Assembly: GCA_964559565.1 (NCBI GenBank)
Contig: CAZLJI010000001.1
Span: 24,053-88,052 of the forward strand
Source of the DNA: an uncultured Ignavibacteriaceae bacterium
GTDB lineage: Bacteria; Bacteroidota; Ignavibacteria; Ignavibacteriales; Ignavibacteriaceae
Length of the DNA stretch: 64,000 bases
Direction: 5' to 3'
Part shown: in pieces, positions 1-64,000 of the stretch
Layout: each line of letters opens with the position of its first letter
Numbering within the stretch: position 1 is the first letter of the stretch
Made by a program: the position numbers and the translations under genes
Notes under the pieces: generated by a model
Database searches by the model: none
What the model was told of the DNA's origin: nothing
The model's input: the letters and a program-made list of their open reading frames with translations, nothing else

Positions 1-2535
1 TACGTTTGCAGCATTAAAGCTTATGTCATCGTATCCATTGTAACCCATAATTATATATCTAGTATTTCCTAGTTGACTTCCAGAATCTGTTTGAAAAATA
101 TGAGCTGCATTGAAATTTGAAAACTTACAATTCAAAATATTCATAACATTAGGTTGATTTACGCCCATGCTTTCACTTCCAGCGTAAATTCCATAATGAT
201 ACATTGTGTAAGTATGATTTAGTGTTAATCCTGTACCATCAAATTCACAATTGTCTAATGTAATAGTTCCAGAGCCACCAGTATCTGGATCTGTTACAAA
301 ACAAAGCATATATGTATTTTCAGAAGCTGCAAGAGCAGCAAATTTTTTAATAGATGTATTTTTAAACGTTAACCTCGTGGTATTGTTATCTACTCTTGAT
401 CCTATTATTACTCCTTGTTGGTATCCAGCGGTAGCATGAGCAAAATTTGTAATCATCACACCATCGAATACTATATTGGAGTTAACCGCAGCAGAATTTA
501 CATTGATAGATATTGCAGATCCTTCGTAAAAATTAGCACTTCCTGCAATAAGCTTTCCGTTTCCAATTAATTTTAAATTGGAAATGTTGATATCGCATCC
601 AATAGCACCAGAAGTTAACACTAAATTTAACATGGTAGCGTCCATGGTGCTAGTGTGTTTTATTGCAACTGTTAATCCATCTACCACCAAAGACATATCT
701 GCATTGCTAATACTGAAATCAACAAAGCCAACCGTCGTTCCACCATAAGCAGAATAACAATCAAGCACACAATTTCTGATTAAAATTCTTCCTTCATTTG
801 TGTATGTTCTTATTCCTCTCTTTGATGTCCCTCTAACAGAACAATAACAATCTTCAACAGAAACATATTTCGATGCATGAACTGATATTCCTTCACCATC
901 TACTGTCCCACCACTAGAACCATCAATAATGCAGTTTTTTATAACAGTAGAAATACAGCTATCTACATCAAGAGCCAATCCGTTTGATGCCGCGGTAATG
1001 TAACAATTCTCAACAGAAGAATATAAATATCCAATAAGCAAAACATAATCGCTAAAAGAGCACTCGGATATCCTAGACAAAACACCAGTAAATCTAGTCT
1101 GTCCTGTAAATGTAGCTTTTTGTATATCACATTTATTTACTACGTTGACTAACTGTTTGCCAGCACCGGTCCATTGGCCACCGTAAATCTTAACAGCGCC
1201 AATAAACGTCAACCCGTAACCACTTGAATGAGAAAAAGTAATTGTTGCTCCATTAAATGTATCCTCGAAAAGTATACATATTGCCTTATTGTATGTTTTG
1301 CTTGTGGTTACAGTGTAACTTCCGTCTTTTACAAAAATTACTCCACCATCAGCGCTACCGGCCTCAATAGCATCCATAGCTGCAACAAGCGCTGTTGCAC
1401 CTTTAAAATCATAATTACCAGTACCAGCTTCGCTAATCGTGTATGTAACAGGTTTTCTGTCCCTCGATGCTTCTACCTGAAACATTACATCGTTGTTAAC
1501 GGTTGGTCTAAATCCAATAGCCGTGTCTTGAATAGCACCAACATTCAAATCTTCGTATTCAGATTCGATTGAATATTGACACCATAATGTTCCTGTGTAC
1601 GCCTCGCTTAGATGAATATACGGATTGGTGTAAAACCCATTTGCATCTGCATCTGAAGAAGGATTTAGTTGTGCCGTATTAGATGAGTTGTATACTTCTA
1701 GTACCCAAAATTTTTGATTGTTGGTGACATATCCTATTTCATAGGTGTGAGGCACGCCGCTATTATTGGCAAACAATCCGAAATACCTTGATGCTGTTCC
1801 TGTTGCTCCTTTTCCAATGTATACTTTCCCAGTTATCTGAAATTCAGAAACTGCCGATAATGCATAAGATGAAACCGTTGTCTTTGCAAAAATCTTCTTT
1901 ACGGTAGCGGTTTCTGTAGCATATGGATTCGATGAAGATGCCGCAGGAGAGGCACCATCAAGCGCATCCTTTTCGTCTGAAGTCGGTATATTTGCATAAT
2001 CCGTTTGATCTATAAGACCATACTTATTGTTTCCAGAAATTGGAGTAGGAAGTGTTATTGCATTAGAGTCGGTTGAATCCTGTGAAATGTAAGAATTGAT
2101 TATCGTGGTAGCTCCCATAGGGATAGATATCTTACAAATTGTAACCGAGTTTGTATCCCTATCAGCCGATTCACCTATCTTTAAGTATGCAGCCGTTTGT
2201 GAGCTTTGCGCGTACACAACATCACACCATAAATAATAAGTTAAAGCACCTCCGCTTGCATCGAAATCAAAATTCAAATCAAAAGAAGCATCATACCTTA
2301 CCGCAAGTTTGTATCCATCATCTGCGTTTTCGTGTAGCAAAAAACTATCTGAATCACTGCCAATTGTTATTGATATTCCTTTAGCTGGAACACTCTGCTG
2401 TGTAACAACAAAACCACGATAGACGCCTCGCGGAATAGCACTTAATTCGCGATTTATCGAAGACGAAACATACGGCTCCTGCCATCGTGTTTTTACTTTT
2501 GTTTGGTCAATAGATGTAGTTTTTATTATTGTCAT
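1..2535 (-). CDS. tail fibre/tailspike paralogue, partial (C-terminal end lies beyond window edge)
   Basis: Minus-strand frame is open from the ATG at 2535-2533 to position 1 (845 codons, no stop, so absent from the ORF track). The N-terminus MTIIKTTSIDQTKVKTRWQEPYVSSSINRELSAIPRGVYRGF matches the upstream 983-aa ORF at about 70 percent over the first ~50 residues. TAATG stop/start overlap at 2533-2537. Confidence 0.75.
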   Translation of the reverse strand, partial: MTIIKTTSIDQTKVKTRWQEPYVSSSINRELSAIPRGVYRGFVVTQQSVPAKGISITIGSDSDSFLLHENADDGYKLAVRYDASFDLNFDFDASGGALTYYLWCDVVYAQSSQTAAYLKIGESADRDTNSVTICKISIPMGATTIINSYISQDSTDSNAITLPTPISGNNKYGLIDQTDYANIPTSDEKDALDGASPAASSSNPYATETATVKKIFAKTTVSSYALSAVSEFQITGKVYIGKGATGTASRYFGLFANNSGVPHTYEIGYVTNNQKFWVLEVYNSSNTAQLNPSSDADANGFYTNPYIHLSEAYTGTLWCQYSIESEYEDLNVGAIQDTAIGFRPTVNNDVMFQVEASRDRKPVTYTISEAGTGNYDFKGATALVAAMDAIEAGSADGGVIFVKDGSYTVTTSKTYNKAICILFEDTFNGATITFSHSSGYGLTFIGAVKIYGGQWTGAGKQLVNVVNKCDIQKATFTGQTRFTGVLSRISECSFSDYVLLIGYLYSSVENCYITAASNGLALDVDSCISTVIKNCIIDGSSGGTVDGEGISVHASKYVSVEDCYCSVRGTSKRGIRTYTNEGRILIRNCVLDCYSAYGGTTVGFVDFSISNADMSLVVDGLTVAIKHTSTMDATMLNLVLTSGAIGCDINISNLKLIGNGKLIAGSANFYEGSAISINVNSAAVNSNIVFDGVMITNFAHATAGYQQGVIIGSRVDNNTTRLTFKNTSIKKFAALAASENTYMLCFVTDPDTGGSGTITLDNCEFDGTGLTLNHTYTMYHYGIYAGSESMGVNQPNVMNILNCKFSNFNAAHIFQTDSGSQLGNTRYIIMGYNGYDDISFNAANV

Positions 2536-5486
2536 TATGGCCTCGCTGTAACACTACTAACACTATTCATCGTTGCATCTCCGGTATTAACAAGACCAGA
2601 TTTATAAGATATAGCTCCTGGTCCAGCATTTCCAATTGCGCTGCATCTAGATGTAGTATCCGATGCATACAATATGTATTCTGATCCAGAATTGTACATT
2701 CTAATCGTATTAGCGTTGAATGCATGAGCCTGTATCGAACCAGAAACATCAATGTAGCAATAATACTCTAGTCCAACATCTGCTACTTCCATGAAACTGT
2801 TTCCAGAAATAACATTATGGTAAGACGTGCTATAAACCCTTGCTAATAATGTTCCTGCCAATCCGCTTCCTGTGTTTATCGCAGAAATGTTGTTGCAAAA
2901 AACAAGAGTTCCTGCATTTGATGAAGATCCATGAAACAAATCATTGTGCCTACAATTATTAAACTTGTTTCCAATAACCTCCAGAAAAGCTGTATTGTAA
3001 TTTGAAAAGCTTATTGCTCTATGCCTAGTAGATGTGGTTCCAGTCGTAGCAGACGACAAATCAAAATCACAATTTCTTATCCTTATTACTCCAAGTGAAT
3101 TGTCATATGTATGTGCAATACTATTCCAATGTGAATAACTAATTGTTCCTTGGCTTGTAAAATGCGTTGTAGTAAGTCTATTTATCTCGACAAAACTTTT
3201 TACTGACATGGCCGCTACATTGACAAGAACGCCACAATAATCAGGATCCGTAGAAGTAGAAGGAAGAAGACCAACTACATTCATTCCGTCAAGCAAAAGC
3301 TTTGTTTGGCATGCACTTGAATCGGTAACAAGTAACCTCACTATACCATTGTTTTTTACACTTGGTGCACCTGGACCAGCGCCTGTAATAGTATTTCCAC
3401 CTCCAAATATTTCTACATTTCTAAATGTTATGTTTACACTCTTGGCCAAAGTTGACGCGCTAGTAACGTTGATCAAGGGACTAGTAAGATCACTAGAATG
3501 ATTTACATATATAAATACTCCATCAAAAACAGCAGAAACTACTCCGATGAAACTATCGTGGTAGTTGATATAATCAATTGATCCTTGCGTGCTGTTTGAT
3601 CCAAATGCCGCATTTACATGTATTACAGAATTGTAAAAATAAACATTTTCAAATACCGCAAGCGAATCAATTTTTATGGCCGAATATGCTTGCTTACATT
3701 TAAAAACACAATTGCTAAAAGATGACGAAAGAAGCGACGAATTCGCACCAAAGTATATTCCAGGACCATTTACGCTGTTATCTCTTGTACCGTCAAAAAC
3801 ACAATTTTCAAATTTTACCTTCTTGTTTGTTCCACTAATAGTTACAGCATAAGCACCATATGATTTAAAAACACAATTTATCCATGCTGAACCATTGGAT
3901 ATAGCCGACAAATTAGCCATTGTGTTTGCAGCAGCAGAGTCAAATAAACATGATTCAACTACCCCGCCATCAGGAGTTGTGTCTGAACCAGATCCATGGA
4001 AAAATACTTTTCCATATACAAACTTGCAAAACCTTAAAAAATATTGTGAATCAAATTGTATTAAACTAGCAGATGTAGTTGCGCCAATCTCCATATTCTC
4101 AATTTGCACCGGAGCGGAAAATGTGATCCCGTATCCACTCGAATGTTGCATTGACAATTTACATGTTGCATCAATAGAACCATGAACCCATCCGACCGTC
4201 TCGCCGATTATTTTAACCGGTTTTGTATATGTCCTGTTCCCGCCGCTCCCTGTCCATACATACGTTCCGTTTTTTACGTATATAACTGCCGAATCAACTG
4301 TAAGACTTGCCTCTAATGCATCAAGTGCATCAATAATCGCATTCGTTCCTGCGAAATCAACCTTTTGCGTGGTGTCCGTTGAAACGGTATATGTAACAGG
4401 TTTCCTTGCGTTGTTAGCATATGCGAGATAAGAAACATCTACAGAAGCGCCGGTTCTTCCGCTCCCTGTTTCTGAAATAAAGCCATTTACAGATTGGTTC
4501 CCAAATGTACTAGCAACACCACATCTAACCCCTATGCTTGTTACGCCGATTGCGCCTGACAAATAAATGTAAGGATTGGTGTAAAATCCGTTCGCATCTG
4601 CATCAGAAGAAGGTGTCACTTGCGCCGAATCATCGTTTTTGTAGATAGCCGTTATGTAAATCTTGCTTGTAGATGCACCTGAATATTCATCTGGATTCTG
4701 GTTTCCACCAGTAAAGGAATAAAGACCAAACCATTTTTGTGCCGTGCCTATTGCACCTGTTCCAATGTAATAGCTTCCAGTAAGTTGGAATTTTGTTTCT
4801 GTACCTGCAAGACTCCCAACTGTAACCAATGTCGGTTTGGCAAAAACTTTATCTACCGTAGCATCTTCTGTTACGTATGGATTCGACGAAGACGCCGCAG
4901 GAGAAGCATTCGATAATCCGTCTTTTTCATTAGCACTTGGAATCTGATTGAATAGCGTTTGATTCAATAAAGCCCAATCAGAATTGTTAGCTGGAATTGG
5001 AGTTGTTAATGTGTCATTGTCTTCCCAGTCTTGCGTAATGTAAGAATTGATAATAATGGTTGCGCCCATAGGAATTACTATCTTGCAAATTGTAATTGAA
5101 TCCGCGCTTCTGTCGCCAGATTCTCCCACAAGCAAAGATCCACTAGTAGCAGAACTTACGGTGTAATTCACATCACACCAAATGTAATAAGTTAAAGCAC
5201 CTCCGCTTGCATCAAAATCAAAATTCAAAGTCAAATCAGAATCATATCTAACTACAGTAGAATGACCGCTTGTGAAAGATCTGTGTACCAGAAGACTATC
5301 TTCGCCAGTCTTTATTTTTAACAAAACACCTTTTGCCGGTGTTGATTGTTGCGTAACCTCAAAGCCTCTATACACACCACGAGGTAACGCGGCCATTTCT
5401 TTGTTTATTGCAGATGAAACGTATGGCTCTTCCCATCGTGTTTTAATCTTTGATGTATCTATTACGCTTGTTTTAATCGTAGTCAT
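2535..5486 (-). CDS. tail fibre/tailspike with right-handed beta-helix (pectate-lyase-like) repeats
   Basis: 983-aa ORF with RBS AAGGTGGA before the ATG, at the distal end of the baseplate operon. Repeated short beta-helix-rung motifs are visible: IENMEIG, VESCLFD, WINCVFK, FENCVFD, FSNCVFK, FRNVEIF, IRNCDFD, FCNNIS. The N-terminal part is paralogous to the next ORF. Confidence 0.7.
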   Translation of the reverse strand: MTTIKTSVIDTSKIKTRWEEPYVSSAINKEMAALPRGVYRGFEVTQQSTPAKGVLLKIKTGEDSLLVHRSFTSGHSTVVRYDSDLTLNFDFDASGGALTYYIWCDVNYTVSSATSGSLLVGESGDRSADSITICKIVIPMGATIIINSYITQDWEDNDTLTTPIPANNSDWALLNQTLFNQIPSANEKDGLSNASPAASSSNPYVTEDATVDKVFAKPTLVTVGSLAGTETKFQLTGSYYIGTGAIGTAQKWFGLYSFTGGNQNPDEYSGASTSKIYITAIYKNDDSAQVTPSSDADANGFYTNPYIYLSGAIGVTSIGVRCGVASTFGNQSVNGFISETGSGRTGASVDVSYLAYANNARKPVTYTVSTDTTQKVDFAGTNAIIDALDALEASLTVDSAVIYVKNGTYVWTGSGGNRTYTKPVKIIGETVGWVHGSIDATCKLSMQHSSGYGITFSAPVQIENMEIGATTSASLIQFDSQYFLRFCKFVYGKVFFHGSGSDTTPDGGVVESCLFDSAAANTMANLSAISNGSAWINCVFKSYGAYAVTISGTNKKVKFENCVFDGTRDNSVNGPGIYFGANSSLLSSSFSNCVFKCKQAYSAIKIDSLAVFENVYFYNSVIHVNAAFGSNSTQGSIDYINYHDSFIGVVSAVFDGVFIYVNHSSDLTSPLINVTSASTLAKSVNITFRNVEIFGGGNTITGAGPGAPSVKNNGIVRLLVTDSSACQTKLLLDGMNVVGLLPSTSTDPDYCGVLVNVAAMSVKSFVEINRLTTTHFTSQGTISYSHWNSIAHTYDNSLGVIRIRNCDFDLSSATTGTTSTRHRAISFSNYNTAFLEVIGNKFNNCRHNDLFHGSSSNAGTLVFCNNISAINTGSGLAGTLLARVYSTSYHNVISGNSFMEVADVGLEYYCYIDVSGSIQAHAFNANTIRMYNSGSEYILYASDTTSRCSAIGNAGPGAISYKSGLVNTGDATMNSVSSVTARP

Positions 5487-5495
5487 TTATCCACC

Positions 5496-6479
5496 TTAAA
5501 CCACAAGATCAATCACATGGGAAAAAGAAACAGAACCTGTTTTTTTAAATCCAGGAAAGGTAAAGTAACAAACCATAACATCGTTATCATCGAAAATTCC
5601 ACCTTCAAAAAAGAACGGTGCGTTTCCTGTACCATCATCATTGGCTTCAGATGTTCCAACTGTAATCGTTACACGAGATCTTCCTGTTCCAACGCCTTGA
5701 AAAACTATGTCTCCAGGACTAAAGTCTTTTGTGAACGTGTACAAATAACTATAGTCTTCTGATTCCAAATCTTCTTTCCCTGGATCTGGCGCTTGTGGTT
5801 CTCCTTCATACTTGAAGGTAACCCTAACAGGATTTCCGTTCGGAACATTGTTTAAAAACGAAACAGAAATTGCTCCCGTAGCATAATTTATTGTTCCACT
5901 TCCACCCGGCGTTCCAGCAGCAGGAACAAGACTTCCAGCACCATCATCAACAAGCACTTGAGCATCTTCGTCCGATACGGTAACAGAACTTTCTCTTACC
6001 GGAATTGCTACAAGTGTATCACTGTAATTTTTCGTTCCACCGTCACCCTCGCCTATATCTTGTACTAGATTTCTTGATATTCTTCCTCTTGTCTTATACG
6101 TAGCATTTACAGCCGTTCCACCTGGAATACTTATAGTGAAAGTAGCTACCGCCGTACCTGCTTTGTAATTTATTGTTCCGGTTCCATCTCCGGTTAAGTT
6201 TCCATTTCCGTCATCTATTAGAGTCTTGCCTAAACAAGTTATAGTAACCGACTCATTTAAAATAGGAACGGCTGAAAAAGTACACAAAACAGTAATAGAC
6301 CCTATTCCTGTTCCTATTTGTTCGCTGTATTCTGGAGATGGTCTCCACCCGCCTTCGCCAAGCTTGAAATATTTAATCGAGCCACCAGTAACAAGGCCGC
6401 CTAAATATTTTATCCATTCATCTCTTCCACGCCAAGTTTGGAAAAGTTGAAACGGTTGTGGATCTGGAACAAGTGTCAT
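5496..6479 (-). CDS. baseplate/fibre-associated structural protein carrying two copies of the shared ~80-aa module
   Basis: 327 aa, RBS GGAG. The ends (YFKLGEGGW ... FFFEGGIFDDNDVMVCYFTF) resemble a tail-collar-fibre-like fold. Two internal modules are present: DDGNGNLTGDGTGTINYKAGTAVATF and DDGAGSL...GGSGTINYATGAISVSF. Paralogue of 6493-7443. Confidence 0.55.
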   Translation of the reverse strand: MTLVPDPQPFQLFQTWRGRDEWIKYLGGLVTGGSIKYFKLGEGGWRPSPEYSEQIGTGIGSITVLCTFSAVPILNESVTITCLGKTLIDDGNGNLTGDGTGTINYKAGTAVATFTISIPGGTAVNATYKTRGRISRNLVQDIGEGDGGTKNYSDTLVAIPVRESSVTVSDEDAQVLVDDGAGSLVPAAGTPGGSGTINYATGAISVSFLNNVPNGNPVRVTFKYEGEPQAPDPGKEDLESEDYSYLYTFTKDFSPGDIVFQGVGTGRSRVTITVGTSEANDDGTGNAPFFFEGGIFDDNDVMVCYFTFPGFKKTGSVSFSHVIDLVV

Positions 6480-6492
6480 GAATAAGTAACTC

Positions 6493-7443
6493 CTATATCA
6501 CAGCCGTTACATGTATGTTTATTTTTGTTGATCCATCATTCCATAATGCATTAAACGTGAAATAAAAAAGCATCACATCAGATTCAGAAAAAATACCACC
6601 CTCGAAAAAAACAGGCGTGTTCCCTGTTCCATCATCAATTCCCTCATACTCGTCTAGATGAATTGAACAAATTATCTTTCCTTCTGTTTCTCCTTGAAAA
6701 ACAATTTCACCATCCAAAAATGATCTTTGAAAGGTATACAATCCGCTAGTTGAAGCAGACTCTAAATCGCTTAATGCTGGATTTGGTGCCTTTGGAGCAA
6801 AGTTGTATTTGTATGTGATAGTAACCGGAACACCGTAATCAACAGCATCATCAAAATAAACTTGCACCTCGCCGCTTGCATAATCAATCGAACCAACGCC
6901 GTCGCCTGTCAATCCGCCGCTTCCGTCATCTGTTACAGATTGACTTCCTCCTGCAACTGTCACGGTACTTGGAACAACTGGAATTGCTAACACACACCCG
7001 TAATATGTTACTTTTGTACCAAGACTTGTTCCTATCGTCTCTGTCTTGAATCCGCTAACAGCACCCCTCGCTTTGTACTGAGCCTCAATATCTGTACCAA
7101 TGGAAACATCGCTATTGAATACAACTGATATTGCTCCGGTCTTATAGTTTACCGTTCCACTTCCATCCCCACTCAAAACGCCTAATCCATTATCTGTTAG
7201 TACTTGAGATCCATCGGTTACAGTTAAGTTATTTATTGCTATTGGAAGAGTTGTAACAGTACCAGAATAAGATTTTCCACCATCTCCAACATCAATAGTA
7301 TCTGTTATCAATGTTGATAATTCATATCCACCCTCACCTAATTTGAAATAACTTATCTTACCTAAAGACGAAAGACCTGTGAAAAATTTTACTTCCTCGT
7401 CTTTTCCATCGTTGGTATTTACAGATCCAATATTCAATCTCAT
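6493..7443 (-). CDS. baseplate/fibre-associated structural protein, paralogue of 5496-6479
   Basis: Start moved to the ATG at 7443 (MRLNIGS...), which forms an ATGA overlap with the upstream stop. Same architecture as its paralogue: YFKLGEGGY ... FFEGGIFSESDVMLFYFTF, with modules TDNGLGVLSGDGSGTVNYKTGAISVVF and TDDGSGGLTGDGVGSIDYASGEVQVYF. Confidence 0.55.
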   Translation of the reverse strand: MRLNIGSVNTNDGKDEEVKFFTGLSSLGKISYFKLGEGGYELSTLITDTIDVGDGGKSYSGTVTTLPIAINNLTVTDGSQVLTDNGLGVLSGDGSGTVNYKTGAISVVFNSDVSIGTDIEAQYKARGAVSGFKTETIGTSLGTKVTYYGCVLAIPVVPSTVTVAGGSQSVTDDGSGGLTGDGVGSIDYASGEVQVYFDDAVDYGVPVTITYKYNFAPKAPNPALSDLESASTSGLYTFQRSFLDGEIVFQGETEGKIICSIHLDEYEGIDDGTGNTPVFFEGGIFSESDVMLFYFTFNALWNDGSTKINIHVTAVI

Positions 7444-8456
7444 GATACAAATTCCCAACGTAAACCAGTGTCAACTACATAATCGTCCGCAGGAAGAATG
7501 TCATACCTATTTCCAATACTGATTACCATACTTCCGTTTGCATCTATCTGGTAGAGTTCAACATGAACAGGAATAACACCATTGCCATTGTTTACGCCTA
7601 ATTTTTCATATAGTCTTTGAAAAGCCTCCGTTATCGTTAATTCGTTTTGTCCACCTATTGTACCTGGAGTGATTTGAAGTTGTATCTTATTCGTTTTGCA
7701 TTTTACGCAATTACATCCACCAACAATACTTGTGTAAGATACAATAGGAACTTCGGTTCTTGTTCCGCCTAACGTGAAATCTACATACCCCCATCCATAA
7801 TCAATTGTTCCTTGTGTCAAATAAAGAGGAGCTGTTACATCCACAATTCCACTGCCATCATCTTGAAAGGTAACAGTTCCTCCACCACCTGATAACACCA
7901 CATATCCTTCAAATGTACTTGGTTTGCAAGGACTACATTTCAACCAGATCCTGTATCGCGAATCACCCGATACATCCGTTATTGTGTACGTTGGAGTCTC
8001 GTTCAAAATATGAGGTTCTGTTTGTTGATAATTTTCGCCGTCCCACCAAAGAGGAATGACGTTTACCTCGAATCCATGTACCCTACAAAGCACCACATAA
8101 CTATCTACAGTTCCCTTGATAATATTCCATCTGGCCGCAAGTGAAGACCTCATCCTTTGAAATTGTTCTGGTTCGGCCAAATCAATATCAATTCCAAAGT
8201 TCATTGCAAAATATTGAAGAAGGTCTTTTCGTATTTCCCATGGATCTGTTAGATTTTTGAATCTTTGAATGTATTTTCTAAGCCATTCAAAATTTGGACA
8301 CATCCCATCAATAAAATTCCTGTATGGATACCCAGCCTCAGCATCTTGTTCTCGCAAACTTTCTGGCATTTCATCGTACAAAACAATTTTGCACCAATTG
8401 ACTCCGCCAAACGGCGAGTTTCCAAAATTGCTATATCCAAATCCATAGTTCGGCAT
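7440..8456 (-). CDS. baseplate protein, P2 gpI-like (tail protein I family)
   Basis: 338 aa, located downstream of the gpJ-like gene. The N-terminal half (LTDPWEIRKDLLQYFAMNFGIDI ... RSSLAARWNIIKGTVDSYVVLCRVHGFEV) fits the gpI pattern (LLPwLAw ... KGT..avr..l..lG). The C-terminal half has a degenerate copy of the shared module (FQDDGSG...QGTIDYGWGYVDFTLGG). Confidence 0.5.
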   Translation of the reverse strand: MPNYGFGYSNFGNSPFGGVNWCKIVLYDEMPESLREQDAEAGYPYRNFIDGMCPNFEWLRKYIQRFKNLTDPWEIRKDLLQYFAMNFGIDIDLAEPEQFQRMRSSLAARWNIIKGTVDSYVVLCRVHGFEVNVIPLWWDGENYQQTEPHILNETPTYTITDVSGDSRYRIWLKCSPCKPSTFEGYVVLSGGGGTVTFQDDGSGIVDVTAPLYLTQGTIDYGWGYVDFTLGGTRTEVPIVSYTSIVGGCNCVKCKTNKIQLQITPGTIGGQNELTITEAFQRLYEKLGVNNGNGVIPVHVELYQIDANGSMVISIGNRYDILPADDYVVDTGLRWEFVS

Positions 8457-8466
8457 ATTATAAGCC

Positions 8467-9213
8467 CTAAATAGGATACTTTACAGTTACAATATCACCT
8501 GCCGTTGAACCCGCTCCAATCTGTATTACTGGAGCAGGAGATCCACCCGTTACCCAAGTCCATTCAGAAGTGCTCGCTGGAACGCCTGCCGTATAATGAC
8601 AAAGAGCCGTCCCGTAAAAAACATCAACTGAATCAGGAGCCATAATTGCATCGCTAAACCCAGCGCTTAAACCACCTTGCGTTGTGGCCGTAGGTGTTCC
8701 ACCGGTGCCAATGAACGTATCCCCGTTAGTTCCAATTGAAATTTGATTTCTCTTGAACCCAGAAGCAGTATAAATAGCTCCGGCATAACCATCCACAAAA
8801 ACTCTTCCGTTTCTAAAGTAAATTTTATCGTCTCTTCTAATTGCAATGCAAATTGAATCATCATTTGTAGGAAGTGTGTTTGCTTTTCTCGCTGTAACAG
8901 CTATCGTTCCCGTGGTTCCACGTGAAACATTCACATAAAAAATTGCACCTTCGGTTAAGGTTAAACTGCCTGCTGCAATAGAAAAAATGCCAGCCGTTTG
9001 CACTTCAATAATCTCAATCGCGCTTGACCACGTTAGCGTACTAGTCGATAGATCCCAGTCTATGGTGCCTCCGCCCATAATGATAAAAGAAGAATCTTCT
9101 AGTCTCGCATAAGCTGATTGATCTATTTGGGCAATCATTCTTGCAAATATGTCAAACCATGGATTTTGGTCTTCTGAAGGATAAATCCATTGCATCTTTG
9201 AAGTTTGAGGCAT
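8467..9213 (-). CDS. baseplate-module structural protein, function unknown
   Basis: 248-aa ORF with RBS GAGGAG, lying between the gpJ-like and gpI-like genes. No motif recognised. Confidence 0.6.
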   Translation of the reverse strand: MPQTSKMQWIYPSEDQNPWFDIFARMIAQIDQSAYARLEDSSFIIMGGGTIDWDLSTSTLTWSSAIEIIEVQTAGIFSIAAGSLTLTEGAIFYVNVSRGTTGTIAVTARKANTLPTNDDSICIAIRRDDKIYFRNGRVFVDGYAGAIYTASGFKRNQISIGTNGDTFIGTGGTPTATTQGGLSAGFSDAIMAPDSVDVFYGTALCHYTAGVPASTSEWTWVTGGSPAPVIQIGAGSTAGDIVTVKYPI

Positions 9214-9215
9214 AC

Positions 9216-12083
9216 CTAAATCTCCTCGTAAACAATCGTTCCAATCGTAAGAACGTAATTTTCAGAAATTACTAAGTTTCCATCGCTGTCAACCGAAGGT
9301 GGTGTTCCTGTTTGAGATGGATCAGGAAATGATGTTCCAGTAATAGTAATATTCGCATAGTTGACGCCAGTTATTCCGGTTTGGCCGGTAGATGGATCAG
9401 GAACAACCAACCCGTAATAATAAGAACGATACAAAGACTCTCCATATGTTCTTCCTTTAAACATGTCGTTTACAACCGGCTCTACCCTCGATTTTACCTC
9501 GTCGTATTTGTATGGCTTATTTATCGCCAATTCAAATTTCATATCTACCGCAATCACGTTCCTATATCCACTTACCGTTGCGATAGTTGTAGGAACAACA
9601 TTGTGTCCGCTTAGATATGTTTTCAAAGCATCAAGCAACGCTTGTGTTGGTGCTGCATAATAACCATTTGCATCCACAACCAATGCTTGCACCATGACAA
9701 TATTTGCTTTGCACTCGGCACTAAGGTTTTCATCTAAATAAACCTCAAGCGCATCCAGGTTCGTTTCGATTGACGAAGGAATAACAAGAGCAAGAGCAAT
9801 ATTGGAATCAATAGTTGTTTCTTGCGTAGCAATGGCAACAAGGTTCGTTCCTGTAATCGTGGTAATGGCCGTATCTATTGCATCCGCAGCAGTAGTAATA
9901 TTTCCTGCTTCTGTTTGTGTATCATCAAGATATGATGTTACACCTGATTCTTCGTATCCATATTGAACCATTAGGTCTTGACCAAACTCGGATGTTCCAG
10001 CCGGAGCGGAGCTGAATGTGATATCTACTACACCGGACGAATAAGTAACAGTTCCAGAAGAAATGCCGTATCCAGATAAATTTCCATCCCCGTCATCGAC
10101 AGCAAAGACAGCAGGTTTGTAAACAATCCAAGATAAACCAGTTCCAGTAATAAGATCTCCGCTGTATCCTATTTGTGTTCCTGAAATGTACCTAGTAACC
10201 TTTCGTGTATATGAACCTATTCTTACTGTTCTTCCAACATGACTAGATGTAAATGTCGCCGTAGCAGAAGCAAGTACACCTGGAGTTGTATTGCAATCGC
10301 CGTTTGTTCCGCTTTGGTCTGTTATTAAACTTCCTGATAACCACAAGAAAAACGAACCAGGAGCAACCGGATATTTTTGAAGCGTTCCGGTAAAATTCAC
10401 TGTGCTTCCATCTCCTCTTGCAAATACTTCTTGATACGGCATTCTAAGCAACCCGCTTTTTGCTGATTCCATATATGTATCAATTGAAGATGAAGAGCTT
10501 TTAATTGCAGTAGAATTAGTTGTTACGGTGCCAGTATTTGTTACAACTTGGCTTCTTACTAAAGCAATTGCATCTACTGCCGTACTAATATTGTTCATAT
10601 ATGTCTGCAAATCATCCGCATTTGTTTGAATTGCAGCGAGCTTTGCTTGCATGACATAATCAGCAGAAATACCACGAACAATATTTGCCTTTGCCATAGC
10701 AACATTGCCTGCAAGTCCACTAGAGAAAATGGATGCAAGCGTTGTCAAATCTTGTTTCGTCGTTCCCCTGTCGGCAGTTTTGAAATAAGCAGGTGCGTTT
10801 GCTTTTATTTCTTCGAGCGTCTCGATGTCATCTCCGCCGGAAGCTCCGGTGGGATTTGTTGCTTGAATTGGTATTGTTTGAAAGTTTGCAACCAATGGAT
10901 TGACTGGATTTACAATGCTTCCTGCCGTAGCCGATTTACCAGCTAATCCATAGGTCGCAATATACTGAATTACGATTTCAACCCCAGTATCAGGAATATT
11001 GCCAACAACACCATCACCAAACTGAACAACAGGAGGAACGACACCATACATCACTTCCGCTTTATTAGTTTTTTCAAACGGCAAAAAATCAACAACCTCC
11101 CATTCATCGCCGTCTACCCAAACTTTAACGGATCCGGATGCAATATAGGTTCCACTAGGAACTCCTTCTAATTGTATTCTTTGTGCAGCCTCACCCGTAG
11201 AAATATACCGTTCCTCAATTGTTTCGCCTTGTACAGAAGGAACAAGTGAAGCCGTCGTTGAACCGGCATTGAAAAATACATCTTGAGTCAATTCAAAAAC
11301 AAGACTGTTCGGGCCTTGGAATTTAAAACCTTTATCAACTTGAATATCAAATGCATAAGGACCGCTTGTTAGCGTTAAATTCAAATCAGCGCTACACGCT
11401 ATTGCAGCCCTTGGCTTGTAGGCTAAATATTTTGCTAGAAGTTCTGCGCGTGATCTCAATCTAAGTAACGGCCAAAACCACTCTGTTGCTTCTTTGTCCA
11501 TGTACCAAGACAAAGTATCAAGTGCAGAAGCAACATACTTAATAAGCATTATCGCAGGATCTGTTGCTACAAAATCATTAAACTTGTCTCCGTATTTTTC
11601 ACGAAGCCAAGATAATCCTTCATCAAGAAACGTTTGGTAATCCCTTCCAATGTACTTAGCCCTAACAAGCGTATCTGTTACACGAACTGAATCCCTGATT
11701 TCTCTTCCGGTAGTAACAACTTTCCAACTTGGATAATCAGGAGAAGCCGTTCCACCTGTAGCGGTATCATCTGCATCAATTTGCGAATACTTAAAAGAAG
11801 TAGTAGATACAACTTCCGTTACAATGAAATCTGTACCATTGAAATCAGAAACACTTGCTCCTGAAATAGAAATGTGGTCGCCAATAATAAAACCATGATC
11901 CGTTGCGGTTACAATAGTCACTACATTATCAGTTCTGGATAATGTGCTTATTGAAACATCTTCAGCATCGGTCGGAGCCAATACTTGTGTATAAAGATTA
12001 TCGTCAGATCTATTGTAATACTGTTCCCATTGTTCTGGACTGGTTGGAGCAGCATCATACTCATTAACCGAAAAAACCGCCAT
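9216..12083 (-). CDS. baseplate wedge protein, Baseplate_J family (P2 gpJ / T4 gp6-like)
   Basis: 955 aa, RBS GGAGG, directly after the gp25-like gene. The core YQTFLDEGLSWLREKYGDKFNDFVATDPAIMLIKYVASALDTLSWYMDKEATEWF...LLAKYLAYKPRAAIACSADLNLTL fits Baseplate_J. It carries a split copy of the shared module at about 9954-10421. Confidence 0.7.
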   Translation of the reverse strand: MAVFSVNEYDAAPTSPEQWEQYYNRSDDNLYTQVLAPTDAEDVSISTLSRTDNVVTIVTATDHGFIIGDHISISGASVSDFNGTDFIVTEVVSTTSFKYSQIDADDTATGGTASPDYPSWKVVTTGREIRDSVRVTDTLVRAKYIGRDYQTFLDEGLSWLREKYGDKFNDFVATDPAIMLIKYVASALDTLSWYMDKEATEWFWPLLRLRSRAELLAKYLAYKPRAAIACSADLNLTLTSGPYAFDIQVDKGFKFQGPNSLVFELTQDVFFNAGSTTASLVPSVQGETIEERYISTGEAAQRIQLEGVPSGTYIASGSVKVWVDGDEWEVVDFLPFEKTNKAEVMYGVVPPVVQFGDGVVGNIPDTGVEIVIQYIATYGLAGKSATAGSIVNPVNPLVANFQTIPIQATNPTGASGGDDIETLEEIKANAPAYFKTADRGTTKQDLTTLASIFSSGLAGNVAMAKANIVRGISADYVMQAKLAAIQTNADDLQTYMNNISTAVDAIALVRSQVVTNTGTVTTNSTAIKSSSSSIDTYMESAKSGLLRMPYQEVFARGDGSTVNFTGTLQKYPVAPGSFFLWLSGSLITDQSGTNGDCNTTPGVLASATATFTSSHVGRTVRIGSYTRKVTRYISGTQIGYSGDLITGTGLSWIVYKPAVFAVDDGDGNLSGYGISSGTVTYSSGVVDITFSSAPAGTSEFGQDLMVQYGYEESGVTSYLDDTQTEAGNITTAADAIDTAITTITGTNLVAIATQETTIDSNIALALVIPSSIETNLDALEVYLDENLSAECKANIVMVQALVVDANGYYAAPTQALLDALKTYLSGHNVVPTTIATVSGYRNVIAVDMKFELAINKPYKYDEVKSRVEPVVNDMFKGRTYGESLYRSYYYGLVVPDPSTGQTGITGVNYANITITGTSFPDPSQTGTPPSVDSDGNLVISENYVLTIGTIVYEEI

Positions 12084-12085
12084 AT

Positions 12086-12487
12086 CTACAAACCTCCTCC
12101 TGATGTAGAGGTTATATTAACCGTACTTGTATGTTGTTGACCCTGGTACATGTAATCTACATCTATTGTAACAAGCCCGTCTACTTTATCTGAATAACTT
12201 ACTAGAACAGAAATTATGCTAACATATGGAACCCATCTTGATAGCGTTTTTCTTATTTCTAATAAAGCTAAGCTTTCAATAGGTCTTCCCATTGTTTCAA
12301 AAACAAGTGTCATTAAATTGGATCCAAATGTTGGTTCCATCTTATGCTCACCAACAATGGTAAACAAAGCATTTTTTATTTGAGAATCTACTAGATCAAT
12401 ATCATACGCAAATTGCGGTCCAGTCGGATTCCATGGCCAAACAATTCCACTTATTCCAGCGCCTTGTATGTAAGCTGAATTTGCCAT
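12086..12487 (-). CDS. baseplate wedge protein, GPW/gp25-like
   Basis: 133 aa. IKNALFTIVGEHKMEPTFGSNLMTLVFE...LEIRKTLSRWVPYVSI fits the gp25/GPW signature (GeR.m.P.FGs.l). Its position between the spike and the gpJ-like gene is also consistent. Confidence 0.7.
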   Translation of the reverse strand: MANSAYIQGAGISGIVWPWNPTGPQFAYDIDLVDSQIKNALFTIVGEHKMEPTFGSNLMTLVFETMGRPIESLALLEIRKTLSRWVPYVSIISVLVSYSDKVDGLVTIDVDYMYQGQQHTSTVNITSTSGGGL

Positions 12488-12489
12488 TT

Positions 12490-12870
12490 TTATGTCACTC
12501 CCCCGCTATCCAGCGGACAAGTCGGTAAACTCGGGAGACTAGGTATCTCCGGCAAACTTGGTAAAGGTGGTATCGCTGGGATTCCCGGTATTGACAACTT
12601 AGGAAGTGGTGGCATTGCGACGTTAGGCATAGCTGGCAACGGCAATTCAGGCAAAGACGGGATTGAAGGCAACGACGGTAATCCTGGCAACGCCGGGATG
12701 CCTGGTATTGACAGTTTAGGTAACGGTGGCAGCGTTGCATTAGGCACCGGAGGAACCGGAAGCTCCGGTAAAGAAGGAAGAGAAGGAATACTTGGTAATG
12801 GCGGTAATGCCGGTATAGATGGAATACTTGGTATCGGTAAATCTGGAAATGTACATTTGCTTTGTGTCAT
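12490..12870 (-). CDS. proline-rich [LI]-P-x triplet-repeat protein (possible spike-tip or baseplate component)
   Basis: 126-aa ORF with an ATG start. Its stop lies 2 nt before the gp25-like ATG, and it is co-directional with all neighbours. About 35 consecutive [LI]-P-x triplets form two ~40-aa super-repeats. Strand assignment rests on context only; see the corresponding finding. Confidence 0.5.
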   Translation of the reverse strand: MTQSKCTFPDLPIPSIPSIPALPPLPSIPSLPSLPELPVPPVPNATLPPLPKLSIPGIPALPGLPSLPSIPSLPELPLPAMPNVAMPPLPKLSIPGIPAIPPLPSLPEIPSLPSLPTCPLDSGGVT

Positions 12871-12878
12871 ATATTAAC

Positions 12879-12893
12879 CGCACCCGGATGCGC
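12879..12893 (-). repeat. GC-rich quasi-palindrome GCGCATCCGGGTGCG, copy a
   Basis: Plus strand reads CGCACCCGGATGCGC. The copy fills the 23-nt gap between the spike stop (12894) and the ATG at 12870. Confidence 0.9.
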
Positions 12894-13838
12894 TTATGCC
12901 GTTTTGTTTTTCAAGCTATTGGTTGTCGGATTATATGTTGGCCATGGCATTCCGGTAGGTGGACCGGTCGGGGACCCTGGTGCAGTCGTTGGATGAACAT
13001 GTGCTGAAAAAGCCGTTACACATTGCGTCCAAAGCTGCATCAATTTATTTCCTAATACCAATGGCTCTTGTGCATTTTGTCCAAGCGAGCAACCTCCACT
13101 TGACGCATTAAATAATTCTGCTGCTACTGTTACCTCTTTGCCTGCTAATGTTATTTTGTCTTTTTTTAGTTCTGCAAACACTCCATCTGATTGAGCTATC
13201 TTTACACCATCTTTATCAGACGCATACATATTACCGTGTTCATCAATAATAGTCACCCCTTCTTTTCCATCCTCCGCGTTTAAAAACATCATTGTTCCTT
13301 TGTGATTCTGCATTTGTACAGATCCGTTTTTATCCATAACAATGAAGCTGTATTTGTCTTCAGAAGTGTTTTGACCTTTTTTCTTCCATTGCATTTTAAC
13401 TTGAAGCTCGCCTGTTTTATCGTTAAATGCAATTCCATGTCCGGCGGGAGAAAACCATCCCCTCGTTGTCGGTGGGTTTACTTGGCAATCAATAGGTGTC
13501 TCTAGTTCTTCTCCCTCTTGTTTTGCCCACCATCCGCCCATATAAACAGGATACGCAATTTCACCCATTTCAAAACAAAGCCATACTCCGTCACCTATTT
13601 CTGGCGGATGAAATAAACCATGGCCAACACCGGCTGGCATAACAGGAACAGCCCAATCAGGCAGAAGATCGTCACCTGCAAGAGTAGGAGCCTTTACGAC
13701 TATGCGTCCTTTCATCTCTGGATCTTTGTTATTAACAACAATCCCTGGATAAATTCCATAGTATCGTTTGAAAACGTATTCAACTCCATGCTGAATAGTG
13801 TTTTCAACAATATTCACTATGTAATCAATTGCATCCAT
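12894..13838 (-). CDS. baseplate central spike, gpV / gp5-VgrG OB-fold type
   Basis: 314 aa. GIYPGIVVNNKDPEMKGRIVVKAP...PDWAVPVMPAGVGHGLFHPPEIGDGVWLCFEMGEIAYPVYMGGWW is the typical OB-fold spike N-domain. Confidence 0.75.
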   Translation of the reverse strand: MDAIDYIVNIVENTIQHGVEYVFKRYYGIYPGIVVNNKDPEMKGRIVVKAPTLAGDDLLPDWAVPVMPAGVGHGLFHPPEIGDGVWLCFEMGEIAYPVYMGGWWAKQEGEELETPIDCQVNPPTTRGWFSPAGHGIAFNDKTGELQVKMQWKKKGQNTSEDKYSFIVMDKNGSVQMQNHKGTMMFLNAEDGKEGVTIIDEHGNMYASDKDGVKIAQSDGVFAELKKDKITLAGKEVTVAAELFNASSGGCSLGQNAQEPLVLGNKLMQLWTQCVTAFSAHVHPTTAPGSPTGPPTGMPWPTYNPTTNSLKNKTA

Positions 13839-15254
13839 TTATGCGAATTCTCCTGATTGAGCATTTTTTGTTGCTTGCTTGGCTTCTTTTTTGGAAGGAA
13901 GATTCGATTTATCTATTTGTGCCCGTGCCTTAAGCCAGTTTGCAATGTTATCTGGAAATCCTTTAGGCTTCAGCGAGTATGTTGATTCTGCAAAATCGTT
14001 TCCATATTTTCTTTCGATCTCAAATATTCTATAAGAAACAGAATAGTATTTACCAAGCCCAACTATCTTAACTATGTCTTCAGGCATGATCCACGGAATA
14101 TCTATTGCAGTTATTTTTGCGCTAGCTCCATGATTTTCGGCAGTAGATTTTGCCATATAGTTACTTAATTTTGTCTTGGCTAAATTATCCCTGCTAGCTA
14201 CCGGAATATAGTCGCTTGAAAAAGACTTATCGGCAAATCCAGGAACTGGAACAGTAGTTCCATCTGGAGCTTTTACCTTTGGACCTCCTTGTGAATTAGA
14301 AGGAACACTACTACCACTAACACCGGTAACAGTAGTAGAGCTACTTGCAGATACTTTTTGCGTTTGTTCACTTCTTTTTGAATCCAACTGAAAATACCTG
14401 CTATCAACACCGAGTCTAGGAAAAAACAATGCGGACGACTCCCCATCAAATTTCTCAAGCGGATAAACATTATTCAAAAAATCTATTTGACCTCGATATG
14501 AAAACGTCGCCGTGGATGAATCAGCTTTTCTTGAATCAACTATGTTTAAAACAGTACCAGACGAAATGAAAGCTCTGCATCCCGCTTTTGCTGCAATGTG
14601 TTTTAAAAACATCCAATCATTTAGTCCATGTTGCGTAATAGTGATTTTTTCATTTTTAAATATTTCTATAGCAAAAGGAGAAAAAGACGATTCTGCATCG
14701 CTGTAGTTTTTTCCTTCACCATTCCAGTTTAATTCAAAATTGTAAATGCCAGCTAGCGTTTCTATTACTTCTTTTATCGTTATCTTTGGAACTGTTCCGC
14801 CGTTCCCGTCCGAGTCTTGCAATCCTGAATTCCATACATTTTTACTTTGCAACATAGAAGGGAAAAACCCAAAAGATGTAGTTGGTATTGTAATGGAAAA
14901 CTCATCGCCAAAACTAATCTCTGGTAACAAAGACAAATACCAAGTCCATGGAGAAATAAAGCTTGTTCCACCGGAAGTATATCCGAATCTTACACCAACT
15001 GTGTTGCCTATAAACAAAAACGGACTTTCGAGTAACTCAAGAGACTCTTTGTAGGTAGGAGGAGTCAGTGTTAATTTTGCTTCACCAAACCCAGAAATTT
15101 GCTCTTTTATCGCTATTTCAGATAGGTAAGGAATATGAATCGCATTTTGATCGCTTCCAGGCTTTACGCTTAAATCAGCCCATGCGTTCTTGTCTGGAGA
15201 AAAGATTTTCGCCGCCATGACCTTACCACGAATATCCAACGCAGGTGTTGACAT
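13839..15254 (-). CDS. baseplate hub / late-control-D (P2 gpD)-like tail protein
   Basis: 471 aa. It lies between the LysM protein and the spike, as in P2/Mu-type and eCIS-type loci. TAATG overlap upstream, and its stop abuts the next ATG. The call is mainly positional. Confidence 0.45.
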   Translation of the reverse strand: MSTPALDIRGKVMAAKIFSPDKNAWADLSVKPGSDQNAIHIPYLSEIAIKEQISGFGEAKLTLTPPTYKESLELLESPFLFIGNTVGVRFGYTSGGTSFISPWTWYLSLLPEISFGDEFSITIPTTSFGFFPSMLQSKNVWNSGLQDSDGNGGTVPKITIKEVIETLAGIYNFELNWNGEGKNYSDAESSFSPFAIEIFKNEKITITQHGLNDWMFLKHIAAKAGCRAFISSGTVLNIVDSRKADSSTATFSYRGQIDFLNNVYPLEKFDGESSALFFPRLGVDSRYFQLDSKRSEQTQKVSASSSTTVTGVSGSSVPSNSQGGPKVKAPDGTTVPVPGFADKSFSSDYIPVASRDNLAKTKLSNYMAKSTAENHGASAKITAIDIPWIMPEDIVKIVGLGKYYSVSYRIFEIERKYGNDFAESTYSLKPKGFPDNIANWLKARAQIDKSNLPSKKEAKQATKNAQSGEFA

Positions 15255-15568
15255 TATTTTCTGATCTCCATGATAACACGGTTGTAACTAGGAAGCCTTA
15301 TCGCATCACCTGGAACAAAATCAATTGGAGGAATTGACAATCCGTTAATATCTGCAATCACATCCCATAATCTTGAATCGTTGTACCTGTTAAACGCAAT
15401 TGAATCAATCCTATCTCGTTTATCAACCTGGTAGATAAGATCATCTTGAGATGGTTTTATTTGTCTTGCCATTGGCAGATCCCAGAATTCAATGTTCTTG
15501 CTTCCGTTGTTAAGTACAACCCAATTTGCGCTTTTCAGTCTTGATAGTTCAAAAATGCTTACAGACAT
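15254..15568 (-). CDS. LysM-like tail protein (P2 gpX-like)
   Basis: 104 aa. IYQVDKRDRIDSIAFNRYNDSRLWDVIADINGLSIPPIDFVPGDAIRLP fits the LysM pattern. It sits immediately after the tape measure. Confidence 0.55.
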   Translation of the reverse strand: MSVSIFELSRLKSANWVVLNNGSKNIEFWDLPMARQIKPSQDDLIYQVDKRDRIDSIAFNRYNDSRLWDVIADINGLSIPPIDFVPGDAIRLPSYNRVIMEIRK

Positions 15569-15571
15569 AAT

Positions 15572-18500
15572 TTACCTTCCTGCGCCTGCCGCGCCGAGAT
15601 CTGAAGCTTTTCCACTATTAGATCCTCTTTTGTATTTTCCAGCTTGTGTCATCGTGTATCTCAAGAAAGAACTAACATCTCCTGTTATGGTTACATAAAC
15701 TTGAAGTGCTCTTATTGCATCACTCAAATCAGCCATTTGAAGTGAAATATTTGACATTGCAGATTTCGTATCTTCTGAAAGTCTTTTTTCTACAACAGTC
15801 TTTTTTTGTTCTTCTGGAACATTTCCAGAAACTGTTGGTTTGAATTTTGATTTTTGTGCAACAAAACCACCTCCGGTAGATACAGCAGCTTTTTTCTCAT
15901 ACGATGCAACAAGTCCAGCCTTAGAAAGCATTTCTTGTTGTGATTGCAACCCAAGTTCTGCTCCTGAAAATTGCCTCGATTTCATTTTTGAAATAAGTGT
16001 AGATCTTGCTTCTTTATATGCTTTCCTGTATTCAGTAGAACCGTATGAAGCAAATCCACCTGTTTTTTGTTTAGCATATTCTCTTGAAGCACTTTTAACC
16101 ATTGAGTTTATAATAAAATCAAAAGTACTTTGTTGTGCTTCTTTTAACGCTGCTTCTGGAGACATCCCTTTTTGCGTTATCATAGATGTAACTACTTCTT
16201 TTAATCTTTGCTCATAATATCCCCTCCAGTATCCTCCTAATCCGTATTGAGTTAATTGTGCTTTTCCTTTTTCTACCGCTCCTCCCCATAAAGATGCTAG
16301 TTTTTCTTGTTGTACAGATGTTAATGTTTTTTCTGTTATAGCACCACCAGCAGCAGCTTGTTTGTTTAACAAACTATCAATTGCAGTTTGTACTTTTTTT
16401 GCTGTTTCCGGTGCCATGCCTAACACTTTTGCAGTTTTAGCGTAAAGCTTAAGTGATTCAATAGATGATTGTTTTGCTTCTCGTGCTGTTTCTCTAAATG
16501 ATCCTTTTGCATCATTCTTAGCATTTATCATTGCATTAGAAGACGCAATTCCAGCCTTTGTCATATTTGTAGCAATAGTATTTGCGGCGACTGTACCAGA
16601 TTCACCAATCTTATTACTATATATTGTAGAATTTTGAGCCAAAACACCCATTGCATCTGTACCGTTTTGAGAAGCAGTTTGCATCGAGCTAGTTATTGAT
16701 TGAGTAGCATTAGCCATACTTGTTGACATAGAAGATGTAAGGCCGCCAAATCCACTTGCTACTTTAACTATCTCTTCTTCTGATTCACCTGTTATTTTCG
16801 ACCAAGTTGCGCTAACAGCTCCGCTTATTGCATCCCATGCTTGTCCAACTGAAGCTTTCGTGTTTTCCCAACTAGTTTTTGCATTATTAGATATAAAATC
16901 CCAAGCATCGCTTGCAGCATTTTTTATCCCTTCCCATACTTCTGAAGCTAGTTCACCTAACTTTTTAAACGGCCAAGAAACAATATCCCAAAGTGCTTGC
17001 GCGGCATCCTGAATCCAAGAAACAAGAGTGTTAAATCCATCTACTATTCCGTCTTTTACGGTTATAACTATCCCCCAAAGTTTTACCCATGGCCATTTTA
17101 TTATTTCCCACAAAGTGTTCGCGGCATTTTTTATCCAATCAACTACATTGTTCCATATATCTGCAATTGATCTACCTAGATCTGCAAACCATTCTCCTAT
17201 TGATTGTATGAATTCCCAAATTTGTTTTCTAAAAATATAGATAACTGTAGCTGCTGCCATTATTGCTAAAATTATTTGGCCTATAGGGTTTGTTGCCATA
17301 ATAAGCAAAAGCCTAGCCATCATCATAGCAAATGTTTTTATAAAAAAGAAAACACCCTTTAATAAAAGGGCTCTGGTAGGACCGAAAAACATTGCTACTA
17401 CAAGAGCGCCACCAATAAGCCGACCTTTTGATCTAAGACCTTCTTCTAACCCCATACTCCAATCTGTAAAGAAATCCCATACGGCGCTTAACGCTTTTTT
17501 AGCTATCGTTAGCATTCCTTTGGCTAAAGCACCGATTAACCTTCCTCCCGCTGCTGCAAATCGTCCCTCCGCCGTGCTCATATCCGCTTCAAATGGAGAT
17601 CCAAATATCGCACTAAATATACCCCTAAATAATGAACCTATAAAAGAAACTATCTTATCACCAACCGCACCCCAGTTTACTTTCATTATTGCGTCTGCAA
17701 GCTTATTCATCATTACCGCTGCAATATCCATTAACCATTTAACGCCTTCTATTGCAGCATTCCATGCCATTGCTACGGCTTCTTTGATTTTCGGTGCCCA
17801 TTCTGGCCATTTGCTTTTTACATATTCCCAAAGCTTGGATACACTATCCATTACTTTTTCACGTATACCTTTATGGAATAGAGCTAAACCGAGAATCAAA
17901 AATCCACCTGGTAGAAGAAGTTTTGATAGCAATCCAAATGTTGCGCCCATGTTAGCTAATGCTGCTAACATTGGACCTGATTGTGTTACGAAGTTTTGAA
18001 TCAGCGGACCCATGTTGTTCATACCTGTGAACATTCCGCTTATTCCAACACGTTGCACCAAAAGAAATCTTTTTGTTACTTCTGCAAGTGGACCGCCTTT
18101 TTTAGAAATATCATCTAAGTTTTCCTTTAACCTCGAAAATCCTTTGTTCTGGTCACCAATCCATTTTGTCACTAAAGGCTGTGTAAGACGATCAAGACTT
18201 GCCTTTTGTGCATCTAACATCCTGTTGTAGTAATCGCCTTGAGTTAGCCCGGTACTATAAGATTTACTAGCAGCCTTCCCTAAAGCATCATAAGTTTTTG
18301 CATTATTCTTACCAACCCTATCCATCGACTGCATTGCCTTTATTCCTTTTCCAGAACTATCCTGGATAAGGAAAGACATGCTCGGACCAAAAGCTTTGTT
18401 TATCTCTTCTTGCAGTCTCAAAAAAGTAGCACCCATTGGGCCGCCAGCTTTTTTTGCATCTTTTGAAACTTGATAAAGACCTTTTAGGAATTTAGCGGGA

Positions 18501-19612
18501 TCAGACATCATGAGCTTAAAAACACCATGAATGTCTCCCTTTGTTTCCATTAACTGCTTGCCAAGTTCGCGTATCGTTCCGCCTTTTCCAATAAATTGCG
18601 TAGCTATGTTTTTCCATTCACCGGTTATCGTTGTAAACATGGAAGTAGCAAACTGCATTGACTCAGATCCGCTTACTCCCATCGCCTTGAATGCTCCTCC
18701 AACCTTCATTAAAGACAAAATTATTTTCTTTACTTCACCTGGACCTGCTGTTGAAAATGTAGCTAAATTCTTGTCTAATGTAGTTAGAACATTCGGGAGA
18801 GCTTGCATCGCCTCTTTGCCAATATCAGCCGATTTGGCCATGGCAAAATAGGTATCGATCATTCCCTTTGCTTCTTTTGTATTGAATCCATAACTTTTAG
18901 TTAAATTGGAAAATACGGTTGCAAGTTGTTCTCCTGTTACCCCCATCGTGCTCGTTATCTGTACAAGTCTTTTTATTCCTCCGGCTAATCCTTTACCACC
19001 AATTGCTTCGTTTAAATTTATTCCATGTTTTCTAAATTCTGCTACCGAACTAGCAGCACTTTGAAAATCAGAATTAAGTGAATAAGTAACGCTTGTAATT
19101 GTATTCTTTAATCTATTTGACTCCTTAGAAGTCAAATTCATTCCGGCTACAACCTCTCCCCATGTTTTTGATGCTTGCGCATATATTGAGCTAAATGCAT
19201 TATCAATTCTAGGATTAAGAGCCTTTGTTGTCATTGAATCTATAAGATTACCAACTGCACCAAAAGCAGCTCCACCCTTTTTCACTACGCTGGATATTCC
19301 GCTTCCTAATCTATTTCCAAACCCCCTTATACCTTCTGTTGCTACAGATAAATTAGGTCCAATGTTTTTTAATGCATGGCCAGCAAAGTTGTATACGGAT
19401 TTTCCAGCCGAAACGAACGCATCAGAAATTTTCTTTCCGGTTGAAACTATTCCATCTGTGGCTTTTTTACCAAATTCTTTTGCTGCATTTGATACGGAAG
19501 AAAAAGCAGATTGAAGTTTTGAAAAGGTTGAAGATAAACCAGTAACAGTCTTTGTAAGATTTTCATCTTTCGCCGAAAACCCAATTCCAAGACCTGCGAA
19601 ATTTAGCGCCAT
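15572..19612 (-). CDS. tail tape measure protein
   Basis: 1346 aa, Ala/Gly/Ser/Lys-rich helical sequence with a central hydrophobic block (about residues 700-800). It lies downstream of the frameshifted chaperone and upstream of the baseplate genes. RBS GGGAGAA. Confidence 0.8.
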   Translation of the reverse strand: MALNFAGLGIGFSAKDENLTKTVTGLSSTFSKLQSAFSSVSNAAKEFGKKATDGIVSTGKKISDAFVSAGKSVYNFAGHALKNIGPNLSVATEGIRGFGNRLGSGISSVVKKGGAAFGAVGNLIDSMTTKALNPRIDNAFSSIYAQASKTWGEVVAGMNLTSKESNRLKNTITSVTYSLNSDFQSAASSVAEFRKHGINLNEAIGGKGLAGGIKRLVQITSTMGVTGEQLATVFSNLTKSYGFNTKEAKGMIDTYFAMAKSADIGKEAMQALPNVLTTLDKNLATFSTAGPGEVKKIILSLMKVGGAFKAMGVSGSESMQFATSMFTTITGEWKNIATQFIGKGGTIRELGKQLMETKGDIHGVFKLMMSDPAKFLKGLYQVSKDAKKAGGPMGATFLRLQEEINKAFGPSMSFLIQDSSGKGIKAMQSMDRVGKNNAKTYDALGKAASKSYSTGLTQGDYYNRMLDAQKASLDRLTQPLVTKWIGDQNKGFSRLKENLDDISKKGGPLAEVTKRFLLVQRVGISGMFTGMNNMGPLIQNFVTQSGPMLAALANMGATFGLLSKLLLPGGFLILGLALFHKGIREKVMDSVSKLWEYVKSKWPEWAPKIKEAVAMAWNAAIEGVKWLMDIAAVMMNKLADAIMKVNWGAVGDKIVSFIGSLFRGIFSAIFGSPFEADMSTAEGRFAAAGGRLIGALAKGMLTIAKKALSAVWDFFTDWSMGLEEGLRSKGRLIGGALVVAMFFGPTRALLLKGVFFFIKTFAMMMARLLLIMATNPIGQIILAIMAAATVIYIFRKQIWEFIQSIGEWFADLGRSIADIWNNVVDWIKNAANTLWEIIKWPWVKLWGIVITVKDGIVDGFNTLVSWIQDAAQALWDIVSWPFKKLGELASEVWEGIKNAASDAWDFISNNAKTSWENTKASVGQAWDAISGAVSATWSKITGESEEEIVKVASGFGGLTSSMSTSMANATQSITSSMQTASQNGTDAMGVLAQNSTIYSNKIGESGTVAANTIATNMTKAGIASSNAMINAKNDAKGSFRETAREAKQSSIESLKLYAKTAKVLGMAPETAKKVQTAIDSLLNKQAAAGGAITEKTLTSVQQEKLASLWGGAVEKGKAQLTQYGLGGYWRGYYEQRLKEVVTSMITQKGMSPEAALKEAQQSTFDFIINSMVKSASREYAKQKTGGFASYGSTEYRKAYKEARSTLISKMKSRQFSGAELGLQSQQEMLSKAGLVASYEKKAAVSTGGGFVAQKSKFKPTVSGNVPEEQKKTVVEKRLSEDTKSAMSNISLQMADLSDAIRALQVYVTITGDVSSFLRYTMTQAGKYKRGSNSGKASDLGAAGAGR

Positions 19613-19664
19613 AAAAATTTTCTCCCGTAAGACCAGCGCTAAATCTAAATCTATCTAATTCTGG

Positions 19665-20737
19665 TCAATGCTTTTTTGCTCTTATGCGGGACATTTCTTG
19701 CTTGTGTTTACTTGCAATGTGCCTCTCAAGATCGTCCTTCCTTCTTACCATTCGAGCCCTTCTTGAGCAAGGCATGTCCATGATTGAATTATAATCAAGA
19801 TTCCATGATTCATGCAAATAAAACACTTCGCTTTCAAGCATTTCTATGTCCCCGAGTGGAAGAAAAAACCCGGTTGTCCGATATCCACCGTTACTTTCGT
19901 TTTTACTCCACAAGATGTACACTTATGTGAAGTGTCCATATCAATTCCACCCTCGTATTCCTCGAATGCTTGTCTAATGTAATTTCTTTCCCTTAAAGAC
20001 AATCCTTGAATGTCTTGCAAGTTAACTGGCCTTCCGTCAATCTCTTGAAGCCTTACCTTAATTTGCAAAGAAAATTGATACGCATCCGCTTCGGTAGCTT
20101 TACTCATTTCACGCTCATGCTTTCCAAGGATAATCCTGCATGTACACTTTCTTCCTGTTGGAAGCTCAAGCGTGTAAACCCTCATTGACGGATCCTTCAT
20201 CTGTTTTTGAGGCAGTTCGCGCAAATCAACAGATTTCCTAAACTCAGATCCACATTTAGGACAATTGGCTCTAAATGTAAAAATATGACCGTTCTCGATT
20301 GAAATCATACGAAGATACAAAAGCATTTGCATCCTATCGCTGATTGTCAAATTATCCACAACATCAGGCATCATGCTTGGTGTTTCAATACTAAAACCAT
20401 CATCGTTGTAAATCTTGACTAAACAAGAACTAAGGATATGAGAGAACCGATGAAACGCTTCTATCTTTTCAGAGGCTAACATATCCTCTTCTTTTCCGGT
20501 CATTTCACGCATGATTACTTTGTTCAAAAGTACTTCTTTTTCGTCCGGTTTTGGCTTGTACAAAAAACCGCCAATCAAAGACAAAGCTCCATATGAAGGT
20601 TTTGCATCATTCGTTGTGTATGGCTTAACTTCTTTGCTGTTATCAAGAACACCACCCTCAGAAAACAACAACGGCTGATTTGATAAATCTTGAGCCATTC
20701 CAGTAGAAGGTCCGCGCTCAACTACATCTTTAGGCAT
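19665..20737 (-). CDS. tail assembly chaperone, predicted -1 frameshift fusion product (about 357 aa)
   Basis: The -1 frame ORF 19665-19922 overlaps the 3' end of the 297-aa ORF. The slippery site G GGT TTT lies in the correct zero-frame register at 19871-19865. After the slip the sequence continues FLPLGDIEMLES...RAKKH. Confidence 0.6.
19844..20737 (-). CDS. tail assembly chaperone (zero-frame product), zinc-ribbon containing
   Basis: 297 aa, immediately upstream of the tape measure. It contains CPKCG...CTSCG. LTISDRMQMLLYLRMISIENGHIFTFRANCPKCG resembles T4 gp26-type/TAC families (recalled, weak). It ends 18 nt after a slippery heptamer. Confidence 0.6.
   Translation of the reverse strand: MPKDVVERGPSTGMAQDLSNQPLLFSEGGVLDNSKEVKPYTTNDAKPSYGALSLIGGFLYKPKPDEKEVLLNKVIMREMTGKEEDMLASEKIEAFHRFSHILSSCLVKIYNDDGFSIETPSMMPDVVDNLTISDRMQMLLYLRMISIENGHIFTFRANCPKCGSEFRKSVDLRELPQKQMKDPSMRVYTLELPTGRKCTCRIILGKHEREMSKATEADAYQFSLQIKVRLQEIDGRPVNLQDIQGLSLRERNYIRQAFEEYEGGIDMDTSHKCTSCGVKTKVTVDIGQPGFFFHSGT
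19865..19871 (-). promoter_or_regulatory. -1 programmed ribosomal frameshift heptamer G_GGU_UUU
   Basis: Minus strand reads CCG GGT TTT TTC TTC, with codons G290 and F291 of the 297-aa ORF. It fits the X XXY YYZ rule, and the -1 frame stays open for 66 further codons. Confidence 0.6.
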
Positions 20738-20945
20738 TTAAATCCCTCCTTAAATTTCCTCTGTTGTTTACCTCTTCTGCCGCAACCTTGTTGTCACGAA
20801 GAAAATTTGCAACGATTTGTCTAATTAAACTAGCTACCGAGCGATCTTCATACCCGGCAATTACTTGCAACTCGTCAAAGTGAGTTCGATCCATATACAT
20901 CTGAAATTTATGCCTTTCAGATGTTTTACTCTTTAAAAGTGGCAA
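20730..20945 (-). CDS. ribbon-helix-helix (CopG/Arc-like) DNA-binding protein
   Basis: 71 aa, TTG start 7 nt after GGAGG. KFQMYMDRTHFDELQVIAGYEDRSVASLIRQIVANFL has a strand-helix-helix layout. It overlaps the chaperone start by 8 nt. Confidence 0.55.
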   Translation of the reverse strand: MPLLKSKTSERHKFQMYMDRTHFDELQVIAGYEDRSVASLIRQIVANFLRDNKVAAEEVNNRGNLRRDLNA

Positions 20946-21000
20946 GTTAACACCTCCGTTACATATTTGATATAGAAGTTTTCCATAACTTTAACTCATA

Positions 21001-21029
21001 CCTATACTAGTCATCAATATAGGTGTCAA
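21001..21029 (-). promoter_or_regulatory. sigma70-like promoter TTGACA-17-TATAGG with a dyad in the spacer
   Basis: Minus strand reads TTGACA cctatattgatgactag TATAGG. CCTATA and TATAGG form a 6-bp inverted repeat. The site lies in a 97-nt gap upstream of the RHH gene. Confidence 0.4.
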
Positions 21030-21042
21030 CAAAACGTGATTA

Positions 21043-21264
21043 TTATTCGTTTGATGGAGTAGGAATCTTGTACAAAAGAGGAAGATTTGGTTGATCTGTT
21101 TTTTTCTTTTTCTTTTTCTTTTTTCCAAGCTCTAAATCTTTTCCAACCCAAACAATTGGAACAATCGGAGAATCTTGACGCCTTATTACTACCATAGGAG
21201 AAACTACCGCCTTCGGATAAACATTTGATGAATAGGTCATCTCTTTTAGTGGAACTAAAATCAT
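21043..21264 (-). CDS. hypothetical small protein with a Lys8 run
   Basis: 73-aa ORF with a 4-nt overlap with the tube paralogue stop. It contains GKKKKKKKKT, encoded by an A/G homopurine tract. Confidence 0.4.
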   Translation of the reverse strand: MILVPLKEMTYSSNVYPKAVVSPMVVIRRQDSPIVPIVWVGKDLELGKKKKKKKKTDQPNLPLLYKIPTPSNE

Positions 21265-21863
21265 GCCGCTAAACCTATTTCTTCTATGTAGTCTATTGCT
21301 AGATCAAGTTCCATGATACTAACATCAGAAGAAGTTGCATCAAAATCGCTTGCAACTTTGTACCTGGTTGGAAAACACTCAAATAGCATCCAAGCTCTTC
21401 CGGGTATCCTGGTAACAGAACTAGTATTCGGTAAAAATCCTTTTGCTATTGCTTCTATTGCCTTAAGCTCGTCCGCTGTTCCTGTTAATCCTAGCGTGCT
21501 ATATCCGCTGTACTGGATCAAAAGCATATTTCTTCTTTGTCCACCAAGCGTATTAGGAAACAAAGATGTTTCATCACCTTTTAGCGTTGCAACTATCCAT
21601 CTCCAAAAGTCTGCATCTTGCATGGATGCACCGCGTTGCAAGGTAATACTGTTTACCGAGCCACCCGTGATAATATGCCTTTTGAAAAAATGATTACCCT
21701 CGTTCATTTCATCTGTTTCTATCGTTAGTTCGGGAGCAGAAATGCTTGAAAACCCAGCTAATGGATTCATAAAAACAAATGGCGGAACCGTTAAAGATGG
21801 AGAAATATCTACCAAATGAAATTGGTAATTTTGTAGATGGTCTGTGAATCTTATCCTTGGCAT
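21261..21863 (-). CDS. tail tube protein paralogue 2 (gp19/eCIS tube family)
   Basis: Start moved to the ATG at 21863 (MPRIRFTDHLQNYQFHLVDIS...). LAGFSSISAPELTIETDEMNEGN and the C-terminal DFDATSSDVSIMELDLAIDYIE parallel paralogue 1. Confidence 0.7.
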   Translation of the reverse strand: MPRIRFTDHLQNYQFHLVDISPSLTVPPFVFMNPLAGFSSISAPELTIETDEMNEGNHFFKRHIITGGSVNSITLQRGASMQDADFWRWIVATLKGDETSLFPNTLGGQRRNMLLIQYSGYSTLGLTGTADELKAIEAIAKGFLPNTSSVTRIPGRAWMLFECFPTRYKVASDFDATSSDVSIMELDLAIDYIEEIGLAA

Positions 21864-21904
21864 TTTAAAAAAACTCCGGTTACGCAAATAAACGCAACCG
21901 GAGT
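21864..21904 (-). terminator. intrinsic terminator/attenuator between the two tube paralogues
   Basis: Minus-strand RNA reads ACUCCGGUU-14 nt-AACCGGAGU (perfect 9-bp stem) followed by UUUUUUAAAAUG. The U-tract runs directly into the ATG of paralogue 2. Confidence 0.6.
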
Positions 21905-21915
21905 TGTATCATATA

Positions 21916-22470
21916 TTAACCAGGATTCCTAATTTGCTCAAAATCGCTTCCATAGCTGATATATTCACATGCCACGTCCATCTCGCTAATAGCAACTTCT
22001 GAACTAGTAGCATCAAAATCAGCTTCAGGCTTAACACGAATTGGATAAGCTTCATGAAGCGTTAAAGCACGAGATCCGACGACACCTACTACTTTTCCAG
22101 AAATGTCAAAGGTGTCTCTTGCTCCCGCAACGTCAGCACGATGAATATTATAGATAGTAATATCAGTTCGATATTCAGCGCCGTTAATGGCAGCGAGCGC
22201 CCATGCCATGAATGGAGCGCCGTTTCCGCCTTCTGCTAACGAGCTAATGCCCTGTTGAAAAGTTGCATCACTAACAGATGGAACTCCCATTTGTTTTCTC
22301 GTCCAAACATAGGTTCCTTCTCTGTATTCCGCACTTTCCATCGAAAGCTCTGGCGTAGTAATGTTGTTGAACCCTGCGTTCGCAGTAGTAATATAATCAG
22401 AACCAGGAGTTCCGATAGATACTGCGAACCGAAAAGCTTGATAGAAATCAGAAGCAATTGGTCTTGGCAT
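21916..22470 (-). CDS. tail tube protein paralogue 1 (gp19/eCIS tube family)
   Basis: 184 aa, RBS AGGAG. FRFAVSIG...AGFNNITTPELSMESAEYREG and the C-terminal DFDATSSEVAISEMDVACEYIS are present. It sits directly after the sheath gene. Confidence 0.75.
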   Translation of the reverse strand: MPRPIASDFYQAFRFAVSIGTPGSDYITTANAGFNNITTPELSMESAEYREGTYVWTRKQMGVPSVSDATFQQGISSLAEGGNGAPFMAWALAAINGAEYRTDITIYNIHRADVAGARDTFDISGKVVGVVGSRALTLHEAYPIRVKPEADFDATSSEVAISEMDVACEYISYGSDFEQIRNPG

Positions 22471-22512
22471 GTTTTCTTCTCCTAAAAATCTTTAACGGTT
22501 ATCCCGTGTTTA

Positions 22513-24696
22513 TTAACCATTATTTACCTTTTGCGAGAACCTGAACCGAATGAACTCACCAGGTTTATTCGGTGCAATGTAAACATCGCATGTCATAATC
22601 CCAGCATCAATATTAGCTTGAGGATTGTTGCTATTATCGCACACTACCCTGAAACTCTCGGAAGGTTTGGTTCCAGCAAAATATCCATCGCTGTGAAGTC
22701 TAAGAAGGAAACTAGTCAAAGACAAGTTGATCTTGGACCAAAGCGTTGGACCATTGTTTTCAAATACAGCCCAATGCGTTGACAAGAAAACACTCTTTTC
22801 AACGAACATGAAAAGCCTTCTAACTTGCACGTATCTCCATTCAGATAGCAACGAAAGAGCACGTGCTCCCCATACCGCCCTTCCTGTTTGTGGCGTGTCT
22901 GCGATTGGGTTAATGTTCGCTGGATAAAGAATGTCCCTCTCGCCTTTAGACAATACCCTCTCGACACCGATTGCTCCGTTGATTGCGCCATCGCTTACAC
23001 CAGCAGGAGCTTTTGACACGTTTCGTTGTTGATCTGTTCTTGCAAACACACCGGCAACAAATCCGCTTCCAGGGATATTTTTTGGCCTGTTATTCGATAG
23101 TGGGTCTGCAATCGTAATCCAAGGATAGTACAATGCAGCATAACTGGTATTGAAATTCCCCGTGTATCTTCGATAATCAATAACTTCTTGTGGAGTCATT
23201 CCAATAGCAGGATCAAGAATGATGTACTTGTCTTTTTTGTCTTCTGCCCAAGAAATCAAATCATTGGCGATTGTTACAGAACCTGCAAAATCAGGAAGAG
23301 ATACGTTTAAAATCTCTTCAATTTTATTGAATGCATAAATGCCTCGCATAGATGCTTCAAGCGTTGGATCTGTTACCTCAGCGCGAGTTAAGGGTCCAGT
23401 TCCGTCCGCGCCACTAGTAAGCGTACACGTGGCACTAGTAGATTTTGCTTGTTGTTTGTATGACAAGTTAATATCATCCCCGGATCCAGGAGCAACATTG
23501 AATGTTACAGACCACGCGCCAGTAGTATAAACAATTGTTCCAGTTCCACCGGCATCTCCGGTTAAGGTTCCGTCGCTATTATCTGTAAATACCTCTGCTC
23601 CATCTGTAACAGAAAATGTTCCGCGAACGATTTGTGGGTACAATGCATAACCAGAAAATGTTAGCAATGCTCCAGTTCCATCCGCTGCATGTTCGCTTGC
23701 AATTGTTCTTGGCGAGATTTGCCATGGAACTCCAGGTGTAGTCCCTTCAGCTATACGAACAAGGCTTGACTCGGAGTTTACAACGTCTTCGATATAGTCT
23801 GGATCCGTGGAAACAGTCAAGTTGACTGGCCCGATTGTTTCGGCCAATGCATAGTCTCCAGCACCAAGAGAAGATTCTTCGTAAACATTGAACGTGAATT
23901 TCGTCCATCCACCGTTTGTCCTATCTAAGTAATCGTCGTTTCCAACAATCTCTACCTTAATAAGATTTCCCCATGCTCCTTCATTTTCAGCCGTAATATC
24001 CCATCTGTTTACAGCGGCAGCACCATCGACAGTATGCGGATAACTAGCAATTGGCAATCCAAGAAGAAGTTCGGTTGCATCATCGGCAGCGGGAGCGGTA
24101 AACGATATCTTTGAAGTAGCAGAAGCTGTGGGAGAAGTAAACTTCAACCTGTTTCCACCGGCTGCTGTATACAAGCTGCAAACACTTGATAATGATGGAT
24201 CAACCAATGCAAGAGCGGCGTTAATGTTAGTAACGATTGTGCTCAATGCATAGCTTCCACCTACTCCAACGTCTCCTGTAACGTCGATTGTAGTAGCAGC
24301 AAAAGAATCAACCGTAAGCTTGATATTGTAATGTGTTGCATCAAGTGTAACAATTGGGTTTGCTGTTTTCCATCCAATCAATGAAGCATAAACACCGGCA
24401 GATTCAATACTACAAGAAGCTTTTACTGCATCGGATGGGACTTCTCGAACCACATATGCCCTAGAGCCACCATTGCTAAAAAAAGCAACTAGTTCATAAG
24501 GAACATAAGAATTGGTCCAATATGATCCAAACTTATTCACAAATGAATCAAACCCGTCAATAAACGTGGCAACTCCTACAGGTCCCCGTTGCAACCATCC
24601 ACAAGTTGCATACGTGGATGTAGAAACACCCTGAATAGGAGATACGGCAGCGGGCCGCTCTTCAACAAAAACTCCAGGTGATAAATATTCAGCCAT
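22513..24696 (-). CDS. contractile tail sheath protein
   Basis: 727 aa, RBS GGAGG. The N-terminus MAEYLSPGVFVEERPAAVSPIQGVSTS and the C-terminal region (ALYYPWI...NVSKAPAG...NPI...RALS...RYVQVRRL) are typical sheath signatures. An inserted shared module lies at about 23452-23691. Confidence 0.85.
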   Translation of the reverse strand: MAEYLSPGVFVEERPAAVSPIQGVSTSTYATCGWLQRGPVGVATFIDGFDSFVNKFGSYWTNSYVPYELVAFFSNGGSRAYVVREVPSDAVKASCSIESAGVYASLIGWKTANPIVTLDATHYNIKLTVDSFAATTIDVTGDVGVGGSYALSTIVTNINAALALVDPSLSSVCSLYTAAGGNRLKFTSPTASATSKISFTAPAADDATELLLGLPIASYPHTVDGAAAVNRWDITAENEGAWGNLIKVEIVGNDDYLDRTNGGWTKFTFNVYEESSLGAGDYALAETIGPVNLTVSTDPDYIEDVVNSESSLVRIAEGTTPGVPWQISPRTIASEHAADGTGALLTFSGYALYPQIVRGTFSVTDGAEVFTDNSDGTLTGDAGGTGTIVYTTGAWSVTFNVAPGSGDDINLSYKQQAKSTSATCTLTSGADGTGPLTRAEVTDPTLEASMRGIYAFNKIEEILNVSLPDFAGSVTIANDLISWAEDKKDKYIILDPAIGMTPQEVIDYRRYTGNFNTSYAALYYPWITIADPLSNNRPKNIPGSGFVAGVFARTDQQRNVSKAPAGVSDGAINGAIGVERVLSKGERDILYPANINPIADTPQTGRAVWGARALSLLSEWRYVQVRRLFMFVEKSVFLSTHWAVFENNGPTLWSKINLSLTSFLLRLHSDGYFAGTKPSESFRVVCDNSNNPQANIDAGIMTCDVYIAPNKPGEFIRFRFSQKVNNG

Positions 24697-24767
24697 TTTA
24701 AACCTCCACTGGCTCGGCAGCTACCTTGCCATTTTAACTTTTCCCTGGCATCGCCAGATTTATTTTT

Positions 24768-25193
24768 TTAAAAACGTTTGTTCTTTCTAAACTTCTTTGA
24801 AAAAAAATTGTTTTGATCAGAGCTTTCTTTATCAGAGTCAAGATCTTCTTGATCAGACTCTTCTTCGTTCTCTAATTCATCTTCTTCTTTGATTGCTCCT
24901 GTTAAATTTAATGTTGGGGTATTATCGCTAGACAAAACAATTTTTTCAGTAATTGGTTGCTCTTGTTTTTCTGTTACTACCGCAGCATCATTTACTGCCA
25001 CTATGTTTTTTTCTTCTTTTGAGGCAACATCAATTCTTACAACTTGGTTTTTTGCCAATAGAGAAACAATTAAAGAGCTTCCTGCTAGAATATCCGGTAT
25101 CTCAAATCTTCCTTTTGCTGCTACCGAATAAACATAATTGCCACCAAGATCAACAACCAAAGGTTGATTGAGTTTGTTTTTAAAAACGGCCAT
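24768..25193 (-). CDS. hypothetical protein with an acidic C-terminal tail
   Basis: 141-aa ORF, RBS AAGGAG, in the operon upstream of the sheath. Confidence 0.6.
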   Translation of the reverse strand: MAVFKNKLNQPLVVDLGGNYVYSVAAKGRFEIPDILAGSSLIVSLLAKNQVVRIDVASKEEKNIVAVNDAAVVTEKQEQPITEKIVLSSDNTPTLNLTGAIKEEDELENEEESDQEDLDSDKESSDQNNFFSKKFRKNKRF

Positions 25194-25214
25194 ATCTATC
25201 TCCTTTTTCGATAA

Positions 25215-25955
25215 CTATACTACACTATTATTATAATTAAAGTCCATAGTTCTTACAGTCTCTGTTACATAAGGATCGTTCAAATCAAGCTCTGCTTCCA
25301 CTGTAACATTTACAGCATATCCACGTTGCCGATCAACTATATCTAGAGCTTCCTCTAAACTAACCGGACCATCTGAATATGCATCATACGTTCTGATTGC
25401 GCCTTCGCTATCTGTTACCCTAACAAAAGAATTCCTTGGCTTGTATGCTCTTAATATAACTTTCAATAGCTTAATTGCGTCGCTCTCGGCTCTTTTTCCA
25501 CTGGTTAAAGCGGATATCATATAGACAATGTTATATGGAAAACCTCCATATTGTTCTTCATAAGATGTGTATCCACTAATGACACTTTCACCATAATTGA
25601 CATTTACATGACTTGCTCCGTCTGCTGGCGATCTATATTTCAAATGAAAACTAGGCCACCTCTCTAGTGAAATATCAATTGAGTCTCTTCTTACAACAAT
25701 GCATGGAAGAACAAATGCGTCTAGCCTGTCATCAGGAGAAGCCCAATGAACCATTACTCCTGGCATTGTCTCGCCACGTAAATTTGGATCTCTGAAATCA
25801 TATGGATATGTTCCATAAGAAATACCGTCTACCATCAAAAAATAATCGTCGTTAACAACAACTGCACCCATGCTTTCGACAATACCCTTGTCAAAATCGC
25901 GAACAAAAACATCTCCTGTTCTTGTCTTGTTCACATATATGGGTTTTTCAGACAT
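25215..25955 (-). CDS. hypothetical protein (possible tail completion/terminator role, by position only)
   Basis: 246-aa ORF. Its ATG abuts the upstream stop. No motif recognised with confidence. Confidence 0.55.
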   Translation of the reverse strand: MSEKPIYVNKTRTGDVFVRDFDKGIVESMGAVVVNDDYFLMVDGISYGTYPYDFRDPNLRGETMPGVMVHWASPDDRLDAFVLPCIVVRRDSIDISLERWPSFHLKYRSPADGASHVNVNYGESVISGYTSYEEQYGGFPYNIVYMISALTSGKRAESDAIKLLKVILRAYKPRNSFVRVTDSEGAIRTYDAYSDGPVSLEEALDIVDRQRGYAVNVTVEAELDLNDPYVTETVRTMDFNYNNSVV

Positions 25956-26243
25956 TTATTTTTCTTCTTTTTTGTCCGCACCCGGATGCGCTTGCTTGGC
26001 AAACCCGAAGTCTGGAGACCTTCTTGCCAAGTACCAGGATAAGCCGGTGCATAAAACAGCAAACCATCCACAAATTTGCATCGCAAGTTTAGGGAGAAAT
26101 CCCGCCGCTGTTAAGCTATTGGATACAATCGCAAGCGCACCAAGCACAAACGAAGTCCATGCAAGCATTTTTGCTCTTTTTTTAGTCATTGGTATTTCAA
26201 CCTGATTAAGTCCGCTCGGTACAGAAGATGGTTTATCAGTCAT
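25956..26243 (-). CDS. small membrane protein, two predicted TM helices (holin-like topology)
   Basis: 95 aa, RBS GAGG. Hydrophobic stretches LAWTSFVLGALAIVSNSL and ICGWFAVLCTGLSWYL are followed by a charged C-terminus. GC-motif copy b lies in frame and encodes AHPGA. Confidence 0.55.
   Translation of the reverse strand: MTDKPSSVPSGLNQVEIPMTKKRAKMLAWTSFVLGALAIVSNSLTAAGFLPKLAMQICGWFAVLCTGLSWYLARRSPDFGFAKQAHPGADKKEEK
25977..25991 (-). repeat. GC-rich quasi-palindrome GCGCATCCGGGTGCG, copy b (inside coding sequence)
   Basis: Plus strand reads CGCACCCGGATGCGC. It encodes A-H-P-G-A near the C-terminus of the 95-aa ORF. Confidence 0.9.
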
Positions 26244-26246
26244 TTC

Positions 26247-26672
26247 TTACCTCATGTTTAATCTGATAAAATCTACAATCTCACGTAGTCTTTCGTTGTA
26301 ATCAGATCCGTCCGGTTCAAGGCTGATTCCAGGATATCCGTCCAAATCTTCCGAGTTAGATAAATATCCAACTTCCTCGTTTTTAATCGGAACAATAAAA
26401 ATATCGAGGTATTCAGGTGTAGAATGAGCAATTAGTTTCAATCCAACCATCTTGCCTTCCTCGTCCCATCCAAATGAAACTTCTCCCGCACCACCATCTC
26501 TTGTTGCTACAGTTTTTAACCCGAAAGCCGGAAATCCTGTTTCGTCGTAAATATCGTTAAAGAGACCCATGATGAAATACTTAAAATCATCTGCATGTGT
26601 TCTAGGAAGATATTCTCCCCAACCTTCATGCAACTTGTTTCTTAGACTTTTTCTTAAACTGAAAATGCTCAT
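26247..26672 (-). CDS. hypothetical protein
   Basis: Start moved to the ATG at 26672 (MSIFSLRK...), which forms an ATGA overlap with the upstream stop. RBS GAAGGTGA. Confidence 0.6.
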   Translation of the reverse strand: MSIFSLRKSLRNKLHEGWGEYLPRTHADDFKYFIMGLFNDIYDETGFPAFGLKTVATRDGGAGEVSFGWDEEGKMVGLKLIAHSTPEYLDIFIVPIKNEEVGYLSNSEDLDGYPGISLEPDGSDYNERLREIVDFIRLNMR

Positions 26673-27487
26673 TTTATCACCTTCTCTTGGAATTTTTTGC
26701 AGTCCTGCATGAACTCCTGAACAGGCATCTTTTTTAGCTTTGGTAAGTCCTTCTGCCATTGCGTGTAATCAATATCACTGACACACCTTTTGTACTTTTT
26801 GTTAGACTTAACCATTTCCATTAAATTGGAGCGAAATTTCTTGCATGCATATCCCCAATGCTTGTTCTGTTTTTGACCGATTCCAAATTCCATCCTGATT
26901 GCGTTAAAAGCCATGTCTGATAAAATTTCTGGTTTTTTAATATCTTCTTTTGTTCTAGATTTTGCGTTGGCTTCCTCGAACATGGATTTGTTTTTGTCTA
27001 GTATGTTCGTGTTTATTTCTTTTACTTTGTCTGCTTCTTTTTTCGTCACTCTTCTAACTATGATTTTTACGTCTTTGCTAGAAAACGCATTTTCAGGAAT
27101 TTTTGTTTTGTTCCAAGGGCTGTATTGGATTAGTAAAGCTGATAAATCGCTAACTGGTTTTAATTTCTGAACCACATAAATAACATCCTCTTCTGCATTT
27201 ATTTCAGACATTTCCATTTTTCTTTTGTCCGCTACAATTGCATATCCGATGTTATTTTTATCTCCAACTCCAGAAACTTCTTTTTCTTTTATAAGCTTCT
27301 TGTACTTATCCATTTCTTTGCTCTGTGGAAGAGCACGAATAAGGTCTTCCTTGAACTTCTTCATGGCATCCCTAAGAATCATTTCTTTCATCCTAGAAAT
27401 CCTGCTTGGAAGTTCTTTGGAAAGCTTATTAAGCTTATCCCATGGACCTATTAGTTTTACCTGTATCAATCCTAATACCTCTTCCAC
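26669..27487 (-). CDS. hypothetical Lys/Glu-rich protein
   Basis: 272-aa ORF with a GTG start in the track; the true start is uncertain. It lies in the operon. Confidence 0.55.
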   Translation of the reverse strand: MEEVLGLIQVKLIGPWDKLNKLSKELPSRISRMKEMILRDAMKKFKEDLIRALPQSKEMDKYKKLIKEKEVSGVGDKNNIGYAIVADKRKMEMSEINAEEDVIYVVQKLKPVSDLSALLIQYSPWNKTKIPENAFSSKDVKIIVRRVTKKEADKVKEINTNILDKNKSMFEEANAKSRTKEDIKKPEILSDMAFNAIRMEFGIGQKQNKHWGYACKKFRSNLMEMVKSNKKYKRCVSDIDYTQWQKDLPKLKKMPVQEFMQDCKKFQEKVIK

Positions 27488-28050
27488 TCGTTATCGGGAT
27501 CAATAGATCCAGCTAAATCCTCGATTGCGATAACCAGCTTCTCGGTCATTTTTTCAATATTCTTAAACTCAGCAGGGATATCCGCATCCACATCACCTAA
27601 GTTTTGCACGTTGTTCTTGAACGCACTATCAAGCCAATCTCCTGCTTGGCTTACGGTCTTGATCTTGTCAAAGAAATCAGGAGACACGGCTACTTCTTTT
27701 TTTCCGTTTATTGCTTCGAGCAATGCATCATATTTTTTGATCCTATATGCCTTGCTTTCCTCTTTTCCAGGAATATCCATTTTTGAAGCAATAGCCTTCG
27801 CTGCAATAGAAGGAGTTAAATCTAATATTGGAACTTCGATTTCAATTTCATCTGCATCTTCTTCGTCAGAAGAAGCACAAATAAAAATAACATATTCCTC
27901 ATTGAAATCATCGAATCCAACAATAACCCCATTGCTTAACGTGATAACCATGTCATTATCAATTTCACCATCAAGAAGAGAAGCAAGTTCCTTAAACCAA
28001 GACTTTATTTTCTTTTCATCACCAACGATTTCTTCAAACTTAATTTCCAT
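27472..28050 (-). CDS. hypothetical acidic protein
   Basis: Start moved to the ATG at 28050 (MEIKFEEIVG...), with GGAG upstream. Confidence 0.55.
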   Translation of the reverse strand: MEIKFEEIVGDEKKIKSWFKELASLLDGEIDNDMVITLSNGVIVGFDDFNEEYVIFICASSDEEDADEIEIEVPILDLTPSIAAKAIASKMDIPGKEESKAYRIKKYDALLEAINGKKEVAVSPDFFDKIKTVSQAGDWLDSAFKNNVQNLGDVDADIPAEFKNIEKMTEKLVIAIEDLAGSIDPDNEWKRY

Positions 28051-28085
28051 TTTTTTTTGCTCCAATCTTTAAAACCTATTCGGTT

Positions 28086-28484
28086 TTATGATCCCACAAC
28101 TGCATAATACACATTAGCGCTAGTTCCACTTCCGTTGCTAATGTATACAGACGTAAAATCTATTTCCATGTATAGTATACCTACAACACTTGTTGAAGGA
28201 ACCTTTAAATTCAACGCTCTAGCTGCATCTGTGCCATTAAATTTTATTGTAATGTTTTGGTCGCTTTCAATGTAAAACATTCTTCCTGTAGTGAGACCGG
28301 CACCCATTGTTAATTGTAAATCAGTAGTGCTGTTTGCTACTACTATCCTTGCAGATAAAGACTCGGCCAAACTAGTTTGTGCATCAATCCTGTCTTGTGA
28401 TGCACCCCTGTCAATTATCGGGTTCAGCATATTGGCCGATTGAGATGTTTTTAGTTGCACTTGTCTTCTAATGTATAAACTCAT
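28086..28484 (-). CDS. hypothetical protein
   Basis: Start moved to the ATG at 28484 (MSLYIRRQ...), 2 nt after the upstream stop. RBS GGTGG. Confidence 0.6.
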   Translation of the reverse strand: MSLYIRRQVQLKTSQSANMLNPIIDRGASQDRIDAQTSLAESLSARIVVANSTTDLQLTMGAGLTTGRMFYIESDQNITIKFNGTDAARALNLKVPSTSVVGILYMEIDFTSVYISNGSGTSANVYYAVVGS

Positions 28485-28486
28485 TA

Positions 28487-29050
28487 TCAACCACCATGTG
28501 ATCCACTTTGCCATGCATCAATTGCATCTTGCGTATGGCTAAGAATAGTTTCAATATTTCTACCTAATGTAAGTATACCTTTTGCAGCTAAGGCTCTTAC
28601 TGTATCAATCCAAGACGAAAGACCTATTACTGTATCAAGAATAGATGGTCCGTCTTCCTTTTCACGCTCATCGTTTTCCTCGTCTTCTTCGTCTTCCTTT
28701 TTTTTCTTTCCGTCCTTTTTTTTCTTGTTTTTTTCTTCTATTTCTTGTTTTATGAATCTTCCTTTTTCGTCTCTTACTTTATTGTTCTTTATTACAACTT
28801 TTCCGTTTTCTTCAGAAGTTTCAAAACCACTATCTTTTCCAACTATCTTTTCAATGTGTTTTTCTACTGCTTTTTGCTTTGGTTTAGATGCAATAGAATC
28901 TTTTACTGCATCAGGACCTTTTTTTACTTCTCCGTCTTTTCCAATCATAATATGTGTACCGTGAACCGTAACCCACTTCTCTTTTGGCTCGGCTTCGAGA
29001 ACCAAAGACGCAATGCCTAAAATCCTGCTTTTTGCTTCTAAAACATTCAT
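28487..29050 (-). CDS. hypothetical Lys/Glu-rich protein with a CTS-like leader
   Basis: Start moved to the ATG at 29050 (ATGA overlap). N-terminus is MNVLEAKSRILGIASLVLE. Confidence 0.6.
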   Translation of the reverse strand: MNVLEAKSRILGIASLVLEAEPKEKWVTVHGTHIMIGKDGEVKKGPDAVKDSIASKPKQKAVEKHIEKIVGKDSGFETSEENGKVVIKNNKVRDEKGRFIKQEIEEKNKKKKDGKKKKEDEEDEENDEREKEDGPSILDTVIGLSSWIDTVRALAAKGILTLGRNIETILSHTQDAIDAWQSGSHGG

Positions 29051-29448
29051 TTGCAACCAACTATTTTTATGTTCGCATCACTTGTTTCTATTCTTTCAAC
29101 CGACACACCTTTGACTAAAGGAACGAATGATTTTTCTCTTATTGTACTAACGTGTTTCTTGCATACGCCGAACAATATATCCTTGTTTGTGTTTACACAA
29201 AACACATTTTCTATTTCTATTGAACCACATAAAAAACAAAATTTACTAAAAATACCGTCTAATGGACCTATGTATTGATTGTAATATCCTCCGCCAAGTG
29301 GACCGAAACATCCAACACCTCTACATGATCCAGTTATTCTCCAGTTTGAAGAATGCAAATTCTCGCACGTGCTACAAACAAAAACAAACCCGTTTTCTCT
29401 TGCTTCTTTTGCTTCGCCGGAATTTATCTTATCTTTTATTGAAATCAT
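29047..29448 (-). CDS. hypothetical Cys-rich (probable zinc-binding) protein
   Basis: 133 aa with CSTC, CRGVGC and CFLC motifs. Its ATG abuts the upstream stop. Confidence 0.6.
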   Translation of the reverse strand: MISIKDKINSGEAKEARENGFVFVCSTCENLHSSNWRITGSCRGVGCFGPLGGGYYNQYIGPLDGIFSKFCFLCGSIEIENVFCVNTNKDILFGVCKKHVSTIREKSFVPLVKGVSVERIETSDANIKIVGCK

Positions 29449-29874
29449 CTAATCCCAGTATCCTTTACTTAGTTCCATCATTACTTGCGCCAATGCTGAT
29501 TTTATACCTATCTTCTCAACCCATGTTAGTGTTTTTATCCATTTTGCTTCTTGTCTTGTATGTGCTAATTGTCTGAAAAGCTCTTTCGATAACCCCATCG
29601 CTTGCTTCGGCGTAAAATCTGGAAACGCTTTCATGATACCGACAATCAATAACGCCATTAGCCAATCAGATAGGTTGTTAAATGTCTTAACACTAATGTC
29701 TTCAGGTTGTTTCCCTTGAGAAGCTAACTCGATTGCCCTCCTCGCTGTTTCGTCTCCGCCTTGCTTATTTAGCGCATTTCTTGCTTCTCCAAATATCTCA
29801 ATTGTACCCCTGGATAAGGCTAGCCCGTCCATTTTTACCATCTCAAGAAGCTTCTCTGTAGGGTCATGATTCAT
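29449..29874 (-). CDS. hypothetical protein
   Basis: 141-aa ORF with a 4-nt overlap with the upstream gene. Confidence 0.6.
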   Translation of the reverse strand: MNHDPTEKLLEMVKMDGLALSRGTIEIFGEARNALNKQGGDETARRAIELASQGKQPEDISVKTFNNLSDWLMALLIVGIMKAFPDFTPKQAMGLSKELFRQLAHTRQEAKWIKTLTWVEKIGIKSALAQVMMELSKGYWD

Positions 29875-30341
29875 TGTGTATTTACTCTTCTGTTCGGCTC
29901 AAACTTGGTATTTCTTCTTAACGATACCTTGTACAAAACATAAATGTTTCTGTCGTCATCCATTATTCCATCGCGATCTGTGTCTACAATATCATAATGG
30001 TTTCCCCAACAATTAACAACATCGCCAGTCTTTGGTGGGGTTGTTCCAATTGTCGCTTCCCAGTCTATTCGTGCAAACCACAATTGGGCGTCCCATTGTG
30101 TTCGTCTTCCTTCTTCTCCTGTCGTTAATGCATGCTCTGGATTTGTTCCATAACAAGCGATCTTTATTCCGCTTGGCTCATAGTCAAAAACAGTTTCGTT
30201 TGCCTCGTCCCATAAAGCATCTCTGGTTGTTTGTACTGTGTTAAGCACATAGTAATAGCAATACATACCTGCAAGACGATTTACTTCTTTCGCGATACAG
30301 TTAAAAAGAGCTTGGTCTTTTGTATGTATTAAAGTTCCCAT
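29871..30341 (-). CDS. hypothetical protein (possible head-tail joining role, weak)
   Basis: 156-aa ORF in the operon. The functional guess is pattern-based only. Confidence 0.55.
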   Translation of the reverse strand: MGTLIHTKDQALFNCIAKEVNRLAGMYCYYYVLNTVQTTRDALWDEANETVFDYEPSGIKIACYGTNPEHALTTGEEGRRTQWDAQLWFARIDWEATIGTTPPKTGDVVNCWGNHYDIVDTDRDGIMDDDRNIYVLYKVSLRRNTKFEPNRRVNTQ

Positions 30342-30342
30342 G

Positions 30343-30915
30343 TTAACCAGATGAATTTATGATACCTATTACTTCTGCCAAAAACTCGTCGCCATATCCA
30401 AACGGGTCTTTCCTTTCACTATCAGAAAATCCACCCCTAATTATAATAGACTCCTTTTTGGCTTGTTTTTCTTTTTCCTTTTCAAAGTTGCTTTGTGAAC
30501 CATCACCTTCTTCGCCTTCATTTCCTTCTTCGCCTTCTCTATTATCTTTATCTTTTTTGTTGTTGGTTTTTTCGTCGTTAGCATTTTTAGCATTGTCGCT
30601 TAATGACTTCAAAAACGCAGAAGAATCGTCGATTATTTTTGCAAGTGCTATAGAAGCTGATTTCCTATCACTGTTTTTTATGAAATCGGCAACTCCGTCC
30701 ATTCTTGATGCAAGAGTGATTGCTTTGCCAAGTAACGTTTCTTGTTCGGCTGAACTCATCTTTGATTCAACCATTCTTTTTACAGTATCTATATCGTCAA
30801 CTTCTTGTGTATCAACAGACCATTCTATATCATTTTCTCCTGATACATGGCTTGCAATACCGCTTATTGACCTTAGTTCCGTTAATAGCAAATCTATATT
30901 TTTGTATTTTCCCAT
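30343..30915 (-). CDS. hypothetical acidic protein with a CTS-like leader
   Basis: 190 aa. N-terminus is MGKYKNIDLLLTELRSISGIASHVSGENDIE. Confidence 0.6.
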   Translation of the reverse strand: MGKYKNIDLLLTELRSISGIASHVSGENDIEWSVDTQEVDDIDTVKRMVESKMSSAEQETLLGKAITLASRMDGVADFIKNSDRKSASIALAKIIDDSSAFLKSLSDNAKNANDEKTNNKKDKDNREGEEGNEGEEGDGSQSNFEKEKEKQAKKESIIIRGGFSDSERKDPFGYGDEFLAEVIGIINSSG

Positions 30916-30924
30916 AATGTATTC

Positions 30925-31644
30925 CTATAGTGGATCTGTTGCCACTATTGATCGATAATCCCTGTCTTTTGCAACCCTGATCACTCTTGGCTCTCCTTGA
31001 TGCTTCTTTCCTCTTTTTATGCCAGCACCGGTCAATTTTATAGACAACTTATCGGGAACACCACCCTTCTTAGATGCGCGAGATGCATATCCCCATTTAA
31101 TCATCTTGGCTCTAGCTATCTGTTGTGCGCTTTTTGCAGGAGTTCCCCTAAACGGATATCCGTTCTTGATCCCTGTTACGTAAATAGCACGAACGACGTG
31201 CTTGTAAAAATCAGATTGATTAACGTCTTTACCCGCCCTTTGTCTCTTCTTTATTTCTGCTGGCATTGGAACTCTGTTTCCAGGTGCCGTTGTCTTCCAG
31301 TTAGCTGGCCAAATTTCCAAGTCGCTTTTTCCAGAATCAGACGCTTTCTTTGGAATACCCCCCGGTTTAGCTTTTGGCCTGACAGCTTGAGTTTGTCTTT
31401 TTGCTATCTTGGGTTTTTTTGCACTAGTATCTTTTTTATCAAAATAGTCAAAAGACTTTTGTCCTTTTCCTACTTTTGGGGACTTCATTTTTTTAAGAGC
31501 GGCGCTTGTCTTTTTCCTGATTGTTTTTAATGGAGATGCTTCTAATAAAGTGTCAATTGATACAAGATCTCCGTTACGCATATTTTCGTTTATGCATTTT
31601 TCACTTCTTTGATTCCGAATCAAACTTTTTAAACTAAGCAACAT
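30925..31644 (-). CDS. hypothetical basic protein
   Basis: 239-aa ORF, Lys/Arg-rich. It overlaps the 3' end of the 64-aa ORF by 11 nt. Confidence 0.55.
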   Translation of the reverse strand: MLLSLKSLIRNQRSEKCINENMRNGDLVSIDTLLEASPLKTIRKKTSAALKKMKSPKVGKGQKSFDYFDKKDTSAKKPKIAKRQTQAVRPKAKPGGIPKKASDSGKSDLEIWPANWKTTAPGNRVPMPAEIKKRQRAGKDVNQSDFYKHVVRAIYVTGIKNGYPFRGTPAKSAQQIARAKMIKWGYASRASKKGGVPDKLSIKLTGAGIKRGKKHQGEPRVIRVAKDRDYRSIVATDPL

Positions 31645-31828
31645 TATCAGCTTCTTTTACTAATTCAGAAACAGCTCTTATCCTGTCAGCCAAACAAGAA
31701 TCTGTTATTTTCATTATATCTACCGAGCTTTTTTTCTTCTTGTTTTTCTGAATAGCTCCATGAGTAAGCCACTTCGATGTAATCTTTGGAATCGAACCAA
31801 TCAGTTTTCTTCTTGTTCTTTGCTTCAT
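31634..31828 (-). CDS. hypothetical small basic protein
   Basis: 64-aa ORF lying between two larger genes. Confidence 0.4.
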   Translation of the reverse strand: MKQRTRRKLIGSIPKITSKWLTHGAIQKNKKKKSSVDIMKITDSCLADRIRAVSELVKEADNVA

Positions 31829-31830
31829 TC

Positions 31831-32565
31831 TTAAAGCCTGTTAACAAAAACAATCAAATCTAACGGATTGTCAAACTTCTTGCTGTTGCTTTTCGCTTTG
31901 CTTGCAAGAAGAAAAAATCTTTTTACTAAGTTTACATCTTTTGCTTCAGGATATTTTTTCTTTCCATCGAAAGAAGAAATCGCATTTATTGCGTTTAATC
32001 GTCCAATGTTTTTTAAGTTTTCAACGTACATATCAACGAAGTCTTTGTATGAAATGCCTTTGAATTCATTTCTATCTAGATCCTGAAATTTTCCTATTTC
32101 ATATCTAAGATCATTTTTTTTAGAATGAAGCAAATCGTTCTCGGCGCTTCCAGCTTTATTTACCGTCTGATCTGGGTTATCTACAATGTTTTTAACAATT
32201 TCGCTCGAAACGATATCATTTACATATTTTGCTATATCTAAAACATTCTTTTCAGATGGATTGTTTTTTTCCTTTAATTCACTCAAGAGATCTGAAATAA
32301 AACCAAGTCTTATCTGTACATCTTCAACTGAGAATAACTTCTCGTACTCAGCATCCTTGGATTTCAAATCTGGAGCCTTTGAGTATTGACTCTTTGTTCT
32401 TTTTTGGCCCTTCTTCGTAAGCTCCTGTGTTCCCTTTTTTAGAACACCGGCCTTTTGCAAAGAAGCCGTACAGACAGCAAACGCCTTTTGTATATCGCCG
32501 CCTTTCGCAACAACATCCGCTACACACCTACGAAGACCAAGTGGTTTTGATGATTCACCTGGCAT
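31831..32565 (-). CDS. hypothetical protein
   Basis: 244-aa ORF in the operon. Confidence 0.6.
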   Translation of the reverse strand: MPGESSKPLGLRRCVADVVAKGGDIQKAFAVCTASLQKAGVLKKGTQELTKKGQKRTKSQYSKAPDLKSKDAEYEKLFSVEDVQIRLGFISDLLSELKEKNNPSEKNVLDIAKYVNDIVSSEIVKNIVDNPDQTVNKAGSAENDLLHSKKNDLRYEIGKFQDLDRNEFKGISYKDFVDMYVENLKNIGRLNAINAISSFDGKKKYPEAKDVNLVKRFFLLASKAKSNSKKFDNPLDLIVFVNRL

Positions 32566-32582
32566 TACTTAATGCCTTTTTT

Positions 32583-33131
32583 CTAAAGATTTCTTTTTCT
32601 GATTTCATAATCACTGTATCCTTTTTTTCTTTGCACTATACGATCAATCTTATCCGAGTTTTCGTCTTCCCATTCTTCCCAAAATATATCTACTACTCTC
32701 TCCATTGATTCAATTGTCCATTTTTTTAACTCAGCAAATGAACTACAATCATCAGTGTCCATGACAAGGTGACGATTATCAGAAATATGAGAACTGTAAA
32801 TATTCGAACTGGCAACAATGTGACCTTTCTCTTCTCTTATGAAAACCTCAATCATATAACCATCAAGATTCACTTCATGATTAACTTGTGACCATGGAGA
32901 ACTAGGATCATAATAAAGCTCGCGCTCAATATAGTATTTACTCAAGTCATACTGAAGCTTCACGCCGTTTCTAACATTTAAAACACGTATTAGTTTTGCG
33001 TTGTATTCATAGTCTAAAAATTTATCTATGTCTTTTTTATTAAATGCACCTGTTAAAAATTTACTATCGCCAGATTCTATAATTCCTGCTTGATACTGAA
33101 GCTCCTCGATTAGTTGATTGAGCTTTTTCAT
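32583..33131 (-). CDS. hypothetical protein with a CTS-like leader
   Basis: 182 aa. The N-terminus MKKLNQLIEELQYQAGIIE is similar to that of the next gene upstream. Confidence 0.6.
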   Translation of the reverse strand: MKKLNQLIEELQYQAGIIESGDSKFLTGAFNKKDIDKFLDYEYNAKLIRVLNVRNGVKLQYDLSKYYIERELYYDPSSPWSQVNHEVNLDGYMIEVFIREEKGHIVASSNIYSSHISDNRHLVMDTDDCSSFAELKKWTIESMERVVDIFWEEWEDENSDKIDRIVQRKKGYSDYEIRKRNL

Positions 33132-33135
33132 AAAT

Positions 33136-33801
33136 TTACCTTTCTATTACATCAAGCTCGTCTGCAATTTTAATCAATTCAGATGTAAGCTTATCAATTT
33201 TAATAAAGGCGTTTTGCCATTTTGACACCTGAACTTTTGTTAACTTTCCTTTGTTTTTCCATCCGTCGTTAAGCATTATTTGAGATAAAGACATAATTCT
33301 TTGGGCTGTTGATTTTAATTTCTCAGCAGAACCAAATGACCTCATTGGATCTAGCACAGTTATTTGCGCCTCTTCAATTGATTCGATTTTGTTTCCTTTG
33401 TATTTTTTAGGAATAAATTTTTCAAAACTTTTTGGATTGTTCTTGAATTCTGATTCAAATTCATCAACAAGGTCTTTTGCTATTTGTTCCCTTGTGGGTT
33501 TACTGAAAACAGTTGACCATTCTTTTTCGTTTGAAGAAAATTCTTTTGCGTACTTCCGTGCTGCCTTTTCAATGAAATACATAAAGAGCTTTTCCGCTGA
33601 TTTGCTATCGTATTTCCCTTGTGCTTTTTTTACTACTAGGTTTTTGTAGTAGTCGTTCCATTTGCTGTCGTATAATTGCCTGTCGTTATCAAAATAAAGC
33701 TCAAGCTCTTTCACTGCATCTTCATCTACCCCGCCACCTCGGGCTTCTGTGATGCCAGATTGATACTGAAGATCTCTGATCAGGCTTTTTAATGTTGTCA
33801 T
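33136..33801 (-). CDS. hypothetical protein with a CTS-like leader
   Basis: 221 aa. N-terminus is MTTLKSLIRDLQYQSGITE. Confidence 0.6.
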   Translation of the reverse strand: MTTLKSLIRDLQYQSGITEARGGGVDEDAVKELELYFDNDRQLYDSKWNDYYKNLVVKKAQGKYDSKSAEKLFMYFIEKAARKYAKEFSSNEKEWSTVFSKPTREQIAKDLVDEFESEFKNNPKSFEKFIPKKYKGNKIESIEEAQITVLDPMRSFGSAEKLKSTAQRIMSLSQIMLNDGWKNKGKLTKVQVSKWQNAFIKIDKLTSELIKIADELDVIER

Positions 33802-33813
33802 TTTTCAATCCCT

Positions 33814-34440
33814 TTATTTAATCAACTTCATTGCAGTATCAGCCATTTTTTCAAATGGCATATTCAGAAACTTCTCTCTGTTTGCTTGATTTAATTTGTT
33901 TGCCACACTTACAACTGCGCTCGCTGTAAATGCATCCACGCGCCCAATTCCAGGAATCACTTTATTTTGATGCGTGTCAACAATATCTTTTAAATGAGTA
34001 TACAATTCTTCTCCGCTAGTAGTCGCTTCCTTTTCTCGCCTAACTGTTGGTTTGGAAGTATTTTCTAGTGGTCCAACGAGTTTCATCCATTGACTGTAAC
34101 GCATGGTAATATGATTCTCATCAATATTTCCACTCGCCCCGGCGATGTCTATAGCCTTCATTCTAAACTCTTTAGGAATTACTCCTGATGCAGCGCCAAT
34201 CTCTATAAACGGGTCTCCCTTTGCCGAACTCATAACCTTCGTTTTTAATTGTATCCCTAGATCTTTTTGTAGCTTCTTTTTTAGTTCACGTGAATATGAG
34301 GCAAACACGGCGCGTTGCTCTTTTGAGACTGCCTCGAATAATCCAGATTCAATGAACATTGCGTCATCAACAAGATCACTGATTTCTTCTAGCCTTCTAG
34401 TTAAATCTTTCATTTTGGTCTCATGTTGTTTTTCAGGCAT
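33814..34440 (-). CDS. hypothetical protein
   Basis: Start moved to the ATG at 34440 (MPEKQHE...), with AAAGGA 6 nt upstream. The leader ends at ...DDAMFIE. Confidence 0.55.
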   Translation of the reverse strand: MPEKQHETKMKDLTRRLEEISDLVDDAMFIESGLFEAVSKEQRAVFASYSRELKKKLQKDLGIQLKTKVMSSAKGDPFIEIGAASGVIPKEFRMKAIDIAGASGNIDENHITMRYSQWMKLVGPLENTSKPTVRREKEATTSGEELYTHLKDIVDTHQNKVIPGIGRVDAFTASAVVSVANKLNQANREKFLNMPFEKMADTAMKLIK

Positions 34441-34460
34441 TATTAATCCTTTAATTACCA

Positions 34461-35099
34461 CTATTTCTTTAGTCTCTGAAGCGCTTCCGCTATATCTGAA
34501 AGATTGCCTTCGGCAAGTCTCATTCTATCGTCCGCTGCTTTTAGATATTCAACCACTTCACCCATTAGCTTGACGATCTTTTGATGATTCTTTTCTGATA
34601 TTGGGTCATCTATGCCTCTCTTCTTTGTTGCAATCTCAATTCTATCTACGGACTCCTTCATTGCATCAAATGTTTTTTTGAATTTATTTCTTAAAAAAAC
34701 TTCTACGTATCCAAGCCCTCCATAGAAGACTTCGCTTGAATCACTCTCTGCCTCTTCCACTCGATTGACTTCCGCGTTACCATCTCCAAGAAGAGATTTC
34801 ATTGACTCAAGCCTAGCCCTAACATCTCCTAAAGAACCAAACGTGCCAAGTGAACCATTCTTGGATTCCATTTTTTCGTCTTCCTTCTTAAACCACTTTT
34901 TTAATTCTGGATATTTTTTAAAAACTGCTTCTCTTACCTTTTTTGCGACCTTCTTGTGCTGTGGCCACGTGCTCCATGTCAAGGCTATCTTGGCTTGATC
35001 TAAGTCTTGAATTGGCCATTTTTGTTCTTCTGGAAAAACAAAATCAGAAGGATCAAGTTTTTCTCTTTTTGCTTGAGACATTTCTATCTGATACTGCAT
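34461..35099 (-). CDS. hypothetical protein
   Basis: 212-aa ORF in the operon. Confidence 0.6.
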   Translation of the reverse strand: MQYQIEMSQAKREKLDPSDFVFPEEQKWPIQDLDQAKIALTWSTWPQHKKVAKKVREAVFKKYPELKKWFKKEDEKMESKNGSLGTFGSLGDVRARLESMKSLLGDGNAEVNRVEEAESDSSEVFYGGLGYVEVFLRNKFKKTFDAMKESVDRIEIATKKRGIDDPISEKNHQKIVKLMGEVVEYLKAADDRMRLAEGNLSDIAEALQRLKK

Positions 35100-35108
35100 T
35101 ATGTTCTC

Positions 35109-35582
35109 CTAAAAATAACCAAGCGCACGACCAAACCGTTTAGCCATTTCATTTTTATCTCTTCCTAGTTTAACAAGAACTTTATCCGCTAACATATCAA
35201 GGTCTCGAATAACTACCTCGCTTTGATCTGTAGTAATCGCAAAAGACATTCTTATTTTGAACATCTTTTCAAGTTCTTCCTCTAAATCAAATGTTGCCGT
35301 TATCGGCATCTTTGGATCATCACCAGAATGATATCTAGCCATACGCCAAACATACGCATAAACACCGTTCTTTGGCTTGCCTGTTTTTAGAATAAGGCCC
35401 TTGCCATGAGAAGAACATTGTTTTACAGCTTCATCTACATCGCTTGTTACTTTTTTGATGTAAGCTAAAATTTCTTCTGGAACAGGATCTCCACGCTTCC
35501 ATATTTTGATTCCGCCAGATGCATCACTTTCAATCAATTCATGTACACTGCTAAGTCTTGTAATAACATCTTTAAAATTCAT
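35109..35582 (-). CDS. hypothetical protein with a CTS-like leader
   Basis: 157 aa. N-terminus is MNFKDVITRLSSVHELIE. Confidence 0.6.
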   Translation of the reverse strand: MNFKDVITRLSSVHELIESDASGGIKIWKRGDPVPEEILAYIKKVTSDVDEAVKQCSSHGKGLILKTGKPKNGVYAYVWRMARYHSGDDPKMPITATFDLEEELEKMFKIRMSFAITTDQSEVVIRDLDMLADKVLVKLGRDKNEMAKRFGRALGYF

Positions 35583-35591
35583 GTTCTTCTC

Positions 35592-36335
35592 CTAAGCAAT
35601 CAAAAACATTGGCGGTGGTATTAACGCCAATAACTCTTGATCTAGCTTATCAAAATCATCTTGTGCTTCGCGGATTAAATCAGCTCCGTCTAGACTTACG
35701 TTTCCTTGTGCTGCTGGAAGACCTCCGGTGTATTTACCCCTTATTCTTCCTAGCGTGTATTTTGTTTCTGCTAATGCCCTTTTTCTGATTAAATATTGTT
35801 CTGCCTGTGGAACCAAAGGAAGATAATCAGAAATGAAAGGGGTTTTGTACATGTAAATAACTTTACCGCTCTCTTGTGGTTCTGGCGCAAGGCTTAGTAT
35901 TTTTGTTTCTTGATTGAAGAACCAATCTTTATCTACTGATAAAACACGAGCTGCTATTTCTCTTTGTTGCAACCATTGCACAAGACCGGAATAAAAACCT
36001 ATGTTGCCTTGTTGTGCTGCATTTTGATCGTATGGATATCCGTTAATATCAAGAAACCCGTTCCATGTATTGCTTAAATCAATCCTAAGACTAGCCGTGA
36101 AAAAAACTTTCACTACATCCGATACGACTGGATCTACGGCTGATAAATCGTATTCAACTTGTCCTGCTATAGCGTTAAACGTTTCTTCTCTGTACCATCC
36201 ACGATAAGAAGACCACCATAGAAACGCATCCTGAACGGCCATATCTATTTGCTCGTCCGATGTTTCTACACAAACAATAGGATCCCCTAGTTTCCTTTTT
36301 ATCCATTCTCTAAGATTTTGAATGTTAACGGTCAT
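35592..36335 (-). CDS. hypothetical virion-module protein (possibly neck/head completion, weak)
   Basis: 247 aa. The N-terminus LREWIKRKLGDPIVCVETSDEQIDMAVQDAF recalls T4 gp13/gp14-type neck proteins, from memory only. Confidence 0.5.
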   Translation of the reverse strand: MTVNIQNLREWIKRKLGDPIVCVETSDEQIDMAVQDAFLWWSSYRGWYREETFNAIAGQVEYDLSAVDPVVSDVVKVFFTASLRIDLSNTWNGFLDINGYPYDQNAAQQGNIGFYSGLVQWLQQREIAARVLSVDKDWFFNQETKILSLAPEPQESGKVIYMYKTPFISDYLPLVPQAEQYLIRKRALAETKYTLGRIRGKYTGGLPAAQGNVSLDGADLIREAQDDFDKLDQELLALIPPPMFLIA

Positions 36336-36366
36336 AGTTTACCGCGTAAACGCGCATCCGGGTGCG
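36334..36366 (+). repeat. GC-rich quasi-palindrome copy c, with a 23-nt extension shared with 59621-59643
   Basis: GCGCATCCGGGTGCG lies on the plus strand at 36352-36366. The flank ATAGTTTACCGCGTAAACGCGCA is the reverse complement of 59621-59643. The copy is intergenic and abuts the ATG at 36335. Confidence 0.9.
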
Positions 36367-36369
36367 TGT

Positions 36370-37221
36370 TTATCCGTTAAGTAAAAACATATTCAATGAA
36401 CCTGTACAAGCAGATTCACCTTGAACGTTCTTCATTAGTGAAGGTTTAATCCATCTCGGAAAAGAAGTTGCGTATCCCTGTTTGCTAAACGAAAACAAAT
36501 ACGGTCTTCCCATTTTATCGTTGGCAATCACAAACTGATTTTTCCTGTCATATTCCATCAAAATCTTTCTTGGGATTTCCTCGATTGCAGCGTCTCTTGA
36601 TTCATATTTTTTCTGCACTGAAAAAATCATTCTCTTTGTTTTTGAGTCATCATTAGAATCTTTTTTGTTGTAAATAATACTGTCTCCACCATCATATCTT
36701 TTGATTGAATTTGCAGCGTCTAAAAGAATTTGCTCTTTGCTTACGTTGCTAGGATATTCTGGCGCAATATCAAACTTATCTTTTTTGACCGGCTCTTGGT
36801 CTTCTGCTTCTGTTAAATCAAATCCAAGTGTTTTTAAAATAAAAGATTCGCTAAATTCTACTGGTTCAATATCTCCCACTCTTGCTATTTTGTTCCATCT
36901 TGATTTTTCAATCCAAACAGGGAACGCCGTAGCAATGCCATTTTTGGAAAATGTAAACATGTAAGGTTGGCCAACCTTGTCTTTTGCTACTACAATCTGA
37001 TCTGTTTTTTCTACGCCGTTTAGAAGTCTTCTTGGAAAAATTTTAGCAGCATCAGATTTAGTTGGATATTTAGCCAACACCTTGAAAATTTTCCTGTCCG
37101 AAGAAGAAACCTCGTTTCCTTCTTCATCGGTATCATAAGAAATTTCATTGTAGTAAATAACATCTCCACCATCATATTTGTGGATTTGTTCTTTTGCTCT
37201 TTTTGCTAAATCTTTTTCCAT
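36370..37221 (-). CDS. hypothetical protein with an internal two-fold domain duplication
   Basis: Start moved to the ATG at 37221 (MEKDLAKR...). Two ~100-aa repeats are present: IHKYDGGDVIYYNE...QPYMFTFSKNGIATAFPVWIE and IKRYDGGDSIIYNK...RPYLFSFSKQGYATSFPRWIK. Confidence 0.6.
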   Translation of the reverse strand: MEKDLAKRAKEQIHKYDGGDVIYYNEISYDTDEEGNEVSSSDRKIFKVLAKYPTKSDAAKIFPRRLLNGVEKTDQIVVAKDKVGQPYMFTFSKNGIATAFPVWIEKSRWNKIARVGDIEPVEFSESFILKTLGFDLTEAEDQEPVKKDKFDIAPEYPSNVSKEQILLDAANSIKRYDGGDSIIYNKKDSNDDSKTKRMIFSVQKKYESRDAAIEEIPRKILMEYDRKNQFVIANDKMGRPYLFSFSKQGYATSFPRWIKPSLMKNVQGESACTGSLNMFLLNG

Positions 37222-37238
37222 GTTAACCCCAATTAGAT

Positions 37239-37691
37239 TCAACCCATCGCTGAATCGTAAACGTTTACTGTAACGACATTGTTGTCTTTGTGAAATGTAA
37301 TGGTTACATTCAAACCACGAAACGCTTTGCTTCCAAAATTCCAAACTATTTGATAATCTGATTCCTCTTTGTTGTGGAATCCAAAAATATCAAACTTTTT
37401 CAAAATTGGTACTAGCTTTTTGATTTCGGATTCGATGTTTTCAGATGCTTCTTTTTCATACGTATCAACCGAACCAAGTTGCTTGTGCTTAAATCCAAAT
37501 TTAACTAACGAATCTTTTATGTCGTCCATGATCTTTTCAACAGCCTTAGCTTTTGACCTCTTTGCTTCATACAATTGACCACTCAATCCTTCTTGTACTA
37601 TTTTTGCATGTCTAGAATGATGCTTATCCTCAAACACGTCCATAACATCATTAAAAAATTTATTTTTTTGTCCAGGAATATACATTGGCAT
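37239..37691 (-). CDS. hypothetical protein, paralogue A (shared N-terminus MPMYIPGQKNKFFNDVMDVFEDKHH)
   Basis: 150 aa. The first ~25 residues and the 5' UTR are nearly identical to those of 37763-38221. Confidence 0.6.
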   Translation of the reverse strand: MPMYIPGQKNKFFNDVMDVFEDKHHSRHAKIVQEGLSGQLYEAKRSKAKAVEKIMDDIKDSLVKFGFKHKQLGSVDTYEKEASENIESEIKKLVPILKKFDIFGFHNKEESDYQIVWNFGSKAFRGLNVTITFHKDNNVVTVNVYDSAMG

Positions 37692-37732
37692 AATCGCCTT
37701 CTCCTATTGCAGTGTTTGTGCAGACCTAATAA
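37618..37732. repeat. 115-bp direct repeat, copy A
   Basis: Identical to 38148-38262 except for one mismatch (37638 g versus 38168 a). It spans the 5' coding end, the RBS and 41 nt upstream. Confidence 0.9.
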
Positions 37733-37762
37733 ATTTATCTGTTTTTATCGTTTCATGTTCCA

Positions 37763-38221
37763 TTAGTTCACGTAAAGATAAACCTCATAGATCTCTTTTT
37801 CTTTATGAGGAATCTTCTCCCAAACATAAGTATAAACCGCCTGTCCGTTCTTTTTGTAATCGTATGTTCCTGATGTCTTTCCGTCTGAATTTCTTGTGTC
37901 TTGTGTAATATCAAGACCAAACTTTTTTGCTTCTGCGGCGAGTTTTGCTCCGAGCGTATTTCTTTTGTTGCCATCAACAAAACCACTTGCCTCACCAGCT
38001 CGCTCATTCAATTTAAAATTGTTAACATTTTTAGAAAAAACAACCACAAGCGGATCGCTGTATATATCTTCACCTGTCAGTTCTTCTGCCCTTTTGGCCT
38101 CCGACAAATAGCCAAGTCCATCTTGCACAATACGAGCATGGCGACCGTGATGCTTATCCTCAAACACATCCATAACATCATTAAAAAATTTATTTTTTTG
38201 TCCAGGAATATACATTGGCAT
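37763..38221 (-). CDS. hypothetical protein, paralogue B
   Basis: 152 aa. Same N-terminus as paralogue A, with a divergent C-terminal part. Confidence 0.6.
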   Translation of the reverse strand: MPMYIPGQKNKFFNDVMDVFEDKHHGRHARIVQDGLGYLSEAKRAEELTGEDIYSDPLVVVFSKNVNNFKLNERAGEASGFVDGNKRNTLGAKLAAEAKKFGLDITQDTRNSDGKTSGTYDYKKNGQAVYTYVWEKIPHKEKEIYEVYLYVN

Positions 38222-38262
38222 AATCGCCTTCTCCTATTGCAGTGTTTGTGCAGACCTAATAA
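38148..38262. repeat. 115-bp direct repeat, copy B
   Basis: See copy A. The offset between the copies is 530 nt. Here the upstream part is the 3' end of the 210-aa gene (..IIRSAQTLQ stop). Confidence 0.9.
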
Positions 38263-38866
38263 TCTGTCTAGCTGTCACCGCGTTTGCTCTAATTCCATTT
38301 TTCTTTAATGCGTCAACAATGCTCTTTGCATCTGATTTTGCGACGCTTCCAACTGTTATGTATCCAGCTTTCATTAAAGCTTCTGCTTTCGCATCCCCAA
38401 TGTTAGGAATGTCTTTAATAGTATATTCAGATTTATCTTTTAAAGAAACTTTAATCTTTTCAGTTTCTTCTTCTTTGAATAGATCGTCTGGTTTGGTTTC
38501 GTTCTTAACGATATTTTTGTTTCTATCGTCTAATTCAAATGATTTTCTTGCTGCTTCTTCGGCAGCCTCTCTTGCCATTTTTTCTTCTTGATCTGCTCTG
38601 ATTCTATCCGCAATTGGAATAGTACTAATAACAGATCTTGGAGATTTGTCTTGCGTAGGAATCTTTGGAGCATTATCGCTTGGATGCCATGCTGTTACAA
38701 CTGCATCATCGGAAGTACGAACCAAAATTGGTGGATGCATTGGATGCGTTTTCATCGACCATTTTGTCCATCTATCTCCCGCTACCACCGTATTGTCATC
38801 GAAAATAACCCCATCTACTGAACAGTTCCCTTTTACATCTGGATTTTTTTTGTACTTCATAACCAT
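38234..38866 (-). CDS. hypothetical protein with a C-terminal helix-hairpin-helix-like region
   Basis: 210 aa. The C-terminus IKDIPNIGDAKAEALMKAGYITVGSVAKSD resembles an HhH motif. Confidence 0.55.
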   Translation of the reverse strand: MVMKYKKNPDVKGNCSVDGVIFDDNTVVAGDRWTKWSMKTHPMHPPILVRTSDDAVVTAWHPSDNAPKIPTQDKSPRSVISTIPIADRIRADQEEKMAREAAEEAARKSFELDDRNKNIVKNETKPDDLFKEEETEKIKVSLKDKSEYTIKDIPNIGDAKAEALMKAGYITVGSVAKSDAKSIVDALKKNGIRANAVTARQIIRSAQTLQ

Positions 38867-38897
38867 CTATCTCAAGCTCCATCTTGTTTGAAATTTA

Positions 38898-38944
38898 ATA
38901 AGATAAAAATTGGCGGCCTAGTCAACCCTTAAAACTAGGCCGCC
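38898..38944 (-). terminator. rho-independent terminator
   Basis: Minus-strand RNA reads GGCGGCCUAGU-11 nt-ACUAGGCCGCC (perfect 11-bp stem) followed by AAUUUUUAUCUUAUU. It lies 10 nt after the stop of the 185-aa gene. Confidence 0.75.
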
Positions 38945-38953
38945 TTAAATCTC

Positions 38954-39511
38954 CTATGTACTGGTAAATGTAATATCTACCACTTCAGAACAATCAACCG
39001 GTCTCGCATAAGAAACTGGCCATGCTCTGAAATACACTGTCTCGTCTTCGGCGTCGTCAACTCGACAAGATACTACACCAGCGGCACTCGGAGTAACAAC
39101 CAGCAAATTCGTTCCAGCCCCACTTACAATTGTCCCCGTTACAGCGGTTCCAAGAGTAGCGTTAACGGCAGGAATCGTGCAAGCTGCATTGTCGAACACA
39201 CCAAAATACATGTTTGGTGCAACGTTGGCAGCCCCAGTTTGAGGCATAACCAAATCAAACCCCATGCCTGTTTGATAATCTTGATCTGCTGCTGGATCGC
39301 CCGGATCTTTTAGATTACAAACGATTGGAGATAAATCCGCATCTTCTAATTGCCCAATAATCAGTACACTGGTCGAAGAGTTGCCCGCAACCATAGCACT
39401 GTATTCGGCGCTAGACCTTCCCGTCAAAACCCTGGTTGCACCTGCGGCGCAATTCACGTAATCAGGGCACGGAACAGGATTCGATGAATTATTGATCACT
39501 GTGATCTTCAT
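38954..39511 (-). CDS. hypothetical protein downstream of the major capsid gene (possible capsid-associated/decoration protein)
   Basis: 185 aa, RBS AAGGAGG, bracketed by two hairpin terminators. Function is guessed from position only. Confidence 0.55.
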   Translation of the reverse strand: MKITVINNSSNPVPCPDYVNCAAGATRVLTGRSSAEYSAMVAGNSSTSVLIIGQLEDADLSPIVCNLKDPGDPAADQDYQTGMGFDLVMPQTGAANVAPNMYFGVFDNAACTIPAVNATLGTAVTGTIVSGAGTNLLVVTPSAAGVVSCRVDDAEDETVYFRAWPVSYARPVDCSEVVDITFTST

Positions 39512-39523
39512 TTTAATCCTCCT

Positions 39524-39557
39524 TAAAAAGTGGGTGCATGCCCAATTGCATGCACCC
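39524..39557 (-). terminator. hairpin plus U-tract attenuator directly after the major capsid gene
   Basis: Minus-strand RNA reads GGGUGCAUGC-AAUUGG-GCAUGCACCC (10-bp stem), then ACUUUUU, then AAGGAGG and the ATG of the next gene. Confidence 0.55.
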
Positions 39558-39567
39558 TTGCCCTAAG

Positions 39568-41073
39568 TTACGGGGTATTAGTTACCGTTAGTTGACCATA
39601 AAACTTGGAATTAACAAGCTTGGTTGCGTAACGAGTACGAATACCTTTGCGAGCTTGGAAGTTCGCAGGATCCAAGAAGGTAGAAGTCACCTGCATTGGA
39701 ACATAAGGAGCATACACATATCCTGAATCGAGGAATGTGGTTCCCTTCAACCCAACAATGGCTTTTCCGGCTTCCATGTATGGATCCACGAACACTCGCC
39801 AGCGATCTTGAAGCGTTCCGGCTTCAAAGATTCCGTATCCTTGGGGACCGGCTGGCAACGGAAATCCAGGTCTTCCACCGGTTCCCATTCCGGGAGCGGT
39901 TGCGCCTGCGCCTGGATTATAAATAACCTTGAAATCTCCATGCCGAGCTAGAGCACTAAACACCGTTTTCACATCAGGAGCACAAACGATAAAGTTTCCA
40001 CCGCCTCGTTTGGTGTCAGTGTGAATCTTCTGGGAAATCTTATCGCAGTAGGTAAGAATTCCACTGTAATGCTCAATCGGGGTGCGTCCGGCTGGAACAG
40101 CAGCATCAAACGTTTCTTTGTTCACTCCGGCATTAGCAGCGATTTTCAGATCATTGATAATTTCACGATCAATTTCAAGCTGCATTTCGGAAGCGGTTCC
40201 ACCAACTAGTTCGGACTCAATGTCCATACCAAGCATTGCTCTCAAATCATCGGCGCTCTCAGCACTCCATAGCGTCTTGATTTTTCGTGACCAGGCTTGA
40301 ATAGGCTGAAGCTGAATATCAACATTCACTTCTGGAACGGTGGTAGTAGCAGCTTCCATCGAATAGAAATAGTTTGCATAAATCGGAATAGCGTTATCAA
40401 CATTACCGCTAAAGGTAATATCAAAAGCACCACTCGAATAAGTCACCGTGCTAGCAGCTCCGGTGTCACCGGTAAGCGTTCCGCTTCCAGCACCATCATA
40501 AATACGTTTGGCAACGCCACCAACCACCGTAGTGAACTCGATTCCTGCGGTTCCGAATGCATCATACGGTTTTACCGGTGCCCAACTAAGGGTCCCAGTG
40601 TAATGAGCGGTAGAACCATTTCCGGTTCCTACCGTCTCATGATACACACGCTCGCTAGAATAATTGGAATCAAAATTCTCAATCATGTTCTGGCCAGCAG
40701 TGATTGTACCTTTGCTTGTTCCATATTTGTACTCCCAGAAGAACACGCCACCAATAGGAGCGCTCATCGGTTGCACCGAAACTAAACCGTTCGCAATCAA
40801 GTTTGCCCATACACGTCGAACCAAAGGAAACACAAACTTCACATAATCAGGAATAGCAGCAGTAGTGCTTGCTTCAGTCAGCAAAGGCGACTTCTTTGAT
40901 TCATCAAGAAGATGTGCCATCTGATTCTCAAACAAGCGAGCCATGCATCGACGTTCCCATCGGTCATTTACGCCCCTCAACAAAGGAGACCATTTCTCTT
41001 GTAGCACATTGGCCACTTCATCGTTGAACATCCGGCCTTGGATGTTCTCTGCTAACATTTCACGAGCTTCCAT
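39568..41073 (-). CDS. major capsid protein, T4 gp23-like
   Basis: 501 aa, RBS GGAGG. MARLFENQMAHL and VFPLVRRVWANLIANGLVSVQPMSAPIGGVFFWEYKYG match the gp23-family N-terminal signature. It lies after the prohead protease and carries an inserted shared module at about 40363-40641. Confidence 0.8.
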   Translation of the reverse strand: MEAREMLAENIQGRMFNDEVANVLQEKWSPLLRGVNDRWERRCMARLFENQMAHLLDESKKSPLLTEASTTAAIPDYVKFVFPLVRRVWANLIANGLVSVQPMSAPIGGVFFWEYKYGTSKGTITAGQNMIENFDSNYSSERVYHETVGTGNGSTAHYTGTLSWAPVKPYDAFGTAGIEFTTVVGGVAKRIYDGAGSGTLTGDTGAASTVTYSSGAFDITFSGNVDNAIPIYANYFYSMEAATTTVPEVNVDIQLQPIQAWSRKIKTLWSAESADDLRAMLGMDIESELVGGTASEMQLEIDREIINDLKIAANAGVNKETFDAAVPAGRTPIEHYSGILTYCDKISQKIHTDTKRGGGNFIVCAPDVKTVFSALARHGDFKVIYNPGAGATAPGMGTGGRPGFPLPAGPQGYGIFEAGTLQDRWRVFVDPYMEAGKAIVGLKGTTFLDSGYVYAPYVPMQVTSTFLDPANFQARKGIRTRYATKLVNSKFYGQLTVTNTP

Positions 41074-41123
41074 TTTTTAATCCTCCATAACTTTCATTGG
41101 AAGGTGTGGTCAATAACCACTAA

Positions 41124-42641
41124 TTAGTATGGCCTTCCATCGTTTTCGCCAGAAATTTCAACACCAGATAGTTGGCATAGTTCCTCGATTGGAACACCAA
41201 GAATTTCATTCTTCGATTGAGAACTATTTGGTGCTTCTCGTTCTTTCAAATGCGACAATCCGCCTGCAATCTTGGTATGAATATCCTCAAATTGGAAACT
41301 TGGCTTATTCTTCTCATTCCATTTTTCAATGATGGAATCAACCATTTTTGAATCACGAATATCGGCTTCCTCGAAGATTCTTCGCAGTCTTGCCTTGTGC
41401 GGATGATCTGAAATTTTCTTTTCCGCATAAGCACGAGCTGTTACCGCTTCGCTGAACTGAATAGATTTATTCAGTTGCTCTTGCAACTGCCTGTTTTTCT
41501 CTTCTAGTTGTGCGATACGGATATTCTCTTCTTTTTGTTTGTCTTCTTCTTCTTTCAAAAGAAGAACACATCCTTCTAGTGCGGATTTAAATTCCTCGTT
41601 CGTGCTGAAACGACTTACATCGCCCATGAGATTGATAATTCGATCTTTTGCTTCGTTATCTTCTAGAATACTTAAAGTTTTCTCCATGTAATAACGATAG
41701 CCAATCCCCTCGGCAAATTTCACCGCTTCTTCACATGCACCCTTGTACTGATCAAGTTCATTGTCTTTCTCGACAAGCTTAACTCGCAAATTTTCAATCT
41801 CTTGATCTTTTGCCCTAATCACAGCTTGCGCATCTTCATCTAACAAGAATGGACGCATTTGGCGTTTCATGCTCTCTACGAATGCTTTCGCTGCTCCAAC
41901 TTCAGGATCGCTAAGCATCTCGCTTCTTACCCTCTCGACTACTTCATTTTCTTGTTCAGAAACAGCCGAAAGGAATTTCTTCTGAAAATCATCTTTTAAA
42001 CTTTCGGCAACCTTTTTCTCTACTTCAGAATAAAGTTGCGATACTAGTTCTGGATGGTTTTCTTTCAATTGATCCATTGTAATAGTCATCTTATGACCCT
42101 CCAGAGTAACTTGTTTATTGTTTTCTTTTTCCTCTTGGTAAAATTCTGGTAATGCGGTTGAAACGGCTGGGTCCGCAACGAAATCCCATGTGAAAAGCTG
42201 ATAATCATCTTGCACATAGTCTTTTCCGTCGTTGCCCTTTCTTGTCGTTCCAATACCCCTACTCGATACACCAACTTTTCCACCCCCCTCTAAAATGGCT
42301 TTTAGTGTTTTTCCTGTTGGAGTATCTAACACTTCCATTGTTCCGGTAACGTTTTTTCCATCATAATCAATGGATGTGATTAAGTGACTTGCATCAGACA
42401 AAGTTGTCTTTCCATCCTTTGGATGGTCCAGCATGCCAAAACACGCACGGTTTTTAATTTTGTCTTCTACTCGCTTAATCTCACGTTCCCAGATCTTTCC
42501 AGGATAAACACGGCCATTTGCAGTAGGGATATCAGCGTGCGCAAGAATCCCCTTCGCTTTCAACACGCCTTTTCCGTCCGCGTCTTTTCCTTCAAGTAAC
42601 TCGTACTCAAAGAGAAAACTATCTGTTAACGTTTGGGGCAT
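41124..42641 (-). CDS. prohead core protease (T4 gp21-like, peptidase U9) fused to a coiled-coil scaffold-like C-terminal half
   Basis: 505 aa, RBS GGAGGTGG. The N-terminal ~170 aa (ANGRVYPGKIWEREI...CFGMLDHPKDGKTTLSDASHLITSI...TPTGKTLKAILEGGGKVGVSSRGIGT) fit the gp21 pattern. The remainder is heptad-like and Glu/Lys-rich. Confidence 0.7.
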   Translation of the reverse strand: MPQTLTDSFLFEYELLEGKDADGKGVLKAKGILAHADIPTANGRVYPGKIWEREIKRVEDKIKNRACFGMLDHPKDGKTTLSDASHLITSIDYDGKNVTGTMEVLDTPTGKTLKAILEGGGKVGVSSRGIGTTRKGNDGKDYVQDDYQLFTWDFVADPAVSTALPEFYQEEKENNKQVTLEGHKMTITMDQLKENHPELVSQLYSEVEKKVAESLKDDFQKKFLSAVSEQENEVVERVRSEMLSDPEVGAAKAFVESMKRQMRPFLLDEDAQAVIRAKDQEIENLRVKLVEKDNELDQYKGACEEAVKFAEGIGYRYYMEKTLSILEDNEAKDRIINLMGDVSRFSTNEEFKSALEGCVLLLKEEEDKQKEENIRIAQLEEKNRQLQEQLNKSIQFSEAVTARAYAEKKISDHPHKARLRRIFEEADIRDSKMVDSIIEKWNEKNKPSFQFEDIHTKIAGGLSHLKEREAPNSSQSKNEILGVPIEELCQLSGVEISGENDGRPY

Positions 42642-42655
42642 AATCCACCTCCATA

Positions 42656-43999
<1,344 letters not shown>

Positions 44000-44055
44000 T
44001 TTTCATTCCTCCTGATAAAACCTTACAGGGCTTTAGTGCCCAAAGATTGTTGTTC

Positions 44056-44979
44056 CTAAACGTTAGATAGCTCAGAAGCTACACGTTTTATTAATCTTGC
44101 ACCAACCTCTAAAGAGGCATAGTTTTTTGCAATCGTGTCATGAACTAATGCCATAGCTGCTACATGCTCTTTGTCTTCATCGGAAGCAGCACTTTCAGCT
44201 AACTTGCAAACTGATCTTAACTCTTCTAGATAATCTTTAACGAATTCCTCGAACCCCTCTATCACAGAAGATACATTGGAATCTTTAAATCCTTTTGCAT
44301 CATATCCACCGATTGACTCTTCTACCCAAGACCAAATTGTTTTTAGTTTTTCAGAAACTTCATTCAAAGACTCAAGCACGTCTTCATACATGCTGAAAAT
44401 ATTTCCGTCTTTTATTGCTTCTTCGTACTTGGTCTTGGGTGAGTACCTAAATGTTGCACCACTTGCTCCCCAAAGTACCTTGTGAATCACCTTGCTTGAC
44501 TCGGAATATGTTTTTCTCCATGGCCTTTCGGGAGAAAATAATTCGTTTAACCCCATCCTTGCTTCTTCAAGTGGATCTTCGTCTTTTAACAAGTTTCCAG
44601 ATTTAACCAGATCGCGCACCTGGCTTCGTGCTGTTTCAAAATCACCGGACAAAAAAGCAGAAATGGCATTCATCGCTGTTTCTGATAAATACTCTTTTTG
44701 TTCTGCTTTTGTCTTTAATACAGGAACGTCAATTGATTCTACTTTTTGAATCTTTATTTCGTTCCCGTCTCTTCCATAATTGGCTCTATAAAAAGAACCT
44801 TCGCTAGTAGTAACAATTACACTGGAAGGAAAAGTGGAAACAACGGAAATATCATCTGGACCATTAGCGCTAAATAGCTCATATTCCTCACTAACTAAAT
44901 CCTGTAACGATTGAATTGTTTCCTCGTAAGATCCAGATAAAATCTGATTCACCGCACTAGAAGGTATGTATCCTGGCAT
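44056..44979 (-). CDS. hypothetical head-module protein
   Basis: 307-aa ORF, the first gene after the promoter-like 141-nt gap downstream of the portal. Confidence 0.6.
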   Translation of the reverse strand: MPGYIPSSAVNQILSGSYEETIQSLQDLVSEEYELFSANGPDDISVVSTFPSSVIVTTSEGSFYRANYGRDGNEIKIQKVESIDVPVLKTKAEQKEYLSETAMNAISAFLSGDFETARSQVRDLVKSGNLLKDEDPLEEARMGLNELFSPERPWRKTYSESSKVIHKVLWGASGATFRYSPKTKYEEAIKDGNIFSMYEDVLESLNEVSEKLKTIWSWVEESIGGYDAKGFKDSNVSSVIEGFEEFVKDYLEELRSVCKLAESAASDEDKEHVAAMALVHDTIAKNYASLEVGARLIKRVASELSNV

Positions 44980-45027
44980 CTTCTTTCCTTTTGTAACAAT
45001 GTATCATGTATTGATCTAAACATTGTT

Positions 45028-45057
45028 ATTATCCATACATGACATTATCACTGTCAA
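45028..45057 (-). promoter_or_regulatory. sigma70-like promoter TTGACA-18-GATAAT
   Basis: Minus strand reads TTGACA gtgataatgtcatgtatg GATAAT. It lies in the largest non-coding gap of the structural region and is followed by a 9-bp inverted repeat (44994-45002 / 45020-45028) before the RBS. Confidence 0.5.
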
Positions 45058-45120
45058 GCAAGTTTTTCCATACATTTCATAATGATATGTAACTCTTCCA
45101 TAAGAGTAACATACATTATG

Positions 45121-47676
45121 TTACTTTTTTCCTATCGCATGTTTTAGCTCGTTAAAGAATCCTTTTGTTTGAGCTAAATGGTTTCCCATTACACGTTGCT
45201 CGCTAAGCAATCTTCCAAGTTCGTGTTCTACACGCCGCTCATGATCTCTGTTTCCAGAAAATAGGCTTTTCTCTAAATCATTTTTTGAAACATTGAAATT
45301 TCTATACCGAATTGGTCTATTGGGTACACTAACTGCTATTGTTCCTTTGGGATTGCCTGGTACATCAACTGATTCAAACGCACCTTGTTGTTGTGCTGCA
45401 TCTTGTTTCATTTCTTGTCTTTTTTGATCAAATATATTTTCAATCTCTTGATCGCTCATTCCAAACACTTTGCTTAAAATCCAATGCTTTGAAACTAATG
45501 CATCCATCTGTTGTGCAAATTGCGCCCTTGTGTTTTGTACCTCTAGTTGTGCTAGTTCAAAGATAGCCGAAGGCACGGCCATTTTTATATTGAATTCAAT
45601 AAAGGATGGATCTATACCCATTGCAGATAAATGAACTTCTGCAACGTGCCTCATTCCTTCCCTATATTCATTTTGAATTCTTAATACCGCTCTAGAAAAT
45701 CTGACATCTTCAGAGCTATTATGAACAAACACACCAGCTGATAATGCAAAATTGTGATGTTCAATAACTTCAATGTCATATGTATCAATTACTGGACCTT
45801 CTGAAATCGATGAAACATTATAGTTTGATTCAATGTTATCAAAAGATAAAGACTTGAGATTATCACCATGGTTCAAATCACATGCATCAACATAACTCCC
45901 ATCTCTCATCATAAATGGATGATCTGGAGTACATGTTATTTTTTCACCATTATCAAGTTCAACTATAACAGTTTCCGCATTCGCTCTTGTCAGCCTTGGG
46001 TTGATTGCTTTTCCTGGAACAATGTTCCCATTTTTGTCAATACTATAAACCCAATGCTCTCCACCATCATTGGCCATTTGCTCTATTGTTTTTTCGGTTC
46101 CATCAAGAAGTGATATCTTTGTGTCTCCAGCCAAACACAGCGTTGCCCTTGAAGGCATATTTTCATCATATCCAAGATATGCTTTTGGAACTTTTAACGC
46201 CGCAAAAAGTTTAGATCTAAAATATTCTATATCTTCTATCCCGGTCCATGTCGGTGTATTAAGAACATCCGCCCTTACTACTTCTTTTGAATCTCTTACA
46301 GGCAAATAAAAATCTTCATCAGATGAATTCTTGAGATATACACCGGCCGAAACAGCAAAATTGTGATGTTTTTCTATTGTTAATGTATATGTGTCTTCTG
46401 TTTCAACTAGAATGTTTATAGAAGAAACTTTTATTGGATTATCTTTTAATGGCATCAAAAACGATGTATCGCCCAAATATTGTGCCTCTTGATAACTACC
46501 ATCACGCAACATAAATTTATGATCTGGTGTGCATCGAATTTTCTCGCCATTATCAAGAGTTACCTCTACAAGCTCGGCGTTTCCACGTGTCTTGCCAGCC
46601 CAAACTATCTTTCCTGGTACGACCTTATTGCTGTTTTCTCGATCAATAGAATAAACCCAGTTTTCTTTTCCTGACTCATGTTCGGCAATGACATCCTTAA
46701 TCGAGAGTGTTCTACCGTCTAACAATGGAATAGCTGTATCACCCGTTAAACATAGTGGATTATATCTAAGGTTTAACGTTCCTGTTCTTGGATCGACAAA
46801 TTTGTTTTTCTTAAATGTTTGCGAAACACGATGTAAATATTTTTCTGCATCCTGCGGGCTCATTCTTCCAACATCAACATAAAAAGCAAACCTAGAAGGT
46901 GCACGTGATAAACGACTTATTAAAGCTGCATCTTCTAAAAGCATCAATCGCTTCCAAATCCATCTCGCTGGCTCTAATATTCCAAGACCATACATTGCTC
47001 GGCGACGTGCAGAACGGAGTCGCATGAACGCCACTCGCCAAGGTTCAAATAATACAACTCCGCTAGATTGGTCTCTTCCCACACCCCTATCAAATTCTAT
47101 TTTCTCAAATGTTTGAGTAGGAATATTAAAATATCCCTTAAAACTTTGAACGTATCCAACGCAAAGATTGTTGTGGTCTTCTAGTCTTCTAATAGTTGGA
47201 GATGGAAGAAAATTTAATCCCTGTACACCATTCTCATTTACAAGTATTTCCTCTGCTAGTAATCCATACTTGCAAAGCATTCGAATGCTTTCCCATGCCT
47301 CTGAATCTACTTTAACCTTATCCCAGAACATCTTGTTCAATTGTTCCTGAATGTCACCATCTTCACATTCAGTCCAAAGAACATGCCTCATTTGATTGTC
47401 TAAAACTGTGGAATCGTCGCTATAAATATCAAGAGTAGCCGAACACTCAGAATACTCGTCCATTCTTTCATAATCAATAAACCTTGCCATTAAGGCATTA
47501 TCAACCTGAAGTTGATCTGTAATGGACGTATAGCCCATTACCCCGGCAGCATAATTTCCGTCTATATCGTACCGAAGATCATTTATGTTAGCGCCACCTG
47601 AAGCATCATCTAATTCTTTTTTATCCCTAGAAAAAACACTACGGATAAAACCGACAATCTTACTTCCTATCGGCAT
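45121..47676 (-). CDS. portal protein, T4 gp20-like, interrupted by two mini-inteins
   Basis: 851 aa. MYGLGILEPARWIWKRLMLLEDAALISRLSRAPSRFAFYVDVG...LRYNPL / SSDEDFYLPVR...ALKVPKAYLGYDE...RATL / SSEDVRFSRAVLRIQ reproduces the gp20 signature once residues 309-450 and 514-653 are removed, leaving 569 aa. Confidence 0.85.
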   Translation of the reverse strand: MPIGSKIVGFIRSVFSRDKKELDDASGGANINDLRYDIDGNYAAGVMGYTSITDQLQVDNALMARFIDYERMDEYSECSATLDIYSDDSTVLDNQMRHVLWTECEDGDIQEQLNKMFWDKVKVDSEAWESIRMLCKYGLLAEEILVNENGVQGLNFLPSPTIRRLEDHNNLCVGYVQSFKGYFNIPTQTFEKIEFDRGVGRDQSSGVVLFEPWRVAFMRLRSARRRAMYGLGILEPARWIWKRLMLLEDAALISRLSRAPSRFAFYVDVGRMSPQDAEKYLHRVSQTFKKNKFVDPRTGTLNLRYNPLCLTGDTAIPLLDGRTLSIKDVIAEHESGKENWVYSIDRENSNKVVPGKIVWAGKTRGNAELVEVTLDNGEKIRCTPDHKFMLRDGSYQEAQYLGDTSFLMPLKDNPIKVSSINILVETEDTYTLTIEKHHNFAVSAGVYLKNSSDEDFYLPVRDSKEVVRADVLNTPTWTGIEDIEYFRSKLFAALKVPKAYLGYDENMPSRATLCLAGDTKISLLDGTEKTIEQMANDGGEHWVYSIDKNGNIVPGKAINPRLTRANAETVIVELDNGEKITCTPDHPFMMRDGSYVDACDLNHGDNLKSLSFDNIESNYNVSSISEGPVIDTYDIEVIEHHNFALSAGVFVHNSSEDVRFSRAVLRIQNEYREGMRHVAEVHLSAMGIDPSFIEFNIKMAVPSAIFELAQLEVQNTRAQFAQQMDALVSKHWILSKVFGMSDQEIENIFDQKRQEMKQDAAQQQGAFESVDVPGNPKGTIAVSVPNRPIRYRNFNVSKNDLEKSLFSGNRDHERRVEHELGRLLSEQRVMGNHLAQTKGFFNELKHAIGKK
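45718..46137 (-). mobile_element. mini-intein 2 in portal (140 aa, no endonuclease domain)
   Basis: Starts CLAGDTKISLLDG, has TPDHPF and ends HHNFALSAGVFVHN, followed by Ser +1. It is clearly related to intein 1 (WVYSID, VPGK, LDNGEKIxCTPDHxFMxRDGSY). Confidence 0.85.
46327..46752 (-). mobile_element. mini-intein 1 in portal (142 aa, no endonuclease domain)
   Basis: Starts CLTGDTAIPLLDG (block A), has TPDHKF (block B) and ends HHNFAVSAGVYLKN, followed by Ser +1. The penultimate residue is Lys rather than His. Confidence 0.8.
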
Positions 47677-47780
47677 TATTCATCCCTTCTGTTTCGCCAC
47701 AAATAACCGGCCAAAATACCGCCAATAAATCCATTTAACATTCCCATAATTGATATGGAGATGATTTGATCTTGTATCAT
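47676..47780 (-). CDS. possible 34-aa single-pass membrane peptide
   Basis: MIQDQIISISIMGMLNGFIGGILAGYLWRNRRDE. Its TAA overlaps the portal ATG (TAATG). Too short for the ORF track. Confidence 0.3.
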   Translation of the reverse strand: MIQDQIISISIMGMLNGFIGGILAGYLWRNRRDE

Positions 47781-47846
47781 TTCTATACGCTTTACAATTC
47801 GCAAACAAGGATAAAACAAAACAACATACTTTGCAATTTTATTAAC

Positions 47847-48044
47847 TTAGTCATTTATTTCTTTCATGTCTATATAGCATGAAATGCATGTATTCTTGTC
47901 TTCTAAACAGTCATTGCAAACTATATGATTACACTTTTCACAAGAACGCAAACACAAAAAACAAAGACTCTTTCCACAATGAACACAATTGCCGTATGGT
48001 CCACTAGCTGAATCTCCACAATAAAAACAACCAAATTTTTCCAT
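47847..48044 (-). CDS. small Cys-rich zinc-binding protein (six CxxC pairs)
   Basis: 65 aa with CFYC, CVHC, CFLC, CEKC, CNDC and CISC. Confidence 0.5.
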   Translation of the reverse strand: MEKFGCFYCGDSASGPYGNCVHCGKSLCFLCLRSCEKCNHIVCNDCLEDKNTCISCYIDMKEIND

Positions 48045-48054
48045 TGTTTTTTAA

Positions 48055-48492
48055 CTACAAAGAACCTTGTAGTCTTCTTCCGTGCGAACGAATCGAGTCT
48101 ACACTAAGCCTGTTTTCGACTGTTCCAGGATAATAAATACACGCAGTTAATAAACTTTTGCTGCCATAGTTAGAATTAGAGAACTCTATAACAGGAGCTA
48201 CATACGAACTTCCTATGATCACGCCACCATCATTCATTCCAAGAGAATTACACCCGTTCATTCCATTTCTTCTCGCCCATTCCCACAATATTCTTTCGAC
48301 ACGTCTTATGATACCGCTATCATTAACAAGACACCGTAACTCGGTCGTTCCTTCATCAATTCTCTTAATTGAAAAACCAACATCCTCAAGAGAACTGATA
48401 ATGGAAGGAATGTTATATGAACTATCTACTTCTTCTCTTGCTTCATTTTTTGAAATGGAATTCTTAAGTTCCATAAAATTTTTAGTCAACAT
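48055..48492 (-). CDS. hypothetical protein
   Basis: Start moved to the ATG at 48492 (MLTKNF...), 8 nt after GGAGG. Confidence 0.55.
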   Translation of the reverse strand: MLTKNFMELKNSISKNEAREEVDSSYNIPSIISSLEDVGFSIKRIDEGTTELRCLVNDSGIIRRVERILWEWARRNGMNGCNSLGMNDGGVIIGSSYVAPVIEFSNSNYGSKSLLTACIYYPGTVENRLSVDSIRSHGRRLQGSL

Positions 48493-48556
48493 AGCACACA
48501 CCTCCGCGCTATATCGCTAATTGTAACATTCCTTATACTGAAATTCAATGATAAAC

Positions 48557-48571
48557 GCGCATCCGGGTGCG
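48557..48571 (+). repeat. GC-rich quasi-palindrome GCGCATCCGGGTGCG, copy d
   Basis: Intergenic (48493-48579). Flanks TAAAC...TTTTA extend the dyad. Confidence 0.9.
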
Positions 48572-48579
48572 TTTTAATT

Positions 48580-48783
48580 CTAGTATTTTGACAGGTCTTT
48601 TAGTTCGAGGAGAACATCAAACATATAATCTGGCGTATGCATTTCTTCGTCATCTTCAAGATCGAGAGCTTCTTCAAAAGTGTTTCTCCAATCCTTTAAT
48701 ATCAACTCTAGTCTTGTTTTTTCTTTTTCGAGTTCAAGAATCTTGCTTTCAAGATAAGCAATCTTATCCATTGGACTAACCAT
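48580..48783 (-). CDS. hypothetical small coiled-coil acidic protein
   Basis: 67-aa ORF with an ATG start and an 8-nt overlap with the upstream gene. Confidence 0.45.
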   Translation of the reverse strand: MVSPMDKIAYLESKILELEKEKTRLELILKDWRNTFEEALDLEDDEEMHTPDYMFDVLLELKDLSKY

Positions 48784-49015
48784 TTTTCACCCATGAAATA
48801 AATGAAGGTTGGCACTCATGGAAGTGTGATGAGAATTTTCCACCTTCTCGGTATACTGCAAAATCAAAATCTTCTTCTGTGCAATCTATGTCAATATTCC
48901 CGTTTTCACATGGATTGCAATCAATAGGTATTACACGCCCCATTTTCGTTATTGCAAAAAAGATTTTCTTTCCGCATGAAGGGCAACTAGTTAAAAACTT
49001 AAAAACCGGATACAT
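48776..49015 (-). CDS. hypothetical small zinc-ribbon protein
   Basis: 79 aa with CPSCG...CNPC. Confidence 0.45.
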   Translation of the reverse strand: MYPVFKFLTSCPSCGKKIFFAITKMGRVIPIDCNPCENGNIDIDCTEEDFDFAVYREGGKFSSHFHECQPSFISWVKNG

Positions 49016-49553
49016 TTATTGTTCCACCCATAGTGATTCCAGGAGAAACGCTATCAATACTGTTTACCACGAACCCATTCCTTGTACCTTCCCACCAGCA
49101 TGGCCATTCATCAATTACATTGTCATTTATGCTGGCAAGGCCGTGGCAAACAGACTTAGCTTTTAACCAATTTTTTTCAGTTTCTCCCATAGATAAATAT
49201 ACGTCGTTGTAAATACCAACGCTAGTGCAAGTGCTCGATAGCTTCATGTTGTTCATTATTGTCTCTGGACCTTTGAACACGAAAAAATCGTTCCCTTCAT
49301 GAATAGAACCAATACTAACACCAAACAATGAATGCATTGCACCTGATTTTGAGAATAATGCTTTCACAGTTTTTCCATACGAAAAACCAACTTGAACTAA
49401 TCCGCTTGCATCATCAGTGTTTCCATATGGCCAACCATGACATTCTGCAATCCAATAGACATACTTCTCCGGCGTAGGCAAAGGAGAAGAAGGTGATGGG
49501 GATTCACTAGAACAAGCACAAAGAAAGATAAATACAAAAACAATGTGTCTCAT
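48999..49553 (-). CDS. putative lipoprotein
   Basis: Start moved to the ATG at 49553 (RBS GAGG). The N-terminus MRHIVFVFIFLCACSSESPS has a signal peptide and a lipobox-like L-C-A-C. Confidence 0.55.
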   Translation of the reverse strand: MRHIVFVFIFLCACSSESPSPSSPLPTPEKYVYWIAECHGWPYGNTDDASGLVQVGFSYGKTVKALFSKSGAMHSLFGVSIGSIHEGNDFFVFKGPETIMNNMKLSSTCTSVGIYNDVYLSMGETEKNWLKAKSVCHGLASINDNVIDEWPCWWEGTRNGFVVNSIDSVSPGITMGGTINVSGF

Positions 49554-49555
49554 GG

Positions 49556-51310
49556 TTACCTCAGTTTGAGTGAGCGCAAATATCCATGACATTTGCTCCC
49601 GTTCAGCCCGTCTAGAACAATTGAAGTTACAGGATCTAGATCCAAACAAGTTCCATCAATTTGCTCGATTGCGTTTTCTACTATCGTCCCTTTGTAGTAT
49701 TTCGCGCCAGTGTTATTCACATACCACGTAATATCTCCAGTGCTAACAGCAGCCGAATCAGTTGGTATGCAACTGTATCCCGCTTCTTCTGCGAACGTTG
49801 GCATCCATATAGCAGCATCCGCACCTGAAAACCTTAGTTTTAAATTTCCAGATGCATCGCTTTCAAACCCGGTTGTTTTTGTTAACGCTGGATGTGTTGT
49901 ATCTGTTGCCATAAGCCCCCAATTTCCATTCAGTACAGAACAATCAATAGACCAACTTCCAACACCGCCTTGATGCGCAATATTCAATGTTCCAGTAGAA
50001 CATTTTACCCACATGCTTCCATGTAATGCAGTACTGTTAGAATATCCTATTGCGGTTGATTCTACATACCCTCCACCCATAGTCATATTTGCACCACTTT
50101 TAGATCCGTCTGGACCTACCGTGGCAGCTATCGTTGCAGTACTGCATGTCCAATTCACGCAATTAAAGCCTTTGATATAAGTATTATAAATAACCCTGTT
50201 TATCCTGTTTCTTTCAATTGGCCATGAAAGACCGTAGTTGGAATTAGACACACCTAGCAAATCATGTGGTGCGCAAATTGATTTTGTTGCCGACAATGGC
50301 GTCGAATCAATTGGATAACACATACCTCCGCCAGTACGAGAAAAAGTTACATCGGATGCAAGTGGTTTAGCTCTATCTTCTCCACCGCTAGGACCTTGGA
50401 ATAAATCACCACATAATTTTTTGTGGTCTTCTAATGTTGCTGCATCTCCAATATCTACCCTTACCCTTGCCATTCCTCCCATTACCGCCGAACCTGTTAA
50501 CCCACCAATAAACATAGTTCCTGTAGTCTGATCCCAATTACCAGTCGCATATAAATTTGTCGTTGACATAGTAATCTCTTCGCCTGACTCAAAAAACTTT
50601 GCTGCATTCGTAGTCCGTCCATCAAATACAGCCGTAATACAATGCCAAACACCTCCGTTTGCATCGTTTATTACAGAAGCATTTTTGGCCCCACTTACAC
50701 CGTCGTTTGTTGCAAGAGTAAAATATCCGCCTGTATTATGTGTTATATTCCAGCCTTTTCCAGCTTGCCAATGTCCTACCAATAACAAACTGGCCGTGTA
50801 TTTTTGACCGTTGTAAAGCATGGTAACGGACAAAAGATTCCCGTATGTTGCCGGTTGTGATGTTTTTACAAGTCTATAGTCATATCCTAAATCAAAGAAC
50901 ACAGCTTTTTCGTCGTATGAAATTGTTCCATCGCTCGCTCTTACTGGCAGATAAGAGTTCACGTCCATGCGAGGAGATCCAAGAACAGACAAATCCCAAT
51001 TTCCCAATGTTGCATCATCTGTAATACTAGATCCTGACCCTTGCATAACCCAACAATGATCTGGTATGCCGAGGTTTCCTCCTACGTTACCACAAAACTC
51101 ATTTTCCCCTGTTCCACGCGCTGATAAAGCACCAATGTCACGTGTAGCAATCAACTCAAAAAGTATTTCAGTATTGCCTATATTAGCCCCAACACTAGAA
51201 CTAGTTCCAACATACAACCCGTAGCCAGTTCCAGCGAAAACGCTGATTAAAACAATACCAACAAACAAAGACTTCTTTTGTCTTTGAAAGAATGATTTTA
51301 TTGTACCCAT
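49556..51310 (-). CDS. membrane-anchored/secreted protein with a LamG-like (concanavalin-type) domain
   Basis: 584 aa with an N-terminal hydrophobic anchor (LFVGIVLISVFAGTGYGLYV). GGVWHCITAVFDGRTTNAAKFFESGEEI resembles the Laminin_G_3 core pattern. Confidence 0.45.
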   Translation of the reverse strand: MGTIKSFFQRQKKSLFVGIVLISVFAGTGYGLYVGTSSSVGANIGNTEILFELIATRDIGALSARGTGENEFCGNVGGNLGIPDHCWVMQGSGSSITDDATLGNWDLSVLGSPRMDVNSYLPVRASDGTISYDEKAVFFDLGYDYRLVKTSQPATYGNLLSVTMLYNGQKYTASLLLVGHWQAGKGWNITHNTGGYFTLATNDGVSGAKNASVINDANGGVWHCITAVFDGRTTNAAKFFESGEEITMSTTNLYATGNWDQTTGTMFIGGLTGSAVMGGMARVRVDIGDAATLEDHKKLCGDLFQGPSGGEDRAKPLASDVTFSRTGGGMCYPIDSTPLSATKSICAPHDLLGVSNSNYGLSWPIERNRINRVIYNTYIKGFNCVNWTCSTATIAATVGPDGSKSGANMTMGGGYVESTAIGYSNSTALHGSMWVKCSTGTLNIAHQGGVGSWSIDCSVLNGNWGLMATDTTHPALTKTTGFESDASGNLKLRFSGADAAIWMPTFAEEAGYSCIPTDSAAVSTGDITWYVNNTGAKYYKGTIVENAIEQIDGTCLDLDPVTSIVLDGLNGSKCHGYLRSLKLR

Positions 51311-51320
51311 TATTTTTTAC

Positions 51321-51719
51321 CTATGCGGGTGACATACCCTGAACTACAACTTTTAAAGTTGTGCCAGCCGTCAAAGCGCTAACTTCAAAATAAATATGAG
51401 ATCCAACTACTGGAGGTATTTGTAAAACTTGGCTATCTGTATCTGCTATTCCACCGGCGTATTTGAAGGTCCAAGTTGTCATCTTTGACCAACCATCAAG
51501 ATAACTGTTTTTTACCCACATGTTAACAGTAGCTTCCGGTTCTGTTCCACCTGAAAACAAATATGAAATTTGCCAGATTTCATGGAAAAGACCATCCCCA
51601 GCCGTGCATTGATACCCAACCGTGTTTTCATCAGGTGCGGTATTTGTTTCTGTAAATGATATAGCATCGCCACCGAACGGCTCACTGGATCTGTAATATC
51701 CACCATATACAATCGCCAT
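51321..51719 (-). CDS. hypothetical protein
   Basis: 132-aa ORF 10 nt upstream of the LamG-like gene. Confidence 0.55.
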   Translation of the reverse strand: MAIVYGGYYRSSEPFGGDAISFTETNTAPDENTVGYQCTAGDGLFHEIWQISYLFSGGTEPEATVNMWVKNSYLDGWSKMTTWTFKYAGGIADTDSQVLQIPPVVGSHIYFEVSALTAGTTLKVVVQGMSPA

Positions 51720-51776
51720 AACTTTTCTCCTTTAGGTTTGCTATGGAATGATAAGATGAATCAAAGATAATCTCAA

Positions 51777-52568
51777 CTAGTCTTTAACTTCAAAATCTAT
51801 CATTCGCCTTGCGTGTTCTATTGCAGTCTCAACAGCCTTCGCAGTTTCTCCTAGTTTTATTGCAAACTGCGTTGCTTTTTCTAGTATTGACCTTGTTTCA
51901 TTTATACCAGAAATAAGAGAAACTATCGCGCCTATGTTTTTCCCGTTGTATTCATTTATCCTTATCCCAGATTTTGATTCAAATTCGTCAAGGCTGGATT
52001 TTAGTGCTATTAGTTGTCTTCGGTCCAATGCAAATTCGTTCTTGCCTAACAAGACGCCCTTGTCCATTGCCTCTGATATTTTTGATTTTATTTCATCCCT
52101 ATGAATGTAATTTGATTTTAAATCATCTATCTCGGCATATGCACGCTTCAAAACAGATGCAACAAATTCTTTATCTAAAGGACAACTATCTAGCTTTTCA
52201 GCTTCTACAATAATATCTATTTTTTTATTCTCTAAACAAATCCATCCCCATGAAGGCGGAAGCTCGGCTCCTTGGATGCAATCTCGTGTCATGGTTACAA
52301 CCCACCACTGATCACAATACCTTGCAATAGCATCTGCCTTTTCTGGACTTTTCAATTCTACTAGCCAATCTCTTCTACTAGCTTTTATCTCGAAACCTAA
52401 AATAGAGATACCACGGCTTTGCCATAACGATATAGCAATACCGTCCGCTGTTCTAGCGTTCCCTCCCTCTGTCTTGCTTCTTAATTGTCTGAAAAATGCC
52501 CAAGTAGGGCTTCTGTATTTCTCTTCTAAAAGCAGATATGCTTTTTCTTCAAAAGACGAGACTCCCAT
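51777..52568 (-). CDS. PD-(D/E)XK nuclease-fold protein, MmcB-like
   Basis: 263 aa. NARTADGIAISLWQSRGISILGFEIKASRRDWLVELKSPEKADAIARYCDQWWVV shows the D...E-x-K core and resembles the MmcB DNA-repair family, from memory. Confidence 0.45.
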   Translation of the reverse strand: MGVSSFEEKAYLLLEEKYRSPTWAFFRQLRSKTEGGNARTADGIAISLWQSRGISILGFEIKASRRDWLVELKSPEKADAIARYCDQWWVVTMTRDCIQGAELPPSWGWICLENKKIDIIVEAEKLDSCPLDKEFVASVLKRAYAEIDDLKSNYIHRDEIKSKISEAMDKGVLLGKNEFALDRRQLIALKSSLDEFESKSGIRINEYNGKNIGAIVSLISGINETRSILEKATQFAIKLGETAKAVETAIEHARRMIDFEVKD

Positions 52569-52701
52569 CTTCTCTTTTCTTTTTATCCTTATTTAAAATT
52601 TTATTGATCAATAAATTCATACGAAACACTTCTCTTGTTACATTAAAAGAAACCTTGTTTATCTCGTCTATCTTTGTTTCCTTGTCTTTTTTATTAATCA
52701 T
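52549..52701 (-). CDS. possible 50-aa Lys-rich peptide
   Basis: Its ATG overlaps the clamp stop (ATGA), and its end overlaps the next gene by 20 nt. Too short for the ORF track. Confidence 0.25.
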   Translation of the reverse strand: MINKKDKETKIDEINKVSFNVTREVFRMNLLINKILNKDKKKREDGSLVF

Positions 52702-53798
52702 AATCGCACCGGCATAATATAGCATCTAAAAAAATCTCCTGAATCAACACATATAGGAGAAGAATTATCTACTATTCTTAGCAAACAATCATCACTATCT
52801 ACTCTAGACACCGCGTCCGTTAAATAAATAGAGCTTAAGGCAACATCAAACTTATCGCCTTCCATTGACATGATAATTTCTTCGCTTGCGTTCCCTTGTT
52901 CCGCACCATCTGCAAAAATCTTTAAAAACATATTGGATGAAAACAAAGAAACAGGATTTAACTTTGCTTCGTCTACGCTAAGAAGAGCAACACGCTTTAA
53001 CGCGCCAAGTAAATCTTTTTTCGAGACTGTAACAGAAGAAGTGAATTTATCAGGAACAACCCTTTCATAGTTCGGGTATTTATCATTGTCAGTTCTTATT
53101 GAAAAAGCAATATTTCCGTTTTTCAAAAAGAGAACATTATCTTTGATTGTAATGTCAGATTCTTTTTCATCTACAACGGACAAAATCTTTTTTAAATCAG
53201 TAAGAGCTTTTCTTTTTATTAGTGTTTTTTCTGCAAAAACAAATGGAAAATCGTTTGTTTTTGATATTGTTAACCTATGTCCATCAGTAGAAACAACCTT
53301 TAAAACACCGTCCGTTGACTCGAACAAAACAGAACTAATCGAACCCCTCGATTCGTTATCCGAAGCAGAAAAAATTGTCTTGTTTAAAATATTTAAAAAC
53401 ACTAAATTGCTTATCTTGCTAAATCCATCATTCGGAAGCATTGGGATACTCGGGAAATCATCTCCGCTCATAAACGCAATTTGGAACTTGCATTTTTCGC
53501 CTTTAATACTAAGAAACCCATCTTCCTTATTGCTTAGTTTGATTGAATCAGATGGAAAGTTTTTGATGATATCATGTAAGCTTTTTGCGTTAACGCAAAA
53601 CGATCCCTCTCCTGCTACTTTCGCTTCACCGTTTACAAAAACAGAACTGTGCAAATCAGTAGCAGTACATGTAAACTCGTTTTCTTTTATGCAAATTAAA
53701 ACATTGTTTAAAATCTGCATTGGTGTTTTCTTGCTTGTCACGTCCTGGACGCAAGCAAGAGCTTTTTCAAAAATACTTTTGTCTACCGTGAATTCCAT
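52698..53798 (-). CDS. dnaN: DNA polymerase III beta sliding clamp homologue
   Basis: 366 aa, the typical clamp length. The N-terminus MEFTVDKSIFEKALACVQDVTSKKTPMQILNNVLICIKENEFTCTATDLHSSV matches the DnaN pattern (PiL.n.ll......l.l.atDlE). Confidence 0.7.
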   Translation of the reverse strand: MEFTVDKSIFEKALACVQDVTSKKTPMQILNNVLICIKENEFTCTATDLHSSVFVNGEAKVAGEGSFCVNAKSLHDIIKNFPSDSIKLSNKEDGFLSIKGEKCKFQIAFMSGDDFPSIPMLPNDGFSKISNLVFLNILNKTIFSASDNESRGSISSVLFESTDGVLKVVSTDGHRLTISKTNDFPFVFAEKTLIKRKALTDLKKILSVVDEKESDITIKDNVLFLKNGNIAFSIRTDNDKYPNYERVVPDKFTSSVTVSKKDLLGALKRVALLSVDEAKLNPVSLFSSNMFLKIFADGAEQGNASEEIIMSMEGDKFDVALSSIYLTDAVSRVDSDDCLLRIVDNSSPICVDSGDFFRCYIMPVRL

Positions 53799-53814
53799 TT
53801 TTACATCTCCTTAT

Positions 53815-54678
53815 CTACCTGAATCTTGATGTATATGACTCATTCCACTCTTTCGGAATGGGTTTGCCCGATCCAACGCAATATTCTGGCCCGCCGTCAT
53901 CGGCACCTAAATCTTTTTGCCATTTTAATGCAACCTTTTTCCAAATCTCTTCTCCTGGATCTGATTCTCGTTGATCACTGGATTGCCTATGAGCATAAAC
54001 TTTTGTCCATACCACGCCCATGCGCTCAAACTCTTCTTTGATGATTCCAAATAAAACATCACAGGCTTTTTCTTGTGCTTCAGTAAATTCATGGGGCCCA
54101 CCGCCTGATTTCCACCATGTGTAATTCTTGCCGATTAAACCTGGAAAATTCCCGGCAATCTCAATCCCTATCGCTGGACCAGATAAATCTTGTGCATGCC
54201 CAATCCCCCAATCAAACGGATGCGTCAACAAAACATCTCCGCTCCTAGTAATACCACAATGACACCGCGTTCGTTCCCACGTGGATTCATCGTTCGACAT
54301 CCAACATCCTGTTTGATGAATAACAACACCATGGATTTTTTGTGGACTTCTGTCCTTACCAAAAAAACCCGCCGGGGCTCCAAATACTAATCTGCAATCT
54401 TTTACCGTAACACCGCTTACCTGGTAAACTTTTGCACCAGAAACAGTACGGCCAATAGCCTCAAATAACTTGTTCCATGTTTGTTCTCCTACCACCCCGT
54501 CTGCATCAATACCCAGCTTCTCTTGCACCTTCTTGGCAAGCGCTTCAGTTTCTTTCCCAAAAAATCCATCGTTCTCTAGGAAGTCTTCGCCAAGAAGTAA
54601 CTCGCCAAACTCCTGGAACCTATGAACGGCTGGCCCGCTCATGTAATTGCCTTGTCGCAAAAAAAGAACTGGATTCAT
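53815..54678 (-). CDS. endolysin: PG_binding_1 domain plus N-acetylmuramoyl-L-alanine amidase (amidase_2/PGRP type)
   Basis: 287 aa. The N-terminus GPAVHRFQEF...DGFFGKETEALAKKVQEKLGIDADGVVGEQTWNKL fits a PG-binding domain. The C-terminus VVIHQTG...HAQDLSGPAIGIEIAGN...YAHRQSS...DPG fits the amidase. Confidence 0.65.
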   Translation of the reverse strand: MNPVLFLRQGNYMSGPAVHRFQEFGELLLGEDFLENDGFFGKETEALAKKVQEKLGIDADGVVGEQTWNKLFEAIGRTVSGAKVYQVSGVTVKDCRLVFGAPAGFFGKDRSPQKIHGVVIHQTGCWMSNDESTWERTRCHCGITRSGDVLLTHPFDWGIGHAQDLSGPAIGIEIAGNFPGLIGKNYTWWKSGGGPHEFTEAQEKACDVLFGIIKEEFERMGVVWTKVYAHRQSSDQRESDPGEEIWKKVALKWQKDLGADDGGPEYCVGSGKPIPKEWNESYTSRFR

Positions 54679-54697
54679 TTTTTAATCTCCATTTTTC

Positions 54698-54713
54698 GCG
54701 CATCCGGGTGCGC
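54698..54713 (+). repeat. GC-rich quasi-palindrome GCGCATCCGGGTGCGC, copy e
   Basis: Intergenic, 19 nt upstream of the endolysin ATG on the transcribed side and just before the RBS GGAG. Confidence 0.9.
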
Positions 54714-54759
54714 AATACAGCAGGTAATATATATCATATTTTGCAATTTGAAAATTAAA

Positions 54760-54954
54760 TTAACCGTCAACAGGCTCGTATGTTTCCTCGAAGATATCAG
54801 CACGACAAGGATATACTTCACCTCTTACCCCGGTAATTATATAATCGCCAATATTGGCAGTCATGGTCCCTTCAAATGTTTCTATATTTACCTTTACATC
54901 AGTTTGATAGGCACTAATGACTATAGGTTTTTTTCTGTATTTTTTCACATTCAT
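54760..54954 (-). CDS. small PGDYG-like domain protein
   Basis: 64 aa. [13 protein letters not shown]...[37 protein letters not shown] fits a phage family remembered as the PGDYG domain. Function unknown. Confidence 0.5.
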
Positions 54955-54957
54955 ATT

Positions 54958-55299
54958 TCAAAACTCTCTTCCGTGCTTCCTTGGTCTATTTTTATTGTAC
55001 TCAATCTTTTCCATTATTGCCTTTCCTAAATCATATCCCATCCCGCCACAATAGTCGGCAATACGAATTACACAGTCTGCTAATTCTTCTTCCACTTGTG
55101 ATACAACCGGAATTTTTTCTGAAGGCGGATTACCATCACGAAGTCCCTCCAAAGCCTCACTAAGTTCAGAATGCATTAGCGCAATAGCCTCGGCACCATT
55201 TCTTGGAGTATCCCAAAAACCATGCTCTTTGGACATATCAAAACACGTCATAGCAAGCGTGTTCAATGAATTAACAATAACATCTTTATCGGTTTTCAT
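54958..55299 (-). CDS. MazG-like nucleoside triphosphate pyrophosphohydrolase
   Basis: 113 aa. EAIALMHSELSEALEGLR...EELADCVIRIADYCGGMGYDLGKAIMEKIEYNKNRP is a typical all-alpha NTP-PPase motif pair (E..E / EE..D). Confidence 0.6.
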   Translation of the reverse strand: MKTDKDVIVNSLNTLAMTCFDMSKEHGFWDTPRNGAEAIALMHSELSEALEGLRDGNPPSEKIPVVSQVEEELADCVIRIADYCGGMGYDLGKAIMEKIEYNKNRPRKHGREF

Positions 55300-55330
55300 T
55301 TATGCATCTCCTTTACAGTTATTAACGGCG

Positions 55331-55570
55331 TTAATCATTTTCCTTCTCCAAAAACAAAGCCGCCATTTGCATCGCTTGCATTTCGATAGAATCATCTCCA
55401 TCTATTAAATCCGAGTCACCCATCAAACGATCACAAGCATTGACTAGAGCCCTAATCGTTTCCTCTGCCTCTTTAATCTTATCGTGACAGGAACACAACG
55501 GACATGGTTGCGAGCCATATTGAATGGCTATATGACTTCTATCTCCATTGCATTCATAGATATCACTCAT
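55331..55570 (-). CDS. hypothetical small Cys-containing protein
   Basis: 79-aa ORF containing CPLCSC. Confidence 0.45.
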   Translation of the reverse strand: MSDIYECNGDRSHIAIQYGSQPCPLCSCHDKIKEAEETIRALVNACDRLMGDSDLIDGDDSIEMQAMQMAALFLEKEND

Positions 55571-55595
55571 TTTCCTTCTCCTTAAATCAAATGAA

Positions 55596-56006
55596 TCAAT
55601 ACAAAAATTGTCCGAGCATTCGCAAATCTTCTAGGGTTGCTCTCAAAACCTCTTTATCAGCAAACCATGCATCGGTTGCTATTACATGCTTTATCGCCCA
55701 AGATTTGATTAGTTGATCCAATTCAGATTTTGCGTCCTGGTTGAAATTAAGGGGAACAAAAAACACACGATCATCTATCCCAGTATCAAGAAATAAATTA
55801 TTTCCCATTCGCTCTAAGACATCACCGATATCAAAAATTCCATCTGCCCAATCTTCAGCGCATACGTATTTCACAGTGTAAAATACTACAGGCCCATTCT
55901 CTAACGAAAGAGAACCAAGACAATTTGCCTTGCACTCGTCAAGCGTTTCAAAAGGTCCATGCAATGAATCATTATTTTTCCAAGGATAAGTCCAACAATA
56001 GCTCAT
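55596..56006 (-). CDS. hypothetical protein
   Basis: Start moved to the ATG at 56006 (MSYCWTYPW...), 1 nt after the upstream stop. Confidence 0.5.
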   Translation of the reverse strand: MSYCWTYPWKNNDSLHGPFETLDECKANCLGSLSLENGPVVFYTVKYVCAEDWADGIFDIGDVLERMGNNLFLDTGIDDRVFFVPLNFNQDAKSELDQLIKSWAIKHVIATDAWFADKEVLRATLEDLRMLGQFLY

Positions 56007-56007
56007 T

Positions 56008-56511
56008 TTATTCACCGCTCGCTTCACGTGCGCATCGTTTACATCTGCCGTCTTGTGCAGATCGCCGCTCATCAAAATGTTCTCTGAGTTCCTTTGCCCA
56101 CTGGACATAGCTCTTATTATCATATGGCTTATCTAAGGCGAGTTTAATTTTTTCTAATACCTCAGACTGTAATTTAAGATAATGCAGTTCTTTTTTGTCC
56201 CCTCCCCACTCTGGGCACTTGTCACTATCACCGGATATCACACTGTTACTAATACGCCAGCAATATGATGATTCCTCAAAATGCCTATCATAGGCAGATT
56301 CTACACCTGACGGTTCCTTTTTTACTATGTCCTCTTGCCAATTCCACATTTTGGCGGCATCTTCTACCGTATCACACTCAATTACACGACTGCATACGCC
56401 ACATTCAAGCGTATATCCGTTATCAACCTTAGCTAAAAAAATTCCCTCTGGTGCACCGCACGTGCATTTCTCTAAAATACCTGGCCATACCTGACATAGT
56501 GGTTTTTTCAT
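56008..56511 (-). CDS. hypothetical protein with a Lar-like zinc-ribbon N-domain
   Basis: 167 aa. CTCGAPEG...YTLECGVCSRVIECDTVEDAAKMWNWQ resembles the Lar restriction-alleviation fold (C..C...C..C...A...WN). Confidence 0.4.
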   Translation of the reverse strand: MKKPLCQVWPGILEKCTCGAPEGIFLAKVDNGYTLECGVCSRVIECDTVEDAAKMWNWQEDIVKKEPSGVESAYDRHFEESSYCWRISNSVISGDSDKCPEWGGDKKELHYLKLQSEVLEKIKLALDKPYDNKSYVQWAKELREHFDERRSAQDGRCKRCAREASGE

Positions 56512-56720
56512 TTCTTACTCCCTGTACCCATCGTAAATCTCAATACCCAATTAGTTTGTTTCATAATAAACAAAATATCATCCAAGTTGTTTATTTCTGC
56601 TTCACCCCACTCTTCATTCCACTCGTCTTCGAACCATTTAATGCCAAACGGTTTCAAAATATTATCATATGTTCTCATGCTTTTAGCGGGGTTAATCGAG
56701 TTTGTAATTCTTACTTTCAT
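56508..56720 (-). CDS. hypothetical small protein
   Basis: 70-aa ORF with a 4-nt overlap with the downstream gene. Confidence 0.45.
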   Translation of the reverse strand: MKVRITNSINPAKSMRTYDNILKPFGIKWFEDEWNEEWGEAEINNLDDILFIMKQTNWVLRFTMGTGSKK

Positions 56721-56741
56721 TTTTCACCTTCACAAATTATT

Positions 56742-57125
56742 TCATGGCCGCATAAACACATGAGCAACAACAGAATTGTTCTCTGGTAAAACCAAGCTTC
56801 TGTTCTTGGTTCCTTTTAACTTATATCCGACATAAATTTTATTGTTTCGATAGTAGCAATACGACTCTAATTTTTTTGTCAAGCCTGGATAAATAGAACC
56901 CCCGAAACTCTCCCAAAAAATAAAAGTGTCCAGGTTACACAAAACAGAACCAACGGAACGTTTGCTAAACTCAAGGTTAAAAGCCGGAGCAACAATAGAT
57001 ATAAAACGCTCAAAAAAGAAATCAGCATTCCTTCCACCCTTGATAAAATCAATTCGCCTTCCATCTTTATCGCACAAGGGTTTCTGTTTTTTGGCATAAG
57101 TAACAAAATAAAGGTTTTTAGTCAT
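56742..57125 (-). CDS. hypothetical protein
   Basis: 127-aa ORF with a 4-nt overlap with the upstream gene. Confidence 0.5.
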   Translation of the reverse strand: MTKNLYFVTYAKKQKPLCDKDGRRIDFIKGGRNADFFFERFISIVAPAFNLEFSKRSVGSVLCNLDTFIFWESFGGSIYPGLTKKLESYCYYRNNKIYVGYKLKGTKNRSLVLPENNSVVAHVFMRP

Positions 57126-57385
57126 TTTTCCTCTTTTATTTTTTCTAAAAACTCATCTACTCTTTTAGCAAGGTCCTGTTCCCAATAACTACTATCGGGA
57201 GATGTGCGACTGATAAAATCTGCCAACTCGGCAATCAATTCCTCGGCCATTTTGATCATCACATCCGCTTTCCCGCATCGATCACGGACACTAACCAACT
57301 CTTCGTGAAGCGCCCTATTTTCCTCGTATACAATCGCAAGCCCTTCAGCAGGGACCGTGACCATTTCTCTTTGTTTCATATTCAT
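57122..57385 (-). CDS. hypothetical small coiled-coil protein
   Basis: Start moved to the ATG at 57385 (MNMKQREM...), just after the upstream TGA. Confidence 0.45.
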   Translation of the reverse strand: MNMKQREMVTVPAEGLAIVYEENRALHEELVSVRDRCGKADVMIKMAEELIAELADFISRTSPDSSYWEQDLAKRVDEFLEKIKEEK

Positions 57386-57389
57386 AGTT

Positions 57390-57572
57390 TCATCCAGTAA
57401 TCTTCCGCAGAAATGAAACGGCTTCTTTTTTCGTAGCAAAAGCTTCAATCCAATAATCCGGATCTTCCTCTAGACAAACAACCCAATCTCCGTTTTTGTG
57501 TAGTCTATCCACTTCACCACGCTCGGTTGAAAACTTCACCATGTATGGCCTATGTTTTGCCTTTGACTTCAT
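57390..57572 (-). CDS. hypothetical small protein
   Basis: 60-aa ORF with a 4-nt overlap with the upstream gene. Confidence 0.4.
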   Translation of the reverse strand: MKSKAKHRPYMVKFSTERGEVDRLHKNGDWVVCLEEDPDYWIEAFATKKEAVSFLRKITG

Positions 57573-57817
57573 GCTTCCTCTCTATCCTCATACAAGTCGC
57601 ACTCGTCAAAATCCCAAGTTGCTTTGCTTCTAGCTAATCCGCTACAGGCCCATCCAGGCGCAATAAAATCAACCGTGCAAGCGTATTCACCTGGATCTAG
57701 CTCATTCCAATAAACACATGTTTTGCAAATTTTAGCTCCCCATTTTTTAGTCATTGGTTTAGTCATTAAACAAGCCGTCCTTTTTGTCACACTGAAAACC
57801 GCTTTCAGTTTTTTCAT
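57569..57817 (-). CDS. hypothetical small Cys-rich protein
   Basis: 82 aa. The start is uncertain: an internal ATG giving MTKPMTKKW is also possible. Confidence 0.4.
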   Translation of the reverse strand: MKKLKAVFSVTKRTACLMTKPMTKKWGAKICKTCVYWNELDPGEYACTVDFIAPGWACSGLARSKATWDFDECDLYEDREEA

Positions 57818-58004
57818 ATGTGCTTATAGCACTTTCAATAGATTTAAAAAGCGTCTTTCCATCATCAATGGAAACATGGATCACTGCGTTATCAATGACT
57901 AAATACTTATTTCCATTTGAAAGCTCGAAAGTATATGAGCCGTTAAAACACAATAGTATTTTATTTATTTCCCACATCGGGATCGCTTTAATCATTTCAA
58001 ACAC
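57759..58004 (-). CDS. hypothetical small protein
   Basis: 81-aa ORF. Confidence 0.4.
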   Translation of the reverse strand: MFEMIKAIPMWEINKILLCFNGSYTFELSNGNKYLVIDNAVIHVSIDDGKTLFKSIESAISTYEKTESGFQCDKKDGLFND

Positions 58005-58228
58005 TCATTTTTTTCCTCGTAACAATCACAAGCCCGTGCACCATAAGTTTCAGTCTCAATGAATCTTAAATTCCATCCGGCTCCCCACTTCGATGCGCTA
58101 TCTAAAATTTCTACCAACCACACTGGCTTTTTGCCTTTCAACCAACCGCAATAACCATCATCAAAATTGTTTTCTAATTCTTTTTCCCAAACAAAATGGA
58201 TGCATTGTCTACAATTTTTTTCACTCAT
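57992..58228 (-). CDS. hypothetical small Cys-rich protein
   Basis: 78 aa with CRQC...C...CDC. Confidence 0.4.
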   Translation of the reverse strand: MSEKNCRQCIHFVWEKELENNFDDGYCGWLKGKKPVWLVEILDSASKWGAGWNLRFIETETYGARACDCYEEKNECLK

Positions 58229-58503
58229 TTTTCACTCCTTGTATTCCATAAATCTGTTGCCTTTTTTTTGCCTTCTTTATCGAGATGGTGATGCTCATGG
58301 CCATTATCAAGATGTTTTCCGTTAGTGGAAACTAAACCATCTGGATTTTGTCTTGCCTTTATAGATGGTCCGTTTATTCCGCATCTATTACATTCGACGC
58401 GCCAAACTGCATATTCAATAGGGAAAAAATCAGGAACATAAAGCTCCATTGACAAATCTCTACTTCCGCAAAACGGACAAGGTTTTATTTTATCTTGTTC
58501 CAT
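58225..58503 (-). CDS. Lar-family restriction-alleviation-like protein
   Basis: 92 aa. KPCPFCGSRDL...WRVECNRCGINGP...KKKATDLWNTR fits the Lar family pattern (PCPFCG...C..Cg..gp...A...WN.R). Confidence 0.5.
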   Translation of the reverse strand: MEQDKIKPCPFCGSRDLSMELYVPDFFPIEYAVWRVECNRCGINGPSIKARQNPDGLVSTNGKHLDNGHEHHHLDKEGKKKATDLWNTRSEK

Positions 58504-58505
58504 TT

Positions 58506-58928
58506 TTACAACCCACGAGATTTAAAAAACTCTACAAGAGCCATGGTGACAATGCTCGTTGTGTTCGGATATTGCATCGCATTATCATCCGAAAACTTCC
58601 TAATCTTTTCGTAAAGACTAGTTGGCATATTCATTGTGCATTGCCTCTTTTTTTCTCTTCCTAAAAACTCTTGATAAATTTTTTCTAAACGCTCAAGTAT
58701 AAAATCCCTAACACCGTCAATTTCTCCGCTCTCGATTCTAGCCAATACATCAAAATTGGCATGCATAGAAACAGGTGCTGTCTCTTTAAAAAACTCTACT
58801 AAATAATTTGGTAGAAAAACTTTTACTTCTACCTCGGCTAACTCGTTTCTTTCGTTTGCACACGTTATTATTGTTTGAAGTTTTGATTCCAAACGAGAAT
58901 TTTCTTTCCCGTTAGATAGTTCAAGCAT
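58506..58928 (-). CDS. hypothetical protein with an RHH-like C-terminal segment
   Basis: 140 aa. The C-terminus MNMPTSLYEKIRKFSDDNAMQYPNTTSIVTMALVEFFKS has a strand-helix-helix layout. Confidence 0.45.
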   Translation of the reverse strand: MLELSNGKENSRLESKLQTIITCANERNELAEVEVKVFLPNYLVEFFKETAPVSMHANFDVLARIESGEIDGVRDFILERLEKIYQEFLGREKKRQCTMNMPTSLYEKIRKFSDDNAMQYPNTTSIVTMALVEFFKSRGL

Positions 58929-58938
58929 TTTTCACCGT

Positions 58939-59598
58939 CTAGTATTTCACAACGTAAAACCTGTCGCCTTTGTTGTCGAACATAGCAATATTTTGATCAA
59001 TCGTTTGGCCAAAAACTTTAATTTCCAAACTCTGTGCTAACTGAAATCCACGCTTTTCTACCCACGGAACAATCGCCGCGCTTTTCCAATAGTGCCGCAT
59101 CAAAGGAATATCACGATACAATTGTTCGCCAGTGCATCCGAGGTTAGGCCCAATATATCCACCAACCCTTAATACATACGTATCCAGCGCTTTGCTCCAT
59201 GCATTCGCATATTCAAGCACGTCTTCTGCCCTTTGTACTGTGTTCCATTCAAGATCGCACCAAACGGTTGTTCCTTCTGGAATACCAAGCTCCCTGCAAT
59301 TCCATCCAGCAGCATCACCCGCAGCCTTCCCGGTCATCGCATTCGGCGTTACCCCGAAAGGCGCAAACTGAACAATAGACAACCCCCACTTGCTATCTTT
59401 GTTTATCGTTTCGTTTAGTTCCTGCTTGGCCAACGAAACAGGCCATTTGGTGTCAGGCGTGTCTCGCACATATCGTTCACGATTCACATATCGAATTTTC
59501 ACTCGATACCCAGCATCCCAAAATTTTTGACTCACCGTTGGATCAAAATAAGTCGAAGCATCAAAACAAAGACATGGATCAACTTTTTTCGCTTTCAT
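58939..59598 (-). CDS. putative glycoside-hydrolase-like protein (DUF1906/GH25-like TIM barrel), weak
   Basis: Start moved to the ATG at 59598 (MKAKKVDP...), RBS GAAGGAG. CFDASTYFDPTVSQKFWDAGYRVKIRYV resembles the start of Rv2525c-type GH-like domains, from memory only. Confidence 0.35.
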   Translation of the reverse strand: MKAKKVDPCLCFDASTYFDPTVSQKFWDAGYRVKIRYVNRERYVRDTPDTKWPVSLAKQELNETINKDSKWGLSIVQFAPFGVTPNAMTGKAAGDAAGWNCRELGIPEGTTVWCDLEWNTVQRAEDVLEYANAWSKALDTYVLRVGGYIGPNLGCTGEQLYRDIPLMRHYWKSAAIVPWVEKRGFQLAQSLEIKVFGQTIDQNIAMFDNKGDRFYVVKY

Positions 59599-59609
59599 AA
59601 ATTCTCCTT

Positions 59610-59643
59610 CGCGCACCCATTGCGCGTTTACGCGGTAAACTAT
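59610..59643 (-). repeat. variant of the GC-rich element (CGCGCACCCATTGCGCG hairpin plus shared 23-nt tail)
   Basis: 6-bp perfect stem CGCGCA/TGCGCG. 59621-59643 (TGCGCGTTTACGCGGTAAACTAT) is the reverse complement of 36334-36356. Confidence 0.85.
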
Positions 59644-59900
59644 TCTTCCTCGTATATGTCCCTTAATCCCTTGTCACCAAAAAATTTGATGAATGCGGGG
59701 ATCTTGCTTTTTGGTTCTTCTTTTTTTTGCTGCACATCTTCTTGTGACTCTTCTTGTGGTTCGTCTTGTGGTTCGTCTCTTGGGTCCGGGAGATGCTCCA
59801 GGAGCGTTTCCAACGCATTCGTAAGCGTGTATCCATTTTTTGCGGCAAAAAGCCTTAATTTACGATGGGTTAACTCGGAAAGGTAGATGTGCTTTTTCAA
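59640..59900 (-). CDS. ribbon-helix-helix protein with an acidic tail (first gene of the minus-strand unit)
   Basis: TTG start at 59900, 8 nt after GGAG. KKHIYLSELTHRKLRLFAAKNGYTLTNALETLLEHL has an RHH layout. The longer ORF-track N-terminus is hydrophobic junk that spans the intergenic region. Confidence 0.45.
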   Translation of the reverse strand: MKKHIYLSELTHRKLRLFAAKNGYTLTNALETLLEHLPDPRDEPQDEPQEESQEDVQQKKEEPKSKIPAFIKFFGDKGLRDIYEEE

Positions 59901-60068
59901 GACAAACACTCCAATTGACAAATGATTATTACCGTGCACAAAATAGCAAAAAATGACAACCCCGTCAATAATAAAAGATAAAAAAGATAAAAAAGAAAAT
60001 AAAGCAAAAAATAACTCTTGCACATTCTTCCTACTTGTATTACTCCTAATACTAGAAGGAGAAACAAA
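59901..60068. promoter_or_regulatory. divergent intergenic control region
   Basis: 168-nt AT-rich gap between opposed genes. TTGACA lies on the plus strand at 59915-59920. Phased A-tracts (AAAAGATAAAAAAGATAAAAAAGAAAATAAAGCAAAAAAT) are present. RBS AGGAG precedes the ATG at 60069. Exact promoters not resolved. Confidence 0.35.
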
Positions 60069-60605
60069 ATGCCCAAAAAAACCACCAAAGAAAAAACACA
60101 AAGCTTGATTAAAAAAGACGCTGATTCTATGGCGTCTTTAGGTCTCCTCTCTGCCCCCCTAGAAGCCCTAAGCACTGACGAAGTGCATTTAGGTTGGTCC
60201 GTCCTGGACTTAGCCGAAAAGGTTATCAAAGAACGAAAAGAAGAAATGCGTGAAAGACTCCTTTTAGAGGCAGAAAACCTTGGAAAACAAGATGAAAAGG
60301 GATCCTTCATCCTTGATCTGGACGAAGGCCAAGTAAAAAAAGAGAAGCGCGTGGCAAGGGCAAAGCCAGACGAAGCCCTTGTCAGAAAGACCCTCCTTGG
60401 GCTTGGCGTTAACCCAGAACGTGTCTTTGTCACACGTACGGTCACAGAATTTTCGCCCGAAGCCTTCCAGAGTCTTGTGGACGAAGGCATTATCCCGGAA
60501 GATAAAGCCAAGGAAGCAACCGAGTCAAAGATCACATGGGCCCTAAAGGTGGTTCCGCCCCCAGCCGTGAAAACAATTTTCAACAAAATCAAAGAACTTA
60601 AATAA
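60069..60605 (+). CDS. hypothetical protein
   Basis: Start moved to the ATG at 60069, after AGGAG (178 aa). GC content is visibly higher than in the minus-strand block. Confidence 0.6.
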   Translation: MPKKTTKEKTQSLIKKDADSMASLGLLSAPLEALSTDEVHLGWSVLDLAEKVIKERKEEMRERLLLEAENLGKQDEKGSFILDLDEGQVKKEKRVARAKPDEALVRKTLLGLGVNPERVFVTRTVTEFSPEAFQSLVDEGIIPEDKAKEATESKITWALKVVPPPAVKTIFNKIKELK

Positions 60606-60648
60606 CCAAGCCGGTCACAGGATATGTCACACGGAAAGGAGAAACCAT

Positions 60649-60819
60649 ATGAGTATAGTTAGGATTGCGTTTTCGATATCGGTAGAGTTGGCACGGCGAA
60701 TCGAGGAATACATTAAAAAACAAGATGTGCCGCCCTCGCGAAGCCAAGTCATTGCCACGGCCATTAAAAAATTCCTTGATGACGAGGAAGAAAAATGCAC
60801 CCAACAATCCGAAAACTAA
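60649..60819 (+). CDS. ribbon-helix-helix (CopG-like) regulator
   Basis: 56 aa, below the ORF-track cutoff. RBS AGGAG lies 7 nt upstream. MSIVRIAFSISVELARRIEEYIKKQDVPPSRSQVIATAIKKFLDD has an RHH layout. Confidence 0.55.
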   Translation: MSIVRIAFSISVELARRIEEYIKKQDVPPSRSQVIATAIKKFLDDEEEKCTQQSEN

Positions 60820-63800
60820 AACTTCGCACTTTCATATCGCGGTATGATGGCACCATATGTACCATCTGCCGTGAAAAAGTTCCGCTTGGATCCGAGATTG
60901 CGCTTATCCCTGATTCGATTCGGCTCACGTGGCATGAGTTTGGCCTTTGTGGGAAAGTCCACAAGTATGCCCACACCACGTGCTTGCCCCACATAATAGA
61001 CATCACCTATAGACCATTTATCGCCGAAGCAACGACCAAACTGCTACATGATACCGATCCAAACTGGCCTAAAGACGACATTGGATTTAATGCCGCAGAT
61101 TTTTATTTTGCGCAACGTGTTCATTCAAACAGCTATCCAGAATTTTGCCTCCATGAGCTGGCAAAAAGACTACAAAAATACATAAATACACAACTCGGCG
61201 GAAATGAGTCAGAACTAGGAAAAGGGATTATTTCTGCCGCGGAAGCAATCGAAAAAGAACCGCACCCGGATGCGCAGTCAGAACGATTGGAGCGAACAGA
61301 ACAAAAAGAAATAGCAGAAACAAAAGAACTAAAAACCATCACGCTTCCAGGTGACATAACATTTGCCATTCACCCAACATCTATCCCCAAAAAAATATTC
61401 ATAAACACCCTCCCGCAAAATACCTTTTCCGTTACGCTCGAACCTCCTTGGATAAACAAGTCTCACGAAATAGTAAAAGAAAACATAAAGCATTGTGGTG
61501 CAAGATGGAACAAAGAACTCAAGGTATGGACCATGAGCGAAGCACAATTAGTCCACGCTCTTGATACCGCCATGCAAAAACAAGATATCATTGTCACTCC
61601 CAGTGCTGCCGGTGCATTGCATGGTGTGCTAACTAGACGTGCACTCGCCACGACAATAGATGATACAGGACTGGACACAATAAAAGAAAAATTAAAAGAA
61701 GCACTCCCAGAAGGAAAAAATCTTTATCCGTTCCAGGTTGCATGCGTCGCATTTTTGGAAGCTGCTCGCGGAAATGCTCTTATTGCAGACGAGATGGGGT
61801 GCGGAAAAACCCTTGAATCAATCGCATACCTTGCAACACAACCAGAACTTCGTCCGGCCGTCGTAGTTGTGCCTGCAATCGTTGCCGGAAACTGGCAAAA
61901 AGAATTTAAAGGATGGACGAAAAACGAAAAAATCCAAAGAATAAAAACAGGCAAAGATAAAATCGAAAGAGATAATTCTATTATCATTATCACTTACGAT
62001 TTGCTGAAAAAACATGCACAAACAATTGTCGGATTAAATCCAAAAGCAATCATAGCAGACGAATGTTTTCCAGGGAACACCAATGTTCAAACAAAAAATG
62101 GAAAAATGACAATAAAAAGTATCGTTGAATCCAATGATGAAATATTGGTTAAATCATATGACTTTAACTTAAAAAAAATTGTGTTTAAGCCTGTTGTTGG
62201 AAAAATAAAAATTAAAAAAAATGGACATTTAATAAAATTAACACATGATTATGGAGAAATAATATGCACTCCAAATCATAAAATATGGACAAAGGAAAGA
62301 GGATACATTGAAGCAGAAAAGATCAAAAGTGGAGAAACACTGCGAACGGTGCGGGAAGAAATTTCAAACACCCAAAAAAGGGAAGGCAACAGCAAGATTT
62401 TGCTCTCGGTCATGCGCATCAAAGCATTCTCTTTCAAAAAAAGAAACAAAAGAAAAATTAAGGTTAGCACTAACAAAAAAAATATATATATCATGCGAAA
62501 TATGCAAAAAAATTTTTACTATAAAGCCAAGCAGGAAGCAAAGATTTTGCAGTACAAGTTGCTCGGCGAAATGGAGAACAAGTCTTCCCTATATAAAAGC
62601 CATATCATCAAAAACAGTACAAAAGATGATTCAATCAAATATAGGAAGAAAAAATCCATCTGCATCAAAAAGAATGAAAAGAATGAACCAAGATCCGGAA
62701 TTCAGAAAAAAAGCATTAGAAGGAACAATAAAAAGACACAAAGAAAACCCATCTTTCTTAAAAAGAGGCGGAAAGCCAATGATAACAGTTCCGCAAAAAA
62801 TGTTATTAGACCAACTTGGATATCCGCTAGAGTGGCTAGAATACAAAATAGTATTAGGAAAAAAGAAAAAAGAATTAGAATCTACAGAAAACAAAGACCT
62901 AAAATCACTTCCAAATTTTTACTCTGTAGACATAGTGCATCTACCATCAAAAACAGCCATAGAAGTAGACGGAGAAACTCACAAATCCAAAAAATGGCAA
63001 TGGATAGACAGAAGAAAAAAAATTGTATTGGAGAGTCTCGGGTGGCAAGTGTTGAGGTTCTGGAACAAAGATATATTGACGAACATGGAATTTGTTGTGA
63101 CAACAATAAATTCGTTTATAACCTCGAAGTAAAAGACACGCATAATTATATTGCTGATAATGTATTAGTTTCAAATTGTCAATTTCTCAAAAACTCAAAA
63201 AGCCAGCGCACGGAAGTGTTCATGGCAGTTGCAAAAACAAAATCAATTCGATCTACGATTGGTCTTTCCGGTACCCCTATTGTGAATCGACCAATAGAAT
63301 TTTACCCTATGTTAAAACTTCTCAGACCTGCTGATTTTTCTAATTGGAAATTTTTTACCAAACGTTATTGCTCTGGTCACTATGAAACAATTTACATCGC
63401 CCGTGGACACGGTGCTACAAAATCAGTTTGGGTTTGTTCCGGATCAAGCAACGAAAAAGAACTATCATCCAGAATCAAGGACGTGATGATTCGACGTTTG
63501 AAAAAAGACGTTCTGTCCGAACTACCACCGAAGCACCGCAATTCAATTGAAATTGAAATCTCATCAGCCGAAAGAGATGAATACAATAATATCGTTGAAT
63601 CTTGTTACACCGGAGAACCTGGAGACCATCTCGCCGCAATCAATTGTGCTAGACAACTAGTCGGAAAATACAAAGCACAAAAAGCACTTGATCTAATCGA
63701 CATGTATATGGACCAGAACCAACCTCTCCTTGTCTTTGCGCATCACCACGAAGTAATGAATAAACTCGAAGAGGAAATCAAAGGGAAGTATAGTTACGGA

Positions 63801-64000
63801 AAAATCGACGGAACAATTTCGCAAGATAAACGCACTCAATTAGTAGAAGACTTTCAATCCGGTAAAATCAATCTTCTTATTCTTAGTATTAAAGCTGCCG
63901 GAGTAGGGATCACTCTAACAAGATCGTCAAACGTCATATTCCTGGAACGCGCATGGACCCCCGCAGACGAGGAACAAGCAGAAGACCGAACCCATCGCCC
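60795..64000 (+). CDS. SNF2-family helicase, partial (runs off window), interrupted by an intein
   Basis: The frame is open from the ATG at 60795 to 64000, so it is not in the track. Motifs: I LIADEMGCGKT; II AIIADE / CQFLKN, split by the intein; III IGLSGTPIVNRP; V-VI LSIKAAGVGITLT...FLERAWTPADEEQAEDRTHR. Confidence 0.8.
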   Translation, partial: MHPTIRKLKLRTFISRYDGTICTICREKVPLGSEIALIPDSIRLTWHEFGLCGKVHKYAHTTCLPHIIDITYRPFIAEATTKLLHDTDPNWPKDDIGFNAADFYFAQRVHSNSYPEFCLHELAKRLQKYINTQLGGNESELGKGIISAAEAIEKEPHPDAQSERLERTEQKEIAETKELKTITLPGDITFAIHPTSIPKKIFINTLPQNTFSVTLEPPWINKSHEIVKENIKHCGARWNKELKVWTMSEAQLVHALDTAMQKQDIIVTPSAAGALHGVLTRRALATTIDDTGLDTIKEKLKEALPEGKNLYPFQVACVAFLEAARGNALIADEMGCGKTLESIAYLATQPELRPAVVVVPAIVAGNWQKEFKGWTKNEKIQRIKTGKDKIERDNSIIIITYDLLKKHAQTIVGLNPKAIIADECFPGNTNVQTKNGKMTIKSIVESNDEILVKSYDFNLKKIVFKPVVGKIKIKKNGHLIKLTHDYGEIICTPNHKIWTKERGYIEAEKIKSGETLRTVREEISNTQKREGNSKILLSVMRIKAFSFKKRNKRKIKVSTNKKNIYIMRNMQKNFYYKAKQEAKILQYKLLGEMENKSSLYKSHIIKNSTKDDSIKYRKKKSICIKKNEKNEPRSGIQKKSIRRNNKKTQRKPIFLKKRRKANDNSSAKNVIRPTWISARVARIQNSIRKKEKRIRIYRKQRPKITSKFLLCRHSASTIKNSHRSRRRNSQIQKMAMDRQKKKNCIGESRVASVEVLEQRYIDEHGICCDNNKFVYNLEVKDTHNYIADNVLVSNCQFLKNSKSQRTEVFMAVAKTKSIRSTIGLSGTPIVNRPIEFYPMLKLLRPADFSNWKFFTKRYCSGHYETIYIARGHGATKSVWVCSGSSNEKELSSRIKDVMIRRLKKDVLSELPPKHRNSIEIEISSAERDEYNNIVESCYTGEPGDHLAAINCARQLVGKYKAQKALDLIDMYMDQNQPLLVFAHHHEVMNKLEEEIKGKYSYGKIDGTISQDKRTQLVEDFQSGKINLLILSIKAAGVGITLTRSSNVIFLERAWTPADEEQAEDRTHR
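61261..61275 (-). repeat. GC-rich quasi-palindrome, copy f (inside the helicase coding sequence)
   Basis: Plus strand reads CGCACCCGGATGCGC and encodes P-H-P-D-A in a linker of the helicase N-terminal region. Confidence 0.9.
62064..63176 (+). mobile_element. intein (371 codons) in SNF2 motif II
   Basis: It is in frame with the helicase. The N-terminus is CFPGNTNVQT...GEIICTPNHKIWT (blocks A and B). The C-terminus is FVYNLEVKDTHNYIADNVLVSN followed by Cys +1 (blocks F and G, penultimate Ser). The insert is much more A-rich than the flanking exteins. Confidence 0.8.
62308..63132 (+). CDS. DUF559/Vsr-like PD-(D/E)XK endonuclease with two N-terminal zinc-finger-like units, encoded in the +1 frame inside the intein
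   Basis: 274 aa. TTG start 5 nt after GGAAAGAGG. CERCGKKF...FCSRSC and CEICKKIF...FCSTSC form the finger-like units. The C-terminus FYSVDIVHLPSKTAIEVDGETHKSKKWQWIDRRKKIVLESLGWQVLRFWNKDI fits the DUF559 signature (vDf....iEvDG..H....D..R...L...G..VlRf). Confidence 0.7.
   Translation: MKQKRSKVEKHCERCGKKFQTPKKGKATARFCSRSCASKHSLSKKETKEKLRLALTKKIYISCEICKKIFTIKPSRKQRFCSTSCSAKWRTSLPYIKAISSKTVQKMIQSNIGRKNPSASKRMKRMNQDPEFRKKALEGTIKRHKENPSFLKRGGKPMITVPQKMLLDQLGYPLEWLEYKIVLGKKKKELESTENKDLKSLPNFYSVDIVHLPSKTAIEVDGETHKSKKWQWIDRRKKIVLESLGWQVLRFWNKDILTNMEFVVTTINSFITSK

What the first reader, a model, noticed from the sequence alone, without database searches (positions are those of the whole stretch)
45718..46752. 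Two related mini-inteins in one gp20-like portal gene, inserted at look-alike sites
Portal residues 309-450 and 514-653 are Hint-only inteins (CLTGDT...TPDHKF...VYLKN|S and CLAGDT...TPDHPF...VFVHN|S). Neither has an endonuclease domain. They are clearly paralogous to each other: WVYSID, VPGK, LDNGEKIxCTPDHxFMxRDGSY, HHNFAxSAGV. The two insertion contexts are also alike: YNPL|SSDEDF and RATL|SSEDVRF. Both have Leu at -1 and Ser-Ser-(Asp)-Glu-Asp after the junction. This suggests ectopic spread of one mini-intein to a second site in the same gene, which is unexpected for an element that cannot home by itself. Intein 1 has Lys instead of the usual penultimate His. With the helicase intein, this window holds three inteins.
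Basis: partly seen in the sequence, partly recalled or inferred. Interest (0 to 1): 0.7.

Follow-up and report, generated by a model that had tools for sequence, protein, structure and literature searches.

The report
Two mini-inteins in phage portal gene
The portal (head-entry) gene of an uncultured phage carries two small self-excising protein inserts, but these are ordinary descendants of two separate, widespread endonuclease-carrying intein lineages, not a copy-and-paste of one crippled element within the gene.

Summary
The 851-aa gp20-type portal ORF (45121-47676, minus strand) holds two Hint-only inteins at residues 309-450 and 514-653. Both have Cys1, TxxH, terminal Asn and Ser+1. Removing both gives a 569-aa protein that matches Pfam Portal_T4 end to end and has the length of the nearest intein-free relatives.

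The interpretation, that a mini-intein spread ectopically within the gene, is not supported.
- Intein 1's closest relatives (up to 70% identity) are inteins at the same site, 308|309, in other portals. Intein 2's closest relatives (up to 73%) sit at 371|372. Most of these are full-length, with an HNH endonuclease domain.
- The two window inteins are only 55% identical and are never sisters (0/100 bootstraps).
- They resemble each other no more than they resemble same-family inteins in GyrA, RtcB or baseplate genes.
- Their synonymous sites are saturated.

The best reading is two independent invasions by endonuclease-bearing inteins, each followed by loss of the endonuclease.

The penultimate Lys is a trait of the site-308 lineage (43 of 73), not decay.

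gp20-type portals turn out to be an intein hotspot, with about 12 insertion sites and up to six inserts per gene. A double-intein portal is therefore a new member of a known kind.

The parts
45121..47676 (-). Portal precursor ORF, gp20/Portal_T4 type. 851 aa plus stop, predicted 96.6 kDa.
   Evidence: The identical protein P0001 is on record in public assemblies.
46753..47676 (-). N-extein, portal residues 1-308, ending ..LRYNPL.
46327..46752 (-). Intein 1, residues 309-450 (142 aa, 15.9 kDa). Mini-intein of the site-308 lineage. Key residues: Cys309, Thr383/His386 (block B), Thr431 (block F:4), Lys449, Asn450.
   Evidence: Pfam PF14890 59.4 bits. AlphaFold pLDDT 97.2, with HINT-fold matches at TM 0.85-0.90. 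Nearest relatives are all site-308 inteins.
46138..46326 (-). Middle extein, residues 451-513. It starts with the Ser451 nucleophile (SSDEDF..) and ends ..PSRATL.
45718..46137 (-). Intein 2, residues 514-653 (140 aa, 15.3 kDa). Mini-intein of the site-371 lineage. Key residues: Cys514, Thr583/His586, Asp634 (F:4), His652, Asn653.
   Evidence: Pfam PF14890 60.3 bits. 73% identical to the full-length P0012 intein at the same site, and sister to it in 81/100 bootstraps.
45124..45717 (-). C-extein, residues 654-851, starting with the Ser654 nucleophile (SSEDVRF..).

Best explanation
The portal gene carries two class-1 mini-inteins that were acquired separately.

Origin (inferred from phylogeny). 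An HNH-endonuclease-bearing intein specific for portal site 308|309 invaded the ancestral gene by homing during co-infection. This site lies in the clip domain and corresponds to T4 gp20 M328|S329. A second intein, specific for site 371|372, invaded independently. That site is at the end of the tunnel loop, T4 I396|T397. Once each site was occupied the endonuclease had no target left. It was then deleted, independently in each intein, at the structural boundary between the ..SLMPL strand and the ..NHKVxS strand. What remains are 142- and 140-aa HINT domains.

Function (inferred from residues and from the gene being essential; not shown experimentally). The 96.6-kDa precursor splices twice:
1. 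N-S acyl shift at Cys309 and Cys514.
2. Transesterification to Ser451 and Ser654.
3. Cyclisation of Asn450 and Asn653.
4. O-N shift.
This yields a 65.4-kDa, 569-aa portal that can form the dodecamer. The occupied sites also make the gene immune to cleavage by cognate endonucleases of co-infecting phages.
For: Anatomy.
- Coordinates and junction residues are as described.
- Each intein passes Pfam's threshold alone, and the extein restores a single end-to-end Portal_T4 match.
- The nearest portals, at 54-60% identity, are intein-free and 567-590 aa long, which matches the predicted 569 aa.

Fold. The intein 1 model has pLDDT 97.2. It matches Npu DnaE, NrdJ-1 and Ssp DnaB mini-inteins at TM 0.85-0.90.

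Orthology by site.
- In 243 family inteins mapped onto extein coordinates, the nearest neighbours of intein 1 are almost all site-308 inteins (7 of the top 7, 20 of the top 25), and the top 10 neighbours of intein 2 are all site-371 inteins.
- The NJ tree groups inteins by site. int1+int2 are sisters in 0/100 bootstraps, and int2+P0012 in 81/100.

Endonuclease ancestry and loss.
- Full-length relatives at both sites share a homologous HNH/NUMOD-type middle domain that is missing precisely from the window inteins.
- 48 of 73 site-308 inteins and 12 of 23 site-371 inteins are full-length.
- Mini forms are scattered over the tree with unrelated residual linkers, so loss is recurrent.

Horizontal spread. 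Intein identity of 64-73% exceeds extein identity of 29-53% in the same protein pairs.

Age. 4-fold sites are 9/22 identical, the longest shared DNA word is 16 nt, and GC/GC3 of the inteins equals that of the extein.

Functional sites. The insertion points map to the clip domain and the tunnel-loop/helix-alpha8 junction of T4 gp20 (domain limits from PMC4493910).
Against: - Splicing is not demonstrated. Intein 1 lacks the usual penultimate His (it has Lys449) and the usual block-F Asp (it has Thr431). Both are common in its lineage.
- Tree support around intein 1 is modest. Its exact sister P0168 is recovered in only 32/100 bootstraps, although its smallest clade is purely site-308 in most replicates.
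- The tree is NJ on 121 columns, not ML.
- The set of 150 representatives is biased toward intein carriers, because the query contained inteins.
- No close (>60% identity) relative of this phage exists in the databases, so the time and order of endonuclease loss cannot be dated.
Confidence: 0.8

Rival explanations
1. First reader's model. One endonuclease-less mini-intein was copied ectopically from one portal site to the other look-alike site (L|SS.ED) within this gene or lineage.
For: - The two inteins are homologous: 48-55% identity, E 2e-40.
- Both sites have Leu-1, Ser+1 and Ser+2. Over -1..+4, site 2 is the best match to site 1 in the extein.
- The family consensus at both empty sites is L|SQ(D)ED.
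- Site 371 is the nearest other-site lineage to site 308: mean identity 0.46 against 0.34-0.42 for the others.
Against: - The two are never sisters (0/100).
- Each is 15-18 points closer to same-site, mostly HNH-bearing inteins of other portals.
- They are no closer to each other than to GyrA, RtcB or baseplate-W inteins of the same family.
- Synonymous sites are saturated and there is no long shared DNA word.
- The DNA contexts are not similar (12/30).
- The profile similarity of the sites falls to rank 6-16 once the window is widened beyond -1..+3.
Confidence: 0.04
2. Deep-time version of the jump. An HNH-bearing ancestor switched between sites 308 and 371 of the portal gene by exploiting the shared L|SQ(D)ED context. 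This founded the two site lineages, and the window later received one member of each.
For: - The consensus contexts are alike and are the rank-1 match over -1..+3.
- A second group of site-371 inteins (P0170, P0289, P0206; 82-88% support) never joins the core site-371 clade (0/100). It sits among site-308 inteins instead.
- Extein or site switching through look-alike sites is documented for actinophage inteins (bioRxiv 10.1101/2025.01.02.630785).
Against: - Between-site identities are nearly star-like. Site 371 is as close to site 336 as to site 308.
- Non-portal inteins of the family are equally close, so the sites may each have been colonised from a wider pool.
- No target-site DNA is available for the relatives.
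- The deep nodes of the NJ tree are weak.
Confidence: 0.3
3. One or both inserts are decayed, non-splicing Hint remnants. The portal either tolerates them as domains or is non-functional.
For: Intein 1 has Lys instead of the penultimate His and Thr instead of the block-F Asp. No experimental data exist.
Against: - All nucleophiles and the block-B TxxH are intact in both inteins.
- Lys (43/73) and Thr or Cys at F:4 (18 and 26 of 73) are lineage norms in intact ORFs of an essential gene.
- The model is a complete, compact HINT fold.
- The sites lie in the clip domain and at the tunnel loop, where T4 mutations abolish or truncate DNA packaging (clip-domain substitutions, tunnel-loop deletion; PMC4493910). 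A 140-aa insert there is therefore unlikely to be tolerated.
- The ORF is open across 851 codons.
Confidence: 0.08

Closest known systems
Inteins of actinobacteriophage portal and large-terminase genes (Kelley et al. 2016, PMC5050341; Gosselin, Arsenault & Gogarten 2025, bioRxiv 10.1101/2025.01.02.630785)
   Same: - Inteins sit in essential virion-assembly genes.
- There are several distinct insertion sites per gene. TerL1 has five sites, and portal inteins are polyphyletic.
- Inteins spread between phages by homing.
- The endonuclease decays to leave mini-inteins.
- Site or extein switching occurs through look-alike sequence.
   Different: - The host here is a T4 gp20-type portal (PF07230) of an uncultured, AT-rich phage.
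- The ancestral endonuclease is HNH-type rather than the predominant LAGLIDADG.
- Two inteins occupy one portal.
- I found no paper describing gp20-type portals as intein hosts. The literature search covers open-access text only.
Natural and engineered mini-inteins: Npu DnaE (4KL5), NrdJ-1 (8UBS), Ssp DnaB mini-intein (1MI8)
   Same: Compact HINT fold of about 140 residues without an endonuclease domain. TM 0.84-0.90 to the intein 1 model, 25-30% identity. Class-1 residue set: Cys1, TxxH, terminal Asn.
   Different: The window inteins are contiguous, not split. They use Ser+1. Intein 1 has Lys rather than His before the terminal Asn, and Thr at block F:4.
Multi-intein genes, such as the crAss-like phage TerL with two Hint-Hop inteins (Yutin et al. 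2021, PMC7886860)
   Same: Two inteins in frame in one essential phage packaging or assembly gene. That paper describes a density of up to three inteins per genome as unprecedentedly high, and this 64-kb window also has three.
   Different: Different host gene and intein type. Both inteins here have lost the endonuclease.
In-frame HNH-endonuclease inteins (Dalgaard et al. 1997, as cited in bioRxiv 10.1101/2025.01.02.630785)
   Same: The full-length same-site relatives of both window inteins carry an in-frame HNH_3/NUMOD3-type domain.
   Different: The window copies retain none of that domain.

Membership tests
Intein (class 1 protein-splicing element) | Sequence homology to the intein/Hint splicing domain | tested here: met
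   PF14890 at 59.4 bits (intein 1) and 60.3 bits (intein 2) against a gathering score of 35.8, each scanned alone. PDB sequence hits to DnaE and NrdJ-1 inteins, E 8e-12.
Intein (class 1 protein-splicing element) | HINT fold | tested here: met
   Intein 1 AlphaFold model has pLDDT 97.2 and pTM 0.89. Foldseek top hits are Npu DnaE, NrdJ-1 and Ssp DnaB inteins at TM 0.84-0.90. Intein 2 was not modelled; it is 48-55% identical to intein 1.
Intein (class 1 protein-splicing element) | Catalytic set: Cys/Ser/Thr at position 1, block-B TxxH, C-terminal Asn, Cys/Ser/Thr at +1 | tested here: met
   Intein 1: C309, T383/H386, N450, S451. Intein 2: C514, T583/H586, N653, S654.
Intein (class 1 protein-splicing element) | Penultimate His (block G) and Asp at block F:4. 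These are usual but not obligatory. | tested here: inconclusive
   Intein 2 has H652 and D634. Intein 1 has K449 and T431. In site-308 inteins Lys is penultimate in 43/73, and F:4 is Cys in 26, Thr in 18 and Asp in 5. These are therefore lineage traits, but their effect on splicing is untested.
Intein (class 1 protein-splicing element) | In-frame insertion in a conserved host motif; excision restores a contiguous host protein | tested here: met
   The extein gives a single Portal_T4 match, 5-433 of 433. The junctions restore the family consensus PL|SQDEDF and VL|SQEDVRF. Intein-free relatives are 567-590 aa.
Intein (class 1 protein-splicing element) | Demonstrated protein splicing | not testable with these tools
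   Needs expression followed by MS or Western blot. Expected sizes are 96.6 kDa going to 65.4 + 15.9 + 15.3 kDa.
Mini-intein (endonuclease-less) | No homing-endonuclease domain between blocks B and F | tested here: met
   Lengths are 142 and 140 aa, with no endonuclease family in Pfam. Alignment with same-site full-length inteins shows the roughly 225-260-aa HNH/NUMOD region is absent. No homologue of that domain occurs anywhere in the window.
   Ranks 35 and 17 of 242. Sisters in 0/100 bootstraps. Equal similarity to inteins of other genes.
   4-fold sites are 9/22 identical and the longest shared word is 16 nt. The +-15-nt contexts are 12/30 identical, and 157 of 1679 positions score as well.
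T4 gp20-type portal protein (PF07230) | End-to-end match to the family profile, and a position in a head-morphogenesis module | tested here: met
   231.6 bits, positions 5-433 of 433. PDB hits to T4 gp20 (3JA7, 6UZC), E about 3e-23. The head maturation protease and major head protein lie downstream on the same strand.

The most novel reading that the evidence does not exclude
gp20-type portal genes may be the densest intein hotspot yet seen. They show about a dozen recurrent insertion sites and up to six inteins in one gene, populated largely by one HNH-intein family that needs Ser at +1. The family may have moved repeatedly between sites of the same gene, including the look-alike pair L|SQDED (308) and L|SQED (371). 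On this reading the window's double mini-intein portal is the burnt-out, endonuclease-immune end state of two such lineages.
Probability: 0.4. Interest if true: 0.55.

Novelty: new member of a known kind. Interest (0 to 1): 0.33.

Why it matters
For this window the result is mainly annotation. The true portal is 569 aa (65.4 kDa), not 851 aa. A gene caller or structure predictor that ignores the inteins will misdescribe it.

The apparent paradox of a mini-intein that moved without an endonuclease dissolves once relatives are examined. The locus instead illustrates the homing cycle twice in one gene: invasion, fixation, then endonuclease loss.

The wider by-product is more useful. The gp20 portal family offers hundreds of natural, compact (140-150 aa), Ser+1 mini-inteins. 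It also offers a natural series of site-308 inteins with Lys at the penultimate position and Thr or Cys at block F:4. These could interest protein engineers and people who study splicing mechanisms.

Tried and rejected
- Megablast of the portal gene against 50,697 phage records found nothing. The best cultured relative is about 35% identical at the protein level, so no near relative was available to date the endonuclease loss.
- The word-indexed protein search with the two-intein alignment returned only 136 candidates, all short fragments, and did not recover even the query protein. It served only as a source of non-portal family members.
- DNA-level similarity of the two insertion contexts is not above background.
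- A trans-acting, free-standing homologue of the HNH middle domain was not found in the window; all E-values were above 0.2.
- Co-occurrence of site-308 and site-371 inteins is not enriched: 7 portals observed against about 10.8 expected from 73 and 23 of 155.
- Gene conversion or a mosaic origin was considered. Both the N and C parts of each intein are closer to same-site orthologues, and no long identical DNA run exists.
- Foreign composition of the inteins was checked. GC and GC3 equal those of the extein.
Full report
**Observation**

The minus-strand ORF at 45121-47676 encodes 851 aa. Residues 309-450 are CLTGDT...VYLKN, followed by Ser451 (window 46327-46752). Residues 514-653 are CLAGDT...VFVHN, followed by Ser654 (window 45718-46137).

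The whole protein hits Pfam Portal_T4 in three broken stretches, plus Intein_splicing. Scanned alone, each insert passes Pfam's curated threshold for Intein_splicing (59.4 and 60.3 bits against 35.8). Neither shows an endonuclease family. The 569-aa product of removing both inserts gives one uninterrupted Portal_T4 match, positions 5-433 of 433, at 231.6 bits.

The catalytic residues are complete:
- Intein 1: C309, T383/H386, N450, S451.
- Intein 2: C514, T583/H586, N653, S654.

Intein 1 has Lys449 and Thr431 where His and Asp are usual. An AlphaFold model of intein 1 has pLDDT 97.2. It superposes on Npu DnaE, NrdJ-1 and Ssp DnaB mini-inteins at TM 0.84-0.90. The two inteins are 48% identical by BLASTP, E 2e-40.

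**Genomic setting**

The gene sits in a standard head module on the minus strand. The order is portal, two unassigned ORFs (one very acidic), head maturation protease, then major head protein.

The phage is uncultured. There is no nucleotide match among 50,697 phage records, and the best cultured portal (Flavobacterium phage immuto) is about 35% identical. The identical protein is on record in public assemblies.

**Relatives with 0, 1, 2 or more inteins**

A search with the spliced extein found the nearest portals, at 54-60% identity, to be intein-free and 567-590 aa long. Among the 120 best clusters only seven carry an intein domain, and only the window's protein has two.

The six other carriers were decisive:
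- P0012 and P0065 have a 378-387-aa intein at exactly the site of intein 2 (..ATL|C...HN|S.ED.RF).
- P0111 has a 400-aa intein at the site of intein 1 (..PL|...VKN|SQDDDF).
- P0010, P0033 and P0095 have about 335-aa inteins at a third site (..CS|C...HN|SAL.IYADD).

Aligned together, all share a homologous middle domain with an HNH motif and NUMOD-like basic repeats. The two window inteins are these same inteins with that middle removed, between ..LMPL/LKSL and [I/N]KVSSI/NVSSI. Pfam calls the domain HNH_3. The score is above threshold inside the site-308 intein of P0187 and the site-79 inteins of P0167 and P0168. It is below threshold in P0012.

**Exhaustive search and site mapping**

phmmer of the precursor against 1.84 billion cluster representatives returned gp20-type portals up to 2,818 aa long. 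I built an HMM whose positions are the window's extein coordinates and mapped every insert of at least 100 aa.

Of 155 portals, the insert counts were:

| Inserts per portal | Portals |
|---|---|
| 0 | 11 |
| 1 | 59 |
| 2 | 54 |
| 3 | 26 |
| 4 | 4 |
| 6 | 1 |

The inserts lie at about a dozen recurrent positions: roughly 64, 79, 86-92, 130-140, 180-186, 232, 253-256, 297, 308/309, 336/337, 364-366 and 371/372. This sample is enriched for carriers because the query contained inteins.

With HMMs of the N- and C-terminal splicing regions I paired 243 inteins of this family. Of these, 197 start with Cys, 235 end with Asn and 202 are followed by Ser. By site:
- Site 308 holds 73 inteins: 48 full-length, 21 mini, 4 intermediate.
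- Site 371 holds 23 inteins: 12 full-length, 7 mini, 4 intermediate.

Seven portals carry family inteins at both sites, in every combination of full and mini. About 10.8 would be expected by chance.

**Test of the interpretation**

If a mini-intein had been copied within this gene, the two window inteins should be each other's closest relatives. They are not.

- Over 121 aligned splicing-domain columns, intein 1 is 70% identical to the 366-aa site-308 intein of P0168 and 68% identical to the site-308 mini-intein of P0167. Its seven closest neighbours, and 20 of its 25 closest, are site-308 inteins.
- Intein 2 is 73% identical to the 378-aa site-371 intein of P0012. Its next nine neighbours are all site-371 inteins.
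- The two window inteins are 55% identical to each other and rank 35th and 17th of 242.
- In an NJ tree with 100 bootstraps, inteins group by site. int1+int2 are sisters in 0/100 replicates and int2+P0012 in 81/100. The smallest clade around intein 1 is purely site-308 in most replicates.
- Same-family inteins in unrelated genes (GyrA, RtcB, a gp25-like baseplate protein) are 0.51-0.56 identical to either window intein. The window pair scores 0.54 on the same N-terminal columns, so their resemblance is only family background.
- At the DNA level, third-position identity is 43%, 4-fold sites are 9/22 identical and the longest shared word is 16 nt. There is no recent duplication or gene conversion.
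- Intein identity (64-73%) exceeds extein identity (29-53%) in the same protein pairs, as expected for elements that move horizontally.
- Mini-inteins are scattered through both site clades and have unrelated residual linkers, so endonuclease loss is frequent and independent.
- GC and GC3 of the inteins equal those of the extein.

**The look-alike sites**

In this window the contexts share Leu-1, Ser+1 and Ser+2. Over -1..+4, site 2 is the best match to site 1 in the extein. The DNA contexts, however, are no more alike than 9% of random positions.

In 113 intein-free portals the consensus is ..PL|SQDEDF.. and ..VL|SQEDVRF... A profile comparison ranks site 371 first against site 308 only for -1..+3, and by a narrow margin (1.87 against 1.82). 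It ranks 6th to 16th for wider windows.

Ser+1 is near-universal for this intein family at all sites, so part of the likeness is a splicing requirement. Site 371 is the nearest other-site lineage to site 308 (0.46), but site 371 is just as close to site 336. A second small group of site-371 inteins (P0170, P0289, P0206) sits among site-308 inteins.

An ancient switch between the two sites by an endonuclease-bearing intein therefore remains possible; I put it at about 0.3. It is not shown, and it is not what the finding proposed.

**Lys449**

Lys is the commonest penultimate residue at site 308 (43/73). All 23 site-371 inteins have His. Block F:4 at site 308 is Cys in 26, Thr in 18 and Asp in 5, whereas it is Asp in 22 of 23 at site 371. 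Lys449 and Thr431 are thus inherited lineage traits in intact ORFs of an essential gene. They are not signs of decay.

**Position in the portal**

Alignment to solved T4-type portals, read with the domain limits of Sun et al. 2015 (PMC4493910), places the two sites as follows:
- Site 308 lies at T4 M328|S329, in the clip domain (279-358), just before the inner clip loop.
- Site 371 lies at I396|T397, the C-terminal end of the tunnel loop (374-398), just before the bent helix alpha8.

Both are regions where T4 mutations impair DNA packaging (clip-domain substitutions abolish it; a tunnel-loop deletion prevents full-length packaging), so unspliced precursor is unlikely to assemble. This inference is the main argument that both inteins are active.

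**Comparison with what is known**

The following are all described:
- portal and terminase inteins in actinophages
- several intein sites per gene
- polyphyly of portal inteins
- extein switching through look-alike sites
- in-frame HNH inteins
- decay of full inteins to mini-inteins
- crAss-like phage genes with two inteins

I found no open-access paper on inteins in gp20-type portals. The window's locus is therefore a new member of a known kind.

**Verdict**

This is a real double mini-intein portal. The proposed unexpected mobility of an endonuclease-less element is not needed and is contradicted by the phylogeny. Interest for this finding is modest. The hotspot behaviour of the gp20 portal family and the helicase intein's out-of-frame endonuclease (listed under things noticed in passing) are the more interesting leads.

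Noticed in passing
window 62064-63176 (+), helicase intein; alternate-frame ORF 62263-63129 (first start codon TTG at 62308): The third intein (SNF2 helicase, ADE|CFPGNT...VLVSN|CQFLKN, 371 aa) has a Lys/Arg-rich middle in its own frame with no domain hit. A different forward frame, spanning exactly block B to block F, encodes two zinc-finger-like motifs plus a DUF559/Vsr-like endonuclease (PF04480, 48 bits against cutoff 20.6). Both frames are open over 867 nt and the third has 33 stops. In 0 of 5000 synonymous shuffles of the endonuclease frame does the intein frame stay open, so this is selected dual coding. The same out-of-frame arrangement occurs inside the annotated DNA helicase of Vibrio phage K391 (OZ196571.1); homologues also hit about 40 other phage records, mostly Vibrio. 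A 2025 preprint (10.1101/2025.01.02.630785) reports antisense VSR-like and out-of-frame EndoVII-like endonucleases in actinophage inteins. A same-strand, out-of-frame VSR-like one is not listed there.
   Followed up: partly
related proteins P0167-P0313 (no window coordinates); e.g. P0187, 2599 aa: gp20-type portals are a heavy intein hotspot, with about 12 recurrent insertion positions. 85 of 155 representatives carry two or more large inserts. P0187 has six, all with Hint or intein Pfam signals, and both HNH and LAGLIDADG endonuclease types are present. The sample is biased toward carriers. I did not find this described in the searchable literature.
   Followed up: partly
related proteins, site-308 inteins (e.g. 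P0111 residues 318-717): 22 of 73 site-308 portal inteins start with Pro instead of Cys. They have Ala, Glu or Asp (Ala in 18 of 22) instead of the block-B Thr and Lys or Arg before the terminal Asn, and those inspected (P0111 and five mini forms) carry Cys at block F:4 (..[FY]CM[TN]V..). This looks like a class-3-like, block-F-nucleophile solution without the full WCT signature. Cys1 inteins at the same site often already have Cys at F:4 (22 of 51), which suggests a transitional series.
   Followed up: partly
related proteins P0170 (740-1245), P0289 (301-762), P0206 (836-978): A second group of site-371 inteins (82-88% bootstrap as a group) never joins the core site-371 clade (0/100). It sits among site-308 inteins. 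This hints at at least one real switch between the two look-alike sites by a full-length, 460-506-aa intein.
   Followed up: partly
window 42656-43999 (-) and 44056-44979 (-): Two ORFs lie between the portal and the head protease and have no PHROG match. The 447-aa one has a run of about 14 Asp and Lys/Ala-rich repeats, which looks scaffold-like.
   Followed up: no
window 47847-48044 (-): A 65-aa ORF immediately upstream of the portal has four CxxC pairs (CFYCGD...CVHCG...CLRSCEKCNHIVCNDC...CISC). It is probably a small zinc-ribbon protein.
   Followed up: no

What the first reader, a model, noticed from the sequence alone, without database searches (positions are those of the whole stretch)
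62064..63176. Helicase intein whose homing endonuclease is encoded out of frame while the host frame is kept open (about 0.8 kb of dual coding)
The SNF2 helicase is split inside motif II: AIIADE | CFPGNT...TPNHKIW ... VYNLEVKDTHNYIADNVLVSN | CQFLKN. The 1113-nt insert is in frame with the helicase and has Hint blocks at both ends. Read in the helicase frame, its middle ~240 codons are Lys/Arg-rich low complexity. The +1 frame (62308-63132, TTG start after GGAAAGAGG) instead encodes a clean zinc-finger plus DUF559/Vsr-like endonuclease. I checked every TAA/TAG/TGA from 62341 to 63129: all 31 are in the third frame and none is in the helicase frame or the endonuclease frame, although the strand is very A-rich. 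None of the ~36 T-ending codons of the endonuclease ORF is followed by AA, AG or GA. At the 3' end the conserved nuclease motif GWQVLRFWN overlaps the Hint strand RVASVEVLEQ in the other frame. Large inteins normally carry their endonuclease in frame. I do not know of a described case of a separately initiated, frame-shifted HEG nested in an intein with the host frame under selection to stay open.
Basis: partly seen in the sequence, partly recalled or inferred. Interest (0 to 1): 0.9.

Follow-up and report, generated by a model that had tools for sequence, protein, structure and literature searches.

The report
Phage intein with overlapping out-of-frame endonuclease
A phage helicase gene carries a self-splicing intein whose homing endonuclease is read in a second, overlapping frame while the helicase frame is kept free of stop codons; this kind of layout is already described, but this version uses a different endonuclease family and turns out to be common and unannotated in phage genomes.

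Summary
An SNF2-type helicase of a tailed phage is interrupted at motif II (DE|C) by a 1113-nt intein (62064-63176). A 274-codon ORF in the +1 frame (62308-63132) encodes two zinc-finger-like modules plus a DUF559/Vsr-like (EDxHD) nuclease.

The helicase frame has 0 stops across it. Synonymous shuffling expects 11.6, and 0 of 100,000 shuffles gave none. Other genes in the window carry 7.9 stops per 100 codons in that frame.

It is not an assembly artefact. 107 non-identical loci show the same nesting, always in the +1 phase and with 0 host-frame stops. They are mostly viral contigs, and cultured phages (CP-T1, phi673, Nahant Vibrio phages) show the same nesting. Family-wide, a T at the endonuclease wobble position before AA/AG/GA occurs 0 times in 7,288 contexts.

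Substitution patterns and AlphaFold models agree. The middle of the insert codes only for the endonuclease, and the two ends code for Hint.

Out-of-frame endonucleases in inteins are described (Gorbalenya 1998; Gogarten-lab preprints 2025 and 2026). I found no report of a sense-strand +1 Vsr-like version in a contiguous intein. It is a new variant of a known kind, related to Dassa's "fractured genes".

The parts
60795..62063 (+). N-extein of the SNF2-family helicase (the start codon is provisional: first ATG after the stop at 60780). It ends in motif II ...AIIADE.
   Evidence: Frame translation. Pfam SNF2-rel_dom 3.2e-15, profile positions 6-133.
62064..63176 (+). Intein, read in the helicase frame (371 codons, 0 stops). 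Key residues are Cys1, TPNH (T69/H72), terminal Asn371 and +1 Cys at 63177.
   Evidence: Pfam Intein_splicing 5.4e-11, above the cut-off. Hint N and C HMM hits 8e-24 and 2e-19. The AlphaFold model matches the NrdJ-1, DnaX, RecA and gp41-1 inteins.
62064..62363 (+). Hint N-lobe (intein residues 1-100).
   Evidence: pLDDT 86-98 in the frame-0 model.
62364..63023 (+). Host-frame 'linker' (intein residues 101-320). It is Lys/Arg-rich, has no recognisable domain and is only kept open. The real coding frame here is +1.
   Evidence: pLDDT mostly 44-57, apart from residues 141-170 (10-residue blocks 73-85), which lie within the predicted helix 138-176. No Pfam domain. In close relatives, substitutions follow the endonuclease frame: 193/106/68 at host codon positions 1/2/3.
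63024..63176 (+). Hint C-lobe (intein residues 321-371), ending ...HNYIADNVLVSN|C.
   Evidence: pLDDT 67-98, with strands at 322-333, 350-356, 361-364 and 367-370. Hint C HMM 2e-19.
62245..62262 (+). Vestigial upstream start of the endonuclease frame: ATG-ATT-ATG-GAG-AAA-TAA. It is homologous to the ATG start used in L001, L017 and L028 (+181 from the intein start), but here a TAA closes it after five codons.
   Evidence: Comparison of start regions; sequence.
62298..62303 (+). Shine-Dalgarno-like AGAGGA, 4 nt upstream of TTG 62308 (the GAGG core ends 5 nt upstream).
   Evidence: Sequence. L006 and L086 have an ATG 3 nt from the homologous position, preceded by AAGGAG/GGAGG.
62308..63132 (+). 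Homing-endonuclease ORF in the +1 frame: 274 codons plus TAA, with a TTG start.
   Evidence: ORF list. Pfam DUF559 above the cut-off. PDB profile hits 3HRL 6e-13 and 3R3P (I-Bth0305I) 0.0026. AlphaFold mean pLDDT 77.9, with top fold matches 3R3P and 3HRL.
62341..62415 (+). Zinc-finger-like module 1 of the endonuclease (C12, C15, C32, C36: CxxC...FCSxSC).
   Evidence: Weak Pfam zf-FCS hits, below the cut-off. The predicted beta-hairpin 7-22 spans C12/C15 only. Assignment as a zinc finger is inferred.
62494..62562 (+). Zinc-finger-like module 2 (C63, C66, C81, C85). This is the most conserved N-terminal motif, RFCSxSCSAKWR.
   Evidence: Columns invariant in alignment A1. PDB FCS zinc fingers 2L8E 0.0034 and 2W0T 0.049.
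62920..63117 (+). Nuclease core (endonuclease residues 205-270). Invariant residues are D208, E219, D221, H225, D234, G245, W246, L249, R250 and W252.
   Evidence: Pfam DUF559 match to residues 205-270. Invariant columns. pLDDT 79-94 over the 10-residue blocks 201-270.
63039..63068 (+). Segment that is functional in both frames. The +1 frame reads the nuclease motif GWQVLRFWN and frame 0 reads the Hint strand RVASVEVLEQ.
   Evidence: Both readings are conserved across the family (consensus RVESxEILE in A3, GWKVLRFWN in A1). The strand is confidently predicted.
63177..64000 (+). C-extein of the helicase (CQFLKN..., SNF2 C-terminal half and Helicase_C). It runs off the window.
   Evidence: Pfam SNF2-rel_dom profile positions 137-254 and Helicase_C 7.8e-19.

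Best explanation
This is a contiguous class-1 intein inserted between the E and the C of helicase motif II (DE|CQ) of a phage SNF2-type helicase. It carries a free-standing-type homing endonuclease gene that overlaps it in the +1 frame. The endonuclease has two zinc-finger-like modules plus a Vsr-like/EDxHD (DUF559) nuclease.

Two proteins are made from one stretch of DNA.

(1) Ribosomes translating the helicase read straight through the insert in frame 0. The two Hint lobes (residues 1-100 and 321-371) fold around about 220 residues of meaningless, probably disordered linker and splice themselves out, restoring DECQFLKN.

(2) Ribosomes starting internally at TTG 62308, behind AGAGGA, make the 274-residue endonuclease. 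This enzyme is expected to cut intein-less alleles at the motif II coding sequence and so drive homing of the whole element.

The helicase frame stays open because any stop there destroys the helicase. In the +1 phase this costs the endonuclease nothing. Every host-frame stop must begin with a T at the endonuclease's wobble position, and NNT to NNC is always synonymous. This offers a possible reason why only this phase appears in the sample. The endonuclease's first ~19 codons and last ~36 codons overlap folded Hint segments, so about 165 nt are functional in both frames.

What is shown: the anatomy, the stop avoidance, conservation of the arrangement, frame-specific substitution patterns, and the fold and family assignments. 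What is inferred: splicing, internal initiation, endonuclease activity and target, and homing.
For: Anatomy and family assignments.

Stop avoidance in the window: 0 host-frame stops against 11.6 expected, with 0 of 100,000 shuffles reaching zero. Genome background is 7.9 stops per 100 codons.

Independent replication:
- The four closest endonuclease homologs in a 5.8-billion-protein database are nested the same way. They have 0, 0, 1 and 0 host-frame stops against 11.1, 16.4, 10.9 and 4.9 expected.
- A free-standing homolog has 42 such stops.
- Of 141 loci with a nuclease-domain match, 121 (107 non-identical) have 0 host-frame stops, always with the endonuclease in the +1 phase. 117 have a Hint N hit and 118 a Hint C hit, and nearly all junctions read ...DE|C[FVL] and [HS]N|[CS].

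Wobble rule across the family: T before AA/AG/GA occurs 0 times in 7,288 contexts (C occurs 1,735 times), whereas T/(T+C) is 0.615 elsewhere. Split and free-standing relatives show no avoidance.

Frame-specific evolution: in close pairs, differences peak at host codon position 3 in the Hint-only parts (34/15/68 and 4/1/13). In the middle they peak at host position 1, which is endonuclease position 3 (193/106/68).

Own translation signals: ATG starts in 82 of 99 loci and SD-like motifs in 78 of 99. The window's TTG sits 3 nt from the position of the ATG in L006 and L086.

Host genes in 55 relatives: Intein_splicing 49, Helicase_C 39, ResIII 27, SNF2 17, DEAD 16, clamp-loader 6, terminase 2-3.

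Uninterrupted motif II in intein-less homologs: IIDE|CHKMKE.

Cultured phages with the same nesting, annotated only as helicase.

Precedent for the same logic in the dnaX intein.
Against: There is no expression, splicing or cleavage data for this element or any relative I found.

The window copy starts with TTG, and the ATG used by some relatives is closed by a stop. This particular endonuclease may therefore be weakly expressed or on its way to decay.

The penultimate intein residue is Ser (VSN), not the usual His, although the whole sub-clade shares this.

My SD search pattern is permissive in purine-rich sequence.

How about 220 residues of Lys/Arg-rich linker affect the folding and splicing of a helicase precursor is unknown.
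Confidence: 0.85

Rival explanations
1. Assembly or sequencing artefact: two compensating indels hide an ordinary in-frame intein-endonuclease fusion.
For: The region is A-rich with homopolymer runs, which are error-prone on some platforms.
Against: The same +1 phase and zero host-frame stops recur in 107 non-identical loci from unrelated samples and assemblers, over 29-65% GC. They also recur in independently sequenced cultured phages. An artefact would not produce 0 of 7,288 dangerous wobble T's. No in-frame version was seen.
Confidence: 0.01
2. The endonuclease is not separately initiated. It is reached from the helicase frame by ribosomal +1 frameshifting or transcriptional slippage on A-runs, giving an N-extein-HintN-endonuclease fusion.
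For: The window copy has only a TTG start. A7-A8 runs occur in and near the 5' part (for example 62373-62379). The endonuclease ORF always overlaps the end of the Hint N-lobe.
Against: 82 of 99 relatives have an ATG, and most have an SD-like motif at the right spacing. +1-frame stops lie close upstream of the starts. Start positions vary between relatives (+181 or +241), while no shared slippery motif is evident.
Confidence: 0.07
3. In this phage the endonuclease is a decaying passenger. Only the intein and the open helicase frame are still under selection, and the element is now inherited vertically.
For: The upstream ATG is lost to a stop and the start is TTG. The homing-cycle model predicts endonuclease decay after fixation (established knowledge, discussed).
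Against: The 274-codon ORF is intact. Every column that is invariant in the six-sequence alignment A1 is retained, including D208, E219, D221, H225 and D234. The AlphaFold core is confident. The third frame, which is not under selection, has 32 stops over the same span, so an unselected +1 frame would not stay open for 825 nt.
Confidence: 0.1
4. The element works as a split intein, as in Dassa's fractured genes: the helicase halves are made separately and joined in trans, and the open frame is incidental.
For: The same endonuclease family does occur between split-intein halves (L038-40, L044, L077, L085, L133, L134, L138). It also occurs in an overlap geometry with 18-21 host-frame stops (L072, L073, L082). 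The best structural match of the Hint model is the NrdJ-1 split intein.
Against: There is no stop after the N-lobe, and no separate start signal for a C-lobe gene was identified (not systematically searched). The stop avoidance is perfect here, and it disappears in the truly split relatives (T/(T+C) 0.84 against 0.81). This shows that read-through is what is selected.
Confidence: 0.03

Closest known systems
Non-canonical inteins with an endonuclease in an overlapping alternative frame: cyanobacterial dnaX intein (Gorbalenya 1998; Phillips, DeSimone & Gogarten, bioRxiv 10.64898/2026.09.14.751524)
   Same: A contiguous intein with an uninterrupted host frame, an in-frame middle predicted to be disordered, an endonuclease in a second sense-strand ORF with its own Shine-Dalgarno motif, and frame-dependent selection (searches compared).
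   Different: The dnaX endonuclease is a LAGLIDADG enzyme in a bacterial chromosomal gene. Here it is a zinc-finger plus Vsr-like/EDxHD enzyme in phage P-loop NTPase genes at the Walker B/motif II site. Here the endonuclease's conserved C-terminal motif also overlaps a Hint strand in nearly all members.
Actinobacteriophage non-canonical inteins (bioRxiv 10.1101/2025.01.02.630785)
   Same: Phage inteins whose endonuclease is not in the intein frame. The in-frame middle gives no recognisable structure. The proposed origin is invasion of a mini-intein by a free-standing endonuclease gene.
   Different: The Vsr-like endonucleases reported there are on the antisense strand, and the sense-strand out-of-frame case is EndoVII-like in frame 3. 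That paper states that Vsr-like endonucleases were otherwise known only from split inteins. The arrangement here, sense strand +1, is not among its four architectures.
'Fractured genes': split inteins with a free-standing Vsr-like endonuclease gene between the halves (Dassa et al. 2009, PMC2677866)
   Same: Judging by the shared Vsr-like fold, the endonuclease family appears to be the same. The hosts are also phage DNA-metabolism genes. The endonuclease 3' end overlaps the start of the C-terminal intein part (6-69 bp there, a median of 94 nt here). Split versions with this endonuclease are in my own sample. The Hint model best matches NrdJ-1, and it also matches gp41-1; from my own knowledge both are inteins from that GOS metagenomic data set.
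   Different: In fractured genes the host frame is terminated after the N-terminal intein half. A 27-51 nt spacer precedes the endonuclease gene, and the C-terminal half has its own start. Here the host frame is continuous and is selected to stay so.
I-Bth0305I (EDxHD family; Taylor et al. 2011, PMC3239194) and DUF559 protein 3HRL
   Same: The same nuclease fold and motif (profile hits and Foldseek probability 1.0).
   Different: I-Bth0305I is encoded in a group I intron in recA, not inside an intein, and its N-terminal DNA-binding region differs.
ShiLan insertion in phage methylases (PMC11855218)
   Same: An out-of-frame endonuclease hidden in an insertion whose host frame has no stops.
   Different: It has no Hint splicing domain and carries an HNH nuclease.

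Membership tests
Intein (Hint protein-splicing domain, class 1) | Nucleophile (Cys/Ser) as the first residue, and a nucleophile (Cys/Ser/Thr) as the first C-extein residue | tested here: met
   Cys at 62064-62066 and Cys at 63177-63179. Cys1 is invariant in 95 relatives.
Intein (Hint protein-splicing domain, class 1) | Block B TxxH motif | tested here: met
   TPNH at residues 69-72. H72 is invariant in alignments A3 and A4.
Intein (Hint protein-splicing domain, class 1) | C-terminal Asn | tested here: met
   Asn371 is invariant.
Intein (Hint protein-splicing domain, class 1) | Penultimate His (usual but not obligatory) | tested here: not met
   The window has ...LVSN|C. Its closest sub-clade shares Ser, while most other relatives have HN. 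From established knowledge, inteins lacking this His exist and splice, so this does not exclude membership.
Intein (Hint protein-splicing domain, class 1) | Profile match and Hint fold | tested here: met
   Pfam Intein_splicing 43 bits against a cut-off of 35.8. Foldseek matches to 45 intein/Hint structures at E <= 1e-3.
Intein (Hint protein-splicing domain, class 1) | In-frame insertion at a conserved host site, with extein continuity restored on removal | tested here: met
   The SNF2 profile is broken between positions 133 and 137. Intein-less homologs read IIDE|CHKMKE.
Intein (Hint protein-splicing domain, class 1) | Protein splicing activity | not testable with these tools
   Needs expression of the precursor.
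Vsr-like / EDxHD (DUF559) homing endonucleases | Sequence-profile membership | tested here: met
   Pfam DUF559 48.1 bits against a cut-off of 20.6. 3HRL 6e-13 and 3R3P 0.0026.
Vsr-like / EDxHD (DUF559) homing endonucleases | Nuclease fold | tested here: met
   Foldseek top hits are 3R3P (I-Bth0305I catalytic domain; TM-score normalised to the target, TMt, 0.64-0.66) and 3HRL (TMt 0.73), both with probability 1.0.
Vsr-like / EDxHD (DUF559) homing endonucleases | Conserved acidic/His catalytic residues | tested here: met
   D208, E219, D221, H225 and D234 are invariant among six homologs. The motif aligns to EaDGgqH...D of 3HRL. One-to-one mapping onto the I-Bth0305I active site was not checked.
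Vsr-like / EDxHD (DUF559) homing endonucleases | Site-specific cleavage of the empty allele and homing | not testable with these tools
   Indirect support only. The element occurs in several P-loop NTPase gene families at the same motif, and intein-less alleles exist.
Non-canonical inteins with an endonuclease in an overlapping alternative frame | Endonuclease ORF inside the intein in a different frame, with the host frame uninterrupted | tested here: met
Non-canonical inteins with an endonuclease in an overlapping alternative frame | The in-frame middle is not a folded domain; selection follows the endonuclease frame there | tested here: met
   pLDDT 44-57 over most of residues 101-320 and no Pfam hit. 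Substitutions 193/106/68 at host codon positions 1/2/3.
Non-canonical inteins with an endonuclease in an overlapping alternative frame | Independent translation start for the endonuclease | tested here: inconclusive
   TTG plus AGAGGA in the window. ATG plus SD-like motif in most relatives. No expression data.
Fractured genes (split intein + free-standing Vsr-like endonuclease; Dassa 2009) | Stop after the N-terminal intein half, an intergenic spacer, and a separately initiated C-terminal half | tested here: not met
   The host frame is continuous with 0 stops. The window is therefore a relative, not a member. True members with this endonuclease exist in the sample.

The most novel reading that the evidence does not exclude
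The window is one member of a large, so far undescribed clade of composite mobile elements: a mini-intein plus a zinc-finger/Vsr-like endonuclease locked in a +1 overlap. This clade has spread among the Walker B/motif II sites of phage helicases, clamp loaders and terminases. The overlapped contiguous form may be the ancestral state or hub from which at least some of Dassa's split-intein 'fractured genes' arose. The +1 phase may be universal because it is the only one in which the host frame can be kept open purely by synonymous T-to-C wobble changes.
Probability: 0.45. Interest if true: 0.7.

Novelty: new variant of a known kind. Interest (0 to 1): 0.6.

Why it matters
(1) It adds a fifth architecture to the short list of non-canonical inteins, and in these collections it is not rare. 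I found 107 non-identical loci. 181 proteins in a 5.8-billion-protein database match the host-frame profile at E <= 1e-10. 40 GenBank phage records match the endonuclease; in every listed record the feature annotated under the match is only the host gene (helicase, P-loop NTPase or an uninformative name), and the four I inspected show the +1 nesting.

(2) One endonuclease family is seen free-standing, between split-intein halves, in an overlap geometry with a broken host frame, and overlapped in a contiguous intein. This makes the old question of how inteins acquire endonucleases, and how split inteins arise, testable by phylogeny and experiment. Cultured phages are available for this (CP-T1, phi673, Nahant Vibrio phages).

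(3) The stop avoidance is a very clean natural example of selection acting only to keep a frame open: 0 of 7,288 contexts. A simple code-based rule (NNT to NNC) explains how the host frame can be kept open at no cost to the endonuclease and may explain the phase.

(4) It exposes an annotation blind spot. One-gene-per-locus callers miss these endonucleases, and the 'linker' may be mistaken for a low-complexity protein domain.

Tried and rejected
- Searching the 371-residue frame-0 insert alone against the protein database gave a single weak hit, a terminase mini-intein. Relatives appeared only through the endonuclease and later through a profile of 95 host-frame inteins.
- Gorbalenya 1998 (PMC147447) is not held in the library, so it is cited only through papers that cite it.
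- Searches for 'intein' with DUF559, EDxHD or 'alternative reading frame' found no description of this arrangement.
- The neighbour-joining tree of endonucleases places split and free forms in about six spots inside a mostly nested tree. It is star-like and has no support values, so I do not rely on it for the direction of evolution.
- I looked for nesting in the other sense phase. No locus with a nuclease-domain match has an open +2 frame across the endonuclease.
- I looked for antisense Hint domains next to the seven 'free' endonucleases and found none.
[quoted passage not shown] I treat this as a shared zinc-finger/DNA-binding module, not as evidence of an HNH nuclease, because the catalytic domain is DUF559.
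- Only four gap-free close pairs had more than a handful of differences (two of them a duplicated 12-difference comparison), and two pairs supply most of the differences, so the codon-position test rests mainly on those two.
Full report
**What is in the window**

The + strand frame containing 62064 is open from 60783 to the end of the window. It encodes an SNF2-type helicase: Pfam SNF2-rel_dom on both sides of the insert, and Helicase_C downstream.

The SNF2 profile is broken between positions 133 and 137, at motif II. The sequence reads AIIADE | CFPGNT ... NVLVSN | CQFLKN. The insert spans 62064-63176 and is 1113 nt (371 codons).

Read in the helicase frame, the insert passes Pfam's Intein_splicing threshold (43 bits against 35.8). 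It has Cys1, TPNH, a terminal Asn and a +1 Cys.

In the +1 frame, 62308-63132 is a 274-codon ORF. It starts with TTG, 4 nt after AGAGGA. Its product passes the DUF559 threshold (48 bits against 20.6) and has two CxxC...CSxxC modules with weak FCS zinc-finger similarity.

The window itself is a tailed phage. It encodes a tail sheath, baseplate, tape measure, major head protein and T4-like portal.

**Is the open helicase frame more than chance?**

Yes. Over the insert, the three frames carry 0, 10 and 45 stops. Within the +1 ORF the helicase frame has 0 stops and the third frame has 32.

I shuffled synonymous codons among positions encoding the same amino acid. This preserves the +1 protein and its codon usage. 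The shuffles give 11.6 ± 2.3 helicase-frame stops, and none of 100,000 shuffles reached zero.

A stop in the helicase frame needs a T at the third position of a +1 codon, followed by AA, AG or GA. Of the codons that precede such a doublet, 0 of 102 end in T. Of all other codons, 39 of 172 do (Fisher p = 2.9e-9).

The same frame relation in 25 other ORF segments of the window carries 4.3-12.9 stops per 100 codons (mean 7.9). That gives a Poisson probability of 4e-10 for none in 274 codons.

**Is it an artefact?**

No. Only five homologs of the +1 protein were found in the 5.8-billion-protein database. I fetched their contigs.

The four closest (31-46% identity; GC 29-65%) all sit in the +1 phase inside a Hint-flanked insert in a helicase-like ORF. 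They have 0, 0, 1 and 0 host-frame stops, against 11.1, 16.4, 10.9 and 4.9 expected. The fifth is free-standing and has 42 stops in that frame.

Scans of viral, metagenome and genome collections with the endonuclease alignment gave 168 more loci.

- Of 141 loci with a nuclease-domain match, 121 (107 non-identical over the matched endonuclease region) have no host-frame stop. In each, an open stretch of 2-4 kb encloses the endonuclease.
- The endonuclease is always +1 relative to the host frame and never in the other phase.
- Home-made Hint N and Hint C HMMs hit 117 and 118 of them respectively.
- Junctions are almost always ...DE|C[FVL]... and ...[HS]N|[CS].
- The one-stop locus, L004, is nearly identical to L167, which has none.

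**Which frame codes where?**

Among close pairs of relatives, differences in the Hint-only parts peak at host codon position 3 (34/15/68 and 4/1/13). In the middle they peak at host position 1, which is endonuclease position 3, then endonuclease positions 1 and 2 (193/106/68). Two pairs supply most of these differences.

AlphaFold2 on the frame-0 insert, with 67 related proteins as the alignment, gives three zones:
- residues 1-100: pLDDT 86-98;
- residues 101-320: mostly 44-57, apart from residues 141-170 (10-residue blocks 73-85), which lie within the predicted helix 138-176;
- residues 321-371: pLDDT 67-98.

The confident parts match intein structures: NrdJ-1 split intein, DnaX and RecA mini-inteins, and gp41-1.

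The +1 product folds with mean pLDDT 77.9; the 10-residue blocks from 161 to 270 range from 79 to 94. Its best structural matches are the I-Bth0305I catalytic domain (3R3P) and the DUF559 protein 3HRL.

So the two ends of the insert encode Hint. The middle encodes only the endonuclease, and there the helicase frame is merely kept open.

At both borders the two functions overlap. The endonuclease's first ~19 codons overlap Hint N-lobe residues 82-100. Its last ~36 codons overlap C-lobe residues 321-356. The frame-0 reading lies in a strand whose residue blocks have mean pLDDT 94 and 84.

Across the family, the endonuclease stop lies a median of 47 nt before the intein end. The 3' overlap with the Hint C region has a median of 94 nt.

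**Why +1, and how the frame is kept open**

In this phase, every host-frame stop (TAA, TAG, TGA) starts with a T at the endonuclease's wobble position. NNT and NNC are always synonymous. The host frame can therefore be cleared of stops without changing a single endonuclease residue.

The data fit this. In 107 nested loci (23,996 codons), T before AA/AG/GA occurs 0 times in 7,288 contexts, while C occurs 1,735 times. Elsewhere T/(T+C) is 0.615. Relatives in split-intein arrangements (0.84 against 0.81) and free-standing relatives (0.70 against 0.69) show no avoidance.

The rule itself follows from the genetic code. That it explains the exclusive +1 phase is my inference. Descent from a single ancestor is an alternative or additional cause.

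**Translation of the endonuclease**

Of the relatives, 82 of 99 have an ATG start and 78 of 99 have an SD-like motif. My SD pattern is permissive in purine-rich DNA.

In the window, the ATG used by L001, L017 and L028 (+181 from the intein start; 62245) is followed by TAA five codons later. The TTG at +244 sits 3 nt from the ATG of L006 and L086 (+241), behind a similar purine-rich SD. Internal initiation at 62308 is therefore the best reading, but it is inferred.

**Host range and relatives of the element**

In 55 complete host ORFs, Pfam finds Intein_splicing in 49, Helicase_C in 39, ResIII in 27, SNF2 in 17, DEAD in 16, clamp-loader (DNA_pol3_delta2) in 6 and terminase in 2-3. The element thus sits at the Walker B/motif II 'DE' of several P-loop NTPase families.

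Distant intein-less homologs of the window helicase read IIDE|CHKMKE without interruption.

Among the loci whose host frame is not open:
- nine (some of them duplicate contigs) show the 'fractured gene' layout: Hint N, a stop, a spacer, the endonuclease gene, then a short Hint C in another frame;
- three keep the overlap geometry but have 18-21 host-frame stops;
- seven have no Hint nearby on either strand.

GenBank phages carry the same nesting. Four were checked: Vibrio phage K391, Nahant Vibrio phage 1.194.O, V. cholerae phage CP-T1 gp10 and Corynebacterium phage phi673 gp43. In all four the endonuclease match is at +1 relative to the annotated helicase CDS, and no endonuclease gene is annotated.

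**Comparison with the literature**

The kind of arrangement is known. Endonucleases in alternative frames or on the antisense strand of inteins are credited to Gorbalenya 1998 (cited).

A 2025 preprint reports actinophage inteins with an EndoVII-like endonuclease in frame 3 and antisense Vsr-like and LAGLIDADG endonucleases. It states that Vsr-like endonucleases were otherwise known only from split inteins.

A 2026 preprint shows that the cyanobacterial dnaX intein has a LAGLIDADG endonuclease in a +2 ORF, with an SD, a disordered in-frame middle and frame-dependent dN/dS.

Dassa et al. 2009 described the Vsr-like family as free-standing genes between split-intein halves. The endonuclease 3' end overlaps the C-terminal intein part by 6-69 bp.

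I found no paper describing a sense-strand +1 Vsr-like endonuclease inside a contiguous intein. The library lacks most subscription journals, so this is absence of evidence only.

**Verdict**

The claim that no such case has been described is not.

The window holds a new variant of a known kind. The family it belongs to is large, strongly conserved in phase, unannotated in public phage genomes, and linked to the fractured-gene split inteins.

Splicing, internal initiation, nuclease activity and homing remain inferred.

Noticed in passing
window 45121-47676 (- strand); inteins at 46327-46752 and 45718-46137: The T4-like portal gene (851 aa) contains two related mini-inteins of 142 and 140 residues (CLTGDTAIP...GVYLKN|S and CLAGDTKIS...GVFVHN|S), with no endonuclease. 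Pfam Intein_splicing scores 5.7e-29 in two stretches. With the helicase intein, this phage carries at least three inteins in 64 kb.
   Followed up: partly
L072/L073 (Hint N 3694-3942, endonuclease 3851-4618, Hint C 4534-4671) and L082: These loci have the same +1 overlap geometry as the window, but the host frame carries 18-21 stops between the Hint lobes. They look like a contiguous overlapped intein that has become split, or a dead gene.
   Followed up: partly
L038-L040, L044, L077, L085, L133, L134, L138: Here the same endonuclease family appears in the classic 'fractured gene' layout. Hint N ends before the endonuclease ORF, only the last ~22 positions of Hint C follow it, and the two halves are in different frames.
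   Followed up: partly
L004 (host-frame stop inside 324-896) versus L167: These two loci have nearly identical endonucleases. L004 has one host-frame stop and ends ...LLVHT|S, while L167 has none and ends ...LLVHN|S. This could be a recent inactivation or a read error.
   Followed up: no
L174 and L177, helicase ORF 1500-4499, about residue 430-460: These intein-less-at-motif-II homologs of the window helicase appear to carry a different intein at the Walker A site (...YTVTHN|TAPAFAY, where L175 reads GVGKT|APAFAY).
   Followed up: no
GenBank phage records OZ196571.1 (K391), MG592563.1 and about 25 Nahant Vibrio phages, JQ177061.1 (CP-T1 gp10), MG324353.1 (phi673 gp43): The endonuclease ORF lies in the +1 phase inside a CDS annotated only as 'DNA helicase', 'putative helicase', 'coil containing protein' or 'P-loop NTPase'. 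The endonuclease gene is not annotated in any of the four records inspected.
   Followed up: partly
window 62308-62650 (+1 product residues 4-114): PHROGs families labelled 'HNH endonuclease' (phrog_1271, phrog_15471) match only the N-terminal zinc-finger region, not the nuclease. This suggests a DNA-binding module shared between different homing-endonuclease families.
   Followed up: no
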